Shown here: piece after piece, positions 1 through 64,000 of the stretch
Layout of the letters: the number at the start of each line of letters is the position of its first letter
Position numbering within the stretch: the first letter of the stretch is position 1
Origin: Balanoglossus misakiensis
Taxonomy: Eukaryota > Animalia > Hemichordata
Direction of reading: 5' to 3'
DNA length: 64,000 nt
Assembly (NCBI GenBank): GCA_040954595.2
Contig: CM082584.2
Location: 730,281-794,280, forward strand
Notes under the pieces: model-generated
What the model saw: the letters and a program-made list of their open reading frames with translations, nothing else
Database searches by the model: none
Told to the model about the DNA's origin: nothing
Position numbers and translations under genes: made by a program

Positions 1-789
1 TGGTGTGCCGGGGTTTTAGTCGAGCCAGGCCGTAGGAGATCTTACTTGATCATCGTGGTCAATGTACGCGTGTTTCCGCTCTAAAGTGCCGGGGCTTCAG
101 CTAAACCATGCCGTAGGAAATCCGACGTAATCACCGTTGATAACTTACGCCAGTCTGTGTCATATAGAGCCGGTGCACCAGCCGAGTCACGCCGTAGGAA
201 ATCTTACTTGATCAACGTGGTCAATGTACGCCTGTTTCTGCTCTAGAGTGCCGGGGCTTCAGCTGAGCCAGGCCGTGGGAAACCCGACGTGATTACCGTT
301 GTTAACTTACGCCAGTTTGTGTCCTATATATAGTGCCGGGGCATCAGCCGTGCCAGGCCGAAGGAAATGTGAGTAGATCAACGTGGTCTCTGTACGCGTG
401 TTTCTGCTCTAGAGTGCCAGGGCTTTAGCCAAGCCATGCCGTAGGAAATCTGACTTGATCAACGTTGCTAACGAACGCTAATGTCTGTCATAGTGTGCCG
501 GGGTTTTAGTCGAGCCAAGCCGTAGGAGATCAGACTTGATCAACGTGGTCTCTGTACGCGTGTTTCTGCTCTAGAGTGCCGGGGCTTTATCCAACCCATG
601 CCGTAGAAAATCTGACTTGATCACCGTTGCTAACGTACGCTAGTGTCTGTCATATTGTGACGGAGATTTAGCCGAGCCAGGCCGTAGAAAAATCGACTTG
701 TTCAACGTTACCAGTGTGCAACTGTTTCTGCTCTAGAGTGTCAGGGTTTTAGCCGACTTATGCTGTAGGAAATCTTAGTTGATGACGGG

Positions 790-1730
790 AATTTAATGTT
801 AGAAAACCCGTGTGGAAAGTATCTCTACCCGTTTGAAACTAAGAAAAGAATTTATTCTTATTTATTTTGTAAAAAAGACAATTTTTCGAAAAAAAGTCGA
901 AAAATTGCAATTTTGTCTTGGGTGATTCAAATTATACCGCCTTTTCTGGAATTTGCAGCACTTTTTACAAGAGAACGACACTTCATGCTCCATAATATTT
1001 CCGAAAATGAAGAAAAGAGTTTATTTTTTATGATTTTTTAAAAATGTACCATTTTGTCAAAATATGGCCAAAATGGCTATTTTTTCTTGAATTCCGTCAA
1101 TATCTCTGCATTTTTGGAGTGGTCGAAAGTTTTAACATACAATCAACATGTCATATATGATCAGGGCACCAAATTCGAAGAACGAAGGTTTTTTTATTTT
1201 ATTTTTCTAAAAATGACATTTTCAAGAAAAATTTGGTAAAACGCAATTTTGTCTGCAGTGAGCCAAATTAGACGGTCTTTTGTGGAATTTGTATCGATAT
1301 ATATATACGAAGAGCATTCTATACTCCATCAGATTTCCGAAAATGTAGAAAACAGGTATTTTTTGTAATTTTCAAAAATTTACCATTTTGACAAATTGTG
1401 GCTAAAATTGTTATTTTCGTGTTGAATGCCGCCAGTGTCACTGCTTTTAAAAGTCATAAAAACTTTTAACATGCAAGCAATTGCTTATATATGATCAGGC
1501 CACCGAATTAAAAAAATAAAGAATGTTTTGCCTAAAAATGACCTTTTTGGTGCAAAAACGAATAAAACGCAATTTTGTATTAAATCAGCTCATTCAGAGT
1601 GCATTTTTTATAATCAGCACAATTTTTACATATATTGGAAATTTCATACATCATCAGATATCCAAATATGAAAAAATGATTTAGATTTTAGATGATTGTC
1701 CAAAATTAGCTGATATCTAATAAATGTAGT
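790..1730 (+). repeat. Representative AT-rich sub-array of satellite A: diverged ~168-bp monomers in a ~335-bp dimer
   Basis: ATTTCCGAAAATG at ~998 and ~1333; ATATATGATCAGG at ~1153 and ~1487; GCAATTTTGTCT at 907 and 1243 with the related GCTATTTTTTCTTG halfway at 1076. Confidence 0.85.
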
Positions 1731-1961
1731 ATTGAACCGTTCTGTCCCCCCCCCCTACATTATATGCGGTACGCCGATGTCAGCTTACCCGGCAGTACTG
1801 CAGGCCGTGCCCCCAAATAACGTCGGTGTTTGAAACGCCCTGGTTAAATTCGGGCTTTCTCTATAAATTGACAGGCAATAATGCAGTCCTACCCGAACAA
1901 ATGTCGAGTGTTGACCCGCTGTGACTTTCCCTCTTCGGTTTGCCCGACTTAGCCAACGTCT

Positions 1962-2830
1962 TTGTACTAATGTGTCGGGTCTTTTGCAGAGCCAGGCCGA
2001 AGGAAATCCGACTTGATCACCGTTGCTAACGAACGCTAGTGTCTGTCATGGTGTGCCGGGGTTTTAGTCGAGCCAGGCCGTAGGAGATCTGACTTGATCA
2101 TCGTGGTCAATGTACGCGTGTTTCCGCTCTAAAGTGCCGGGGCTTCAGCTAAACCATGCCGTAGGAAATCCGACGTAATCACCGTTGATAACTTACGCCA
2201 GTCTGTGTCATATAGAGCCGGGGCACCAGCCGAGTCACGCCGTAGGAAATCTTACTTGATCAACGTGGTCAATGTACGCCTGTTTCTGCTCTAGAGTGCC
2301 GGGGCTTCAGCTGAGCCAGGCCGTGGGAAACCCGACGTGATTACCGTTGTTAACTTACGCCAGTTTGTGTCCTATATATAGTGCCGGGGCATCAGCCGTG
2401 CCAGGCCGAAGGAAATGTGAGTAGATCAACGTGGTCTCTGTACGCGTGTTTCTGCTCTAGAGTGCCAGGGCTTTAGCCAAGCCATGCCGTAGGAAATCTG
2501 ACTTGATCAACGTTGCTAACGAACGCTAATGTCTGTCATAGTGTGCCGGGGTTTTAGTCGAGCCAAGCCGTAGGAGATCAGACTTGATCAACGTGGTCTC
2601 TGTACGCGTGTTTCTGCTCTAGAGTGCCGGGGCTTTATCCAACCCATGCCGTAGAAAATCTGACTTGATCACCGTTGCTAACGTACGCTAGTGTCTGTCA
2701 TATTGTGACGGAGATTTAGCCGAGCCAGGCCGTAGAAAAATCGACTTGTTCAACGTTACCAGTGTGCAACTGTTTCTGCTCTAGAGTGTCAGGGTTTTAG
2801 CCGACTTATGCTGTAGGAAATCTGAGTTGA
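1962..2830 (+). repeat. Representative GC-rich sub-array of satellite A: ~11 x 81-bp monomers in alternating A/B types (162-bp dimer)
   Basis: In the first unit the GCCGTAGGA-type core recurs at 29, 110, 191, 272, 357, 438, 519, 600, 681 and 762 (81-bp steps, one 85-bp step at a TA expansion); monomers alternate between a GTGGTC..TGTACGC type and a CGTTG.TAAC type. Confidence 0.97.
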
Positions 2831-5800
2831 TGACGGGAATTCAATGTTAGAAAACCCGTGTGGAAAGTATCTCTACCCGTTTGAAACTAAGAAAAGAATT
2901 TATTCTTATTTATTTTGTAAAAAAGACAATTTTTCGAAAAAAAGTCGAAAAATTGCAATTTTGTCTTGGGTGATTCAAATTATACCGCCTTTTCTGGAAT
3001 TTGCAGCACTTTTTACAAGAGAACGACACTTCATGCTCCATAATATTTCCGAAAATGAAGAAAAGAGTTTATTTTTTATGATTTTTTAAAAATGTACCAT
3101 TTTGTCAAAATATGGCCAAAATGGCTATTTTTTCTTGAATTCCGTCAATATCTCTGCATTTTTGGAGTGGTCGAAAGTTTTAACATACAATCAACATGTC
3201 ATATATGATCAGGGCACCAAATTCGAAGAACGAAGGTTTTTTTATTTTATTTTTCTAAAAATGACATTTTCAAGAAAAATTTGGTAAAACGCAATTTTGT
3301 CTGCAGTGAGCCAAATTAGACGGTCTTTTGTGGAATTTGTATCGATATATATATACGAAGAGCATTCTATACTCCATCAGATTTCCGAAAATGTAGAAAA
3401 CAGGTATTTTTTGTAATTTTCAAAAATTTACCATTTTGACCAAATTGTGGTTAAAATTGTTATTTTCGTGTTGAATGCCGCCAGTGTCACTGCTTTTAAA
3501 AGTCATAAAAACTTTTAACATGCAAGCAATTGCTTATATATGATCAGGCCACCGAATTAAAAAAATAAAGAATGTTTTGCCTAAAAATGACCTTTTTGGT
3601 GCAAAAACGAATAAAACGCAATTTTGTATTAAATCAGCTCATTCAGAGTGCATTTTTTATAATCAGCACCATTTTTACATATATTGGAAATTTCATACAT
3701 CATCAGATATCCAAATATGAAAAAATGATTTAGATTTTAGATGATTGTCCAAAATTAGCTGATATCTAATAAATGTAGTATTGAACCGTTCTGTCCCCCC
3801 CCCCCCTACATTATATGCGGTACGCCGATGTCAGCTTACCCGGCAGTACTGCAGGCCGTGCCCCCAAATAACGTCGGTGTTTGAAACGCCCTGGTTAAAT
3901 TCGGGCTTTCTCTATAAATTGACAGGCAATAATGCAGTCCTACCCGAACAAATGTCGAGTGTTGACCCGCTGTGACTTTCCCTCTTCGGTTTGCCCGACT
4001 TAGCCAACGTCTTTGTACTAATGTGTCGGGTCTTTTGCAGAGCCAGGCCGAAGGAAATCCGACTTGATCACCGTTGCTAACGAACGCTAGTGTCTGTCAT
4101 GGTGTGCCGGGGTTTTAGTCGAGCCAGGCCGTAGGAGATCTGACTTGATCATCGTGGTCAATGTACGCGTGTTTCCGCTCTAAAGTGCCGGGGCTTCAGC
4201 TAAACCATGCCGTAGGAAATCCGACGTAATCACCGTTGATAACTTACGCCAGTCTGTGTCATATAGAGCCGGTGCACCAGCCGAGTCACGCCGTAGGAAA
4301 TCTTACTTGATCAACGTGGTCAATGTACGCCTGTTTCTGCTCTAGAGTGCCGGGGCTTCAGCTGAGCCAGGCCGTGGGAAACCCGACGTGATTACCGTTG
4401 TTAACTTACGCCAGTTTGTGTCCTATATATAGTGCCGGGGCATCAGCCGTGCCAGGCCGAAGGAAATGTGAGTAGATCAACGTGGTCTCTGTACGCGTGT
4501 TTCTGCTCTAGAGTGCCAGGGCTTTAGCCAAGCCATGCCGTAGGAAATCTGACTTGATCAACGTTTCTAACGAACGCTAATGTCTGTCATAGTGTGCCGG
4601 GGTTTTAGTCGAGCTAAGCCGTAGGAGATCAGACTTGATCAACGTGGTCTCTGTACGCGTGTTTCTGCTCTAGAGTGCCGGGGCTTTATCCAACCCATGC
4701 CGTAGAAAATCTGACTTGATCACCGTTGCTAACGTACGCTAGTGTCTGTCATATTGTGACGGAGATTTAGCCGAGCCAGGCCGTAGAAAAATCGACTTGT
4801 TCAACGTTACCAGTGTGCAACTGTTTCTGCTCTAGAGTGTCAGGGTTTTAGCCGACTTATGCTGTAGGAAATCTGAGTTGATGAACGGGAATTCAATGTT
4901 AGAAAACCCGTGTGGAAAGTATCTCTACCCGTTTGAAACTAAGAAAAGAATTTATTCTTATTTATTTTGTAAAAAAGACAATTTTTCGAAGAAAAGTCGA
5001 AAAATTGCAATTTTGTCTTGGGTGATTCAAATTATACCGCCTTTTCTGGAATTTGCAGCACTTTTTACAAGAGAACGACACTTCATGCTCCATAATATTT
5101 CCGAAAATGAAGAAAAGAGTTAATTTTTTATGATTTTTCAAAAATTTACCATTTTTGTCAAAATATGGCCAAAATGGCTATTTTTCTTGAATTCCGTCAA
5201 TATCTCTGCATTTTTGGAGTGGTCGAGAGTTTTAACATACAATCAACATGTCATATATGATCAGGGCACCAAATTCGAAGAATAAAGGTTTTTTTATTTT
5301 TTTTTCTAAAAATGACATTTTCAAGAAAAATTTGGTAAAACGCAATTTTGTCTGCAGTGAGCCAAATTAGACGGTCTTTTGTGGAATTTGTATCGATATA
5401 TACATACGAAGGGCATTCTATACTCCATCAGATTTCCGAAAATGTAGAAAACAGGTATTTTTTGTAATTTTCAAAAATTTACCATTTTGACCAAATTGTG
5501 GCTAAAATTGTTATTTTCGTGATGAATGCCGCCAGTGTCACTGCTTTTAAAAGTCATAAAAACTTTTAACATACAAGCAATTGTTTATATATGATCAGGT
5601 CACCGAATTAAAAAAATAAAGAATGTTTTGCCTAAAAATTACCTTTTTGGTGCAAAAACGAATAAAACGCAATTTTGTATTAAATCAGCTCATTCAGAGT
5701 GCATTTTTTATAATCAGCACCATTTTTACATATATTGGAAATTTCATACATCATCAGATATCCAAATATGAAAAAATGATTTAGATTTTAGATGATTGTC

Positions 5801-8800
5801 CAAAATTAGCTGATATCTAATAAATGTAGTATTGAACCGTTCTGTCCCCCCCTACATTATATGCGGTACGCCGATGTCAGCTTACCCGGCAGTACTGCAG
5901 GCCGTGCCCCCAAATAACGTCGGTGTGTGAAACGCCCTGGTTAAATTCGGGCTTTCTCTATAAATTAACAGGCAATAATGCAGTCCTACCCGAACAAATG
6001 TCGAGTGTTGACCCGCTGTGACTTTCCCTCTTCGGTTTGCCCGACTTAGCCAACGTCTTTGTACTAGAGGGTCGGGTCTTTTGCCGAGCCAGGCCGAAGG
6101 AAATCCGACTTGATCACCGTTGCTAACGAACGCTAGTGTCTGTCATGGTGTGCCGGGGTTTTAGTCGAACCAGGCCGTAGGAAATCTGACTTGATCAACG
6201 TGGTCAATGTACGCGTGTTTCCGCTCTAAAGTGCCGGGGCTTCAGCTAAACCATGCCGTAGGCAATCCGACGTAATCACCGTTGATAACTTACGCCAGTC
6301 TGTGTCATATAGAGCCGGTGCACTAGCCGAATCACGCCGTAGGAAATCTGACTTGATCAACGTGGTCAATGTACGCCTGTTTCTGCTCTAGAGTGCCGGG
6401 GCTTCAGCTGAGCCAGGCCGTAGGAAACCCGACGTGATTACCGTTGTAAACTTACGCCAGTCTGTGTCCTATATATAGTGCCGGGGCATCAGCCGTGCCA
6501 GGCCGAAGGAAATGTGAGTAGATCAACGTGGTCTCTGTACGCGTGTTTCTGCTCTAGAGTGCCGGGGCTTTATCCAAGCCATGCCGTAGAAAATCTGACT
6601 TGATCACCGTTGCTAACGTACGATAGTGTCTGTCATAGTGTGCCGGGGTTTTAGTCGAGCCAAGCCGTAGGAGATCAGACTTCATCAACGTGGTCTCTGT
6701 ACGCGTGTTTCTGCTCTAGAGTGCCGGGGCTTTATCCAAGCCATGCCGTAGAAAATCTGACTTGATCACCGTTGCTAACGTGCGCTAGTGTCTGTCATAT
6801 TGTGACGGAGATTTAGCCGAGCCAGGCCGTAGAAAAATCGACTTGTTCAACGTTACCAGTGTGCAACTGTTTCTGCTCTAGAGTGTCAGGGTTTTAGCCG
6901 ACTTATGCTGTAGGAAATCTGAGTTGATGAACGGGAATTCAATGTTAGAAAACCCGTGTGGAAAGTATCTCTACCCGTTTGGAACTATGAAAAGAATTTA
7001 TTCTTATTTATTTTGTGAAACAAGACAATTTTTCGAAAAAAAGTCGAAAATGGTAATTTTGTCTTGGGTGATTCAAATTATACCACATTTTCTGGAATTT
7101 GCAGCACTTTTTACAAGAGAACGACACTTCATGCTCCATAATATTTCCGAAAATGAAGAAAAGAGTTTATTTTTTATGATTTTTTAAAAATGTACCATTT
7201 TGTCAAAATATGGCCAAAATGGCAATTTTTTCGTGAATTCCGTCAATATCTCTGCATTTTTGGAGTGGTCGAAAGTTTTAACATACAATCAACATGTCAT
7301 ATATGATCAGGGCACCAAATTCGAAGAACGAAGGTTTTTTTATTTTATTTTTCTAAAAATGACATTTTAAAGGAAAATTTGGTAAAACGCAATTTTGTCT
7401 GCAGTGAGCCAAATTAGACGGTCTTTTGTGGAATTTGTATCGATATATATATACGAAGAGCATTCTATACTCCATCAGATTTCCGAAAATGTAGAAAACA
7501 GGTATTTTTTGTAATTTTCAAAAATTTACCATTTTGACCAAATTGTGGTTAAAATTGTTATTTTCGTGTTGAATGCCGCCAGTGTCACTGCTTTTAAAAG
7601 TCATAAAAACTTTTAACATGCAAGCAATTGCTTATATATGATCAGGCCACCGAATTAAAAAAATAAAGAATGTTTTGCCTAAAAATGACCTTTTTGGTGC
7701 AAAAACGAATAAAACGCAATTTTGTATTAAATCAGCTCATTCAGAGTGCATTTTTTATAATCAGCACCATTTTTACATATATTGGAAATTTCATACATCA
7801 TCAGATATCCAAATATGAAAAAATGATTTAGATTTTAGATGATTGTCCAAAATTAGCTGATATCTAATAAATGTAGTATTGAACCGTTCTGTCCCCCCCT
7901 ACATTATATGCGGTACGCCGATGTTAGCTTACCCGGCAGTACTGCAGGCCGTGCCCCCAAATAACGTCGGTGTGTGAAACGCCCTGGTTAAATTCGGGCT
8001 TTCTCTATAAATTAACAGGCAATAATGCAGTCCTACCCGAACAAATGTCGAGTGTTGACCCGCTGTGACTTTCCCTCTTCGGTTTGCCCGACTTAGCCAA
8101 CGTCTTTGTACTAATGTGTCGGGTCTTTTGCAGAGCCAGGCCGAAGGAAATCCGACTTGATCACCGTTGCTAACGAACGCTAGTGTCTGTCATGGTGTGC
8201 CGGGGTTTTAGTCGAGCCAGGCCGTAGGAGATCTGACTTGATCATCGTGGTCAATGTACGCGTGTTTCCGCTCTAAAGTGCCGGGGCTTCAGCTAAACCA
8301 TGCCGTAGGAAATCCGACGTAATCACCGTTGATAACTTACGCCAGTCTGTGTCATATAGAGCCGGTGCACCAGCCGAATCACGCCGTAGGAAATCTGACT
8401 TGATCAACGTGGTCAATGTACGCCTGTTTCTGCTCTAGAGTGCCGGGGCTTCAGCTGAGCCAGGCCGTAGGAAACCCGACGTGATTACCGTTGTTAACTT
8501 ACGCCAGTCTGTGTCCTATATATAGTGCCGGGGCATCAGCCGTGCCAGGCCGAAGGAAATGTGAGTAGATCAACGTGGTCTCTGTACGCGTGTTTCTGCT
8601 CTAGAGTGCCGGGGCTTTATCCAAGCCATGCCGTAGAAAATCTGACTTGATCACCGTTGCTAACGTACGATAGTGTCTGTCATAGTGTGCCGGGGTTTTA
8701 GTCGAGCCAAGCCGTAGGAGATCAGACTTCATCAACGTGGTCTCTGTACGCGTGTTTCTGCTCTAGAGTGCCGGGGCTTTATCCAAGCCATGCCGTAGAA

Positions 8801-11800
8801 AATCTGACTTGATCACCGTTGCTAACGTGCGCTAGTGTCTGTCATATTGTGACGGAGATTTAGCCGAGCCAGGCCGTAGAAAAATCGACTTGTTCAACGT
8901 TACCAGTGTGCAACTGTTTCTGCTCTAGAGTGTCAGGGTTTTAGCCGACTTATGCTGTAGGAAATCTGAGTTGATGAACGGGAATTCAATGTTAGAAAAC
9001 CCGTGTGGAAAGTATCTCTACCCGTTTGGAACTATGAAAAGAATTTATTCTTATTTATTTTGTGAAACAAGACAATTTTTCGAAAAAAAGTCGAAAATGG
9101 TAATTTTGTCTTGGGTGATTCAAATTATACCACATTTTCTGGAATTTGCAGCACTTTTTACAAGAGAACGACACTTCATGCTCCATAATATTTCCGAAAA
9201 TGAAGAAAAGAGTTTATTTTTTATGATTTTTTAAAAATGTACCATTTTGTCAAAATATGGCCAAAATGGCTATTTTTTCGTGAATTCCGTCAATATCTCT
9301 GCATTTTTGGAGTGGTCGAAAGTTTTAAACATACAATCAACATGTCATATATGATCAGGGCACCAAATTCGAAGAACGAAGGTTTTTTTATTTTATTTTT
9401 CTAAAAATGACATTTTAAAGGAAAATTTGGTAAAACGCAATTTTGTCTGCAGTGAGCCAAATTAGACGGTCTTTTGTGGAATTTGTATCGATATATATAT
9501 ACGAAGAGCATTCTATACTCCATCAGATTTCCGAAAATGTAGAAAACAGGTATTTTTTGTAATTTTCAAAAATTTACCATTTTGACCAAATTGTGGTTAA
9601 AATTGTTATTTTCGTGTTGAATGCCGCCAGTGTCACTGCTTTTGAAAGTCATAAAAACTTTTAACATGCAAGCAATTGCTTATATATGATCAGGCCACCG
9701 AATTAAAAAAATAAAGAATGTTTTGCCTAAAAATGACCTTTTTGGTGCAAAAACGAATAAAACGCAATTTTGTATTAAATCAGCTCATTCAGAGTGCATT
9801 TTTTATAATCAGCACCATTTTTACATATATTGGAAATTTCATACATCATCAGATATCCAAATATGAAAAAATGATTTAGATTTTAGATGATTGTCCAAAA
9901 TTAGCTGATATCTAATAAATGTAGTATTGAACCGTTCTGTCCCCCCCTACATTATATGCGGTACGCCGATGTTAGCTTACCCGGCAGTACTGCAGGCCGT
10001 GCCCCCAAATAACGTCGGTGTGTGAAACGCCCTGGTTAAATTCGGGCTTTCTCTATAAATTAACAGGCAATAATGCAGTCCTACCCGAACAAATGTCGAG
10101 TGTTGACCCGCTGTGACTTTCCCTCTTCGGTTTGCCCGACTTAGCCAACGTCTTTGTACTAATGTGTCGGGTCTTTTGCAGAGCCAGGCCGAAGGAAATC
10201 CGACTTGATCACCGTTGCTAACGAACGCTAGTGTCTGTCATGGTGTGCCGGGGTTTTAGTCGAGCCAGGCCGTAGGAGATCTGACTTGATCATCGTGGTC
10301 AATGTACGCGTGTTTCCGCTCTAAAGTGCCGGGGCTTCAGCTAAACCATGCCGTAGGAAATCCGACGTAATCACCGTTGATAACTTACGCCAGTCTGTGT
10401 CATATAGAGCCGGTGCACCAGCCGAATCACGCCGTAGGAAATCTGACTTGATCAACGTGGTCAATGTACGCCTGTTTCTGCTCTAGAGTGCCGGGGCTTC
10501 AGCTGAGCCAGGCCGTAGGAAACCCGACGTGATTACCGTTGTTAACTTACGCCAGTCTGTGTCCTATATATAGTGCCGGGGCATCAGCCGTGCCAGGCCG
10601 AAGGAAATGTGAGTAGATCAACGTGGTCTCTGTACGCGTGTTTCTGCTCTAGAGTGCCGGGGCTTTATCCAAGCCATGCCGTAGAAAATCTGACTTGATC
10701 ACCGTTGCTAACGTACGATAGTGTCTGTCATAGTGTGCCGGGGTTTTAGTCGAGCCAAGCCGTAGGAGATCAGACTTCATCAACGTGGTCTCTGTACGCG
10801 TGTTTCTGCTCTAGAGTGCCGGGGCTTTATCCAAGCCATGCCGTAGAAAATCTGACTTGATCACCGTTGCTAACGTACGCTAGTGTCTGTCATATTGTGA
10901 CGGAGATTTAGCCGAGCCAGGCCGTAGAAAAATCGACTTGTTCAACGTTACCAGTGTGCAACTGTTTCTGCTCTAGAGTGTCAGGGTTTTAGCCGACTTA
11001 TGCTGTAGGAAATCTGAGTTGATGAACGGGAATTCAATGTTAGAAAACCCGTGTGGAAAGTATCTCCTCCCGTTTGAAACTAAGAAAAGAATTTATTCTT
11101 ATTTATTTTGTTAAAAAGACAATTTTTCGAAAAAAAGTCGAAAATGGTAATTTTGTCTTGGGTGATTCAAATTATACCACCTTTTCTGGAATTTGCAGCA
11201 CTTTTTACAAGAGAACGACACTTCATGCTCCATAATATTTCCGAAAATGAAGAAAATAGTTAATTTTTTATGATTTTTTAAAAATTTACCATTTTTGTCA
11301 AAATATGGCCAAAATGGCTATTTTTTCTTGAATTCCGTCAATATCTCTGCATTTTTGGAGTGGTCGAAAGTTTTAACATACAATCAACATGTCATATATG
11401 ATCAGGGCACCACATTTGAAGAACAAAGGTTTTTTTATTTTTTTTTCTAAAAATGACATTTTCAAGGAAAATTTGGTAAAACGCAATTTTGTCTGCAGTG
11501 AGCCAAATTAGACGGTCTTTTGTGGAATTTGTATCGATATATACATACGAAGAGCATTCTATACTCCATCAGATTTCCAAAAATGTAGAAAACAGGTATT
11601 TTTTGTAATTTTCAAAAATTTACCATTTTGACCAAATTGTGGCTAAAATTGTTATTTTCGTGTTGAATGCCGCCAGTGTCACTGCTTTTAAAAGTCATAA
11701 AAACTTTTAACATACAAGCAATTGTTTATATATGATCAGGTCACCGAATTAAAAAAATAAAGAATGTTTTGCCTAAAAATGACCTTTTTGGTGCAAAAAC

Positions 11801-14800
11801 GAATAAAACGCAATTTTGTATTAAATCAGCTCATTCAGAGTGCATTTTTTATAATCAGCACCATTTTTACATTTATTGGAAATTTCATACATCATCAGAT
11901 ATCCAAATATGAAAAAATGATTTAGATTTTAGATGATTGTCCAAAATTAGCTGATATCTAATAAATGTAGTATTGAACCGTTCTGTCCCCCCCCCTACAT
12001 TATATGCGGTACGCCGATGTCAGCTTACCCGGCAGTACTGCAGGCCGTGCCCCCAAATAACGTCGGTGTGTGAAACGCCCTGGTTAAATTCGGGCTTTCT
12101 CTATAAATTAACAGGCAATAATGCAGTCCTACCCGAACAAATGTCGAGTGTTGACCCGCTGTGACTTTCCCTCTTCGGTTTGCCCGACTTAGCCAACGTC
12201 TTTGTACAAGAGGGTCGGGTCTTTTGCCGAGCCAGGCCGAAGGAAATCCGACTTGATTACCGTTGCTAACGAACGCTAGTGTCTGTCATGGTGTGCCGGG
12301 GTTTTAGTCGAACCAGGCCGTAGGAAATCTGACTTGATCAACGTGGTCAATGTACGCGTGTTTCCGCTCTAAAGTGCCTGGGCTTCAGCTAAACCATGCC
12401 GTAGGAAATCCGACGTAATCACCGTTGATAACTTACGCCAGTCTGTGTCATATAGAGCCGGTGCACCAGCCGAACCAGGCCGTAGGAAATCTGACTTGAT
12501 CAACGTGGTCAATGTACGCCTGTTTCTGCTCTAGAGTGCCGGGGCTTCAGCTGATCCAGGCCGTAGGAAACCCGACGTGATTACCGTTGTTAACTTACGC
12601 CAGTCTGTGTCCTATATATATTGCGGGGCATCAGCCGTGCCAGGCCTAAGGAAATGTGAGTAGATCAATGTGGTCTCTGTACGCGTGTTTCTGCTCTAGA
12701 ATGCCAGGGCTTTAGCCAAGCCATGCCGTAGGAAATCTGACTTGATCAACGTTGCTAACGAACGCTAGTGTCTGTCATAGTGTGCCGGGGTTTTAGTCGA
12801 GCCAAGCCGTAGGAGATCTGACTTGATCATCGTGGTCAATGTACGCGTGTTTCCGCTCTAAAGTGCCGGGGCTTGAGCTAAAACAGGCCGTAGGAAATCC
12901 GACGTAATCACCGTTGATAACTTACGCCAGTCTGTGTCATATAGAGCCGGTGCACCAGCGGAGTCACGCCGTAGGACATCTGACTTGATCAACGTGGTCA
13001 ATGTACGCCTGTTTCTGCTCTAGAGTGCCGGGGCTTCAGCTGAGCCAGGCCGTAGGAAACCCGACGTGATTACCGTTGTTAACTTACGCCAGTCTGTGTC
13101 CTATATATAGTGCCGGGGCATCAGCTGTGCCAGGCCGAAGGAAATGGGAGTAGATCAACGTGGTCTCTGTACGCGTGTTTCTGCTCTAGAGTGCCGGGGC
13201 TTTAGCCAAGCCATGCCGTAGGAAATCTGACTTGATCAACGTTGCTAACGAACGCTAGTGTCTGTCATAGTGTGCCGGGGTTTTAGTCGAGCCAAGCCGT
13301 AGGAGATCAGACTTGATCAACGTGGTCTCTGTACGCGTGTTTCTGCTCTAGAGTGCCGGGGCTTTATCCCAGCCATGCCGTAGAAAATCTGACTTGATCA
13401 CCGTTGCTAACGTGCGCTAGTGTCTGTCATATTGTGACGGAGATTTAGCCGAGCCAGGCCGTAGAAAAATCGACTTGTTCAACGTTACCATTGTGCAACT
13501 GTTTCTGCTCTAGAGTGTCAGGGTTTTAGCCGACTTATGCTGTAGGAAATCTGAGTTGATGAATGGGAATTCAATGTTAAAAAACCTGTGTGGAAAGTGT
13601 CTCTACCCTTTTGAAACTAAGAAAATAATTTATTCTTATTTATTTTGTAAAAATCACAATTTTTCGAAAAAAAGTCGAAAATGGTAATTTTGTCATGGGT
13701 AATTCAAATTATACCGCCTTTTCTGGAATTTGCAGCACTTTTTACAAGAGAACGACACTTCATGCTCCATAATATTTCCGAAAATGAAGAAAAGAGTTAA
13801 TTTTTTATGATTTTTTAAAAATTTACCATTTTTGTCAAAATATGGCCAAAATTGCTATTTTTTCATGATTTCCGTCAATATCTCTGCATTTTTGGAGTGG
13901 TCGAAAGTTTTAACATACAATCAACATGTCATATATGATCAGGGCACCAAATTCGAAGAACAAAGGTTTTTTTTATTTTTTTTTCTAAAAATGACATTTT
14001 CAAGGAAAATTTGGTAAAACGCAATTTTGTCTGCAGTGAGCCAAATTGGCCGTTTTTTTTGTGGAATTTGTATCGATATATGTATACGAAGAGCATTCTA
14101 TACTCCATCAGATTTCCGAAAATGTAGAAAACAGGTATTTTTTGTAATTTTCAAAAATTTACCATTTTGACCGAATTGTGGCTAAAATTGTTCTTTTCGT
14201 GTTGAATGCCGCCAGTGTCACTGCTTTTAAAAGTCATTAAAACTTTTAACATACAAGCAATTGTTTATATATGATCAGGTCACCGAATTTAAAGAATAAA
14301 GAATGTTTTCCCTAAAAATGACCTTTTTGGTGCAAAAACGAATAAAACGCAATTTTGTATTAAATCAGCTCATTCAGAGTGCATTTTTTATAATCAGCAC
14401 CATTTTTACATATAATGGAAATTTCATACATCATCAGATATCCAAATATGAAAAAATGATTAAGATTTTAGATGATTGTCCAAAAGTAGCTGATATCTAA
14501 TAAATATAGTATTGAACCGTTCTGTTCCCCCCCCCCCCTACATTAAATGCGGTACGCCGATGTCAGCTTACCCGTCAGTACTGCAGGCCGTGCCCACAAC
14601 TAACGTCGGTGATTGAAACGCCCTGGTTAAATTCGGGCTTTCTCTATAAATTGACAGGCAATATTGTAGTCCTACCGGAACAAATGTCGAGTGTTGACCC
14701 GCTGTGACTTTCCCTCTTCGGTTTGCCCGACTTAGCCAACGTCTTTGTACTAGAGTGTCGGGTGTTTTGCAGAGCCAGGCCGCAGGAAATCCGACTTGAT

Positions 14801-17800
14801 CACCGTTGCTAACGAACGCTAGTGTCTGTCATGGTGTGCCGGGGTTTTAGTCGAGCCAGGCCGTAGGAGATCTGACTTGATCATCGTGGTCAATGTACGC
14901 GTGTTTCCGCTCTAAAGTGCCGGGGCTTCAGCTAAACCAGGCCGTAGGAAATCCGACGTAATCACCGTTGATAACTTACGCCATTCTGTGTCATATAGAG
15001 CCGGTGCACCAGCCGAGTCACGCCGTAGGAATCTAATTTGATCAACGTGGTCAATGTACGCCTGTTTCTGCTCTAGAGTGCCGGGGCTTCAGCTGAGCCA
15101 GGCCGTAGGAAACCCGACGTGATTACCGTTGTTAACTTACGCCAGTCTGTGTCCTATATATAGTGCGGGGCATCAGCCGTGCCAGGCCTAAGGAAATGTG
15201 AGTAGATCAATGTGGTCTCTGTACGCGTGTTTCTGCTCTAGAATGCCAGGGCTTTAGCCAAGCCATGCCGTAGGAAATCTGAATTGATCAACGTTGCTAA
15301 CGAACGCTAGTGTCTGTCATAGTGTGCCGGGGTTTTAGTCGAGCCAAGCCGTAGGAGATCTGACTTGATCATCGTGGTCAATGTACGCGTGTTTCCGCTC
15401 TAAAGTGCCGGGGCTTGAGCTAAACCAGGCCGTAGGAAATCCGACGTAATCACCGTTGATAACTTACGCCAGTCTGTGTCATATAGAGCCGGTGCACCAG
15501 CCGAGTCACGCCGTAGGAATCTGATTTGATCAACGTGGTCAATGTACGCCTGTTTCTGCTCTAGAGTGCCGGGGCTTCAGCTGAGCCAGGCCGTAGGAAA
15601 CCCGACGTGATTACCGTTGTTAACTTACGCAAGTCTGTGTCCTATATATACTGCCGGGGCATCAGCCGTGCCAGGCCGAAGGAAATGTGAGTAGATCAAC
15701 GTGGTTTCTGTACGCGTGTTTCTGCTCTAGAGTGCCAGGGCTTTAGCCAAGCCATGCCGTAGGAAATCTGACTTGATCAACGTTGCTAACGAACGCTAGT
15801 GTCTGTCATATTGTGACGGAGATTTAGCCGAGCCAGGCCGTAGAAAAATCGACTTGTTCAACGTTACCAGTGTGCAACTGTTTCTGCTCTAGAGTGTCAG
15901 GGTTTTAGCCGACTTATGCTGTAGAAAATCTGAGTTGATGAATGGGAATTCAATGTTTAAAAACCTGTGCGGAAAGTGTCTCTACCCTTTTGAAACTAAG
16001 AAAAGAATTTATTCTTATTTATTTTGTAAAAAAACAATATTTCGAAAAAAAGTCGAAAATGGTAATTTTGTCTTGGGTGATTCAAATTATACCGCCTTTT
16101 CTGGAATTTGCAGCACTTTTTACAAGAGAACGACACTTCATGCTCTATAATATTTCCGAAAATGAAGAAAAGAGTTAATTTTTTATGATTTTTTAAAAAT
16201 TTACCATTTTTGTCAAAATATGGCCAAAATGGCTATTTTTTCTTGAATTCCGTCAATATCTCAGCATTTTTGGAGTGGTCGAAAGTTTTAACATACAATC
16301 AACATGTCATATATGATCAGGCACTAAATTCGAAGAACAAAGGTTTTTTATTTTTTTTTCTAAAAATGACATTTTCAAGGAAAATTTGGTAAAACGCAAT
16401 TTTGTCTGAAGTGAGCCAAATTAGACGGTCTTTTGTGGAATTTGTATCGATATATACATACGAAGAGCATTCTATACTCCATCAGATTTCCGAAAATGTA
16501 GAAAACAGGTATTTTTTGCAATTTTCAAAAATTTACCATTTTGACCGAATTGTGGCTAAAATTGTTATTTTCGTGTTGAATGCCGCCAGTGTCACTGCTT
16601 TTAAAAGTCATAAAAACTTCTAACACACAAGCAATTGTTTATATATGATAAGGTCACCGTATTAAAAAAATAAAGAATGTTTTGACTAAAAATGACCTTT
16701 TTGGTGCAAAAACGAATAAAACGCAATTTTGTATTAAATCAGCTCATTCAGAGTGCATTTTTTATAATCAGCACCATTTTTACATATAATGGAAATTTCA
16801 TACATCATCAGATATCCAAATATGAAAAAATGATTTAGATTTTAGATGATTGTCCAAAAGTAGCTGATATCTAATAAATGTAGTATTGAACCGTTCTGTC
16901 CCCCCCCCCTACATTACATGCGGTACGCCGATGTCAGCTTACCCATCAGTACTGCAGGCCGTGCCCACAACTAACGTCGGTGTTTGAAACGCCCTGGTTA
17001 AATTCGGGCTTTCTCTATAAATTGACAGGCAATAATGTAGTCCTACCGGAACAAATGTCGAGTGTTGACCCGCTGTGACTTTCCCTCTTCGGTTTGCCCG
17101 ACTTAGCCAACGTCTTTGTACTAGAGTGTCGGGTCTTTTGCAGAGCCAGGCCGAAGGAAATCCGATTTGATCACCGTTGCTAACGAACGCTAGTGTCTGT
17201 CATGGTGTGCCGGGGTTTTAGTCGAGCCAGGCCGTAGGAGATCTGACTTGATCATCGTGGTCAATGTACGCGTGTTTCCGCTCTAAAGTGCCGGGGCTTC
17301 AGCTAAACCAGGCCGTAGGAAATCCGACGTAATCACCGTTGATAACTTACGCCAGTCTGTGTCATGTAGAGCCGGTGTACCAGCCGAGTCACGCCGTAGG
17401 AAATCTTACTTGATCAACGTGGTCAATGTACGCCTGTTTCTGCTCTAGAGAGCCGGGGCTTCAGCTGAGCCAGGCCGTAGGAAACCCGACGTGATTACCG
17501 TTGTTAACTTACGCCAGTTTGTGTCCTATATATAGTGCCGGGGCATCAGCCGTGCCAGGCCGAAGGAAATGTGAATAGATCAACGTGGTCTCTGTACGCG
17601 TGTTTCTGCTCTAGAGTGCCAGGGCTTTAGCCAAGCCATGCCGTAGAAAATCTGACTTGATCACCGTTGCTAACGAACGCTAGTGTCTGTCATAGTGTGC
17701 CGGGGTTTTAGTCGAACCAAGCCGTATGAGATCAGACTTGATCAACGTGGTCTCTGTACGCGTGTTTCTGCTCTGGAGTGCCGGGGCTTTATCCAAGCCA

Positions 17801-20800
17801 TGCCGTAGAAAATCTGACTTGATCACCGTTGCTAACCTACGCTAGTGTCTGTCATATTGTGACGGAGATTTAGCCGAGCCAGGCCGTAGAAAAATCGACT
17901 TGTTCAACGTTACCAGTGTGCAACTGTTTCTGTTCTAGAGTGTCAGGGTTTTAGCCGACTTGTAGGAAATCTGAGTTGATGAACGGGAATTCAATGTTAG
18001 AAATCCGTGTGGAAAGTATCTCTACCCGTTTGGAACTAAGAAAAGAATTTATTCTTATTTATTTTGTAAAAAAACAATATTTCGAAAAAAAGTCGAAAAT
18101 GGTAATTTTGTCTTGGGTGATTCAAATTATACCGCCTTTTCTGGAATTTGCAGCACTTTTTACAAGAGAACGACACTTCATGCTCTATAATATTTCCGAA
18201 AATGAAGAAAAGAGTTAATTTTTTATGATTTTTTAAAAATTTACCATTTTTGTCCAAATATGGCCAAAATGGCTATTTTTTCTTGAATTCCGTCAATATC
18301 TCAGCATTTTTGGAGTGGTCGAAAGTTTTAACATACAATCAACATGTCATATATGATCAGGCACTAAATTCGAAGAACAAAGGTTTTTTATTTTTTTTTC
18401 TAAAAATGACATTTTCAAGGAAAATTTGGTAAAACGCAATTTTGTCTGAAGTGAGCCAAATTAGACGGTCTTTTGTGGAATTTGTATCGATATATACATA
18501 CGAAGAGCATTCTATACTCCATCAGATTTCCGAAAATGTAGAAAACAGGTATTTTTTGTAATTTTCAAAAATTTACCATTTTGACCGAATTGTGGCTAAA
18601 ATTGTTATTTTCGTGTTGAATGCCGCCAGTGTCACTGCTTTTAAAAGTCATAAAAACTTTTAACATACAAGCAATTGTTTATATATGATAAGGTCACCGT
18701 ATTAAAAAAATAAAGAATGTTTTGACTAAAAATGACCTTTTTGGTGCAAAAACGAATAAAACGCAATTTTGTATTAAATCAGCTCATTCAGAGTGCATTT
18801 TTTATAATCAGCACCATTTTTACATATAATGGAAATTTCATACATCATCAGATATCCAAATATGAAAAAATGATTTAGATTTTAGATGATTGTCCAAAAG
18901 TAGCTGATATCTAATAAATGTAGTATTGAACCGTTCTGTCCCCCCCCCCCCTACATTACATGCGGTACGCCGATGTCAGCTTACCCATCAGTACTGCAGG
19001 CCGTGCCCACAACTAACGTCGGTGTTTGAAACGCCCTGGTTAAATTCGGGCTTTCTCTATAAATTGACAGGCAATAATGTAGTCCTACCGGAACAAATGT
19101 CGAGTGTTGACCCGCTGTGACTTTCCCTCTTCGGTTTGCCCAACTTAGCCAACGTCTTTGTACTAGAGTGTCGGGTCTTTTGCAGAGCCAGGCCGAAGGA
19201 AATCCGACTTGATCACCGTTGCTAACGAACGCTAGTGTCTGTCATGGTGTGCCGGGGTTTTAGTCGAGCCAGGCCGTAGGAGATCTGACTTGATCATCGT
19301 GGTCAATGTACGCGTGTTTCCGCTCTAAAGTGCCGGGGCTTCAGCTAAACCAGGCCGTAGGAAATCCGACGTAATCACCGTTGATAACTTACGCCAGTCT
19401 GTGTCATGTAGAGCCGGTGTACCAGCCGAGTCACGCCGTAGGAAATCTTACTTGAGCAACGTGGTCAATGTACGCCTGTTTCTGCTCTAGAGAGCCGGGG
19501 CTTCAGCTGAGCCAGGCCGTAGGAAACCCGACGTGATTACCGTTGTTAACTTACGCCAGTTTGTGTCCTATATATAGTGCCGGGGCATCAGCCGTGCCAG
19601 GCCGAAGGAAATGTGAATAGATCAACGTGGTCTCTGTACGCGTGTTTCTGCTCTAGAGTGCCAGGGCTTTAGCCAAGCCATGCCGTAGAAAATCTGACTT
19701 GATCACCGTTGCTAACGAACGCTAGTGTCTGTCATAGTGTGCCGGGGTTTTAGTCGAACCAAGCCGTAGGAGATCAGACTTTATCAACGTGGTCTCTGTA
19801 CGCGTGTTTCTGCTCTGGAGTGCCGGGGCTTTATCCAAGCCATGCCGTAGAAAATCTGACTTGATCACAGTTGCTAACCTACGCTAGTGTCTGTCATATT
19901 GTGACGGAGATTTAGCCGAGCCAGGCCGTAGAAAAATCGACTTGTTCAACGTTACCAGTGTGCAACTGTTTCTGTTCTAGAGTGTCAGGGTTTTAGCCGA
20001 CTTGTAGGAAATCTGAGTTGATGAACGGGAATTCAATGTTAGAAATCCGTGTGGAAAGTATCTCTACCCGTTTGGAACTATGAAAAGAATTTTTTCTTAT
20101 TTATTTTGTAAAAAAACAATATTTCGAAAAAAAGTCGAAAATGGTAATTTTGTCTTGGGTGATTCAAATTATACCGCCTTTTCTGGAATTTGCAGCACTT
20201 TTTACAAGAGAACGACACTTCATGCTCTATAATATTTCCGAAAATGAAGAAAAGAGTTAATTTTTTATGATTTTTTAAAAATTTACCATTTTTGTCAAAA
20301 TATGGCCAAAATGGCTATTTTTTCTTGAATTCCGTCAATATCTCAGCATTTTTGGAGTGGTCGAAAGTTTTAACATACAATCAACATGTCATATATGATC
20401 AGGCACTAAATTCGAAGAACAAAGGTTTTTTATTTTTTTTTCTAAAAATGACATTTTCAAGGAAAATTTGGTAAAACGCAATTTTGTCTGCAGTGAGCCA
20501 AATTAGACGGTCTTTTGTGGAATTTGTATCGATATATACATACGAAGAGAATTCTATACTCCATCAGATTTCCGAAAATGTAGAAAACAGGTATTTTTTG
20601 TAATTTTCAAAAATTTACCATTTTGACCGAATTGTGGCTAAAATTGTTATTTTCGTGTTGAATGCCGCCAGTGTCACTGCTTTTAAAAGTCATAAAAACT
20701 TTTAACATACAAGCAATTGTTTATATATGATAAGGTCACCGAATTAAAAAAATAAAGAATGTTTTGACTAAAAATGACCTTTTTGGTGCAAAAACGAATA

Positions 20801-23800
20801 AAACGCAATTTTGTATTAAATCAGCTCATTCAGAGTGCATTTTTATAATCAGCACCATTTTTACATATAATGGAAATTTCATACATCATCAGATATCCAA
20901 ATATGAAAAGATGATTTACATTTTAGATGATTGTCAAAAATTAGCTGATATCTGATAAATGTAGTATTGAACCGTTCTGTTCCCCCCCTACATTATATGC
21001 GGTACGCTGATGTCAGCTTACCCGGCAGTACTGCAGGCCGTGCCCCCAACTAACGTCGGTGTTTGAAACGCCCTGGTTAAATTCGGGCTTTCTCTATAAA
21101 TTGACAGGCAATAATGCAGTCCTACCGGAACAAATGTCGAGTGTTGACCCGCTGTGACTTTCCCTGTTCGGTTTGCCCGACTTAGCCAACGTCTTTGTAC
21201 TAGAGTGTCGGGTCTTTTGCAGAGCCAGGCCGAAGGAAATCCGACTTGATCACCGTTGCTAACGAACGCTAGTGTCTGTCATGGTGTGCCGGGGTTTTAG
21301 TCGAGCCAGGCCGTAGGAGATCTGACTTGATTATCGTGGTCAATGTACGCGTGTTTCCACTCTAAAGGGCCGGGGCTTCAGCTACACCAGGCCGTAGGAA
21401 ATCCGACGTAATCACCGTTGATAACTTACGCCAGTCTGTGTCATATAGAGCCGGTGCACCAGCCGAGTCACGCCGTAGGAAATCTTACTTGATCAACGTG
21501 GTCAATGTACGCCTGTTTCTGCTCTAGAGTGCCGGGGCTTCAGCTGAGCCAGGCCGTGGGAAACCCGACGTGATTACCGTTGTTAACTTACGCCAGTTTG
21601 TGTCCTATATATAGTGCCGGGGCATCAGCCGTGCCAGGCCGAAGGAAATGTGAGTAGATCAACGTGGTCTCTGTACGCGTGTTTCTGCTCTAGAGTGCCA
21701 GGGCTTTAGCCAAGCCATGCCGTAGGAAATCTGACTTGATCAACGTTGCTAACGAACGCTAATGTCTGTCATAGTGTGCCGGGGTTTTAGTCGAGCCAAG
21801 CCGTAGGAGATCAGACTTGATCAACGTGGTCTCTGTACGCGTGTTTCTGCTCTAGAGTGCCGGGGCTTTATCCAAGCCATGCCGTAGAAAATCTGACTTG
21901 ATCACCGTTGCTAACGGACGCTAGTGTCTGTCATATTGTGACGGAGATTTAGCCGAGCCAGGCCGTAGAAAAATCGACTTGTTCAACGTTACCAGTGTGC
22001 AACTGTTTCTGCTCTAGAGTGTCAGGGTTTTAGCCGACTTATGCTGTAGGAAATCTGAGTTGATGAACGGGAATTCAATGTTAGAAATCCGTGTGGAAAG
22101 TATCTCTACCCGTTTGGAACTAAGAAAAGAATGTATTCTTATTTATTTTGTAAAAAAACAATATTTCGAAAAAAAGTCGAAAATGGTAATTTTGTCTTGG
22201 GTGATTCAAATTATACCGCCTTTTCTGGAATTTGCAGCACTTTTTACAAGAGAACGACACTTCATGCTCTATAATATTTCCGAAAATGAAGAAAAGAGTT
22301 AATTTTTTATGATTTTTTAAAAATTTACCATTTTTGTCAAAATATGGCCAAAATGGCTATTTTTTCTTGAATTCCGTCAATATCTCAGCATTTTTGGAGT
22401 GGTCGAAAGTTTTAACATACAATCAACATGTCATATATGATCAGGCACTAAATTCGAAGAACAAAGGTTTTTTATTTTTTTTTCTAAAAATGACATTTTC
22501 AAGGAAAATTTGGTAAAACGCAATTTTGTCTGCTGTGAGCCAAATTAGACGGTCTTTTGTGGAATTTGTATCGATATATACATACGAAGAGCATTCTATA
22601 CTCCATCAGATTTCCGAAAATGTAGAAAACAGGTATTTTTTGTAATTTTCAAAAATTTACCATTTTGACCGAATTGTGGCTAAAATTGTTATTTTCGTGT
22701 TGAATGCCGCCAGTGTCATTGCTTTTAAAAGTCATAAAAAATTTTAACATACAAGCAATTGTTTATATATGATAAGGTCACCGAATTAAAAAAATAAAGA
22801 ATGTTTTGACTAAAAATGACCTTTTTGGTGCAAAAACGAATAAAACGCAATTTTGTATTAAATCAGCTCATTCAGAGTGCATTTTTATAATCAGCACCAT
22901 TTTTACATATAATGGAAATTTCATACATCATCAGATATCCAAATATGAAAAGATGATTTACATTTTAGATGATTGTCAAAAATTAGCTGATATCTGATAA
23001 ATGTAGTATTGAACCGTTCTGTTCCCCCCCCCCCCCTACATTATATGCGGTACGCTGATGTCAGCTTACCCGGCAGTACTGCAGGCCGTGCCCGCAACTA
23101 ACGTCGGTGTTTGAAACGCCCTGGTTAAATTCGGGCTTTCTCTATAAATTGACAGGCAATAATGCAGTCCTACCGGAACAAATGTCGAGTGTTGACCCGC
23201 TGTGACTTTCCCTGTTCGGTTTGCCCGACTTAGCCAACGTCTTTGTACTAGAGTGTCGGGTCTTTTGCAGAGCCAGGCCGAAGGAAATCCGACTTGATCA
23301 CCGTTGCTAACGAACGCTAGTGTCTGTCATGGTGTGCCGGGGTTTTAGTCGAGCCAGGCCGTAGGAGATCTGACTTGATCATCGTGGTCAATGTACGCGT
23401 GTTTCCGCTCTAAAGGGCCGGGGCTTCAGCTAAACCAGGCCGTAGGAAATCCGACGTAATCACCGTTGATAACTTACGCCAGTCTGTGTCATATAGAGCC
23501 GATGCACCAGCCGAGTCACGCCGTAGGAAATCTTACTTGATCAACGTGGTCAATGTACGCCTGTTTCTGCTCTAGAGTGCCGGGGCTTCAGCTGAGCCAG
23601 GCCGTGGGAAACCCGACGTGATTACCGTTGTTAACTTACGCCAGTTTGTGTCCTATATATAGTGCCGGGGCATCAGCCGTGCCAGGCCGAAGGAAATGTG
23701 AGTAGATCAACGTGGTCTCTGTACGCGTGTTTCTGCTCTAGAGTGCCAGGGCTTTAGCCAAGCCATGCCGTAGGAAATCTGACTTGATCAACGTTGCTAA

Positions 23801-26800
23801 CGAACGCTAGTGTCTGTCATAGTGTGCCGGGGTTTTAGTCGAGCCAAGCCGTAGGAGATCAGACTTGATCAACGTGGTCTCTGTACGCGTGTTTCTGCTC
23901 TAGAGTGCCGGGGCTTTATCCAAGCCATGCCGTAGAAAATCTGACTTGATCACCGGTGCTAACGTACGCTAGTGTCTGTCATATTGTGACGGAGATTTAG
24001 CCGAGCCAGGCCGTAGAAAAATCGACTTGTTCAACGTTACCAGTGTGCAACTGTTTCTGCTCTAGAGTGTCAGGGTTTTAGCCGACTTATGCTGTAGGAA
24101 ATCTGAGTTGATGAACGGGAATTCAATGTTAGAAAACCCGTGTGGAAAGTATCTCTACCCGTTTGAAACTAAGAAAAGAATTTATTCTTATTTATTTTGT
24201 AAAAAAGACAATTTTTCGAAAAAAAAGTCGAAAAATTGCAATTTTGTCTTGGGTGATTCAAATTATACCGCCTTTTTTGGAATTTGCAGCACTTTTTACA
24301 AGAGAACGACACTTCATGCTCCATAATATTTCCGAAAATGAAGAAAAGAGTTAATTTTTTATGATTTTTCAAAAATTTACCATTTTTGTCAAAATATGGC
24401 CAAAATGGCTATTTTTCTTGAATTCCGTCAATATCTCTGCATTTTTGGAGTGGTCGAGAGTTTTAACATACAATCAACATGTCATATATGATCAGGGCAC
24501 CAAATTCGAAGAACAAAGGTTTTTTTATTTTTTTTTCTAAAAATGACATTTTCAAGGAAAATTTGGTAAAACGCAATTTTGTCTGCAGTGAGCCAAATTA
24601 GACGGTCTTTTGTGGAATTTGTATCGATATATACATACGAAGAGCATTCTATACTCCATCAGATTTCCGAAAATGTAGAAAACAGGTATTTTTTGTAATT
24701 TTCAAAAAATTACCATTTTGACCAAATTGTGGCTAAAATTGTTATTTTCGTGATGAATGCCGCCAGTGTCACTGCTTTTAAAAGTCATAAAAACTTTTAA
24801 CATACAAGCAATTGTTTATATATGATCAGGTCACCGAATTAAAAATATAAAGAATGTTTTGCCTAAAAATGACCTTTTTGGTGCAAAAACGAATAAAACG
24901 CAATCTTGTATTAAATCAGTTCATTCAGAGTGCATGTTTTATAATAAGCACCATTTTTACATATAATGGAAATTTCATACATCATCAGATATCCAAATAT
25001 GAAAAAATGATTTAGATTTTAGATGATTGTCCAAAATTAGCTGATATCTAATAAATGTAGTATTGAACCGTTCTGTCCCCCCCCCCCCTTACATTATATG
25101 CGGTACGCCGATGTCAGCTTACCCGGCAGTACTGTAGGCCGTGCCCCCAACAAACGTCGGTGTTTGAAACGCCCTGGTTAAATTCGGGCTCTCTCTATAA
25201 ATCGACAGGCAATAATGCAGTCCTACCGGAGCAAATGTCGAGTGTTGACCCGCTGCGACTTTCCCTCTTCGGTTTGCCCAACTTAGCCAACGTCTTTGTA
25301 CTAGAGTGTCGGGTCTTTTGCAGAGCCAGGCCGAAGGAAATCCGACTTGATCACCGTTGCTAACGAACGCTAGTGTCTGTCATGGTGTGCCGGGGTTTTA
25401 GTCGAGCCAGGCCGTAGGAGATCTGACTTGATCATCGTGGTCAATGTACGCGTGTTTCCGCTCTAAAGTGCCGGGGCTTCAGCTAAACCAGGCCGTAGGA
25501 AATCCGACGTAATCACCATTGATAACTTACGCCAGTCTGTGTCATATAGAGCCGGTGCACCAGCCGAGTCACGCCGTAGGAAATCTGACTTGATCAACGT
25601 GGTCAATGTACGCCTGTTTCTGCTCTAGAGTGCCGGGGCTTCAGCTGAGCCAGGCCGTAGGAAACCCGACGTGATTACCGTTGTTAACTCACGCCAGTTT
25701 GTGTCCTATATATAGTGCCGGGGCATCAGCCTTGCCAGGCCGAAGGAAATGTGAGTAGATCAACGCGGTCTCTGTACGCGTGTTTCTGCTCTAGAGTGCC
25801 AGGGCTTTAGCCAAGCCATGCCGTAGGAAATCTGACTTGATCACCGTTGCTAACGTACGCTAGTGTCTGTCATATTGTGACGGAGATTTAGCCGAGCCAG
25901 GCCGTAGAAAAATCGACTTGTTCAACGTTACCAGTGTGCAACTGTTTCTGCTCTAGAGTGTCAGGGTTTTAGCCGACTTATGCTGTAGGAAATCTGAGTT
26001 GATGAACGGGAATTCAATGTTAGAAAACCCGTGTGGAAAGTATCTCTACCCGTTTGAAACTAAGAAAAGAATTTATTCTTATTTATTTTGTAAAAAAGAC
26101 AATTTTTCGAAAAAAAGTCGAAAAATTGCAATTTTGTCTTGAGTGATTCAAATTATACCGCCTTTTCTGGAATTTGCAGCACTTTTTACAAGAGAACGAC
26201 ACTTCATGCTCCATAATATTTCCGAAAATGAAGAAAAGAGTTAATTTTTTATGATTTTTCAAAAATTTACCATTTTTGTCAAAATATGGCCAAAATGGCT
26301 ATTTTTCTTGAATTCAGTCAATATCTCTGCATTTTTGGAGTGGTCGAGAGTTTTAACATACAATCAACATGTCATATATGATCAGGGCACCAAATTCGAA
26401 GAACAAAGGTTTTTTTATTTTTTTTTTCTAAAAATGACATTTTCAAGGAAAATTTGGTAAAACGCAATTTTGTCTGCAGTGAGCCAAATTAGACGGTCTT
26501 TTGTGGAATTTGTATCGATATATACATACAAAGAGCATTCTATACTCCATCAGATTTCCGAAAATGTAGAAAACAGGTATTTTTTGTAATTTTCAAAAAT
26601 TTACCATTTTGACCAAATTGTGGCTAAAATTGTTATTTTCGTGATGAATGCCGCCAGTGTCACTGCTTTTAAAAGTCATAAAAACTTTTAACATACAAGC
26701 AATTGTTTATATATGATCAGGTCACCGAATTAAAAATATAAAGAATGTTTTGCCTAAAAATGACCTTTTTGGTGCAAAAACGAATAAAACGCAATCTTGT

Positions 26801-29800
26801 ATTAAATCAGTTCATTCAGAGTGCATGTTTTATAATAAGCACCAATTTTACATATAATGGAAATTTCATACATCATCAGATATCCAAATATGAAAAAATG
26901 ATTTAGATTTTAGATGATTGTCCAAAATTAGCTGATATCTAATAAATGTAGTATTGAACCGTTCTGCCCCCCCCCCTTTACATTATATGCGGTACGCCGA
27001 TGTCAGCTTACCCGGCAGTACTGTAGGCCGTGCCCCCAACAAACGTCGGTGTTTGAAACGCCCTGGTTAAATTCGGGCTCTCTCTATAAATCGACAGGCA
27101 ATAATGCAGTCCTACCGGAACAAATGTCAAGTGTTGAACCGCTGTGACTTTCCCTGTTCGGTTTGCCCGACTTAGCCAACGTCTTTGTACTAGAGTGTCG
27201 GGTCTTTTGCAGAGCCAGGCCGAAGGAAATCCGACTTGATCACCGTTGCTAACGAACGCTAGTGTCTGTCATGGTGTGCCGGGGTTTTAGTCGAGCCAGG
27301 CCGTAGGAGATCTGACTTGATCATCGTGGTCAATGTACGCGTGTTTCCGCTCTAAAGTGCCGGGGCTTCAGCTAAACCAGGCCGTAGGAAATCCGACGTA
27401 ATCACCGTTGATAACTTACGCCAGCCTGTGTCATATAGAGCCGGTGCACCAGCCGAGTCACGCCGTAGGAAATCTGACTTGATCAACGTGGTCAATGTAC
27501 GCCTGTTTCTGCTCTAGAGTGCCGGGGCTTCAGCTGAGCCAGGCCGTAAGAAAACCCGACGTGATTACCGTTGTTAACTTACGCCAGTCTGTGTCCTATA
27601 TATAGTGCCGGGGCATCAGCCGTGCCAGGCCGAAGGAAATGTGAGAAGATCAACGTGGTCTCTGTACGCGTGTTTCTGCTCTAGAGTGCCAGGGCTTTAG
27701 TTAAGCCATGCCGTAGGAAATCTGACTTGATCAAAGTTGCTAACGAACGCTAGTGTCTGTCATAGTGTGCCGGGGTTTTAGTCGAGCCAGGCCGTAGGAG
27801 ATCAGACTTGATCAACGTGGTCTCTGTACGCGTGTTTCTGCTCTAGAGTGCCGGGGCTTTATCCAAGCCATGCCGTAGAAAATCTGACTTGATCACCGTT
27901 GCTAACGTACGCTAGTGTCTGTCATATTGTGACGGAGATTTAGCCGAGCCAGGTCGTAGAAAAATCGACTTGTTCAACGTTACCAGTGTGCAACTGTTTC
28001 TGCTCTAGAGTGTCAGGGTTTTAGCCGACTTATGCTGTAGGAAATCTGAGTTGATGACGGGAATTCAATGTTAGAAAACCCGTGTGGAAAGTATCTCTAC
28101 CCGTTTGAAACTAAGAAAAGAATGTATTCTTATTTATTTTGTAAAAAAGACAATTTTTCGAAAAAAAGTCGAAAAATTGCAATTTTGTCTTGGGTGATTC
28201 AAATTATACCACATTTTCTGGAATTTGCAGCACTTTTTACAAGAGAACGACACTTCATGCTCCATAATATTTCCGAAAATGAAGAAAAGAGTTTATTTTT
28301 TATGATTTTTTAAAAATGTACCATTTTGTCAAAATATAGCCAAAATGGCTATTTTTTCTTGAATTCCGTCAATATCTCTGCATTTTTGGAGTGGTCAAAA
28401 GTTTTAACATACAATCAACATGTCATATATGATCAGGGCACCAAATTCGAAGAACGAAGGTTTTTTTATTTTATTTTTCTAAAAATGACATTTTCAAGAA
28501 AAATTTGGTAAAACGCAATTTTGTCTGCAGTGAGCCAAGTTAGACGGTCTTTTGTGGAATTTGTATCGATATATATATACGAAGAGCATTCTATACTCCA
28601 TCAGATTTCCGAAAATGTAGAAAACAGGTATTTTTTGTAATTTTCAAAAATTTACCATTTTGACCAAATTGTGGTTAAAATTGTTATTTTCGTGTTGGAT
28701 GCCGCCAGTGTCACTGCTTTTAAAAGTCATAAAAACTTTTAACATGCAAGCAATTGCTTATATATGATCAGGCCACCGAATTAAAAAAATAAAGAATGTT
28801 TTGCCTAAAAATGACCTTTTTGGTGCAAAAACGAATAAAACGCAATTTTGTATTAAATCAGCTCATTCAGAGTGCATTTTTTATAATCAGCACCATTTTT
28901 ACATATATTGGAAATTTCATACATCATCAGATATCCAAATATGAAAAAATGATTTAGATTTTAGATGATTGTCCAAAATTAGCTGATATCTAATAAATGT
29001 AGTATTGAACCGTTCTGTCCCCCCCCCCCCTACATTATATGCGGTACGCCGATGTCAGCTTACCCGGCAGTACTGCAGGCCGTGCCCCCAAATAACGTCG
29101 GTGTTTGAAACGCCCTGGTTAAATTCGGGCTTTCTCTATAAATTGACAGGCAATAATGCAGTCCTACCCGAACAAATGTCGAGTGTTGACCCGCTGTGAC
29201 TTTCCCTCTTCGGTTTGCCCGACTTAGCCAACGTCTTTGTACTAATGTGTCGGGTCTTTTGCAGAGCCAGGCCGAAGGAAATCAGACTTGATCACCGTTG
29301 CTAACGAACGCTAGTGTCTGTCATGGTGTGCCGGGGTTTTAGTCGAGCCAGGCCGTAGGAGATCTGACTTGATCATCGTGGTCAATGTACGCGTGTTTCC
29401 GCTCTAAAGTGCCGGGGCTTCAGCTAAACCATGCCGTAGGAAATCCGACGTAATCACCGTTGATAACTTACGCCAGTCTGTGTCATATAGAGCCGGTGCA
29501 CCAGCCGAATCACGCCGTAGGAAATCTTACTTGATCAACGTGGTCAATGTACGCCTGTTTCTGCTCTAGAGTGCCGGGGCTTCAGCTGAGCCAGGCCGTG
29601 GGAAACCCGACGTGATTACCGTTGTTAACTTACGCCAGTTTGTGTCCTATATATAGTGCCGGGGCATCAGCGGTGCCAGGCCGAAGGAAATGTGAGTAGA
29701 TCAACGTGGTCTCTGTACGCGTGTTTCTGCTCTAGAGTGCCAGGGCTTTAGCCAAGCCATGCCGTAGGAAATCTGACTTGATCAACGTTGCTAACGAACG

Positions 29801-32613
29801 CTAATGTCTGTCATAGTGTGCCGGGGTTTTAGTCGAGCCAAGCCGTAGGAGATCAGACTTGATCAACGTGGTCTCTGTACGCGTGTTTCTGCTCTAGAGT
29901 GCCGGGGCTTTATCCAACCCATGCCGTAGAAAATCTGACTTGATCACCGTTGCTAACGTACGCTAGTGTCTGTCATATTGTGACGGAGATTTAGCCGAGC
30001 CAGGCCGTAGAAAAATCGACTTGTTCAACGTTACCAGTGTGCAACTGTTTCTGCTCTAGAGTGTCAGGGTTTTAGCCGACTTATGCTGTAGGAAATCTGA
30101 GTTGATGACGGGAATTCAATGTTAGAAAACCCGTGTGGAAAGTATCTCTACCCGTTCGAAACTAAGAAAAGAATGTATTCTTATTTATTTTGTAAAAAAG
30201 ACAATTTTTCGAAAAAAAGTCGAAAAATTGCAATTTTGTCTTGGGTGATTCAAATTATACCACATTTTCTGGAATTTGCAGCACTTTTTACAAGAGAACG
30301 ACACTTCATGCTCCATAATATTTCCGAAAATGAAGAAAAGAGTTTATTTTTTATGATTTTTTAAAAATGTACCATTTTGTCAAAATATGGCCAAAATGGC
30401 TATTTTTTCTTGAATTCCGTCAATATCTCTGCATTTTTGGAGTGGTCGAAAGTTTTAACATACAATCAACATGTCATATATGATCAGGGCACCAAATTCG
30501 AAGAACGAAGGTTTTTTTATTTTATTTTTCTAAAAATGACATTTTCAAGAAAAATTTGGTAAAACGCAATTTTGTCTGCAGTGAGCCAAATTAGACGGTC
30601 TTTTGTGGAATTTGTATCGATATATATATACGAAGAGCATTCTATACTCCATCAGATTTCCGAAAATGTAGAAAACAGGTATTTTTTGTAATTTTCAAAA
30701 ATTTACCATTTTGACCAAATTGTGGTTAAAATTGTTATTTTCGTGTTGAATGCCGCCAGTGTCACTGCTTTTAAAAGTCATAAAAACTTTTAACATGCAA
30801 GCAATTGCTTATATATGATCAGGCCACCGAATTAAAAAAATAAAGAATGTTTTGCCTAAAAATGACCTTTTTGGTGCAAATACGAATAAAACGCAATTTT
30901 GTATTAAATCAGCTCATTCAGAGTGCATTTTTTATAATCAGCACCATTTTTACATATATTGGAAATTTCATACATCATCAGATATCCAAATATGAAAAAA
31001 TGATTTAGATTTTAGATGATTGTCCAAAATTAGCTGATATCTAATAAATGTAGTATTGAACCGTTCTGTCCCCCCCCCCCCCTACATTATATGCGGTACG
31101 CCGATGTCAGCTTACCCGGCAGTACTGCAGGCCGTGCCCCCAAATAACGTCGGTGTTTGAAACGCCCTGGTTAAATTCGGGCTTTCTCTATAAATTGACA
31201 GGCAATAATGCAGTCCTACCCGAACAAATGTCGAGTGTTGACCCGCTGTGACTTTCCCTCTTCGGTTTGCCCGACTTAGCCAACGTCTTTGTACTAATGT
31301 GTCGGGTCTTTTGCAGAGCCAGGCCGAAGGAAATCAGACTTGATCACCGTTGCTAACGAACGCTAGTATCTGTCATGGTGTGCCTGGGTTTTAGTCGAGC
31401 CAGGCCGTAGGAGATCTGACTTGATCATCGTGGTCAATGTACGCGTGTTTCCGCTCTAAAGTGCCGGGGCTTCAGCTAAACCATGCCGTAGGAAATCCGA
31501 CGTAATCACCGTTGATAACTTACGCCAGTCTGTGTCATATAGAGCCGGTGCACCAGCCGAATCACGCCGTAGGAAATCTTACTTGATCAACGTGGTCAAT
31601 GTACGCCTGTTTCTGCTCTAGAGTGCCGGGGCTTCAGCTGAGCCAGGCCGTGGGAAACCCGACGTGATTACCGTTGTTAACTTACGCCAGTTTGTGTCCT
31701 ATATATAGTGCCGGGGCATCAGCCGTGCCAGGCCGAAGGAAATGTGAGTAGATCAACGTGGTCTCTGTACGCGTGTTTCTGCTCTAGAGTGCCAGGGCTT
31801 TAGCCAAGCCATGCCGTAGGAAATCTGACTTGATCAACGTTGCTAACGAACGCTAATGTCTGTCATAGTGTGCCGGGGTTTTAGTCGAGCCAAGCCGTAG
31901 GAGATCAGACTTGATCAACGTGGTCTCTGTACGCGTGTTTCTGCTCTGGAGTGCCGGGGCTTTATCCAAGCCATGCCGTAGAAAATCTGACTTGATCACC
32001 GTTGCTAACCTACGCTAGTGTCTGTCATATTGTGACGGTGATTTAGCCGAGCCAGGCCGTAGAAAAATCGACTTGTTCAACGTTACCAGTGTGCAACTGT
32101 TTCTGTTCTAGAGTGTCAGGGTTTTAGCCGACTTGTAGGAAATCTGAGTTGATGAACGGGAATTCAATGTTAGAAATCCGTGTGGAAAGTATCTCTACCC
32201 GTTTGGAACTAAGAAAAGAATTTATTCTTATTTATTTTGTAAAAAAACAATATTTCGAAAAAAAGTCGAAAATGGTAATTTTGTCTTGGGTGATTCAAAT
32301 TATACCGCCTTTTCTGGAATTTGCAGCATTTTTTACAAGAGAACGACACTTCATGCTCTATAATATTTCCGAAAATGAAGAAAAGAGTTAATTTTTTATG
32401 ATTTTTTAAAAATTTACCATTTTTGTCAAAATATGGCCAAAATGGCTATTTTTTCTTGAATTCCGTCAATATCTCACCATTTTTGGAGTGGTCGAAAGTT
32501 TTAACATACAATCAACATGTCATATATGATCAGGCACTAAATTCGAAGAACAAAGGTTTTTTATTTTTTTCTTCTAAAAATGACATTTTCAAGGAAAATT
32601 TGGTAAAACGCAA

Positions 32614-35600
32614 ATTATTGCCTGTCAATTTATAGAGAAAGCCCGAATTTAACCAGGCCCTGGCACTCTAGCGTACAGAGACCACGTTGATCAAGTCTGA
32701 TCTCCTACGGCTTGGTTCGACTAAAACCCCGGCACACTATGACAGACACTAGCGTTCGCTAGCAACGTTGATCAAGTCAGATTTTCTACGGCATGGCTGG
32801 GATAAAGCCCCGGCACTCTAGAGCAGAAACACGCGTACAGAGACAACGTTGATCAAGTCTGATCTCCTACGGCTTGGCTCGACTAAAACCCCGGCACACT
32901 ATGACAGACACTAGCGTTCGTTAGCAACGTTGATCAAGTCAGATTTCCTACGGCATGGCTTGGCTAAAGCCCTGGCACTCTAGAGCAGAAACACGCGTAC
33001 AGAGACCACGTTGATCTACTCCCATTTCCTTCGGCCTGGCACAGCTGATGCCCCGGCACTATATATAGGACACAGACTGGCGTAAGTTAACAACGGTAAT
33101 CACGTCGGGTTTCGTACGGCCTGGCTCAGCTGAAGCCCCGGCACTCTAGAGCAGAAACAGGCGTACATTGACCACGTTGATCAAGTCAGATTTCCTACGG
33201 CGTGATTCGGCTGGTGCACCGGCTCTATATGACACAGACTGGCGTAAGTTATCAACGGTGATTACGACGGATTTCCTACGGCATGGTTTAGCTGAAGCCC
33301 CGGCACTTTAGAGCGGAAACACGCGTACATTGACCACGATGATCAAGTCAGATCTCCTACGGCCTGGCTCGACTAAAACCCCGGCACACCATGACAGACA
33401 CTAGCGTTCGTTAGCAACGGTGATCAAGTCGGATTTCCTTCGGCCTGGCTCTGCAAAAGACCCGACACATTAGTACAAAGACGTTGGCTAAGTCGGGCAA
33501 ACCGAAGAGGGAAAGTCACAGCGGGTCAACACTCGACATTTGTTCGGGTAGGACTGCATTATTGCCTGTCAATTTATAGAGAAAGCCCGAATTTAACCAG
33601 GGCGTTTCAAACACCGACGTTATTTGGGGGCACGGCCTGCAGTACTGCCGGGTAAGCTGACATCGGCGTACCGCATATAATGTAGGGGGGGGGGACAGAA
33701 CGGTTCAATACTACATTTATTAGATATCAGCTAATTTTGGACAATCATCTAAAATCTAAATCATTTTTTCATATTTGGATATCTGATGATGTATGAAATT
33801 TTCAATATATGTAAAAATGGTGCTGATTATAAAAAATGCACTCTGAATGAGCTGATTTAATACAAAATTGCGTTTTATTCGTTTTTGCACCAAAAAGGTC
33901 ATTTTTAGGCAAAACATTCTTTATTTTTTTAATTCGGTGGCCTGATCATATATAAGCAATTGCTTGCATGTTAAAAGTTTTTATGACTTTTAAAAGCAGT
34001 GACACTGGCGGCATTCAACACGAAAATAACAATTTTAACCACAATTTGGTCAAAATGGTAAATTTTTGAAAATTACAAAAAATACCTGTTTTCTACATTT
34101 TCGGAAATGTGATGGAGTATAGAATGCTCTTCGTATATATATATCGATACAAATTCCACAAAAGACCGTCTAATTTGGCTCACTGCAGACAAAATTGCGT
34201 TTTACCAAATTTTCCTTGAAAATGTCATTTTTAGAAAAATAAAATAAAAAAACCTTCGTTCTTCGAATTTGGTGCCCTGATCATATATGACATGTTGATT
34301 GTATGTTAAAACTTTCGACCACTCCAAAAATGCAGAGATATTGACGGAATTCAAGAAAAAATAGCCATTTTGGCCATATTTTGACAAAATGGTACATTTT
34401 TAAAAAATCATAAAAAATAAACTCTTTTCTTCATTTTCGGAAATATTATGGAGCATGAAGTGTCGTTCTCTTGTAAAAAGTGCTGCAAATTCCAGAAAAT
34501 GTGGTATAATTTGAATCACCCAAGACAAAATTACCATTTTCGACTTGTTTTCGAAAAATTGTCTTTTTTAAAAAATAAATAAGAATAAATTCTTTTCTTA
34601 GTTTCAAACGGGTAGAGATACTTTCCACACGGGTTTTCTTACATTGAATTCCCGTTCATCAACTCAGATTTCCTACAGCATAAGTCGGCTAAAACCCTGA
34701 CACTCTAGAGCAGAAACAGTTGCACACTGATAACGTTGAACAAGTCGATTTTTCTACGGCCTGGCTCGGCTAAATCTCGTCACAATATGACAGACACTAG
34801 CGTACGTGAGCAACGGTGATCAAGTCAGATTTTCAACGGCATGGGTTGGATAAAGCCCCGGCACTCTAGAGCAGAAACACGCGTACAGAGACCACGTTGA
34901 TCAAGTCTGATCTCCTACGGCTTGGCTCCACTAAAACCCCGGCACACTATGACAGACACTATCGTACGTTAGCAACGGTGATCAAGTCAGATTTTCTACG
35001 GCATGGCTTGGATAAAGCCCCGGCACTCTAGAGCAGAAACACGCGTACAGAGACCACGTTGATCTACTCACATTTCCTACGGCCTGGCACGGCTGATGCC
35101 CCGGCACTATATATAGGACACAGACTGGCGTAAGTTAACAACGGTAATCACGTCGGGTTTCCTACGGCCTGGCTCAGCTGAAGCCCCGGCACTCTAGAGC
35201 AGAAACAGGCGTACATTGACCACGTTGATCAAGTCAGATTTCCTACGGCGTGATTCGGCTGGTGCACCGGCTCTATATGACACAGACTGGCGTAAGTTAT
35301 CAACGGTGATTACGTCGGATTTCCTACGGCATGGTTTAGCTGAAGCCCCGGCACTTTAGAGCGGAAACACGCGTACATTGACCACGATGATCAAGTCAGA
35401 TCTCCTACGGCCTGGCTCTTCTAAAACCCCGGCACACCATGACAGACACTAGCGTTCGTTAGCAACGGTGATCAAGTCGGATTTCCTTCGGCCTGGCTCT
35501 GCAAAAGACCCGACACATTAGTACAAAGACGTTGGCTAAGTCGGGCAAACCGAAGAGGGAAAGTCACAGCGGGTCAACACTCGACATTTGTTCGGGTAGG

Positions 35601-38600
35601 ACTGCATTATTGCCTGTCAATTTATAGAGAAAGCCCGAATTTAACCAGGGCGTTTCAAACACCGACGTTATTTGGGGGCACGGCCTGCAGTACTGCCGGG
35701 TAAGCTGACATCGGCGTACCGCATATAATGTAGGGGGGGACAGAACGGTTCAATACTACATTTATTAGATATCAGCTAATTTTGGACAATCATCTAAAAT
35801 CTAAATCATTTTTTCATATTTTGATATCTGATGATGTATGAAATTTCCGATATATGTAAAAATGGTGCTGATTATGAAAAATGCACTCTGAATGAGCTGA
35901 TTTAATACAAAATTGCGTTTTATTCGTTTTTGCACCAAAAAGGTCATTTTTAGGCAAAACATTCTTTATTTTTTTAATTCGGTGGCCTGATCATATATAA
36001 GCAATTGCTTGCATGTTAAAAGTTTTTATGACTTTTAAAAGCAGTGACACTGGCGGCATTCAACACGAAAATAACAATTTTAACCACAATTTGGTCAAAA
36101 TGGTAAATTTTTGAAAATTACAAAAAATACCTGTTTTCTACATTTTCGGAAATGTGATGGAGTATAGAATGCTCTTCGTATATATATCGATACAAATTCC
36201 ACAAAAGACCGTCTAATTTGGCTCACTGCAGACAAAATTGCGTTTTACCAAATTTTCCTTGAAAATGTCATTTTTAGAAAAATAAAATAAAAAAACCTTC
36301 GTTCTTCGAATTTGGTGCCCTGATCATATATGACATGTTGATTGTATGTTAAAACTTTCGACCACTCCAAAAATGCAGAGATATTGACGGAATTCAAGAA
36401 AAATAGCCATTTTGGCCATATTTTGACAAAAATGGTAAATTTTTGAAAAATCATAAACAATTAACTCTTTTCTTCATTTTCGGAAATATTATGGAGCATG
36501 AAGTGTCGTTCTCTTGTAAAAAGTGCTGCAAATTCCAGAAAAGGCGGTATAATTTGAATCACCCAAGACAAAATTGCAATTTTTCGACTTTTTTTCGAAA
36601 AATTGTCTTTTTTACAAAATAAATAAGAATAAATACTTTTCTTAGTTTCAAACGGGTAGAGATACTTTCCACACGGGTTTTCTAACATTGAATTCCCGTT
36701 CATCAACTCAGATTTCCTACAGCATAAGTCGGCTAAAACCCTGACACTCTAGAGCAGAAACAGTTGCACACTGGTAACGTTGAACAAGTCGATTTTTCTA
36801 CGGCCTGGCTCGGCTAAATCTCCGTCACAATATGACAGACACTAGCGTACGTTAGCAACGGTGATCAAGTCAGATTTTCTACGGCATGGGTTGGATAAAG
36901 CCCCGGCACTCTAGAGCAGAAACACGCGTACAGAGACCACGTTGATCAAGTCTGATCTCCTACGGCTTGGCTCGACTAAAACCCCGGCACACTATGACAG
37001 ACACTAGTGTTCGTTAGCAACGTTGATCAAGTCAGATTTCCTACGGCATGGCTTGGCTAAAGCCCTGGCACTCTAGAGCAGAAACACGCGTACAGAGACC
37101 ACGTTGATCTACTCACATTTCCTTCGGCCTGGCACGGCTGATGCCCCGGCACTATATATAGGACACAAACTGGCGTAAGTTAACAACGGTAATCACGTCG
37201 GGTTTCCTACGGCCTGGCTCAGCTGAAGCCCCGGCACTCTAGAGCAGAAACAGGCGTACATTGACCACGTTGATCAAGTCAGATTTCCTACGGCGTGACT
37301 CGGCTGGTGCACCGGCTCTATATGACACAGACTGGCGTAAGTTATCAACGGTGATTACGTCGGATTTCCTACGGCCTGGTTTAGCTGAAGCCCCGGCACT
37401 TTAGAGCGGAAACACGCGTACATTGACCACGATGATCAAGTCAGATCTCCTACGGCCTGGCTCGACTAAAACCCCGGCACACCATGACAGACACTAGCGT
37501 TCGTTAGCAACGGTGATCAAGTCGGATTTCCTTCGGCCTGGCTCTGCAAAAGACCCGACACTCTAGTACAAAGACGTTGGCTAAGTTGGGCAAACCGAAG
37601 AGGGAAAGTCGCAGCGGGTCAACACTCGACATTTGTTCCGGTAGGACTGCATTATTGCCTGTCGATTTATAGAGAGAGCCCGAATTTAACCAGGGCGTTT
37701 CAAACACCGACGTTTGTTGGGGGCACGGCCTACAGTACTGCCGGGTAAGCTGACATCGGCGTACCGCATATAATGTAAGGGGGGGGGGGGGGACAGAACG
37801 GTTCAATACTACATTTATTAGATATCAGCTAATTTTGGACAATCATCTAAAATCTAAATCATTTTTTCATATTTGGATATCTGATGATGTATGAAATTTC
37901 CATTATATGTAAAAATGGTGCTTATTATAAAACATGCACTCTGAATGAACTGATTTAATACAAGATTGCGTTTTATTCGTTTTTGCACCAAAAAGGTCAT
38001 TTTTAGGCAAAACATTCTTTATATTTTTAATTCGGTGACCTGATCATATATAAACAATTGCTTGTGTGTTAAAAGTTTTTATGGCTTTTAAAAGCAGTGA
38101 CACTGGCGGCATTCATCACGAAAATAACAATTTTAGCCACAATTTGGTCAAAATGGTAAATTTTTGAAAATTACAAAAAATACCTGTTTTCTACATTTTC
38201 GGAAATCTGATGGAGTATAGAATGCTCTTCGTATATATATATCGATACAAATTCCACAAAAGACCGTCTAATTTGGCTCACTGCAGACAAAATTGCGTTT
38301 TACCAAATTTTTCTTGAAAATGTCATTTTTAGAAAAATAAAATAAAAAAACCTTCGTTCTTCGAATTTGGTGCCCTGATCATATATGACATGTTGATTGT
38401 ATGTTAAAACTTTCGACCACTCCAAAAATGCTGAGATATTGACGGAATTCAAGAAAAAATAGCCATTTTGGCCATATTTTGACAAAATGGTACATTTTTA
38501 AAAAAATCATAAAAAATAAACTCTTTTCTTCATTTTCGGAAATATTATGGAGCATGAAGTGTCGTTCTCTTGTAAAAAGTGCTGCAAATTCCAGAAAATG

Positions 38601-41600
38601 TGGTATAATTTGAATCACCCAAGACAAAATTACCATTTTCGACTTGTTTTCGAAAAATTGTCTTTTTTAAAAAATAAATAAGAATAAATTCTTTTCTTAG
38701 TTTCAAACGGGTAGAGATACTTTCCACACGGGTTTTCTAACATTGAATTCCCGTTCATCAACTCAGATTTCCTACAGCATAAGTCGGCTAAAACCCTGAC
38801 ACTCTAGAGCAGAAACAGTTGCACACTGATAACGTTGAACAAGTCGATTTTTCTACGGCCTGGCTCGGCTAAATCTCGTCACAATATGACAGACACTAGC
38901 GTACGTGAGCAACGGTGATCAAGTCAGATTTTCAACGGCATGGGTTGGATAAAGCCCCGGCACTCTAGAGCAGAAACACGCGTACAGAGACCACGTTGAT
39001 CAAGTCTGATCTCCTACGGCTTGGCTCGACTAAAACCCCGGCACACTATGACAGACACTAGCGTTATTATTATTATTATTATTAAGAATTGTTTAAAATG
39101 CGCTACACATACGTCTCAGCGCATTGTGCACAGCTAAAACAGTAGATTAAAAAATACAAGGCTGGTAAAAATAGTTAAAGGACACAATCGAACACGTTAC
39201 ACATAAAACCGAGTAAAAAGGTATGTTTTCAAATTACGCTTAAAAATATTGAGCGTTCGTTAGCAACGTTGATCAAGTCAGATTTCCTACGGCATGGCTT
39301 TGCTAAAGCCCTGACACTCTAGAGCAGAAACACGCGTACAGAGACCACGTTGATCGACTAACATTTCCTTCGGCCTGGCACGGCTGATGCCCCGGCACTA
39401 TATATAGGACACAGACTGGCGTAAGTTAACAACGGTAATCACGTCGGGTTTCCTACGGCCTGGCTCAGCTGAAGCCCCGGCACTCTAGAGCAGAAACAGG
39501 CGTACATTGACCACGTTGATCAAGTCAGATTTCCTACGGCGTGACTCGGCTGGTGAACCGGCTCTATATGACACAGACTGGCGTATGTTATCAACGGTGA
39601 TTACGTCGGATTTCCTACGGCCTGGTTTAGCTGAAGCCCCGGCACTTTAGAGCGGAAACACGCGTACATTGACCACGATGATCAAGGCAGATCTCCTACG
39701 GCCTGGCTCGACTAAAACCCCGGCACACCATGACAGACACTAGCGTTCGTTAGCAACGGTGAACAAGTCAGATTTCCTTCGGCCTGGCTCTGCAAAAGAC
39801 CCGACACTCTAGTACAAAGACGTTGGCTAAGTCGGGCAAACCGAAGAGGGAAAGTCACAGCGGGTCAACACTCGACATTTGTTCGGGTAGGACTGCATTA
39901 TTGCCTGTCAATTTATAGAGAAAGCCCGAATTTAACCAGGGCGTTACAAACACCGACGTTAGTTGGGGGCACGGCCTGCAGTACTGACGGGTAAGCTGAC
40001 ATCGGCGTACCGCATATAATATAGGGGGGGGGGGGAAACGGAACGGTTCAATACTACATTTATTAGATATCAGCTAATTTTGGACAATCATCTAAAATCT
40101 AAATCATTTTTTCATATTTGGATATCTGATGATGTATGAAATTTCCATTATATGTAAAAATGGTGCTGATTATAAAAAATGCACTCTGAATGAACTGATT
40201 TAATACAAAATTACGTTTTATTCGTTTTTGCACCTAAAAGGTCATTTTTAGGCAAAACATTCTTTATTTTTTTAATTCGGTGACCTGATCATATATAAAG
40301 AATGGCTTGTATGTTAAAAGTTTTTATGACTTTTAAAAGCAGTGACACTGGCGGCATTCAACACGAAAATAACAATTTTAGCCACAATTTGGTCAAAATG
40401 GAAAATTTTTCAAAATTACAAAAAATACCCTTTTCTACATTTTCGGAAATCTGATGGAGTATAGAAGGCTCTTCGTATGTATATATCGATACAAATTCCA
40501 CAAAAAACCGTCTAATTTGGCTCACTGCAGACAAAATTGCGTTTTACCAAATTTTCCTTGAAAATGTCATTTTTAGAAAAAAAAATAAAAAAAACCTTTG
40601 TTCTTCGAATTTGGTGCCCCGATCATATATGACATGTTGATTGTATGTTAAAAGTTTCGACCACTCCAAAAATGCAGAGATATTGACGGAATTCAAGTAA
40701 AAATAGCCATTTTGGCCATATTTTGACAAAAATGGTAAAATTTTAAAAAATCATAAAAAATTAACTCTTTTCTTCGTTTTCGGAAATATTATGGAGCATG
40801 AAGTGTCGTTCTCTTGTAAAAAGTGCTGCAAATTCCAGAAAAGGTGGTATAATTTGAATCACCCAAGACAAAATTACCATTTTCGCCTTTGTTTCGAAAA
40901 ATTGTCTTTTTTACAAAATAAATAAGAATAAATTCTTTTCTTAGTTTCAAACGGGTAGAGATACTTCCTACACGGGTTTTCTAAAATTGAATTCCCGTTC
41001 ATCAACTCAGATTTCCTACAGCATAAGTCGGCTAAAACCCTGAGACTTTAGAGCAGAAACAGTTGCACACTGGTAACGTTGAACAAGTCGATTTTTCTAC
41101 GGCCTGGCTTGGCTAAATCTCCGTCACAATATGACAGACACTATCGTACGTTAGCAACGGTGATCAAGTCAGATTTTCTACGGCATGGCTTGGATAAAGC
41201 CCCGGCACTCTAGAGCAGAAACACGCGTACAGAGACCACGTTGATCTACTCACATTTCCTTCGGCCTGGCACGGCTGATGCCCCGGCACTATATATAGGA
41301 CACAGACTGGCGTAAGTTAACAACGGTAATCACGTCGGGTTTCCTACGGCCTGGCTCAGATGAAGCCCCGGCACTCTAGAGCAGAAACAGGCGTACAGTG
41401 ACCACGTTGATCAAGTCAGATTTCCTACGGCGTGACTCGGCTGGTGCACCGGCTCTATATGACACAGACTGGCGTAAGTTATCAACGGTGATTACGTCGG
41501 ATTTCCTACGGCATGGTTTAGCTGAAGCCCCGGCACTTCAGAGCGGAAACACGCGTACATTGACCACGATGATCAAGTCAGATCTCCTACGGCCTGGCTC

Positions 41601-44600
41601 GACTAAAACCCCGGCACACCATGACAGACACTAGCGTTCGTTAGCAACGGTGATCAAGTCGGATTTCCTTCGGCCTGGCTCTGCAAAAGACCCGACACAT
41701 TAGTACAGAGACGTTGGCTAAGTCGGGCAAACCGAAGAGGGAAAGTCACAGCGGGTCAACACTCGACATTTGTTCGGGTAGGACTGCATTATTGTCTGTC
41801 AATTTATAGAGAAAACCCGAATTTAACCACGGCGTTTCAAACACCGACGTTAGTTGTGGGCACGGCCTGCAGTACTGATGATGGGTAAGCTGACATCGGC
41901 GTACCGCATGTAATGTAGGGGGGGGGGGACAGAACGGTTCAATACTACATTTATTAGATATCAGCTACTTTAGGACAATCATCTAAAATCTAAATCATTT
42001 TTTCATATTTGGATATCTGATGATGTATGAAATTTCCATTATATGTAAAAATGGTGCTGATTATAAAAAATGCACTCTGAATGAGCTGATTTAATACAAA
42101 ATTGCGTTTTATTCGTTTTTGCACCAAAAAGGTCATTTTTAGGGAAAACATTCTTTATTCTTTAAATTCGGTGACCTGATCATATATAAACAATTGCTTG
42201 TATGTTAAAAGTTTTAATGACTTTTATAAGCAGTGACACTGGCGGCATTCAACGCGAAAATAACAATTTTAGCCACAATTCGGTCAAAATGGTAAATTTT
42301 TGAAAATTACAAAAAATACCTGTTTTCTACATTTTCGGAAATCTGATGGAGTATAGAATGCTCTTCGTATGTATATATCGATACAAATTCCACAAAAGAC
42401 CGTCTAATTTGGCTCACTGCAGACAAAATTGCGTTTTACCAAATTTTCCTTGAAAATGTCATTTTTAGAAAAAAAAATAAAAAACCTTTGTCGAATTTAG
42501 TGCCTGATCATATATGACATGTTGATTGTATGTTAAAACTTTCGACCACTCCAAAAATGCTGAGATATTGACGGAATTCAAGAAAAAATAGCCATTTTGG
42601 CCATATTTTGACAAAAATGGTAAATTTTTAAAAAATCATAAAAAAATTAACTCTTTTCTTCATTTTCGGAAATATTATAGAGCATGAAGTGTCGTTCTCT
42701 TGTAAAAAGTGCTGCAAATTCCAGAAAAGGCGGTATAATTTGAATCACCCAAGACAAAATTACCATTTTCGACTTTTTTTCGAAATATTGTTTTTTTACA
42801 AAATAAATAAGAATAAATTCTTTTCTTAGTTCCAAACGGGTAGAGATACTTTCCACACGGATTTCTAACATTGAATTCCCGTTCATCAACTCAGATTTCC
42901 TACAGCATAAGTCGGCTAAAACCCTGAGACTTTAGAGCAGAAACAGTTGCACACTGGTAACGTTGAACAAGTCGATTTTTCTACGGCCTGGCTTGGCTAA
43001 ATCTCCGTCACAATATGACAGACACTATCGTACGTTAGCAACGGTGATCAAGTCAGATTTTCTACGGCATGGCTTGGATAAAGCCCCGGCACTCTAGAGC
43101 AGAAACACGCGTACAGAGACCACGTTGATCTACTCACATTTCCTTCGGCCTGGCACGGCTGATGCCCCGGCACTATATATAGGACACAGACTGGCGTAAG
43201 TTAACAACGGTAATCACGTCGGGTTTCCTACGGCCTGGCTCAGATGAAGCCCCGGCACTCTAGAGCAGAAACAGGCGTACAGTGACCACGTTGATCAAGT
43301 CAGATTTCCTACGGCGTGACTCGGCTGGTGCACCGGCTCTATATGACACAGACTGGCGTAAGTTATCAACGGTGATTACGTCGGATTTCCTACGGCATGG
43401 TTTAGCTGAAGCCCCGGCACTTCAGAGCGGAAACACGCGTACATTGACCACGATGATCAAGTCAGATCTCCTACGGCCTGGCTCGACTAAAACCCCGGCA
43501 CACCATGACAGACACTAGCGTTCGTTAGCAACGGTGATCAAGTCGGATTTCCTTCGGCCTGGCTCTGCAAAAGACCCGACACATTAGTACAGAGACGTTG
43601 GCTAAGTCGGGCAAACCGAAGAGGGAAAGTCACAGCGGGTCAACACTCGACATTTGTTCGGGTAGGACTGCATTATTGTCTGTCAATTTATAGAGAAAAC
43701 CCGAATTTAACCACGGCGTTTCAAACACCGACGTTAGTTGTGGGCACGGCCTGCAGTACTGATGATGGGTAAGCTGACATCGGCGTACCGCATGTAATGT
43801 AGGGGGGGGGGGGGACAGAACGGTTCAATACTACATTTATTAGATATCAGCTACTTTAGGACAATCATCTAAAATCTAAATCATTTTTTCATATTTGGAT
43901 ATCTGATGATGTATGAAATTTCCATTATATGTAAAAATGGTGCTGATTATAAAAAATGCACTCTGAATGAGCTGATTTAATACAAAATTGCGTTTTATTC
44001 GTTTTTGCACCAAAAAGGTCATTTTTAGGGAAAACATTCTTTATTCTTTAAATTCGGTGACCTGATCATATATAAACAATTGCTTGTATGTTAAAAGTTT
44101 TAATGACTTTTATAAGCAGTGACACTGGCGGCATTCAACGCGAAAATAACAATTTTAGCCACAATTCGGTCAAAATGGTAAATTTTTGAAAATTACAAAA
44201 AATACCTGTTTTCTACATTTTCGGAAATCTGATGGAGTATAGAATGCTCTTCGTATGTATATATCGATACAAATTCCACAAAAGACCGTCTAATTTGGCT
44301 CACTGCAGACAAAATTGCGTTTTACCAAATTTTCCTTGAAAATGTCATTTTTAGAAAAAAAAATAAAAAACCTTTGTCGAATTTAGTGCCTGATCATATA
44401 TGACATGTTGATTGTATGTTAAAACTTTCGACCACTCCAAAAATGCTGAGATATTGACGGAATTCAAGAAAAAATAGCCATTTTGGCCATATTTTGACAA
44501 AAATGGTAAATTTTTAAAAAATCATAAAAAAATTAACTCTTTTCTTCATTTTCGGAAATATTATAGAGCATGAAGTGTCGTTCTCTTGTAAAAAGTGCTG

Positions 44601-45478
44601 CAAATTCCAGAAAAGGCGGTATAATTTGAATCACCCAAGACAAAATTACCATTTTCGACTTTTTTTCGAAATATTGTTTTTTTACAAAATAAATAAGAAT
44701 AAATTCTTTTCTTAGTTCCAAACGGGTAGAGATACTTTCCACACGGATTTCTAACATTGAATTCCCGTTCATCAACTCAGATTTCCTACAAGTCGGCTAA
44801 AACCCTGACACTCTAGAACAGAAACAGTTGCACACTGGTAACGTTGAACAAGTCGATTTTTCTACGGCCTGGCTCGGCTAAATCTCCGTCACAATATGAC
44901 AGACACTAGCGTAGGTTAGCAACGGTGATCAAGTCAGATTTTCTACGGCATGGCTTGGATAAAGCCCCGGCACTCCAGAGCAGAAACACGCGTACAGAGA
45001 CCACGTTGATCAAGTCTGATCTCCTACGGCTTGGTTCGACTAAAACCCCGGCACACTATGACAGACACTAGCGTTCGTTAGCAACGGTGATCAAGTCAGA
45101 TTTTCTACGACATGGCTTGGCTAAAGCCCTGGCACTCTAGAGCAGAAACACGCGTACAGAGACCACGTTGATCTATTCACATTTCCTTCGGCCTGGCACG
45201 GCTGATGCCCCGGCACTATATATAGGACACAAACTGGCGTAAGTTAACAACGGTAATCACGTCGGGTTTCCTACGGCCTGGCTCAGCTGAAGCCCCGGCT
45301 CTCTAGAGCAGAAACAGGCGTACATTGACCACGTTGATCAAGTAAGATTTCCTACGGCGTGACTCGGCTGGTACACCGGCTCTATATGACACAGACTGGC
45401 GTAAGTTATCAACGGTGATTACGTCAGATTTCCTACGGCCTGGTTTAGCTGAAGCCCCGGCACTTTAGAGCGGAAACA
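32614..45478 (-). repeat. Macrosatellite A, first inverted block
   Basis: Reverse complement of the same unit; poly-G tracts at ~33684, 35733, 37779, 40024, 41918 and 43802; the same spurious ORFs appear on the minus strand. Confidence 0.99.
39066..39251 (-). mobile_element. 5'-truncated non-LTR retrotransposon (L2/CR1 group) 3' end, copy 1
   Basis: 186-bp insert flanked by target-site duplication AGCGTT (39060-39065, 39252-39257); (TAA)n tail on the minus strand; minus strand 39250-39197 reads NIFKRNLKTYLFTRFYV*, matching the FKxxLKTxLF C-terminus typical of L2/CR1 ORF2; 8-bp stem AATGCGCT/AGCGCATT at 39097-39125 next to the tail. Confidence 0.9.
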
Positions 45479-46473
45479 TGTAGAAAACAGGTATTTTTTG
45501 TAATTTTCAAAAATTTTCCATTTTGACCGAATTGTGGCTAAAATTGTTATTTTCGTGTTGAATGCCGCCAGTGTCACTGCTTTTAAAAGTCATAAAAACT
45601 TTTAACATACAAGCAATTGTTTATATATGATAAGGTCACCGTATTAAAAAAATAAAGAATGTTTTGACTAAAAATGACCTTTTTGGTGCAAAAACGAATA
45701 AAACGCAATTTTGTATTAAATCAGCTCATTCAGAGTGCATTTTTTATAATCAGCACCATTTTTACATATAATGGAAATTTCATACATCATCAGATATCCA
45801 AATATGAAAAAATGATTTAGATTTTAGATGATTGTCCAAAAGTAGCTGATATCTAATAAATGTAGTATTGAACCGTTCTGTCCCCCCCCCCCCTACATTA
45901 CATGCGGTACGCCGATGTCAGCTTACCCATCAGTACTGCAGGCCGTGCCCACAACTAACGTCGGTGTTTGAAACGCCCTGGTTAAATTCGGGCTTTCTCT
46001 ATAAATTGACAGGCAATAATGTAGTCCTACCGGAACAAATGTCGAGTGTTGACCCGCTGTGACTTTCCCTCTTCGGTTTGCAAGACTTAGCCAACGTCTT
46101 TGTACTAGAGTGTCGGGTCTTTTGCAGAGCCAGGCCGAAGGAAATCCGACTTGATCACCGTTGCTAACGAACGCTAGTGTCTGTCATGGTGTGCCGGGGT
46201 TTTAGTCGAGCCAGGCCGTAGGAGATCTGACTTGATCATCGTGGTCAATGTACGCGTGTTTCCGCTCTAAAGTGCCGGGGCTTCAGCTAAACCAGGCCGT
46301 AGGAAATCCGACGTAATCACCGTTGATAACTTACGCCAGTCTGTGTCATATAGAGCCGGTGTACCAGCCGAGTCACGCCGTAGGAAATCTTACTTGATCA
46401 ACGTGGTCAATGTACGCCTGTTTCTGCTCTAGAGAGCCGGGGCTTCAGCTGAGCCAGGCCGTAGGAAACCCGA
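45479..46473 (+). repeat. Macrosatellite A, ~1-kb forward island inside the inverted region
   Basis: Starts mid-unit at TGTAGAAAACAGG, contains poly-C at ~45882 and ends at GTAGGAAACCCGA. Confidence 0.98.
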
Positions 46474-49400
46474 TTTTTCTACGGCCTGGCTCGGCTAAAT
46501 CTCGTCACAATATGACAGACACTAGCGTACGTTAGCAACGGTGATCAAGTCAGATTTTCAACGGCATGGGTTGGATAAAGCCCCGGCACTCTAGAGCAGA
46601 AACACGCGTACAGAGACCACGTTGATCAAGTCTGATCTCCTACGGCTTGGCTCGACTAAAACCCCGGCACACTATGACAGACACTAGCGTTCGTTAGCAA
46701 CGTTGATCAAGTCAGATTTCCTACGGCATGGCTTGGCTAAAGCCCTGGCACTCTAGAGCAGAAACACGCGTACAGAGACCACGTTGATCTACTCACATTT
46801 CCTTCGGCCTGGCACGGCTGATGCCCCGGCACTATATATAGGACACAAACTGGCGTAAGTTAACAACGGTAATCACGTCGGGTTTCCTACGGCCTGGCTC
46901 AGCTGAAGCCCCGGCACTCTAGAGCAGAAACAGGCGTACATTGACCACGTTGATCAAGTCAGATTTCCTACGGCGTGACTCGGCTGGTGCACCGGCTCTA
47001 TATGACACAGACTGGCGTAAGTTATCAACGGTGATTACGTCGGATTTCCTACGGCCTGGTTTAGCTGAAGCCCCGGCACTTTAGAGCGGAAACACGCGTA
47101 CATTGACCACGATGATCAAGTCAGATCTCCTACGGCCTGGCTCGACTAAAACCCCGGCACACCATGACAGACACTAGCGTTCGTTAGCAACGGTGATCAA
47201 GTCGGATTTCCTTCGGCCTGGCTCTGCAAAAGACCCGACACTCTAGTACAAAGACGTTGGAAGAGGGAAGAGGGAAAGTCGCAGCGGGTCAACACTCGAC
47301 ATTTGTTCCGGTAGGACTGCATTATTGCCTGTCGATTTATAGAGAGAGCCCGAATTTAACCAGGGCGTTTCAAACACCGACGTTTGTTGGGGGCACGGCC
47401 TACAGTACTGCCGGGTAAGCTGACATCGGCGTACCGCATATAATGTAAGGGGGGGGGGGGACAGAACGGTTCAATACTACATTTATTAGATATCAGCTAA
47501 TTTTGGACAATCATCTAAAATCTAAATCATTTTTTCATATTTGGATATCTGATGATGTATGAAATTTCCATTATATGTAAAAATGGTGCTTATTATAAAA
47601 CATGCACTCTGAATGAACTGATTTAATACAAGATTGCGTTTTATTCGTTTTTGCACCAAAAAGGTCATTTTTAGGCAAAACATTCTTTATATTTTTAATT
47701 CGGTGACCTGATCATATATAAACAATTGCTTGTGTGTTAAAAGTTTTTATGGCTTTTAAAAGCAGTGACACTGGCGGCATTCATCACGAAAATAACAATT
47801 TTAGCCACAATTTGGTCAAAATGGTAAATTTTTGAAAATTACAAAAAATACCTGTTTTCTACATTTTCGGAAATCTGATGGAGTATAGAATGCTCTTCGT
47901 ATGTATATATCGATACAAATTCCACAAAAGACCGTCTAATTTGGCTCACTGCAGACAAAATTGCGTTTTACCAAATTTTCCTTGAAAATGTCATTTTTAG
48001 AAAAAAAAATAAAAAAACCTTTATTCTTCGAATTTGGTGCCCTGATCATATATGACATGTTGATTGTATGTTAAAACTCTCGACCACTCCAAAAATGCAG
48101 AGATATTGACGGAATTCAAGAAAAATAGCCATTTTGGCCATATTTTGACAAAAATGGTAAATTTTTGAAAAAGCATAAAAAATTAACTCTTTTCTTCATT
48201 TTCGGAAATATTATGGAGCATGAAGTGTCGTTCTCTTGTAAAAAGTGCTGCAAATTCCAGAAAAGGCGGTATAATTTGAATCACCCAAGACAAAATTGCA
48301 ATTTTTCGACTTTTTTTCGAAAAATTGTCTTTTTTACAAAATAAATAAGAATAAATTCTTTTCTTAGTTTCAAACGGGTAGAGATACTTTCCACACAGGT
48401 TTTCTAACATTGAATTCCCGTTCATCAACTCAGATTTCCTACAGCATAAGTCGGCTAAAACCCTGACACTCTAGAGCAGAAACAGTTGCACACTGGTAAC
48501 GTTGAACAAGTCGATTTTTCTACGGCCTGGCTCGGCTAAATCTCCGTCACAATATGACAGACACTAGCGTACGTTAGCAACGGTGATCAAGTCAGATTTT
48601 CTACGGCATGGGTTGGATAAAGCCCCGGCACTCTAGAGCAGAAACACGCGTACAGAGACCACGTTGATCAAGTCTGATCTCCTACGGCTTGGCTCGACTA
48701 AAACCCCGGCACACTATGACAGACATTAGCGTTCGTTAGCAACGTTGATCAAGTCAGATTTCCTACGGCATGGCTTGGCTAAAGCCCTGGCACTCTAGAG
48801 CAGAAACACGCGTACAGACACCACGTTGATCTACTCACATTTCCTTCGGCCTGGCACGGCTGATGCCCCGGCACTATATATAGGACACAAACTGGCGTAA
48901 GTTAACAACGGTAATCACGTCGGGTTTCCCACGGCCTGGCTCAGCTGAAGCCCCGGCATTCTAGAGCAGAAACAGGCGTACATTGACCACGTTGATCAAG
49001 TAAGATTTCCTACGGCGTGATTCGGCTGGTGCACCGGCTCTATATGACACAGACTGGCGTAAGTTATCAACGGTGATTACGTCGGATTTCCTACGGCATG
49101 GTTTAGCTGAAGCCCCGGCACTTTAGAGCGGAAACACGCGTACATTGACCACGATGATCAAGTCAGATCTCCTACGGCCTGGCTCGACTAAAACCCCGGC
49201 ACACCATGACAGACACTAGCGTTCGTTAGCAACGGTGATCAAGTCTGATTTCCTTCGGCCTGGCTCTGCAAAAGACCCGACACATTAGTACAAAGACGTT
49301 GGCTAAGTCGGGCAAACCGAAGAGGGAAAGTCACAGCGGGTCAACACTCGACATTTGTTCGGGTAGGACTGCATTATTGCCTGTCAATTTATAGAGAAAG

Positions 49401-52400
49401 CCCGAATTTAACCAGGGCGTTTCAAACACCGACATTATTTGGGGGCACGGCCTGCAGTACTGCCGGGTAAGCTGACATCGGCGTACCGCATATAATGTAG
49501 GGGGGGGGGGGACAGAACGGTTCAATACTACATTTATTAGATATCAGCTAATTTTGGACAATCATCTAAAATCTAAATCATTTTTTCATATTTGGATATC
49601 TGATGATGTATGAAATTTCCAATATATGTAAAAATGGTGCTGATTATAAAAAATGCACTCTGAATGAGCTGATTTAATACAAAATTGCGTTTTATTCGTT
49701 TTTGCACCAAAAAGGTCATTTTTAGGCAAAACATTCTTTATTTTTTTAATTCGGTGGCCTGATCATATATAAGCAATTGCTTGCATGTTAAAAGTTTTTA
49801 TGACATTTAAGAGCAGTGACACTGGCGGCATTCAACACGAAAATAACAATTTAACCACAATTTGGTCAAAATGGTAAATTTTTGAAAATTACAAAAAATA
49901 CCTGTTTTCTACATTTTCGGAAATCTGATGGAGTATAGAATGCTCTTCGTATATATATATCACAAATTCCACAAAAGACCGTCTAATTTGGCTCACTGCA
50001 GACAAAATTGCGTTTTACCAAATTTTTCTTGAAAATGTCATTTTTAGAAAAATAAAATAAAAAAACCTTCGTTCTTCGAATTTGGTGCCCTGATCATATA
50101 TGACATGTTGATTGTATGTTAAAACTTTCGACCACTCCAAAAATGCAGAGATATTGACGGAATTCAAGAAAAAATAGCCATTTTGGCCATATTTTGACAA
50201 AATGGTACATTTTTAAAAAAATCATAAAAAATAAACTCTTTTCTTCATTTTCGGAAATATTATGGAGCATGAAGTGTCGTTCTCTTGTAAAAAGTGCTGC
50301 AAATTCCAGAAAATGTGGTATAATTTGAATCACCCAAGACAAAATTACCATTTTCGACTTGTTTTCGAAAAATTGTCTTTTTTAAAAAATAAATAAGAAT
50401 AAATTCTTTTCTTAGTTTCAAACGGGTAGAGATACTTTCCACACGGGTTTTCTAACATTGAATTCCCGTTCATCAACTCAGATTTCCTACAGCATAAGTC
50501 GGCTAAAACCCTGACACTCTAGAGCAGAAACAGTTGCACACTGATAACGTTGAACAAGTCGATTTTTCTACGGCCTGGCTCGGCTAAATCTCGTCACAAT
50601 ATGACAGACACTAGCGTACGTTAGCAACGGTGATCAAGTCAGATTTTCAACGGCATGGGTTGGATAAAGCCCCGGCACTCTAGAGCAGAAACACGCGTAC
50701 AGAGACCACGTTGATCAAGTCTGATCTCCTACGGCTTGGCTCGACTAAAACCCCGGCACACTATGACAGACACTAGCGTTATTATTATTATTATTATTAA
50801 GAATTGTTTAAAATGCGCTACACATACGTCTCAGCGCATTGTGCTAAAACAGTAGATTAAAAAATACAAGGCTGGTAAAAATAGTTAAAAGGACACAATC
50901 GAACACGTTACACATAAAACCGAGTAAAAAGGTATGTTTTCAAATTACGCTTAAAAATATTGAGCGTTCGTTAGCAACGTTGATCAAGTCAGATTTCCTA
51001 CGGCATGGCTTTGCTAAAGCCCTGACACTCTAGAGCAGAAACACGCGTACAGAGACCACGTTGATCGACTAACATTTCCTTCGGCCTGGCACGGCTGATG
51101 CCCCGGCACTATATATAGGACACAGACTGGCGTAAGTTAACAACGGTAATCACGTCGGGTTTCCTACGGCCTGGCTCAGCTGAAGCCCCGGCACTCTAGA
51201 GCAGAAACAGGCGTACATTGACCACGTTGATCAAGTCAGATTTCCTACGGCGTGACTCGGCTGGTGAACCGGCTCTATATGACACAGACTGGCGTAAGTT
51301 ATCAACGGTGATTACGTCGGATTTCCTACGGCCTGGTTTAGCTGAAGCCCCGGCACTTTAGAGCGGAAACACGCGTACATTGACCACGATGATCAAGGCA
51401 GATCTCCTACGGCCTGGCTCGACTAAAACCCCGGCACACCATGACAGACACTAGCGTTCGTTAGCAACGGTGATCAAGTCGGATTTCCTTCGGCCTGGCT
51501 CTGCAAAAGACCCGACACTCTAGTACAAAGACGTTGGCTAAGTCGGGCAAACCGAAGAGGGAAAGTCACAGCGGGTCAACACTCGACATTTGTTCGGGTA
51601 GGACTGCATTATTGCCTGTCAATTTATAGAGAAAGCCCGAATTTAACCAGGGCGTTACAAACACCGACGTTAGTTGGGGGCACGGCCTGCAGTACTGACG
51701 GGTAAGCTGACATCGGCGTACCGCATATAATATAGGGGGGGGGGGAACAGAACGGTTCAATACTACATTTATTAGATATCAGCTAATTTTGGACAATCAT
51801 CTAAAATCTAAATCATTTTTTCATATTTGGATATCTGATGATGTATGAAATTTCCATTATATGTAAAAATGGTGCTGATTATAAAAAATGCACTCTGAAT
51901 GAACTGATTTAATACAAAATTACGTTTTATTCGTTTTTGCACCTAAAAGGTCATTTTTAGGCAAAACATTCTTTATTTTTTTAATTCGGTGACCTGATCA
52001 TATATAAAGAATGGCTTGTATGTTAAAAGTTTTTATGACTTTTAAAAGCAGTGACACTGGCGGCATTCAACACGAAAATAACAATTTTAGCCACAATTTG
52101 GTCAAAATGGAAAATTTTTCAAAATTACAAAAAATACCCTTTTCTACATTTTCGGAAATCTGATGGAGTATAGAAGGCTCTTCGTATGTATATATCGATA
52201 CAAATTCCACAAAAAACCGTCTAATTTGGCTCACTGCAGACAAAATTGCGTTTTACCAAATTTTCCTTGAAAATGTCATTTTTAGAAAAAAAAATAAAAA
52301 AAAACCTTTGTTCTTCGAATTTGGTGCCCCGATCATATATGACATGTTGATTGTATGTTAAAAGTTTCGACCACTCCAAAAATGCAGAGATATTGACGGA

Positions 52401-55400
52401 ATTCAAGAAAAAATAGCCATTTTGGCCATATTTTGACAAAAATGGTAAAATTTTAAAAAATCATAAAAAATTAACTCTTTTCTTCATTTTCGGAAATATT
52501 ATGGAGCATGAAGTGTCGTTCTCTTGTAAAAAGTGCTGCAAATTCCAGAAAAGGTGGTATAATTTGAATCACCCAAGACAAAATTACCATTTTCGCCTTT
52601 GTTTCGAAAAATTGTCTTTTTTACAAAATAAATAAGAATAAATTCTTTTCTTAGTTTCAAACGGGTAGAGATACTTCCTACACGGGTTTTCTAACATTGA
52701 ATTCCCGTTCATCAACTCAGATTTCCTACAGCATAAGTCGGCTAAAACCCTGAGACTTTAGAGCAGAAACAGTTGCACACTGGTAACGTTGAACAAGTCG
52801 ATTTTTCTACGGCCTGGCTTGGCTAAATCTCCGTCACAATATGACAGACACTATCGTACGTTAGCAACGGTGATCAAGTCAGATTTTCTACGGCATGGCT
52901 TGGATAAAGCCCCGGCACTCTAGAGCAGAAACACGCGTACAGAGACCACGTTGATCTACTCACATTTCCTTCGGCCTGGCACGGCTGATGCCCCGGCACT
53001 ATATATAGGACACAGACTGGCGTAAGTTAACAACGGTTATCACGTCGGGTTTCCTACGGCCTGGCTCAGATGAAGCCCCGGCACTCTAGAGCAGAAACAG
53101 GCGTACAGTGACCACGTTGATCAAGTCAGATTTCCTTCGGCGTGACTCGGCTGGTGCACCGGCTCTATATGACACAGACTGGCGTAAGTTATCAACGGTG
53201 ATTACGTCGGATTTCCTACGGCATGGTTTAGCTGAAGCCACGGCACTTCAGAGCGGAAACACGCGTACATTGACCACGATGATCAAGTCAGATCTCCTAC
53301 GGCCTGGCTCGACTAAAACCCCGGCACACCATGACAGACACTAGCGTTCGTTAGCAACGGTGATCAAGTCGGATTTCCTTCGGCCTGGCTCTGCAAAAGA
53401 CCCGACACATTAGTACAGAGACGTTGGCTAAGTCGGGCAAACCGAAGAGGGAAAGTCACAGCGGGTCAACACTCGACATTTGTTCGGGTAGGACTGCATT
53501 ATTGCCTGTCAATTTATAGAGAAAACCCGAATTTAACCAGGGCGTTTCAAACACCGACGTTATTTGGGGGCACGGCCTGCAGTACTGCCGGGTAAGCTGA
53601 CATCGGCGTACCGCATATAATGTAGGGGGGGGGGGGGACAGAACGGTTCAATACTACATTTATTAGATATCAGCTAATTTTGGACAATCATCTAAAATCT
53701 AAATCATTTTTTCATATTTGGATATCTGATGATGTATGAAATTTCCAATATATGTAAAAATGGTGCTGATTATAAAAAATGCACTCTGAATGAGCTGATT
53801 TAATACAAAATTGCGTTTTATTCGTTTTTGCACCAAAAAGGTCATTTTTAGGCAAAACATTCTTTATTTTTTTAATTCGGTGACCTGATCATATATAAGC
53901 AATTGCTTGCATGTTAAAAGTTTTTATGACTTTTAAAAGCAGTGACACTGGCGGCATTCAACACGAAAATAACAATTTTAGCCACAATTCGGTCAAAATG
54001 GTAAATTTTTGAAAATTACAAAAAATACCTGTTTTCTACATTTTCGGAAATCTGATGGAGTATAGAATGCTCTTCGTATGTATATATCGATACAAATTCC
54101 ACAAAAGACCGTCTAATTTGGCTCACTGCAGACAAAATTACGTTTTACCAAATTTTCCTTGAAAATGTCATTTTTAGAAAAATAAAATAAAAAAACCTTC
54201 GTTCTTCGAATTTGGTGCCCTGATCATATATGACATGTTGATTGTATGTTAAAACTTTCGACCACTCCAAAAATGCAGAGATATTGACGGAATTCAAGAA
54301 AAAAATAGCCATTTTGGCCATATTTTGACAAAAATGGTAAATTTTTAAAAAATCATAAAAAATTAACTCTTTTCTTCATTTTCGGAAATATTATAGAGCA
54401 TGAAGTGTCGTTCTCTTGTAAAAAGTGCTGCAAATTCCAGAAAAGGCGGTATAATTTGAATCACCCAAGACAAAATTACCATTTTCGACTTTTTTTCGAA
54501 ATATTGTTTTTTTACAAAATAAATAAGAATAAATTCTTTTCTTAGTTCCAAACGGGTAGAGATACTTTCCACACGGATTTCTAACATTGAATTCCCGTTC
54601 ATCAACTCAGATTTCCTACAGCATAAGTCGGCTAAAACCCTGACACTCTAGAGCAGAAACAGTTGCACACTGGTAACGTTGAACAAGTCGATTTTTCTAC
54701 GGCCTGGCTCGGCTAAATCTCCGTCACAATATGACAGACACTAGCGTACGTTAGCAACGGTGATCAAGTCAGATTTTCTACGGCATGGCTTGGATAAAGC
54801 CCCGGCACTCTAGAGCAGAAACACGCGTACAGAGACCACGTTGATCAAGTCTGATCTCCTACGGCTTGGCTCGACTAAAACCCCGGCACACTATGACAGA
54901 CATTAGCGTTCGTTAGCAACGTTGATCAAGTCAGATTTCCTACGGCATGGCTTGGCTAAAGCCCTGAAACTCTAGAGCAGAAACACGCGTACAGAGACCA
55001 CGTTGATCTACTCACATTTCCTTCGGCCTGGCACGGCTGATGCCCCGGCACTATATATAGGACACAAACTGGCGTAAGTTAACAACGGTAATCACGTCGG
55101 GTTTCCCACGGCCTGGCTCAGCTGAAGCCCTGGCACTCTAGAGCAGAAACAGGCGTACATTGACCACGTTGATCAAGTAAGATTTCCTACGGCGTGACTC
55201 GGCTGGTGCACCGGCTCTATATGACACAGACTGGCGTAAGTTATCAACGGTGATTACGTCGGATTTCCTACGGCCTGGTGTAGCTGAAGCCCCGGCCCTT
55301 TAGAGCGGAAACACGCGTACATTGACCACGATAATCAAGTCAGATCTCTTACGGCCTGGCTCGACTAAAACCCCGGCACACCATGACAGACACTAGCGTT

Positions 55401-57745
55401 CGTTAGCAACGGTGATCAAGTCTGATTTCCTTCGGCCTGGCTCTGCAAAAGACCCGACACATTAGTACAAAGACGTTGGCTAAGTCGGGCAAACCGAAGA
55501 GGGAAAGTCACAGCGGGTCAACACTCGACATTTGTTCCGGTAGGACTACATTATTGGCTGTCAATTTATAGAGAAAGCCCGAATTTAACCAGGGCGTTTC
55601 AAAAGGCGGTATAATTTGAATCACCCAAGAAAAAATTACCATTTTCGACTTTTTTTCTCTCGAAAAATTGTCTTTTTTACAAAATAAATAAGAATAAATT
55701 CTTTTCTTAGTTTCAAACGGGTAGAGATACTTTCCACACGGGTTTTCTAACATTGAATTCCCGTTCATCAACTCAGATTTCCTACAGCATAAGTCGGCTA
55801 AAACCCTGACACTCTAGAGCAGAAACAGTTGCACACTGTTAACGTTGAACAAGTCGATTTTTCTACTGCCTGGCTCGGCTAAATCTCCGTCACAATATGA
55901 CAGACACTAGCGTACGTTAGCAACGGTGATCAAGTCAGATTTTCTACGGCATGGCTTGGATAAAGCCCCGGCACTCTAGAGCAGAAACACGCGTACAGAG
56001 AGCACGTTGATCAAGTCTGATCTCCTACGGCTTGGCTCGACTAAAACCCCGGCACACTATGACAGACACTAGCGTTAGTAAGCAACGTTGATCAAGTCAT
56101 ATTTCCTACGGCATGGCTTGGCTAAAGCCCTGGCACTATAGACCAGAAACACGCGTACAGAGACCACGATGATCTACTCACATTTCCTTCGGCCTGGCAC
56201 GGCTGATGCCCCGGCACTACATATAGGACACAGACTGGCGTAAGTTAACAACGGTAAACACGTCGGGTTTCCTACGGCCTGGCTCAGCTGAAGCCCCGGC
56301 ACTCTAGAGCAGAAACAGGCGTACATTGACCACGTTGATCAAGTCAGATTTCCTACGGCGTGACTCGGCTGGTGCACCGGCTCTATATGACACAGACTGG
56401 CGTAAGTTATCAACGGTGATTACGTCGGATTTCCTACGGCCTGGTTTAGCTGAAGCCCCTGCACTCTAGAGCAGAAACAGGCGTACATTGACCACGTTGA
56501 TCAAGTCAGATTTCCTACGGCGTGACTCGGCTGGTGCACCGGCTCTATATGACACAGACTGGCGGAAGTTATCAACGGTGATTACGTCGGATTTCCTACG
56601 GCCTGGTTTAGCTGAAGCCCCGGCACTTTAGAGCGGAAATACGCGTACATTGACCACGATGATCAAGTCAGATCTCCTACGGCCTGGCTCGACTAAAACC
56701 CCGGCACACCATGACAGACACTAGCGTTCGTTAGCAACGTTGATCAAGTCGGAATTCCTTAGGCCTGGCTCTGCAAAAGACCCGACACTCTAGAGCAGAA
56801 ACACGCGTACAGAGACCACGTTGATCTACTCGGATTTCCTTCGGCCTGGCTCTGCAAAAGACCCGACACTCTAGTACAAAGACGTTGGCTAAGTCGGGCA
56901 AACCGAAGAGGGAAAGTCACAGCGGGTCAACACTCGACATTTGTTCGGGTATGACTGCATTATTGCCTGTCAATTTATAGAGAAAGCCCGAATTTAACCA
57001 GGGCGCTTCAAACACCGACGTTAGTTGGGGGCACGGCCTGCAGTACTGCCGGGTAAGCTGACATCGGCGTACCGCATATAATGTAGGGGGGGGGGGGACG
57101 GAACGGTTCAATACTACATTTATTAGATATCAGCTAATTTTGGACAATCATCTAAAATCTAAAAATCTAAATCATTTTTTCATATTTGGATATCTGATGA
57201 TGTATGAAATTTCCATTATATGTAAAAAATGGTGCTGATTATAAAAAATGCACTCTGAATGAGCTGATTTAATACAAAATTGCGTTTTATTCGTTTTTGC
57301 ACCAAAAAGGTCATTTTTAGGGAAAACATTCTTTATTTTTTTAATTCGGTGACCTGATCATATATAAACAATTGCTTGTATGTTAAAAGTTTTGATGACT
57401 TTTAAAAGCAGTGACACTGGCGGCATTCAACACGAAAATAACAATTTTAGCCACAATTTGGTCAAAATGGTAAATTTTTGAAAATTACAAAAAATACCTG
57501 TTTTCTACATTTTCGGAAATCTGATGGAGTATAGAATGCTCTTCGTATGTATATATCGATACAAATTCCACAAAATACAGTCTTATTTGGCTCACTGCAG
57601 ACGAAATTGCGTTTTACCAAATTTTCCTTGAAAATGTCATTTTTAGAAAAAAAATAAAAAAACCTTTGTTCTTCGAATTTGGTGCCCTGATCATATATGA
57701 CATGTTGATTGTATGTTAAAACTTTCGACCACTCCAAAAATGCAG
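46474..57745 (-). repeat. Macrosatellite A, second inverted block, truncated by the transposon
   Basis: Poly-G at ~47449, 49500, 51735, 53625 and 57086; ends abruptly at CCAAAAATGCAG, where other units continue AGATATTGACGG. Confidence 0.99.
50781..50962 (-). mobile_element. 5'-truncated non-LTR retrotransposon (L2/CR1 group) 3' end, copy 2
   Basis: 182-bp copy with the same truncation point, site and AGCGTT duplication (50775-50780, 50963-50968); differs from copy 1 by a 5-bp and a 1-bp indel. Confidence 0.9.
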
Positions 57746-57782
57746 CACTGCGGCCCAGAAGTGTGTTCATTTGTCCGCTATT
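57746..57782 (+). repeat. Left terminal inverted repeat (bipartite)
   Basis: CACTGCGGCCCAG-N11-TTTGTCCGCTATT; each 13-bp block matches the right end at 11/13 in ungapped register. Confidence 0.9.
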
Positions 57783-57846
57783 CCGCGAAGCGGAAATATG
57801 TTAATTGAGGTCATATGCTGGGGTCACGTTCCTAGCATCGTATATA

Positions 57847-57859
57847 CAAAATGGCGGCG
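57847..57859 (+). promoter_or_regulatory. YY1-type motif overlapping the start codon of the accessory gene
   Basis: CAAAATGGCGGCG matches the YY1 consensus; a related CAAAGATGGCG lies in the right TIR spacer (~63285-63295). Motif match only. Confidence 0.35.
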
Positions 57860-58471
57860 TCCATGATCGATGTTTCTAAAACAGTGAAACGTAAGCTGCG
57901 TGAGGCCAAATTTCAGTTATTGAGGACAAATATCGACCGTTCCATCAACCTACATGATTGTTTTGATGATCTCGATGCTGCTGTTGATGTAACAGTTCGC
58001 AAACGTAGTGCAACGATGGTGGAGCTTGCGAAGATGCAGCAGATTCCGGTGTATCCTGTATTCGAACGGGAGATGTGTCACTGGCGCTCAACAATTATGC
58101 AGAGAATGAAGCCATCACCCTCAGTGCGCAACCCATGGAAGTGCAGTTTTGGTAGGAATGTTCCTATGGAAGTTTTCGATGTATTTCGACAGTGCGCTAC
58201 CCGTAATTCAATGGGAATTTATGATCGGGAAACTCCATGTATTGCTACCTTTCGATTTACCTGGATCAACAAAGTGAATTACGTGCTGGGTAGAGGTGTC
58301 AACTATGAAAACCAACAACTTCTGGTGAAGACAGTAAAGGGTAAGCGGGTGGAAGTTATCTGCACCGAAGATAAACCTATGATTGTCAGATACAGGAAAT
58401 CAGCCGAGACAGTGACAATACATTTCCATTTTGGATGCTGGAACAAACATGGTGTTGCTCAGCATTTGTGA
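57851..58471 (+). CDS. 206-aa protein of unknown function; accessory gene of the transposon
   Basis: Uninterrupted, non-repetitive ORF with start context CAAAATGG 105 bp inside the left TIR; AT-rich 3' region with ATTAAA at ~58579; no domain recognised. Confidence 0.75.
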   Translation: MAASMIDVSKTVKRKLREAKFQLLRTNIDRSINLHDCFDDLDAAVDVTVRKRSATMVELAKMQQIPVYPVFEREMCHWRSTIMQRMKPSPSVRNPWKCSFGRNVPMEVFDVFRQCATRNSMGIYDRETPCIATFRFTWINKVNYVLGRGVNYENQQLLVKTVKGKRVEVICTEDKPMIVRYRKSAETVTIHFHFGCWNKHGVAQHL

Positions 58472-58891
58472 AATCATATTTAGACTGTTGTTGAAATTTT
58501 TTTTCATGTTCTTGGAACTGACTATATTACTTTTTGTCAGTCCATTTGAATTCATGCATCGTTGCATGTCCAAGCAAAATTAAAAAAGAAAAACATGTTT
58601 TATAGGAACTGAATAGCTGTGGGTGAATCATTTATCATTCAGTTTTTATTCACTTATTTTGAAACATGGTTATCTACAGAGCTGATATAAGCAGCTAGTT
58701 TCAAAGGATGATTAAAAAGCTATATACATATTTTGAACAATACAATACAAGCAGCACAAAATCTGTGACATTCATAATGAAAGATTATTTACAACAAACT
58801 CTCTTACAGTTATATACAAATCTAAAACTATCTGGTACATTTCATGTACAGTAATAATTGTTTTGAATCATGAAATTCAAACTTTCACATT

Positions 58892-59980
58892 TTATTTCAT
58901 TATTTTTTTTAGTTTTTTTGAGATCTTACCACTAATTGCAGACTGTTTTATTTCTGACATAAATTCACTGCTGCATATTTCACAGGAATTTGACAACTCT
59001 TCCTTTACATTCCCACAATAACAGTATGATGGGTCATCAAAGCATTTGTCTGGGATGTACTTTATTACTTTGGAGGCATTTGACCTCCCATCCCCCCTGT
59101 AGTTATCTGAAGCGGGGTCTCGCATGCGTAACCAGTACAACAATACATACTCATGTCTGAAAATTAGTGGCCATCTATTTTGAGGGGTGGAATTATTGCT
59201 GTATTCCAGAAGGCGCTGATGTTTTGCCTCCCTGCCCTCCATTGTATTAAGCCCAAGCCCCATTTGGAACTGCTGGTGGATTTGAGATGCATGACACGGA
59301 ACAACATATCCTATATGCCAAATAGTATTGTTTACGGTCAGAAATAACGCATGCAAATTGAAGTACCATTTGCACTTCTGCCTTAGTACTACAATATCTC
59401 TCTCATGTAGGGTAAACCTGGAACAGAGAGATGTTATATCTCTGAGTAGGACACCAATGTAACCATACAGGGACAATTTCGCTCTCACCTGTGCACTGAT
59501 ACCGGGTTCCCTAAAACACTCTATCAGTGACATAAAAGACCATGCCAACTTCCTTGATTCTTCCCCTGTAAAGCGGTGAACTCTCACTGATTGGGCATGG
59601 GTACTAACCTTATTCTCAGCAAAATATTTGACAATTTGATTGTATAGTTTCCCTGCTCTCACTGTATATTTTAGTGTATGCAGGAATTTGTACAGGCATG
59701 AATTTGGTGGTAGCTTTTCTAATTTCACACCATGGTCAATGACTTTTTGGTCAGTCTTAGCCACAGCATCAGTAAGAAGCCTTTGAAAGAAATACTGCCA
59801 GGCATTGTTTTTTAGATGTAGGGGTTCTATCTTGGCACACTGTATATACTTACCCAGGGGTGGAATATATTCCTGTCGGGATTTTCTGGAGGCAATGAAA
59901 CGTGTGACCTTAGAGCGATCTGTCGATGTTTCAGGCTTACCTGTTTTCTTTGTCAAATTTGCTTTGAATTTTGCCACTGC
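58892..59980 (-). CDS. RAG1/Transib/Chapaev-like transposase, C-terminal part (catalytic Glu), out of frame with the central part
   Basis: IEPLHLK (cf. RAG1 IDALHCD, Chapaev PLHIK), RFTGEESRKL (cf. RMNGNFARKL), LGLNTMEGREAKH (Glu at 59228-59230, cf. IGAWASEGNESGN with E962), and a C-terminal CxC-x10-CxxC. Confidence 0.87.
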   Translation of the reverse strand, partial: AVAKFKANLTKKTGKPETSTDRSKVTRFIASRKSRQEYIPPLGKYIQCAKIEPLHLKNNAWQYFFQRLLTDAVAKTDQKVIDHGVKLEKLPPNSCLYKFLHTLKYTVRAGKLYNQIVKYFAENKVSTHAQSVRVHRFTGEESRKLAWSFMSLIECFREPGISAQVRAKLSLYGYIGVLLRDITSLCSRFTLHERDIVVLRQKCKWYFNLHALFLTVNNTIWHIGYVVPCHASQIHQQFQMGLGLNTMEGREAKHQRLLEYSNNSTPQNRWPLIFRHEYVLLYWLRMRDPASDNYRGDGRSNASKVIKYIPDKCFDDPSYCYCGNVKEELSNSCEICSSEFMSEIKQSAISGKISKKLKKIMK

Positions 59981-61098
59981 TTATAGCTCCACTCTGACCA
60001 AAATTTCCCTGGCCCTATATCTGCCCCTATTTCATCTATGCTACCTTTTGTTACATTAGCAAAGGAACTGAAATACTCAGCAGCATTAGATAACTCACCA
60101 GAAACTGAGGCTAATCCCTTTTGATCAAATGGCAGCAAAGATACATTAAACTTTACACTCAGGCCATGTAAAGTGTATTGTTTGGCCTCTATGATCTCAA
60201 ACTCTTTGGCTAGGTTTTTAGCATAATCTATCAGGACTGGGTCATCTTCCTTCAGATTAGCCCCTAGCAACAAGAAATTATCATCAGGGCTTGCTAATCT
60301 GTGGCCCACATTGATGAAACTGACAAGCCAGGAAGTTGCCTGACCATATTTTCCAAAAGGAGCCCCATCAGCACCAACAGCAAGTTGGAAAGTGCCCTTC
60401 GGTTTGCCAAACCAATTTAGGATGTTAGGGTGGTGCTCACTCAAGCAAAGATACATGTCAGCAACTTTAAAGAGCATCTGCTCTGTATTTCGCTTCATAC
60501 CCACTACTTTGTTTGCATCTGTTACAATTGGTTCAAGACTTCCTATATCTAAACCACGTGTATATTCAGTGACCTTGTTGTAGGAAAGTAACCTTGGTAT
60601 GTTACACCTAAAGTGAAATTGCAACACTTTTCTAGGTTGTTTTAATTTAGACAGATTCAACTCACTATTACGTAAGGCATTGTATTTGCGTTTTGACAAA
60701 ACCCCATTCTGATACAACACTTGCACACTCCTAGTCAAATTACCTTCACTTTTCTCAAATTCAGATATTGATTTCTTTATCAAAGTTGGTATGACCAATT
60801 CATTTATTTTCATTGATGATTGAAGGTACTTTTCCATTTGACGTGGAGTGGCACTGTTGATCAAAGTATACCATAGCCCATCAAGAGCTGATTTTGGTGG
60901 ATTTGCTCTGACATGTCTCCCTGCAGATATATCTGTTCCTGATGATGACTGGTGTATGACTGTAGCTGCATGAAGAGTCTGACTTCTGCGTTCATGTTGC
61001 TGACTTCTGGACAGTGTGAGGCATTCACTGTTATTAGCACAAACCTGGCTGCTTTTATGAACCCACTTCTGTTTCTTTGGGGATGTCAAATCTGCAAT
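59953..61098 (-). CDS. RAG1/Transib/Chapaev-like transposase, central part (first two catalytic Asp)
   Basis: FQLAVGADGAPFG (Asp at 60367-60369, cf. RAG1 D600 motif SCDG) and DQKGLASVSGELSNAAEYF (Asp at 60124-60126, cf. RAG1 D708 [19 protein letters not shown]). No ATG start, so probably an internal exon; in-frame AAG acceptor at 61099. Confidence 0.85.
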   Translation of the reverse strand: MADLTSPKKQKWVHKSSQVCANNSECLTLSRSQQHERRSQTLHAATVIHQSSSGTDISAGRHVRANPPKSALDGLWYTLINSATPRQMEKYLQSSMKINELVIPTLIKKSISEFEKSEGNLTRSVQVLYQNGVLSKRKYNALRNSELNLSKLKQPRKVLQFHFRCNIPRLLSYNKVTEYTRGLDIGSLEPIVTDANKVVGMKRNTEQMLFKVADMYLCLSEHHPNILNWFGKPKGTFQLAVGADGAPFGKYGQATSWLVSFINVGHRLASPDDNFLLLGANLKEDDPVLIDYAKNLAKEFEIIEAKQYTLHGLSVKFNVSLLPFDQKGLASVSGELSNAAEYFSSFANVTKGSIDEIGADIGPGKFWSEWSYKQWQNSKQI

Positions 61099-61130
61099 CT
61101 TTAATAAATGAATACAAAACAGATTTTCAT

Positions 61131-61700
61131 TGTCATGCCAAGGTCAAACAGGTAGGCAATGTCACATGAGCAAGCAATACACATGAATGGAAACCCCAGT
61201 GTCATGCCAAGGTCAAACATGGAGGCCATGTCACATGAGCAAGCAATACACATGAATGGAAACCCCAGTGTCATGCCAAGGTCAAACAGAGAGAAAATAT
61301 CACATGATCAAGCAATACACATGAATGGAAATCCCAGTGTCATGCCAAGGTCAAACATGGAGGCCATGTCACATGAGCAAGCAATACACATAAATGGAAA
61401 CCCCAGTGTCATGCCAAGGTCAAACATGGAGGCCATGTCACATGAGCAAGCAATACACATAAATGGAAACCCACGTGTCATGCCAAGGTCAAACATGGAG
61501 GCCATGTCACATGAGCAAGCAATACACATGAATGGAAACCCCAGTGTCATGCCAAGGTCAAACAGAGAGAGAATATCACATGATCAAGCAATACACATGA
61601 ATGGAAATCCCAGTGTCATGCCAAGGTCAAACAGAGAGGCAATGTCACATGAGCAAGCAATATGCATAAATGGAAACCCCAGTGTTATGCCAAGGTCAAG
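61131..61700. repeat. 69-bp minisatellite (~8.3 copies) in the putative transposase intron
   Basis: TGTCATGCCAAGGTCAAAC at 61131, 61200, 61269, 61338, 61407, 61476, 61545, 61614 and (variant) 61683. Confidence 0.97.
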
Positions 61701-61926
61701 CAGGGAGGTGTTTCAAAGCTGTAGTTCAGAATTTAGAAAACAAACACACATAAAATCATATCATATACATTAAAGCAAGGTCAAAATGTTTTATGATTCA
61801 CTTAGTTGTAATATAATTTAAAGTATACAAACTTTAATTTGGTGGATATTTTCCTATTCTGCTTGTAATCATAAATCTTGTGAAAATCTGAAATGAAGCT
61901 AAATTCCTTCTATATAATTACCTTAC

Positions 61927-62277
61927 CTCCTGATTAAGCTTAACCCTATTTCCAGCTAATCTCCTTTGCTTCTTTGCTAGCCTGTTTAGTTGCTTACTGG
62001 CCCTGTCGACTAGTCTCCTCTTTGCATCTAATTTCTGCATTTTCTCTCTGTACTGAGCTACCTCTTCCTCACGTCTACGCTTTCTCTCTCTTGCCCATGC
62101 CCCTAGCTTGTATCTATTCTCTGACTTGCTCTTAACCTTTTCTGGCAGTGTCTTTGCAGCTAACTCAGCATCTAACAGCTGTTGAAGTTGTATGTCTCTA
62201 GCTATTTCTCTGGCTTTTTTTTGTTGGACTGCATACTGCCCGATGTCAAAATGGTTTGTCCTTTTCCTGTTAGGCAT
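61927..62277 (-). CDS. Probable N-terminal coding exon of the transposase (basic, coiled-coil-like)
   Basis: ATG-initiated K/R/E/Q-rich ORF on the same strand, ending at a good phase-0 donor GAG|GTAAGG (61927/61926) that is frame-compatible with the acceptor at 61099; splicing is inferred. Confidence 0.6.
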
Positions 62278-63275
62278 GATTTGAGTTATATCCAGAGCAC
62301 AGCTGGGATGGAGTTACACAATGGAGCATTTCCTAAATGTGAATAAATGTGAAAAGTTGTAGAAAACATAAAAGGTCATCTAGAAAGCTGTTTCAGTCAA
62401 ACAGTTCCAAACAGACAGTATTTAATGACGCTACAGAAGACCTGATGATATAAAAGACTGTGTATTTTGCGAAGTACTGGCATACTGTTGCAAGTACCGG
62501 AACATTGATTGAGTATAATCAGCTGCAATCTACGTATATTGCGCGTGGACGCAGTTCCTTCTGTGTGCGTCTGCTTTGCCTAAACGCTGTACGCGCGCGG
62601 CGTTCAAAGCGCTGTCGCAAGAACTCTCTCGTTCAAAATATTTACTCTTACATTTTAGAACGAAAATGATATATCAACATGTTATATAGATATCAAGGAA
62701 CAATCTGCTCGTTTTGGTTTTTTAGGTTCACGCTTCAAACTCGAGAAATCTGCCGATATGTTTTGCCTGACGGTCGACATTTGCGTAGCTGTGCCATTGT
62801 AATCAATGGTAGAGCGACGCGCAGGCAGAACGCGCCAAACTCGATGAATTTCTGCTTGGATCAATTTCTACATATGACCTTTTTGGGGATAGAAAATCAA
62901 AACACTGAGTTACAAACGTCTTAGGAACACTCTCATGGTTTTGAAATTTTGAATAATGCATTAAGATTTGATTTTTTCGGCCGTTTTTCTGTCTTGGTTG
63001 TGGTTGCTATGTTCTTTGTTTACATAGTTACCAATGATAGCGATTTGAAACCAGGTCAGATTTTCAGTGAAATTAAATGAATAGAAATCAGAGAATGATG
63101 ACAATACTAGCTTAAGACCTTAAAGAATATGATAACGTGATGTAAACATTATAAATGCGTTTAATGTCTTGTAATACTTACCGGCATTTTCATGTTGTTG
63201 TAACTGGCGAACGTTCCATTGCCGGTAACAAATCGCCTCATACATTATTCATGAGGCCATGAAAGTAGGGACGGA

Positions 63276-63312
63276 AATATCAGACAAAGATGGCGCACAC
63301 TGGGCTGTAGTG
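63276..63312 (-). repeat. Right terminal inverted repeat (bipartite)
   Basis: Reverse complement reads CACTACAGCCCAG-N11-TTTGTCTGATATT. Confidence 0.9.
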
Positions 63313-64000
63313 CAGAGCTAGTGGTCAGTGTCGTGCCAATCAATTTTGAGTGTTTGGTGGGGTCAACATATGCGTCAACATTGATTAGTCAGGCCATGCA
63401 GAGCTAGTGGCCAGTGTCGTGCCCATCAATTTTGAGTGTTTGGTGGGGTCAACATTTGCGTCAACATTGATTAGCCAGGCCATGCAGAGCTAGTGGCCAG
63501 TGTCGTGCCCATCAATTTTGAGTGTTTGGCGGGGTCAACCTTTGCGTCAACCTTGATTAGCCAGGCCATGCAGAGCTAGTGGCCAGTGTCGTGCCCATCA
63601 ATTTTGAGTGTTTGGTGGGGTCAACCTTTGCGTCAACATTGATTAGCCAGGCCAGGCAGAGCTAGTGGCCAGTGTCGTGCCCATTAATTTTGAGTGTTTG
63701 GTGGGGTCAACCTTTGCGTCAACATTGATTAGCCAGCCCAGAGCTAGTGGCCAGTGTCGTGCCCATTAATTTTGAGTGTTTGGTGGGGTCAACCTTTGCG
63801 TCAACATTGATTAGCCAGCCCAGAGCTAGTGGCCAGTGTCGTGCCCATTAATTTTGAGTGTTTGGTGGGGTCAACCTTTGCGTCAACATTGATTAGCCAG
63901 CCCAGAGCTAGTGGCCAGTGTCGTGCCCATCAATTTTGAGTGTTTGGTGGGGTCAACCCTTGCGTCAACATTGATTAGCCAGGCCAGAGCTAGTGGCCAG
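63313..64000. repeat. Satellite B, 86/82-bp monomer, runs off the window end
   Basis: CAGAGCTAGTGG at 63313, 63399, 63485, 63571, 63657, 63739, 63821, 63903 and 63985. Confidence 0.98.

Follow-up and report, generated by a model that had tools for sequence, protein, structure and literature searches.

A conserved second gene convergent with a transposase of predicted RAG1 fold in a DNA transposon of the acorn worm Balanoglossus misakiensis

The window analysed here, a stretch of 64,000 nucleotides of Balanoglossus misakiensis (contig CM082584.2), contains a cut-and-paste DNA transposon of 5,567 bp in which two genes, a small accessory gene and a transposase, lie within one pair of ends and on opposite strands. 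The features of the element and its borders are the following:

57743..57745, + strand: left copy of the 3-bp target-site duplication CAG, from the comparison of the flanks
57746..63312, no strand: the transposon, with the ends CACTGCGGCCCAG and CACTACAGCCCAG (the latter as reverse complement)
57746..57860, + strand: left terminal inverted repeat, from end-to-end alignment, a short core that then becomes degenerate
57851..58471, + strand: accessory gene of 206 aa, pI 9.7, from translation, HMMER, profile and structure model
58892..59980, - strand: C-terminal half of the transposase, 60% identical to P0002, with EPLH, the catalytic E in MEGRE, RHE and CxC..CxxC
59977..61098, - strand: N-terminal half of the main transposase exon, 65% identical to residues 3-311 of P0002
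61131..61708, no strand: 69-bp tandem repeat in 8.4 copies, from a tandem-repeat scan, within the putative transposase intron
61927..62277, - strand: likely first coding exon of the transposase, beginning MPNRKRTNHFDIGQY, lysine/arginine-rich, with weak N-terminal matches
63190..63312, - strand: right terminal inverted repeat and sub-terminal region, from end-to-end alignment
63313..63315, + strand: right copy of the duplication CAG, from the comparison of the flanks

The element terminates in CAC...GTG, and both of its ends are CpG-rich and carry a AANATGGCG motif, which we take to resemble a YY1 site. The similarity between the two ends is loose over ~110 bp, the left stretch reaching into the start of the small ORF, and the left terminal inverted repeat would act as the promoter of the small gene. 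The ATG of this gene is located 105 bp from the element end in the window and 77-131 bp from it in the related loci where an end was found, with the start context AA/T-N-ATGGCG present in 15 of 15 small genes. The 420-bp gap between the two genes includes candidate poly(A) signals for both of them. The intronic repeat at 61131-61708 is also open on the + strand in one frame, for 205 codons, which its period of 69, a multiple of three, probably explains.

Duplications of 3 bp were found in five of the 11 elements for which both ends and their flanking sequence are present (p 4e-6 at a chance rate of 1/40), and duplications of 4 or 5 bp in none of the 11; the remaining six include assemblies with a shared left flank and different right flanks, a sign of mixed copies or assemblies. 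In the window, the two flanks are different satellites, each with ATGCAGAG at the insertion site: a 2-kb satellite on the left, where the same 25-mer continues with AGATATT at 11 other copies, and an 86-bp tandem array on the right. The position of this copy between two satellites, at ATG^CAG^AG, would suit a small protein that steers insertion to satellites, a chromatin mark or something similar. However, this is a single insertion, the five duplications seen are all different (CAG, TTA, AGC, TAG and ATT), and the likeness of the small protein to CENP-N is weak (TM 0.23, rmsd 18), so that we regard a targeting role as improbable.

The left satellite fills the window from 1 to 57745 in units of 2.05 kb with nested 81/162-bp subrepeats, running in one direction up to ~32 kb and in the opposite one from ~33 kb, which makes it an inverted arrangement of very large size; a short patch at ~45.9-46.5 kb is also reversed. 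The locus was also followed in contigs of two runs, which come from one sample and one of which may be the source of the window. Contigs of run X1 span both element ends (57716-59980 and 63032-63355) and go on into the flanking sequences of the window, pointing to a single insertion site and not to dispersed copies; this run additionally holds a second, more diverged version over ~61700-62950. In run X2, one contig joins the flanking satellites directly, from 57743 to 63397, with CGC between them (ATG CCG CTG CAG AG), a junction with a short side of 27 letters that weakly resembles an excision footprint with an inverted duplication.

The transposase has its two catalytic D residues in GADGAP and FDQK, both encoded in the 59977..61098 segment, which would begin at a splice acceptor at ~61098 and has a frame break at its 3' end. 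Upstream of it, the likely first exon matches weakly the N-termini of P0028, P0017 and P0015 (E 5e-4 to 4e-3). The frame break, at 59977-59980, removes ~6-7 residues in comparison with its closest relative P0002, a 679-aa protein assigned by its source to Ptychodera flava, and the same break is present in the contigs of both runs, with no other allele listed. The initial annotation had stressed that the small gene is intact while the transposase is frameshifted; both observations are correct, but they say little, since across the 34 related loci a split reading frame occurs 14 times in the transposase and three times in the small gene, approximately what a 3.5-fold larger target predicts.

Relatives of this transposase with a named source come from Ptychodera, Nematostella, Exaiptasia, Actinostola and Lineus, and D181, D262 and E566 are invariant in 30 of 30 aligned transposases. 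By sequence, the transposase has no match in the PDB and none to the Pfam RAG1 family. In predicted structure, the P0002 model aligns with RAG1 at Foldseek E 6e-12 and Z 22.6 over 462 residues (rmsd 3.8, ~10% identity), followed by BbRAG1L (Z 19.9), HzTransib (19.6), the P element (12.3), ISCth4 (7.8) and Hermes (6.4), in a list that holds no CACTA or Chapaev structure, the top rank of RAG1 therefore not discriminating within the clade. None of the 30 aligned transposases has the C(2)C motif that would follow the second D, and they show Y/F-F/P-S-x-F in its place, and the zinc site of the catalytic domain appears from this alignment to have been lost. Before the catalytic E, in the H(3-4)H motif, the second His is kept in 28 of 30 and the first in 12 of 30; the window has Tyr. 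Neither Transposase_21 (PF02992) nor Plavaka matches any of the 30 transposases at E<=0.1, and Transposase_21 matches neither of the window halves at E<=1.

The small gene, at 57851-58471 on the + strand, reads through 206 codons with no stop, as first described, and the WKCSFGRNVPMEVF segment is present in its protein. The basic N-terminal KTVKRKLREAK is there as well, but it is not a trait of the family, whose median net charge over residues 1-33 is -2; the basic stretch that is kept across the family corresponds to residues 63-96, with a net charge of +6. In the window, position 58190 is C, and both runs have A, which changes codon 114 from Gln to Lys.

The description of this gene as an orphan has to be abandoned. 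A word-indexed search with the single 206-aa protein gave no match, and a full HMMER scan did find relatives, with 115 protein matches at E<=0.001 and 24 at <=1e-10, so that the lack of homologs contemplated in the initial annotation as a possible outcome is not what is observed. At least three of the 115 (P0055, P0104 and P0141) are chance repeat matches; the true relatives are mostly proteins of ~200-260 aa with 25-38% identity, sharing P95-W96, P105, F109 and a terminal GxWNxxGxPQH. Members with a named source belong to Pocillopora, Porites, Acropora and Tubulanus, viral contigs contained no relative, and the ESM Atlas gave no usable match for P0001 or P0036. The family PF26709.1 is found on 70 of the 76 proteins matched by the small-protein profile search. 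The literature searched does not mention PF26709, and its entry may already note a transposon link; its named records say just 'uncharacterized' or 'hypothetical', and the element supplies this family with a context.

Two members depart from the usual architecture. In a gene model of Tubulanus polymorphus, P0127, whose cluster holds three isoforms, residues 466-608 are the C-terminal small-protein domain placed behind tau/MAP tubulin-binding repeats, possibly by exaptation or by a gene-model fusion. At L072:2760-3887, ~700 bp separate two parts of the small gene, a gap that is likely an intron; most other copies are single-exon.

The model of the small protein is confident (pLDDT 94, pTM 0.82) and consists of an N-terminal hairpin of two long helices (1-62), then a basic helix (67-85), and last an alpha/beta domain that closes with the conserved GxWNxxGxPQH motif. 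In agreement with the initial annotation, the 206-aa ORF has no kelch or PHD match in Pfam, the model has neither a propeller nor a PHD finger, and no such match exists among the 78 rows of the small-protein profile. The proposed check by structure prediction and Foldseek thus succeeded in its first half, giving a confident model, and failed in the second, with no clear fold match (best E in the PDB 0.04); by sequence, the profile also finds nothing in the PDB (best E 0.12). The fold searches ran on the full-length model, and in the VIA-wide search the list was filled by matches of the N-terminal hairpin (Z<=7.2). For the C-terminal domain, AcrID1 (Z 5.1 over 80 residues, rmsd 4.3), Vif (Z 5.0), and RnlA and AFV1 ORF99 (both Z 4.6) were considered and set aside, as was the best BFVD match (E 9e-4, with a TM of 0.21), since the Z, E and TM values of all of them are in the range of common arrangements. 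The family has a median pI of 9.3, with no acidic column above 74% and no invariant acidic residue, which fits a binding role rather than a catalytic one.

The association of the small gene with the transposase was examined in loci fetched by the transposase only, with 30 of its 32 matches aligned as the query, and with a small-gene profile made of the ORF and 77 of the 115 matches. Among the best 80 of 232 loci, 44 continue for at least 1 kb past the transposase on its downstream side, and 34 of these carry a homolog of the small gene, which none of the 36 shorter loci does. All 34 are downstream and on the opposite strand, convergent and tail-to-tail with the transposase, and no homolog appears upstream at a strong E. 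Eight of the ten misses have <2 kb downstream, less than the gap in some families; the other two, L020 and L047, have >2.9 kb and are real misses. As the 34 loci are redundant, the 29 that are long enough were clustered at 70% identity, which gave 14 families. The window ORF is recovered at E 6e-43 by a profile built solely from 13 locus-derived proteins. Two copies, L068, with its transposase at 3340-5475 and its small gene at 6239-6853, and L070, are complete with both frames open. The ORF is, accordingly, a conserved second gene that stays with the transposase across at least 14 divergent families.

Both genes have travelled together. Their tree distances correlate over 15 family representatives (Mantel r 0.78, p 1e-4, a p value that is optimistic because kin share labels, in a comparison where one pair has no overlapping transposase columns), and in IQ-TREE analyses of 13 rows three of the four starred transposase clades are recovered in the small-protein tree, the fourth being unresolved and no starred conflict appearing. 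Mean identity is 24% for the small protein vs 41% for the transposase, so the helper diverges much faster. The dN/dS check among copies was carried out on related loci, the window gene having no close relative, and with saturated pairs (dS>1.2) set aside. In three independent pairs (dS 0.16-0.31) the small gene gives 0.35, 0.21 and 0.33, and the transposase 0.12, 0.32 and 0.21, with third-position differences in 81 of 165 (p 2e-5); less favourable pairs are L033/L034, at 0.62, and L053/L055, at 1.5 on six differences. In the relatives, purifying selection acts on the small gene. This selection, and the conservation of the protein across families only ~40% alike in transposase, weigh against a gene that restrains the element, as a repressor protein or by antisense read-through, or that is a neutral captured passenger. 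An antisense overlap is possible in a convergent layout, and the fast divergence would suit either case, but the gap holds the poly(A) signals mentioned above, and no host-gene homolog was found except for the single fusion; we therefore give restraint or a passenger status little chance.

We favour, with modest confidence, a small protein that is a non-catalytic helper acting with the RAG1-fold transposase. As in MuDR, each end would hold a promoter that drives the adjacent gene towards the interior, and the DDE transposase would cut at the ends and insert with a 3-bp stagger. The basic helper would bind the complex of transposase and DNA, its basic helix (around R84/R85) contacting the DNA and its invariant C-terminal aromatic motif a protein partner, and would promote assembly or target capture, as RAG2 does for RAG1 and as is credited to MURB in MuDR. 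Precedents for an element helper are RAG2 (PMC7204232) and TnpA of Spm (PMC1636069), as those sources outline them. Linkage and matching trees would nevertheless be expected for any gene helping the element and do not single out the transposase as the partner, which leaves some room for an anti-silencing or promoter-regulating factor that, bound to the DNA or chromatin of the element, would hold its end promoters in an active state and leave the transposase untouched. Such a factor would be in keeping with a basic and fast-evolving protein and with CpG-rich ends carrying AANATGGCG, and it has parallels in Spm TnpA, described as reactivating a methylated promoter (PMC1636069), and in the TET genes of fungal CMCT elements, described as serving such a purpose (PMC12730594). 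However, the 78 rows of the profile include no known chromatin or DNA-modifying Pfam domain, the complete elements have no conserved tandem binding array (trf, 12 loci), and the invariance of the C-terminal motif speaks for a fixed partner instead of an arms race. We consider this anti-silencing role unlikely, and retain the transposase helper as the preferred reading.

A wider proposal, which we put forward only tentatively, is that these elements form an undescribed superfamily-level lineage beside Transib/RAG, with a transposase that has lost the zinc site of its catalytic domain and relies instead on a small obligatory subunit with a new fold. Two-subunit transposases of the RAG1 type would then have arisen a second time, independently, and this lineage would be widespread in corals, sea anemones, ribbon worms and acorn worms. 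The literature searched, with Repbase Reports, most subscription papers and bioRxiv supplements outside its scope, holds no description of the lineage, which a Repbase or PF26709 entry may already cover. Once paired with RAG2, RAG1 turned into the antibody-gene recombinase. A related transposase with a different partner in the same position, kept over deep time, is a natural point of comparison on the contribution of a partner subunit, one that L068 and L070, complete and with both frames open, make testable.

Compared with known systems, the element resembles RAGL/ProtoRAG in its CAC ends, its two convergent genes, and the predicted RAG1 core fold with its DDE triad. RAGL elements are described as making 5-bp duplications and as carrying a RAG1L gene that converges with a kelch-PHD RAG2L gene (PMC7204232; PMC9435367), whereas here the second gene encodes a 206-aa alpha/beta protein and not a six-kelch propeller with a PHD finger, the duplication is of 3 bp, C(2)C is missing, and identity is ~10%. 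These first three differences discard a RAG transposon identity, so that, of the initial placement of the gene in the RAG2 position of a RAG transposon, an accessory gene that belongs to the element and converges with a RAG1-fold transposase is strongly supported, by linkage, matching trees and purifying selection, and the identity of the element is not. The helper being unrelated to RAG2 in its predicted fold, the shared position would be a convergence. Transib shares the fold (HzTransib) and the CAC ends, but differs by its C(2)C, by having no conserved second gene like this one, and by an identity of ~10-12% by structure; as some Transib relatives are reported to make 3-bp duplications (10.64898/2026.08.26.747230), duplication length alone does not set the element apart from Transib. 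EnSpm/CACTA and Chapaev3 have CAC..GTG ends and 3-bp duplications in the account of PMC12730594, and Spm also has two proteins, TnpD and TnpA. However, the transposases of this family lack the Transposase_21 and C(2)C of EnSpm/CACTA, and TnpA, described as coming from the same spliced transcript (PMC1636069), contrasts with a helper that is here a separate gene on the other strand. The nearest layout is that of maize MuDR, where a transposase and a small helper gene converge from two ends, mudrB being described as the convergently transcribed helper (10.1101/2020.01.09.900282); the transposase class is unrelated (Mutator-type ISCth4), and the likeness is an analogy of layout. The element does have the CA..TG ends and 2-5 bp duplication typical of CMCT, and it is best read as a deviant lineage of this group (CACTA, Mirage, Chapaev, Transib, RAG1), separate from RAGL, EnSpm and Transib.

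Follow-up and report, generated by a model that had tools for sequence, protein, structure and literature searches.

A C2H2 zinc site is the stated common signature of the CACTA-Chapaev-Transib-RAG1 clade of transposases in a 2025 survey (PMC12730594), where all CMCT lineages are described as sharing C(2)C and H(3-4)H. In RAG1 the ligands are C727, C730, H937 and H942, and mutations at its zinc sites destabilise the fold and cause SCID (PMC4914335). RAGL/ProtoRAG transposons place two convergent genes inside terminal inverted repeats (TIRs), the second encoding the six-bladed kelch protein RAG2L. Transib elements have a single gene and keep the C2H2 site in the three rows compared from PMC7204232.

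Here we describe a 5.6-kb cut-and-paste DNA transposon, present as a frameshifted copy at positions 57746-63312 of a 64,000-nucleotide stretch of DNA from the hemichordate Balanoglossus misakiensis (the window). Its family shares with RAGL/ProtoRAG a RAG1-type predicted fold (Z 20-22), a DDE triad, the equivalent of RAG1 H795, CAC termini, two convergent genes inside TIRs, a long insert at the RAG2-binding helices and a Cys-rich tail after the C-terminal domain. It differs in lacking CxxC, in a probable Trp at the H937 position, in a structural identity of about 10%, in a second gene that encodes a non-kelch protein of about 210 aa, in a target site duplication (TSD) of 3 rather than 5 bp, and in a tail of the form CxC-CxxC rather than CxxCxxxGHxxxxC. 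With Transib it shares the fold (HzTransib Z 19.9), an xPT[VI] helix start, an RFTG-type motif and CAC termini, and some Transib relatives are reported to have 3-bp TSDs (10.64898/2026.08.26.747230). Unlike Transib it has two genes and no C2H2 site, and the C-to-LH spacer of HzTransib is much shorter.

The original prediction for this locus saw an apparent coordinated loss of all four zinc ligands in the transposase core; the element's ends and its conserved second gene are new beyond it. We consider it likely that the family comprises two-gene transposons with a predicted RAG1/Transib-fold DDE enzyme, in which the cysteines were lost family-wide, the zinc site was replaced by packed side chains and the partner protein acts as a helper.

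Layout of the window element

The features of the window copy are as follows.

57746..57758, plus strand: terminal inverted repeat, partner side; starts with CAC, with CAG just before
57851..58471, plus strand: partner gene, 206 aa, single open frame, convergent with the transposase
58892..59980, minus strand: transposase C-terminal frame (P0002), 60% identical to Ptychodera flava P0003
58973..59023, minus strand: C-terminal CxC...CxxC, a putative zinc finger located where RAG1L has its tail
59228..59230, minus strand: catalytic Glu in MEGREAKH, RAG1 E962 equivalent
59291..59320, minus strand: ZnH2-equivalent WHIGYVVPCH, with Trp at 59320-59318, Val at 59305-59303 and the conserved His at 59293-59291
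59816..59827, minus strand: EPLH motif, whose His is the RAG1 H795 equivalent
59977..59980, minus strand: frameshift; nothing here corresponds to residues 312-317 of the P. flava relative
59977..61098, minus strand: transposase N-terminal/core frame (P0001), 65% identical to P0003 over residues 3-311
60058..60126, minus strand: second catalytic Asp (60126-60124) and former CxxC loop, with Ser at 60069-60067 and Ala at 60060-60058
60367..60369, minus strand: first catalytic Asp, in GADGAPFGK
61131..61708, no strand: 69-bp tandem array, 8.4 copies, inside the predicted intron
61927..62277, minus strand: predicted first coding exon, with a splice site proposed from sequence; basic, coiled, with an F-x-I-G-x-Y-A motif
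63300..63312, minus strand: terminal inverted repeat, transposase side; CAG just after

The element has CAC...GTG termini with CAG flanking both sides. We located these termini, which are absent among the 25 longest repeat pairs, through a step in contig depth and a comparison of flanks; they score top of 128 CAC/GTG pairs, and the two ends are identical at 11 of 13 positions. The left junction is precise, since the flanking repeat runs on uninterrupted at exactly base 57746 in 18 of its 19 copies, and contig depth drops after 57745 from more than 400,000 to about 400. The right flank matches the empty-site sequence of the left flank for CAGAG only and then continues as a different repeat. A rearrangement beside the window element is thus likely, and its CAG duplication is suggestive only.

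The surroundings are highly repetitive. Positions 1-57745 form a tandem array of about 30 copies of a ~2.05-kb unit, mostly 96-98% alike, each containing an internal 81-bp array; the orientation reverses at about 32.5 kb and, over a short stretch, at about 46.1-46.5 kb, and depth in sequencing runs is very high. An 86-bp tandem array at 63312-64000 abuts the right terminus, and one contig joins the 2.05-kb and 86-bp repeats without an element between them. The 86-bp array and the empty site of the 2.05-kb unit have a TGCAGAG motif in common, which may reflect target preference or an adjacent deletion.

The window transposase is split between two long minus-strand frames (61143-59953 and 59980-58892). 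The start of P0001 coincides with a predicted splice acceptor, and P0002 holds the PLH His, the ZnH2-equivalent helix, the catalytic Glu and the C-terminal C4 finger. Of 298 relatives, 12 carry the F-x-I-G-x-Y-A motif of the predicted first exon close to their N-terminus, Nematostella and Lineus proteins among them. A tblastn search with the closest relative covered residues 3-311 and 318-679 in different frames. Contigs from sequencing runs that are probably the source sample bridge the frameshift in the same form, so that it is not an error of the window assembly alone, and we rejected assembly error as its explanation. With a frameshift near 59980 the window copy cannot make the whole enzyme, and the argument that follows therefore rests on intact relatives.

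A transposase family with a predicted RAG1-type fold

A sequence search with P0002 retrieved 32 long relatives and 782 clusters at 50% identity (E<=0.001; 150 among the matches listed), and a profile search retrieved 432 relatives (120 among the matches listed). Named members come from P. flava (60-65% identical), Nematostella, Actinia, Exaiptasia, Actinostola and Lineus, and their database names are 'uncharacterized' or 'hypothetical'. Hundreds of intact relatives exist in cnidarians, a hemichordate and a nemertean, and the family is widespread in marine animals. No relative of the transposase was found on viral contigs. The one match in a prokaryote genome, an 86-kb contig of an Anaerolineae metagenome-assembled genome (L081), is probably host DNA binned with the bacterium.

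Column counts below come from 298 family proteins (of 354 gathered), many of them fragments, so that denominators differ; residue numbers such as Trp536, His540, Val541, His545, 569 and 591 are those of P0003. No Pfam transposase family, including PF02992, PF18759 and Transposase_21, was matched by any of the 32 members, and Pfam returned nothing meaningful for the window transposase halves or the predicted first exon. Profiles of 32 and 112 sequences recovered neither RAG1 nor Transib among PDB sequences at E<=10. The residue registers given here thus rest on motif anchors and predicted fold.

The fold was predicted from P0003, the intact relative that is 60% identical to the window copy, in an AlphaFold model with pLDDT 88.6 and pTM 0.86. 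Its best structural match is mouse RAG1 (VIA Z 22.4, rmsd 3.9, 463 aligned residues; Foldseek E 2.8e-12), ahead of BbRAG1L (Z 20.0), HzTransib, the P element (Z 12.4) and Hermes (Z 6.8). In the ESM Atlas the next neighbours are RAG1, CACTA-type and Plavaka clusters, with TM 0.59-0.62 to Transposase_21 and Plavaka clusters. As in CMCT transposases, the model predicts an RNase H fold that carries the DDE triad and contains a RAG1-type insertion domain. The catalytic residues are near-invariant (first Asp 180/181, second Asp 193/193, Glu 274/282), and the MEGREAKH motif around the Glu agrees with the SEGNE/SEEASE rows in the PMC7204232 alignment. Two further conserved His follow the Glu, at positions 569 (269/283) and 591 (261/271).

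Family-wide loss of the zinc-site cysteines

Mouse RAG1 has Gly at D708+9, Tyr at +17, C727 at +19 and C730 at +22 (Alignment S1a, PMC7204232), and the RAG1 motifs used in the original prediction agree with this row. The residues and coordinates that it reported in the window (Asp, Ser, Ala and WHIGYVVP, all on the minus strand) are likewise correct. Its gapless alignment to the D708 segment extends across the family, in which +9 is Gly in 198/198 and +17 is Tyr or Phe in 198/201 relatives.

At the C727 position (D+19) the 200 relatives scored include 183 with Ser, 10 with Thr, 6 with Cys and 1 with His; at the C730 position (D+22) Ala occurs in 167 of 203, Gly in 28 and Cys in none. The C(2)C motif after the second Asp that characterises CMCT transposases was found in 0/198 relatives. 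Both core zinc cysteines are lost across the whole family.

The idea that the ligands went while the catalytic residues stayed is borne out for the two Cys: the two Asp, the Glu and the PLH His (225/230) are conserved family-wide. The substitutions are common to hundreds of intact relatives of a mobile family, which supports the proposal of an evolved state and not random decay. That the domain is zinc-free applies to the core at most. All four Cys of the C-terminal CxC...CxxC are present in 227/243 relatives, and the transposase is thus probably not zinc-free overall. The RAG1L tail motif CxxCxxxGHxxxxC (CTT*) was found in 0/298 family proteins; in RAG1L the tail is required for activity and contacts the TIR (PMC9435367; PMC7204232).

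The histidine half of the site

The ZnH2-equivalent helix is about one turn longer in the family than in RAG1, which leaves two possible registers for the His ligands. Counted from the N-terminal side, xPT[VI]W corresponds to xxTVH/TPTLH of Transib and the Pro seven residues on to RAG1 P944; Trp536 (282/285) then stands at H937 and Val541 (His in 1/283) at H942. Counted from the C-terminal side, His545 (267/283) stands at H942 and position 540 (His in 113/285; Tyr at 59308 in the window copy) at H937. In the five rows counted in the alignment of PMC7204232, which cover RAG1, BbRAG1L and Transib, the second zinc His precedes the catalytic Glu by 20-23 residues; His545 precedes it by 21 in 204/206 relatives. 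The H(3-4)H/HxxxxH motif of this shifted register occurs in 113/282 relatives (40%), but the window copy does not have it.

Inverse covariance, computed over 185 sequences (about 130 effective; invariant columns cannot be scored), bears on this choice. The pair 280-533 ranks second among long-range pairs (z 10.3), followed by 279-542 (z 5.9) and 281-537 (z 5.1), whereas pairs between the former CxxC loop and 544-548 reach z 3.4 or less. The turns bearing Trp536 and Val541/542 are thus the most likely packing surface for the former CxxC loop.

Covariation and the xPT[VI]W/xxTVH anchor favour Trp and Val at H937 and H942, as originally proposed, whereas the C-side count points to His540 and His545. 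We judge the proposed register quite probable and the shifted one unlikely. Loss of the two Cys ligands is accordingly firm and loss of the two His probable, with a conserved His one turn downstream. Among the nearby residues (WH, PCH) suggested as possible shifted ligands, the VPCH His is kept in 267/283; covariation favours the unshifted register. A canonical C2H2 site cannot form under either register.

A convergent partner gene

The partner gene was followed in metagenome loci, the best 80 of 232. A tblastn search with the window partner alone matched 28 of the 80; in every one of these the match lies downstream of the transposase and on the other strand. A profile that combined the window ORF with 15 of these loci detected a partner, always convergent, in 34/80. 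Among the 33 loci whose sequence continues for 1500 nt or more downstream, 30 carry the partner and 3 lack it. The loci are redundant, with the 31 usable ones falling into 15 groups. Where both were located, the partner start codon lies 70-106 nt from the terminus.

Partner proteins measure about 210 aa across the family, are basic, and have a mean identity of 24%, compared with 41% for the transposase. pN is below pS in all 10 pairs among those listed. Partner and transposase distances correlate (Spearman 0.38 over 15 representatives; 2/5000 permutations as high), a modest correlation that shared ancestry alone can give. Inverted copies of partner sequence (about 100-190 bp, 85-96% alike) lie upstream of the transposase, inside the element, in L002, L006-L008, L040-L045, L056, L060 and L066-L068; they might give rise to antisense RNA or be left over from end-to-end conversion.

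No kelch match was found by Pfam in 10 partner proteins, and the partner is not a kelch propeller; Pfam gave nothing meaningful for the window partner ORF, and its relatives carry the precomputed family PF26709. An AlphaFold2 model of the partner (pLDDT 83.5) has N-terminal helices and an alpha/beta domain, with 7 strands and 5 helices. Foldseek found no match for it at E<=0.001 in PDB or BFVD, and searches of the partner sequence against solved structures gave chance matches only. VIA matched generic helical hairpins (best Z 8.3, over residues 1-66) and scored the alpha/beta part at Z<=5 (AcrID1, RnlA), and the best ESM Atlas score was 0.81.

The transposase has a conserved stretch that may be relevant to the partner. 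The spacing from the C730 to the H795 equivalent has a median of 88 residues, compared with 65 in RAG1 and 31 in HzTransib, and the stretch contains two helices in the P0003 model (309-323 and 333-346) with many columns more than 90% conserved. The matching RAG1 helices belong to the RAG2-binding part of ZnB (PMC9435367), which makes this stretch, by analogy, a natural candidate for a partner docking site.

Ends, target duplications and mobility

Ends across loci share the type CACGC[CT]GGG, and the same ends occur with different flanks. A 3-bp target duplication is present in 7 of 13 end pairs (L003, L041, L064, L068, L070, L081 and the window), and no duplication longer than 3 bp was found among the 13. 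An automatic count gave 5/13; manual revision dropped L007 and L060, in which inner CAC sites had been picked, and added L003 (10/13 identity, below the cut-off) and L081 (the outermost of four tied pairs). The 6 pairs without a 3-bp duplication include contigs with one left flank and different right flanks (L040/L041/L045; L066/L068), as would be expected if short-read assembly had joined different copies.

Intact two-gene copies with defined ends include L003, L070 and L081. Near-identical 797-aa genes on four different Nematostella scaffolds point to recent movement. At L081:4328-12869 a complete element with a partner and an ATA duplication also contains a nested inner inverted-repeat pair at about 5064-12554. 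Other mobile-element ORFs adjoin the family at L053:5314-6948, L003:9018-9835 and L064:7345-8999, all on the minus strand; we take these to be a 545-aa DDE transposase-like frame, Harbinger-like pieces and exonuclease-like pieces.

Relation to described lineages

The family shares CAC..GTG ends, a 3-bp TSD and related predicted folds with CMC/CMCT transposons (EnSpm/CACTA, Chapaev3, Mirage, Plavaka, ESTA, Lanisha). Two further CMCT features are present, namely [M/L]H at the RAG1 H795 position (225/230) and 5'-CA..TG-3' termini with a TSD within 2-5 bp. In contrast, C(2)C, which all lineages of that clade are stated to keep, is absent. Although it would work much as a RAGL transposon does, the family is neither one of these, given the missing kelch gene, the missing CTT* and the 3-bp TSD, nor a Transib, given its two genes and missing C2H2. 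With the P element it shares a DDE domain with a helical insertion and an HLKN-like motif. Its structural score against the P element is far below those against RAG1 and Transib, the family gave no THAP match, and the ends differ, as does the length of the P element's target duplication.

A full-text literature search listed no description of the family, although Repbase, Repbase Reports or bioRxiv supplements may hold one. Family motifs were absent from the partial text of two supplements, which excludes figures and long runs. Since the 2025 survey has C2 and H2 kept in every lineage of the clade, the window family looks like an undescribed lineage, apparently one of RAG1-fold transposons that carry two genes.

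Proposed mechanism and alternatives

By analogy with RAG and Transib, the transposase would bind the CAC ends, cut by a RAG/Transib-like nick-and-hairpin reaction, for which the H795 equivalent is kept, and insert with a 3-bp stagger. The near-invariant Trp536, the YFSxFA loop (Tyr279/Phe283) and the Ser281 hydroxyl would fill and hold the former zinc space. The C-terminal C4 finger may bind zinc and terminal DNA, as the RAG1L tail does, and the partner may dock on the two conserved helices that stand where the RAG2-binding helices of RAG1 stand.

The core might instead retain a metal. If the Cys were lost but the His half survived one turn later (540/545), His545 could form a remodelled site with, for example, Cys518 (197/280), His370 or a conserved acidic residue. 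The near-constant distance of His545 from the catalytic Glu, within the range of RAG1, BbRAG1L and Transib, and the conservation of His545 itself speak for such a site, as does the His found at 540 in part of the family. However, position 540 is not His in 60% of relatives, the window copy included, Cys281, His540 and His545 occur together in just 1 of 192 full rows, covariation places the former CxxC loop on 533-542 and not on 545, and no complete four-ligand set is conserved. We therefore regard a remodelled metal site as improbable. More improbable by far is a RAG1-like host gene, dead or domesticated, in which zinc was lost because DNA is no longer cut: the window copy is frameshifted and RefSeq annotates relatives as genes, yet the near-invariant triad, the termini, the duplications and the many insertion sites largely refute it.

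If the zinc site is indeed gone, the partner could still be something other than a RAG2-like subunit, namely a passenger or a regulator that binds DNA, counters silencing or directs targeting. Its basic character, its much lower conservation than that of the transposase and the lack of a kelch fold fit this role, and the inverted partner pieces could suit regulation at the RNA level. Against this, partner place and orientation are kept across transposases merely 40% identical, with the start codon 70-106 nt from the terminus where both were located, and the transposase retains a conserved surface where RAG2 binds RAG1; we give a regulator or passenger serious weight, though somewhat less than even. 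Prior cataloguing of the family, for example in Repbase as EnSpm, Chapaev3 or an unclassified 3-bp-TSD group, would leave only the zinc remark as new. The Nematostella genome is well surveyed and the partner already has a Pfam family. PMC12730594 regards the combination of CAC..GTG ends and 3-bp TSDs as consistent with EnSpm. Nevertheless, that source also has all CMCT lineages sharing C(2)C and H(3-4)H, no transposase family in Pfam matched the 32 members, whose database names remain 'uncharacterized', and neither the literature search nor the partial supplement text contained the family. Prior cataloguing is accordingly unlikely.

Implications

Our preferred reading remains a RAG1-fold transposase with packed side chains in place of zinc and a helper partner. 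A large mobile family without the zinc signature indicates that the fold can be held together in another way, and motif- or profile-based surveys would miss such elements because the signature is missing. A non-RAG2 partner at the genomic position of RAG2 makes a long-standing question testable, namely whether this fold gained a second subunit once by accident or tends to do so repeatedly. A more tentative proposal, which we hold to be possible but doubtful, is that the family is a superfamily-level lineage that arrived at a RAG architecture in parallel, with a ZnB core that holds no metal, a new C4 tail and an obligate partner of non-kelch type bound to the two helices that RAG2 uses in RAG1. 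If true, this parallel architecture would allow the reasons for which RAG1-type transposases acquire a second subunit to be studied in an independent natural experiment.
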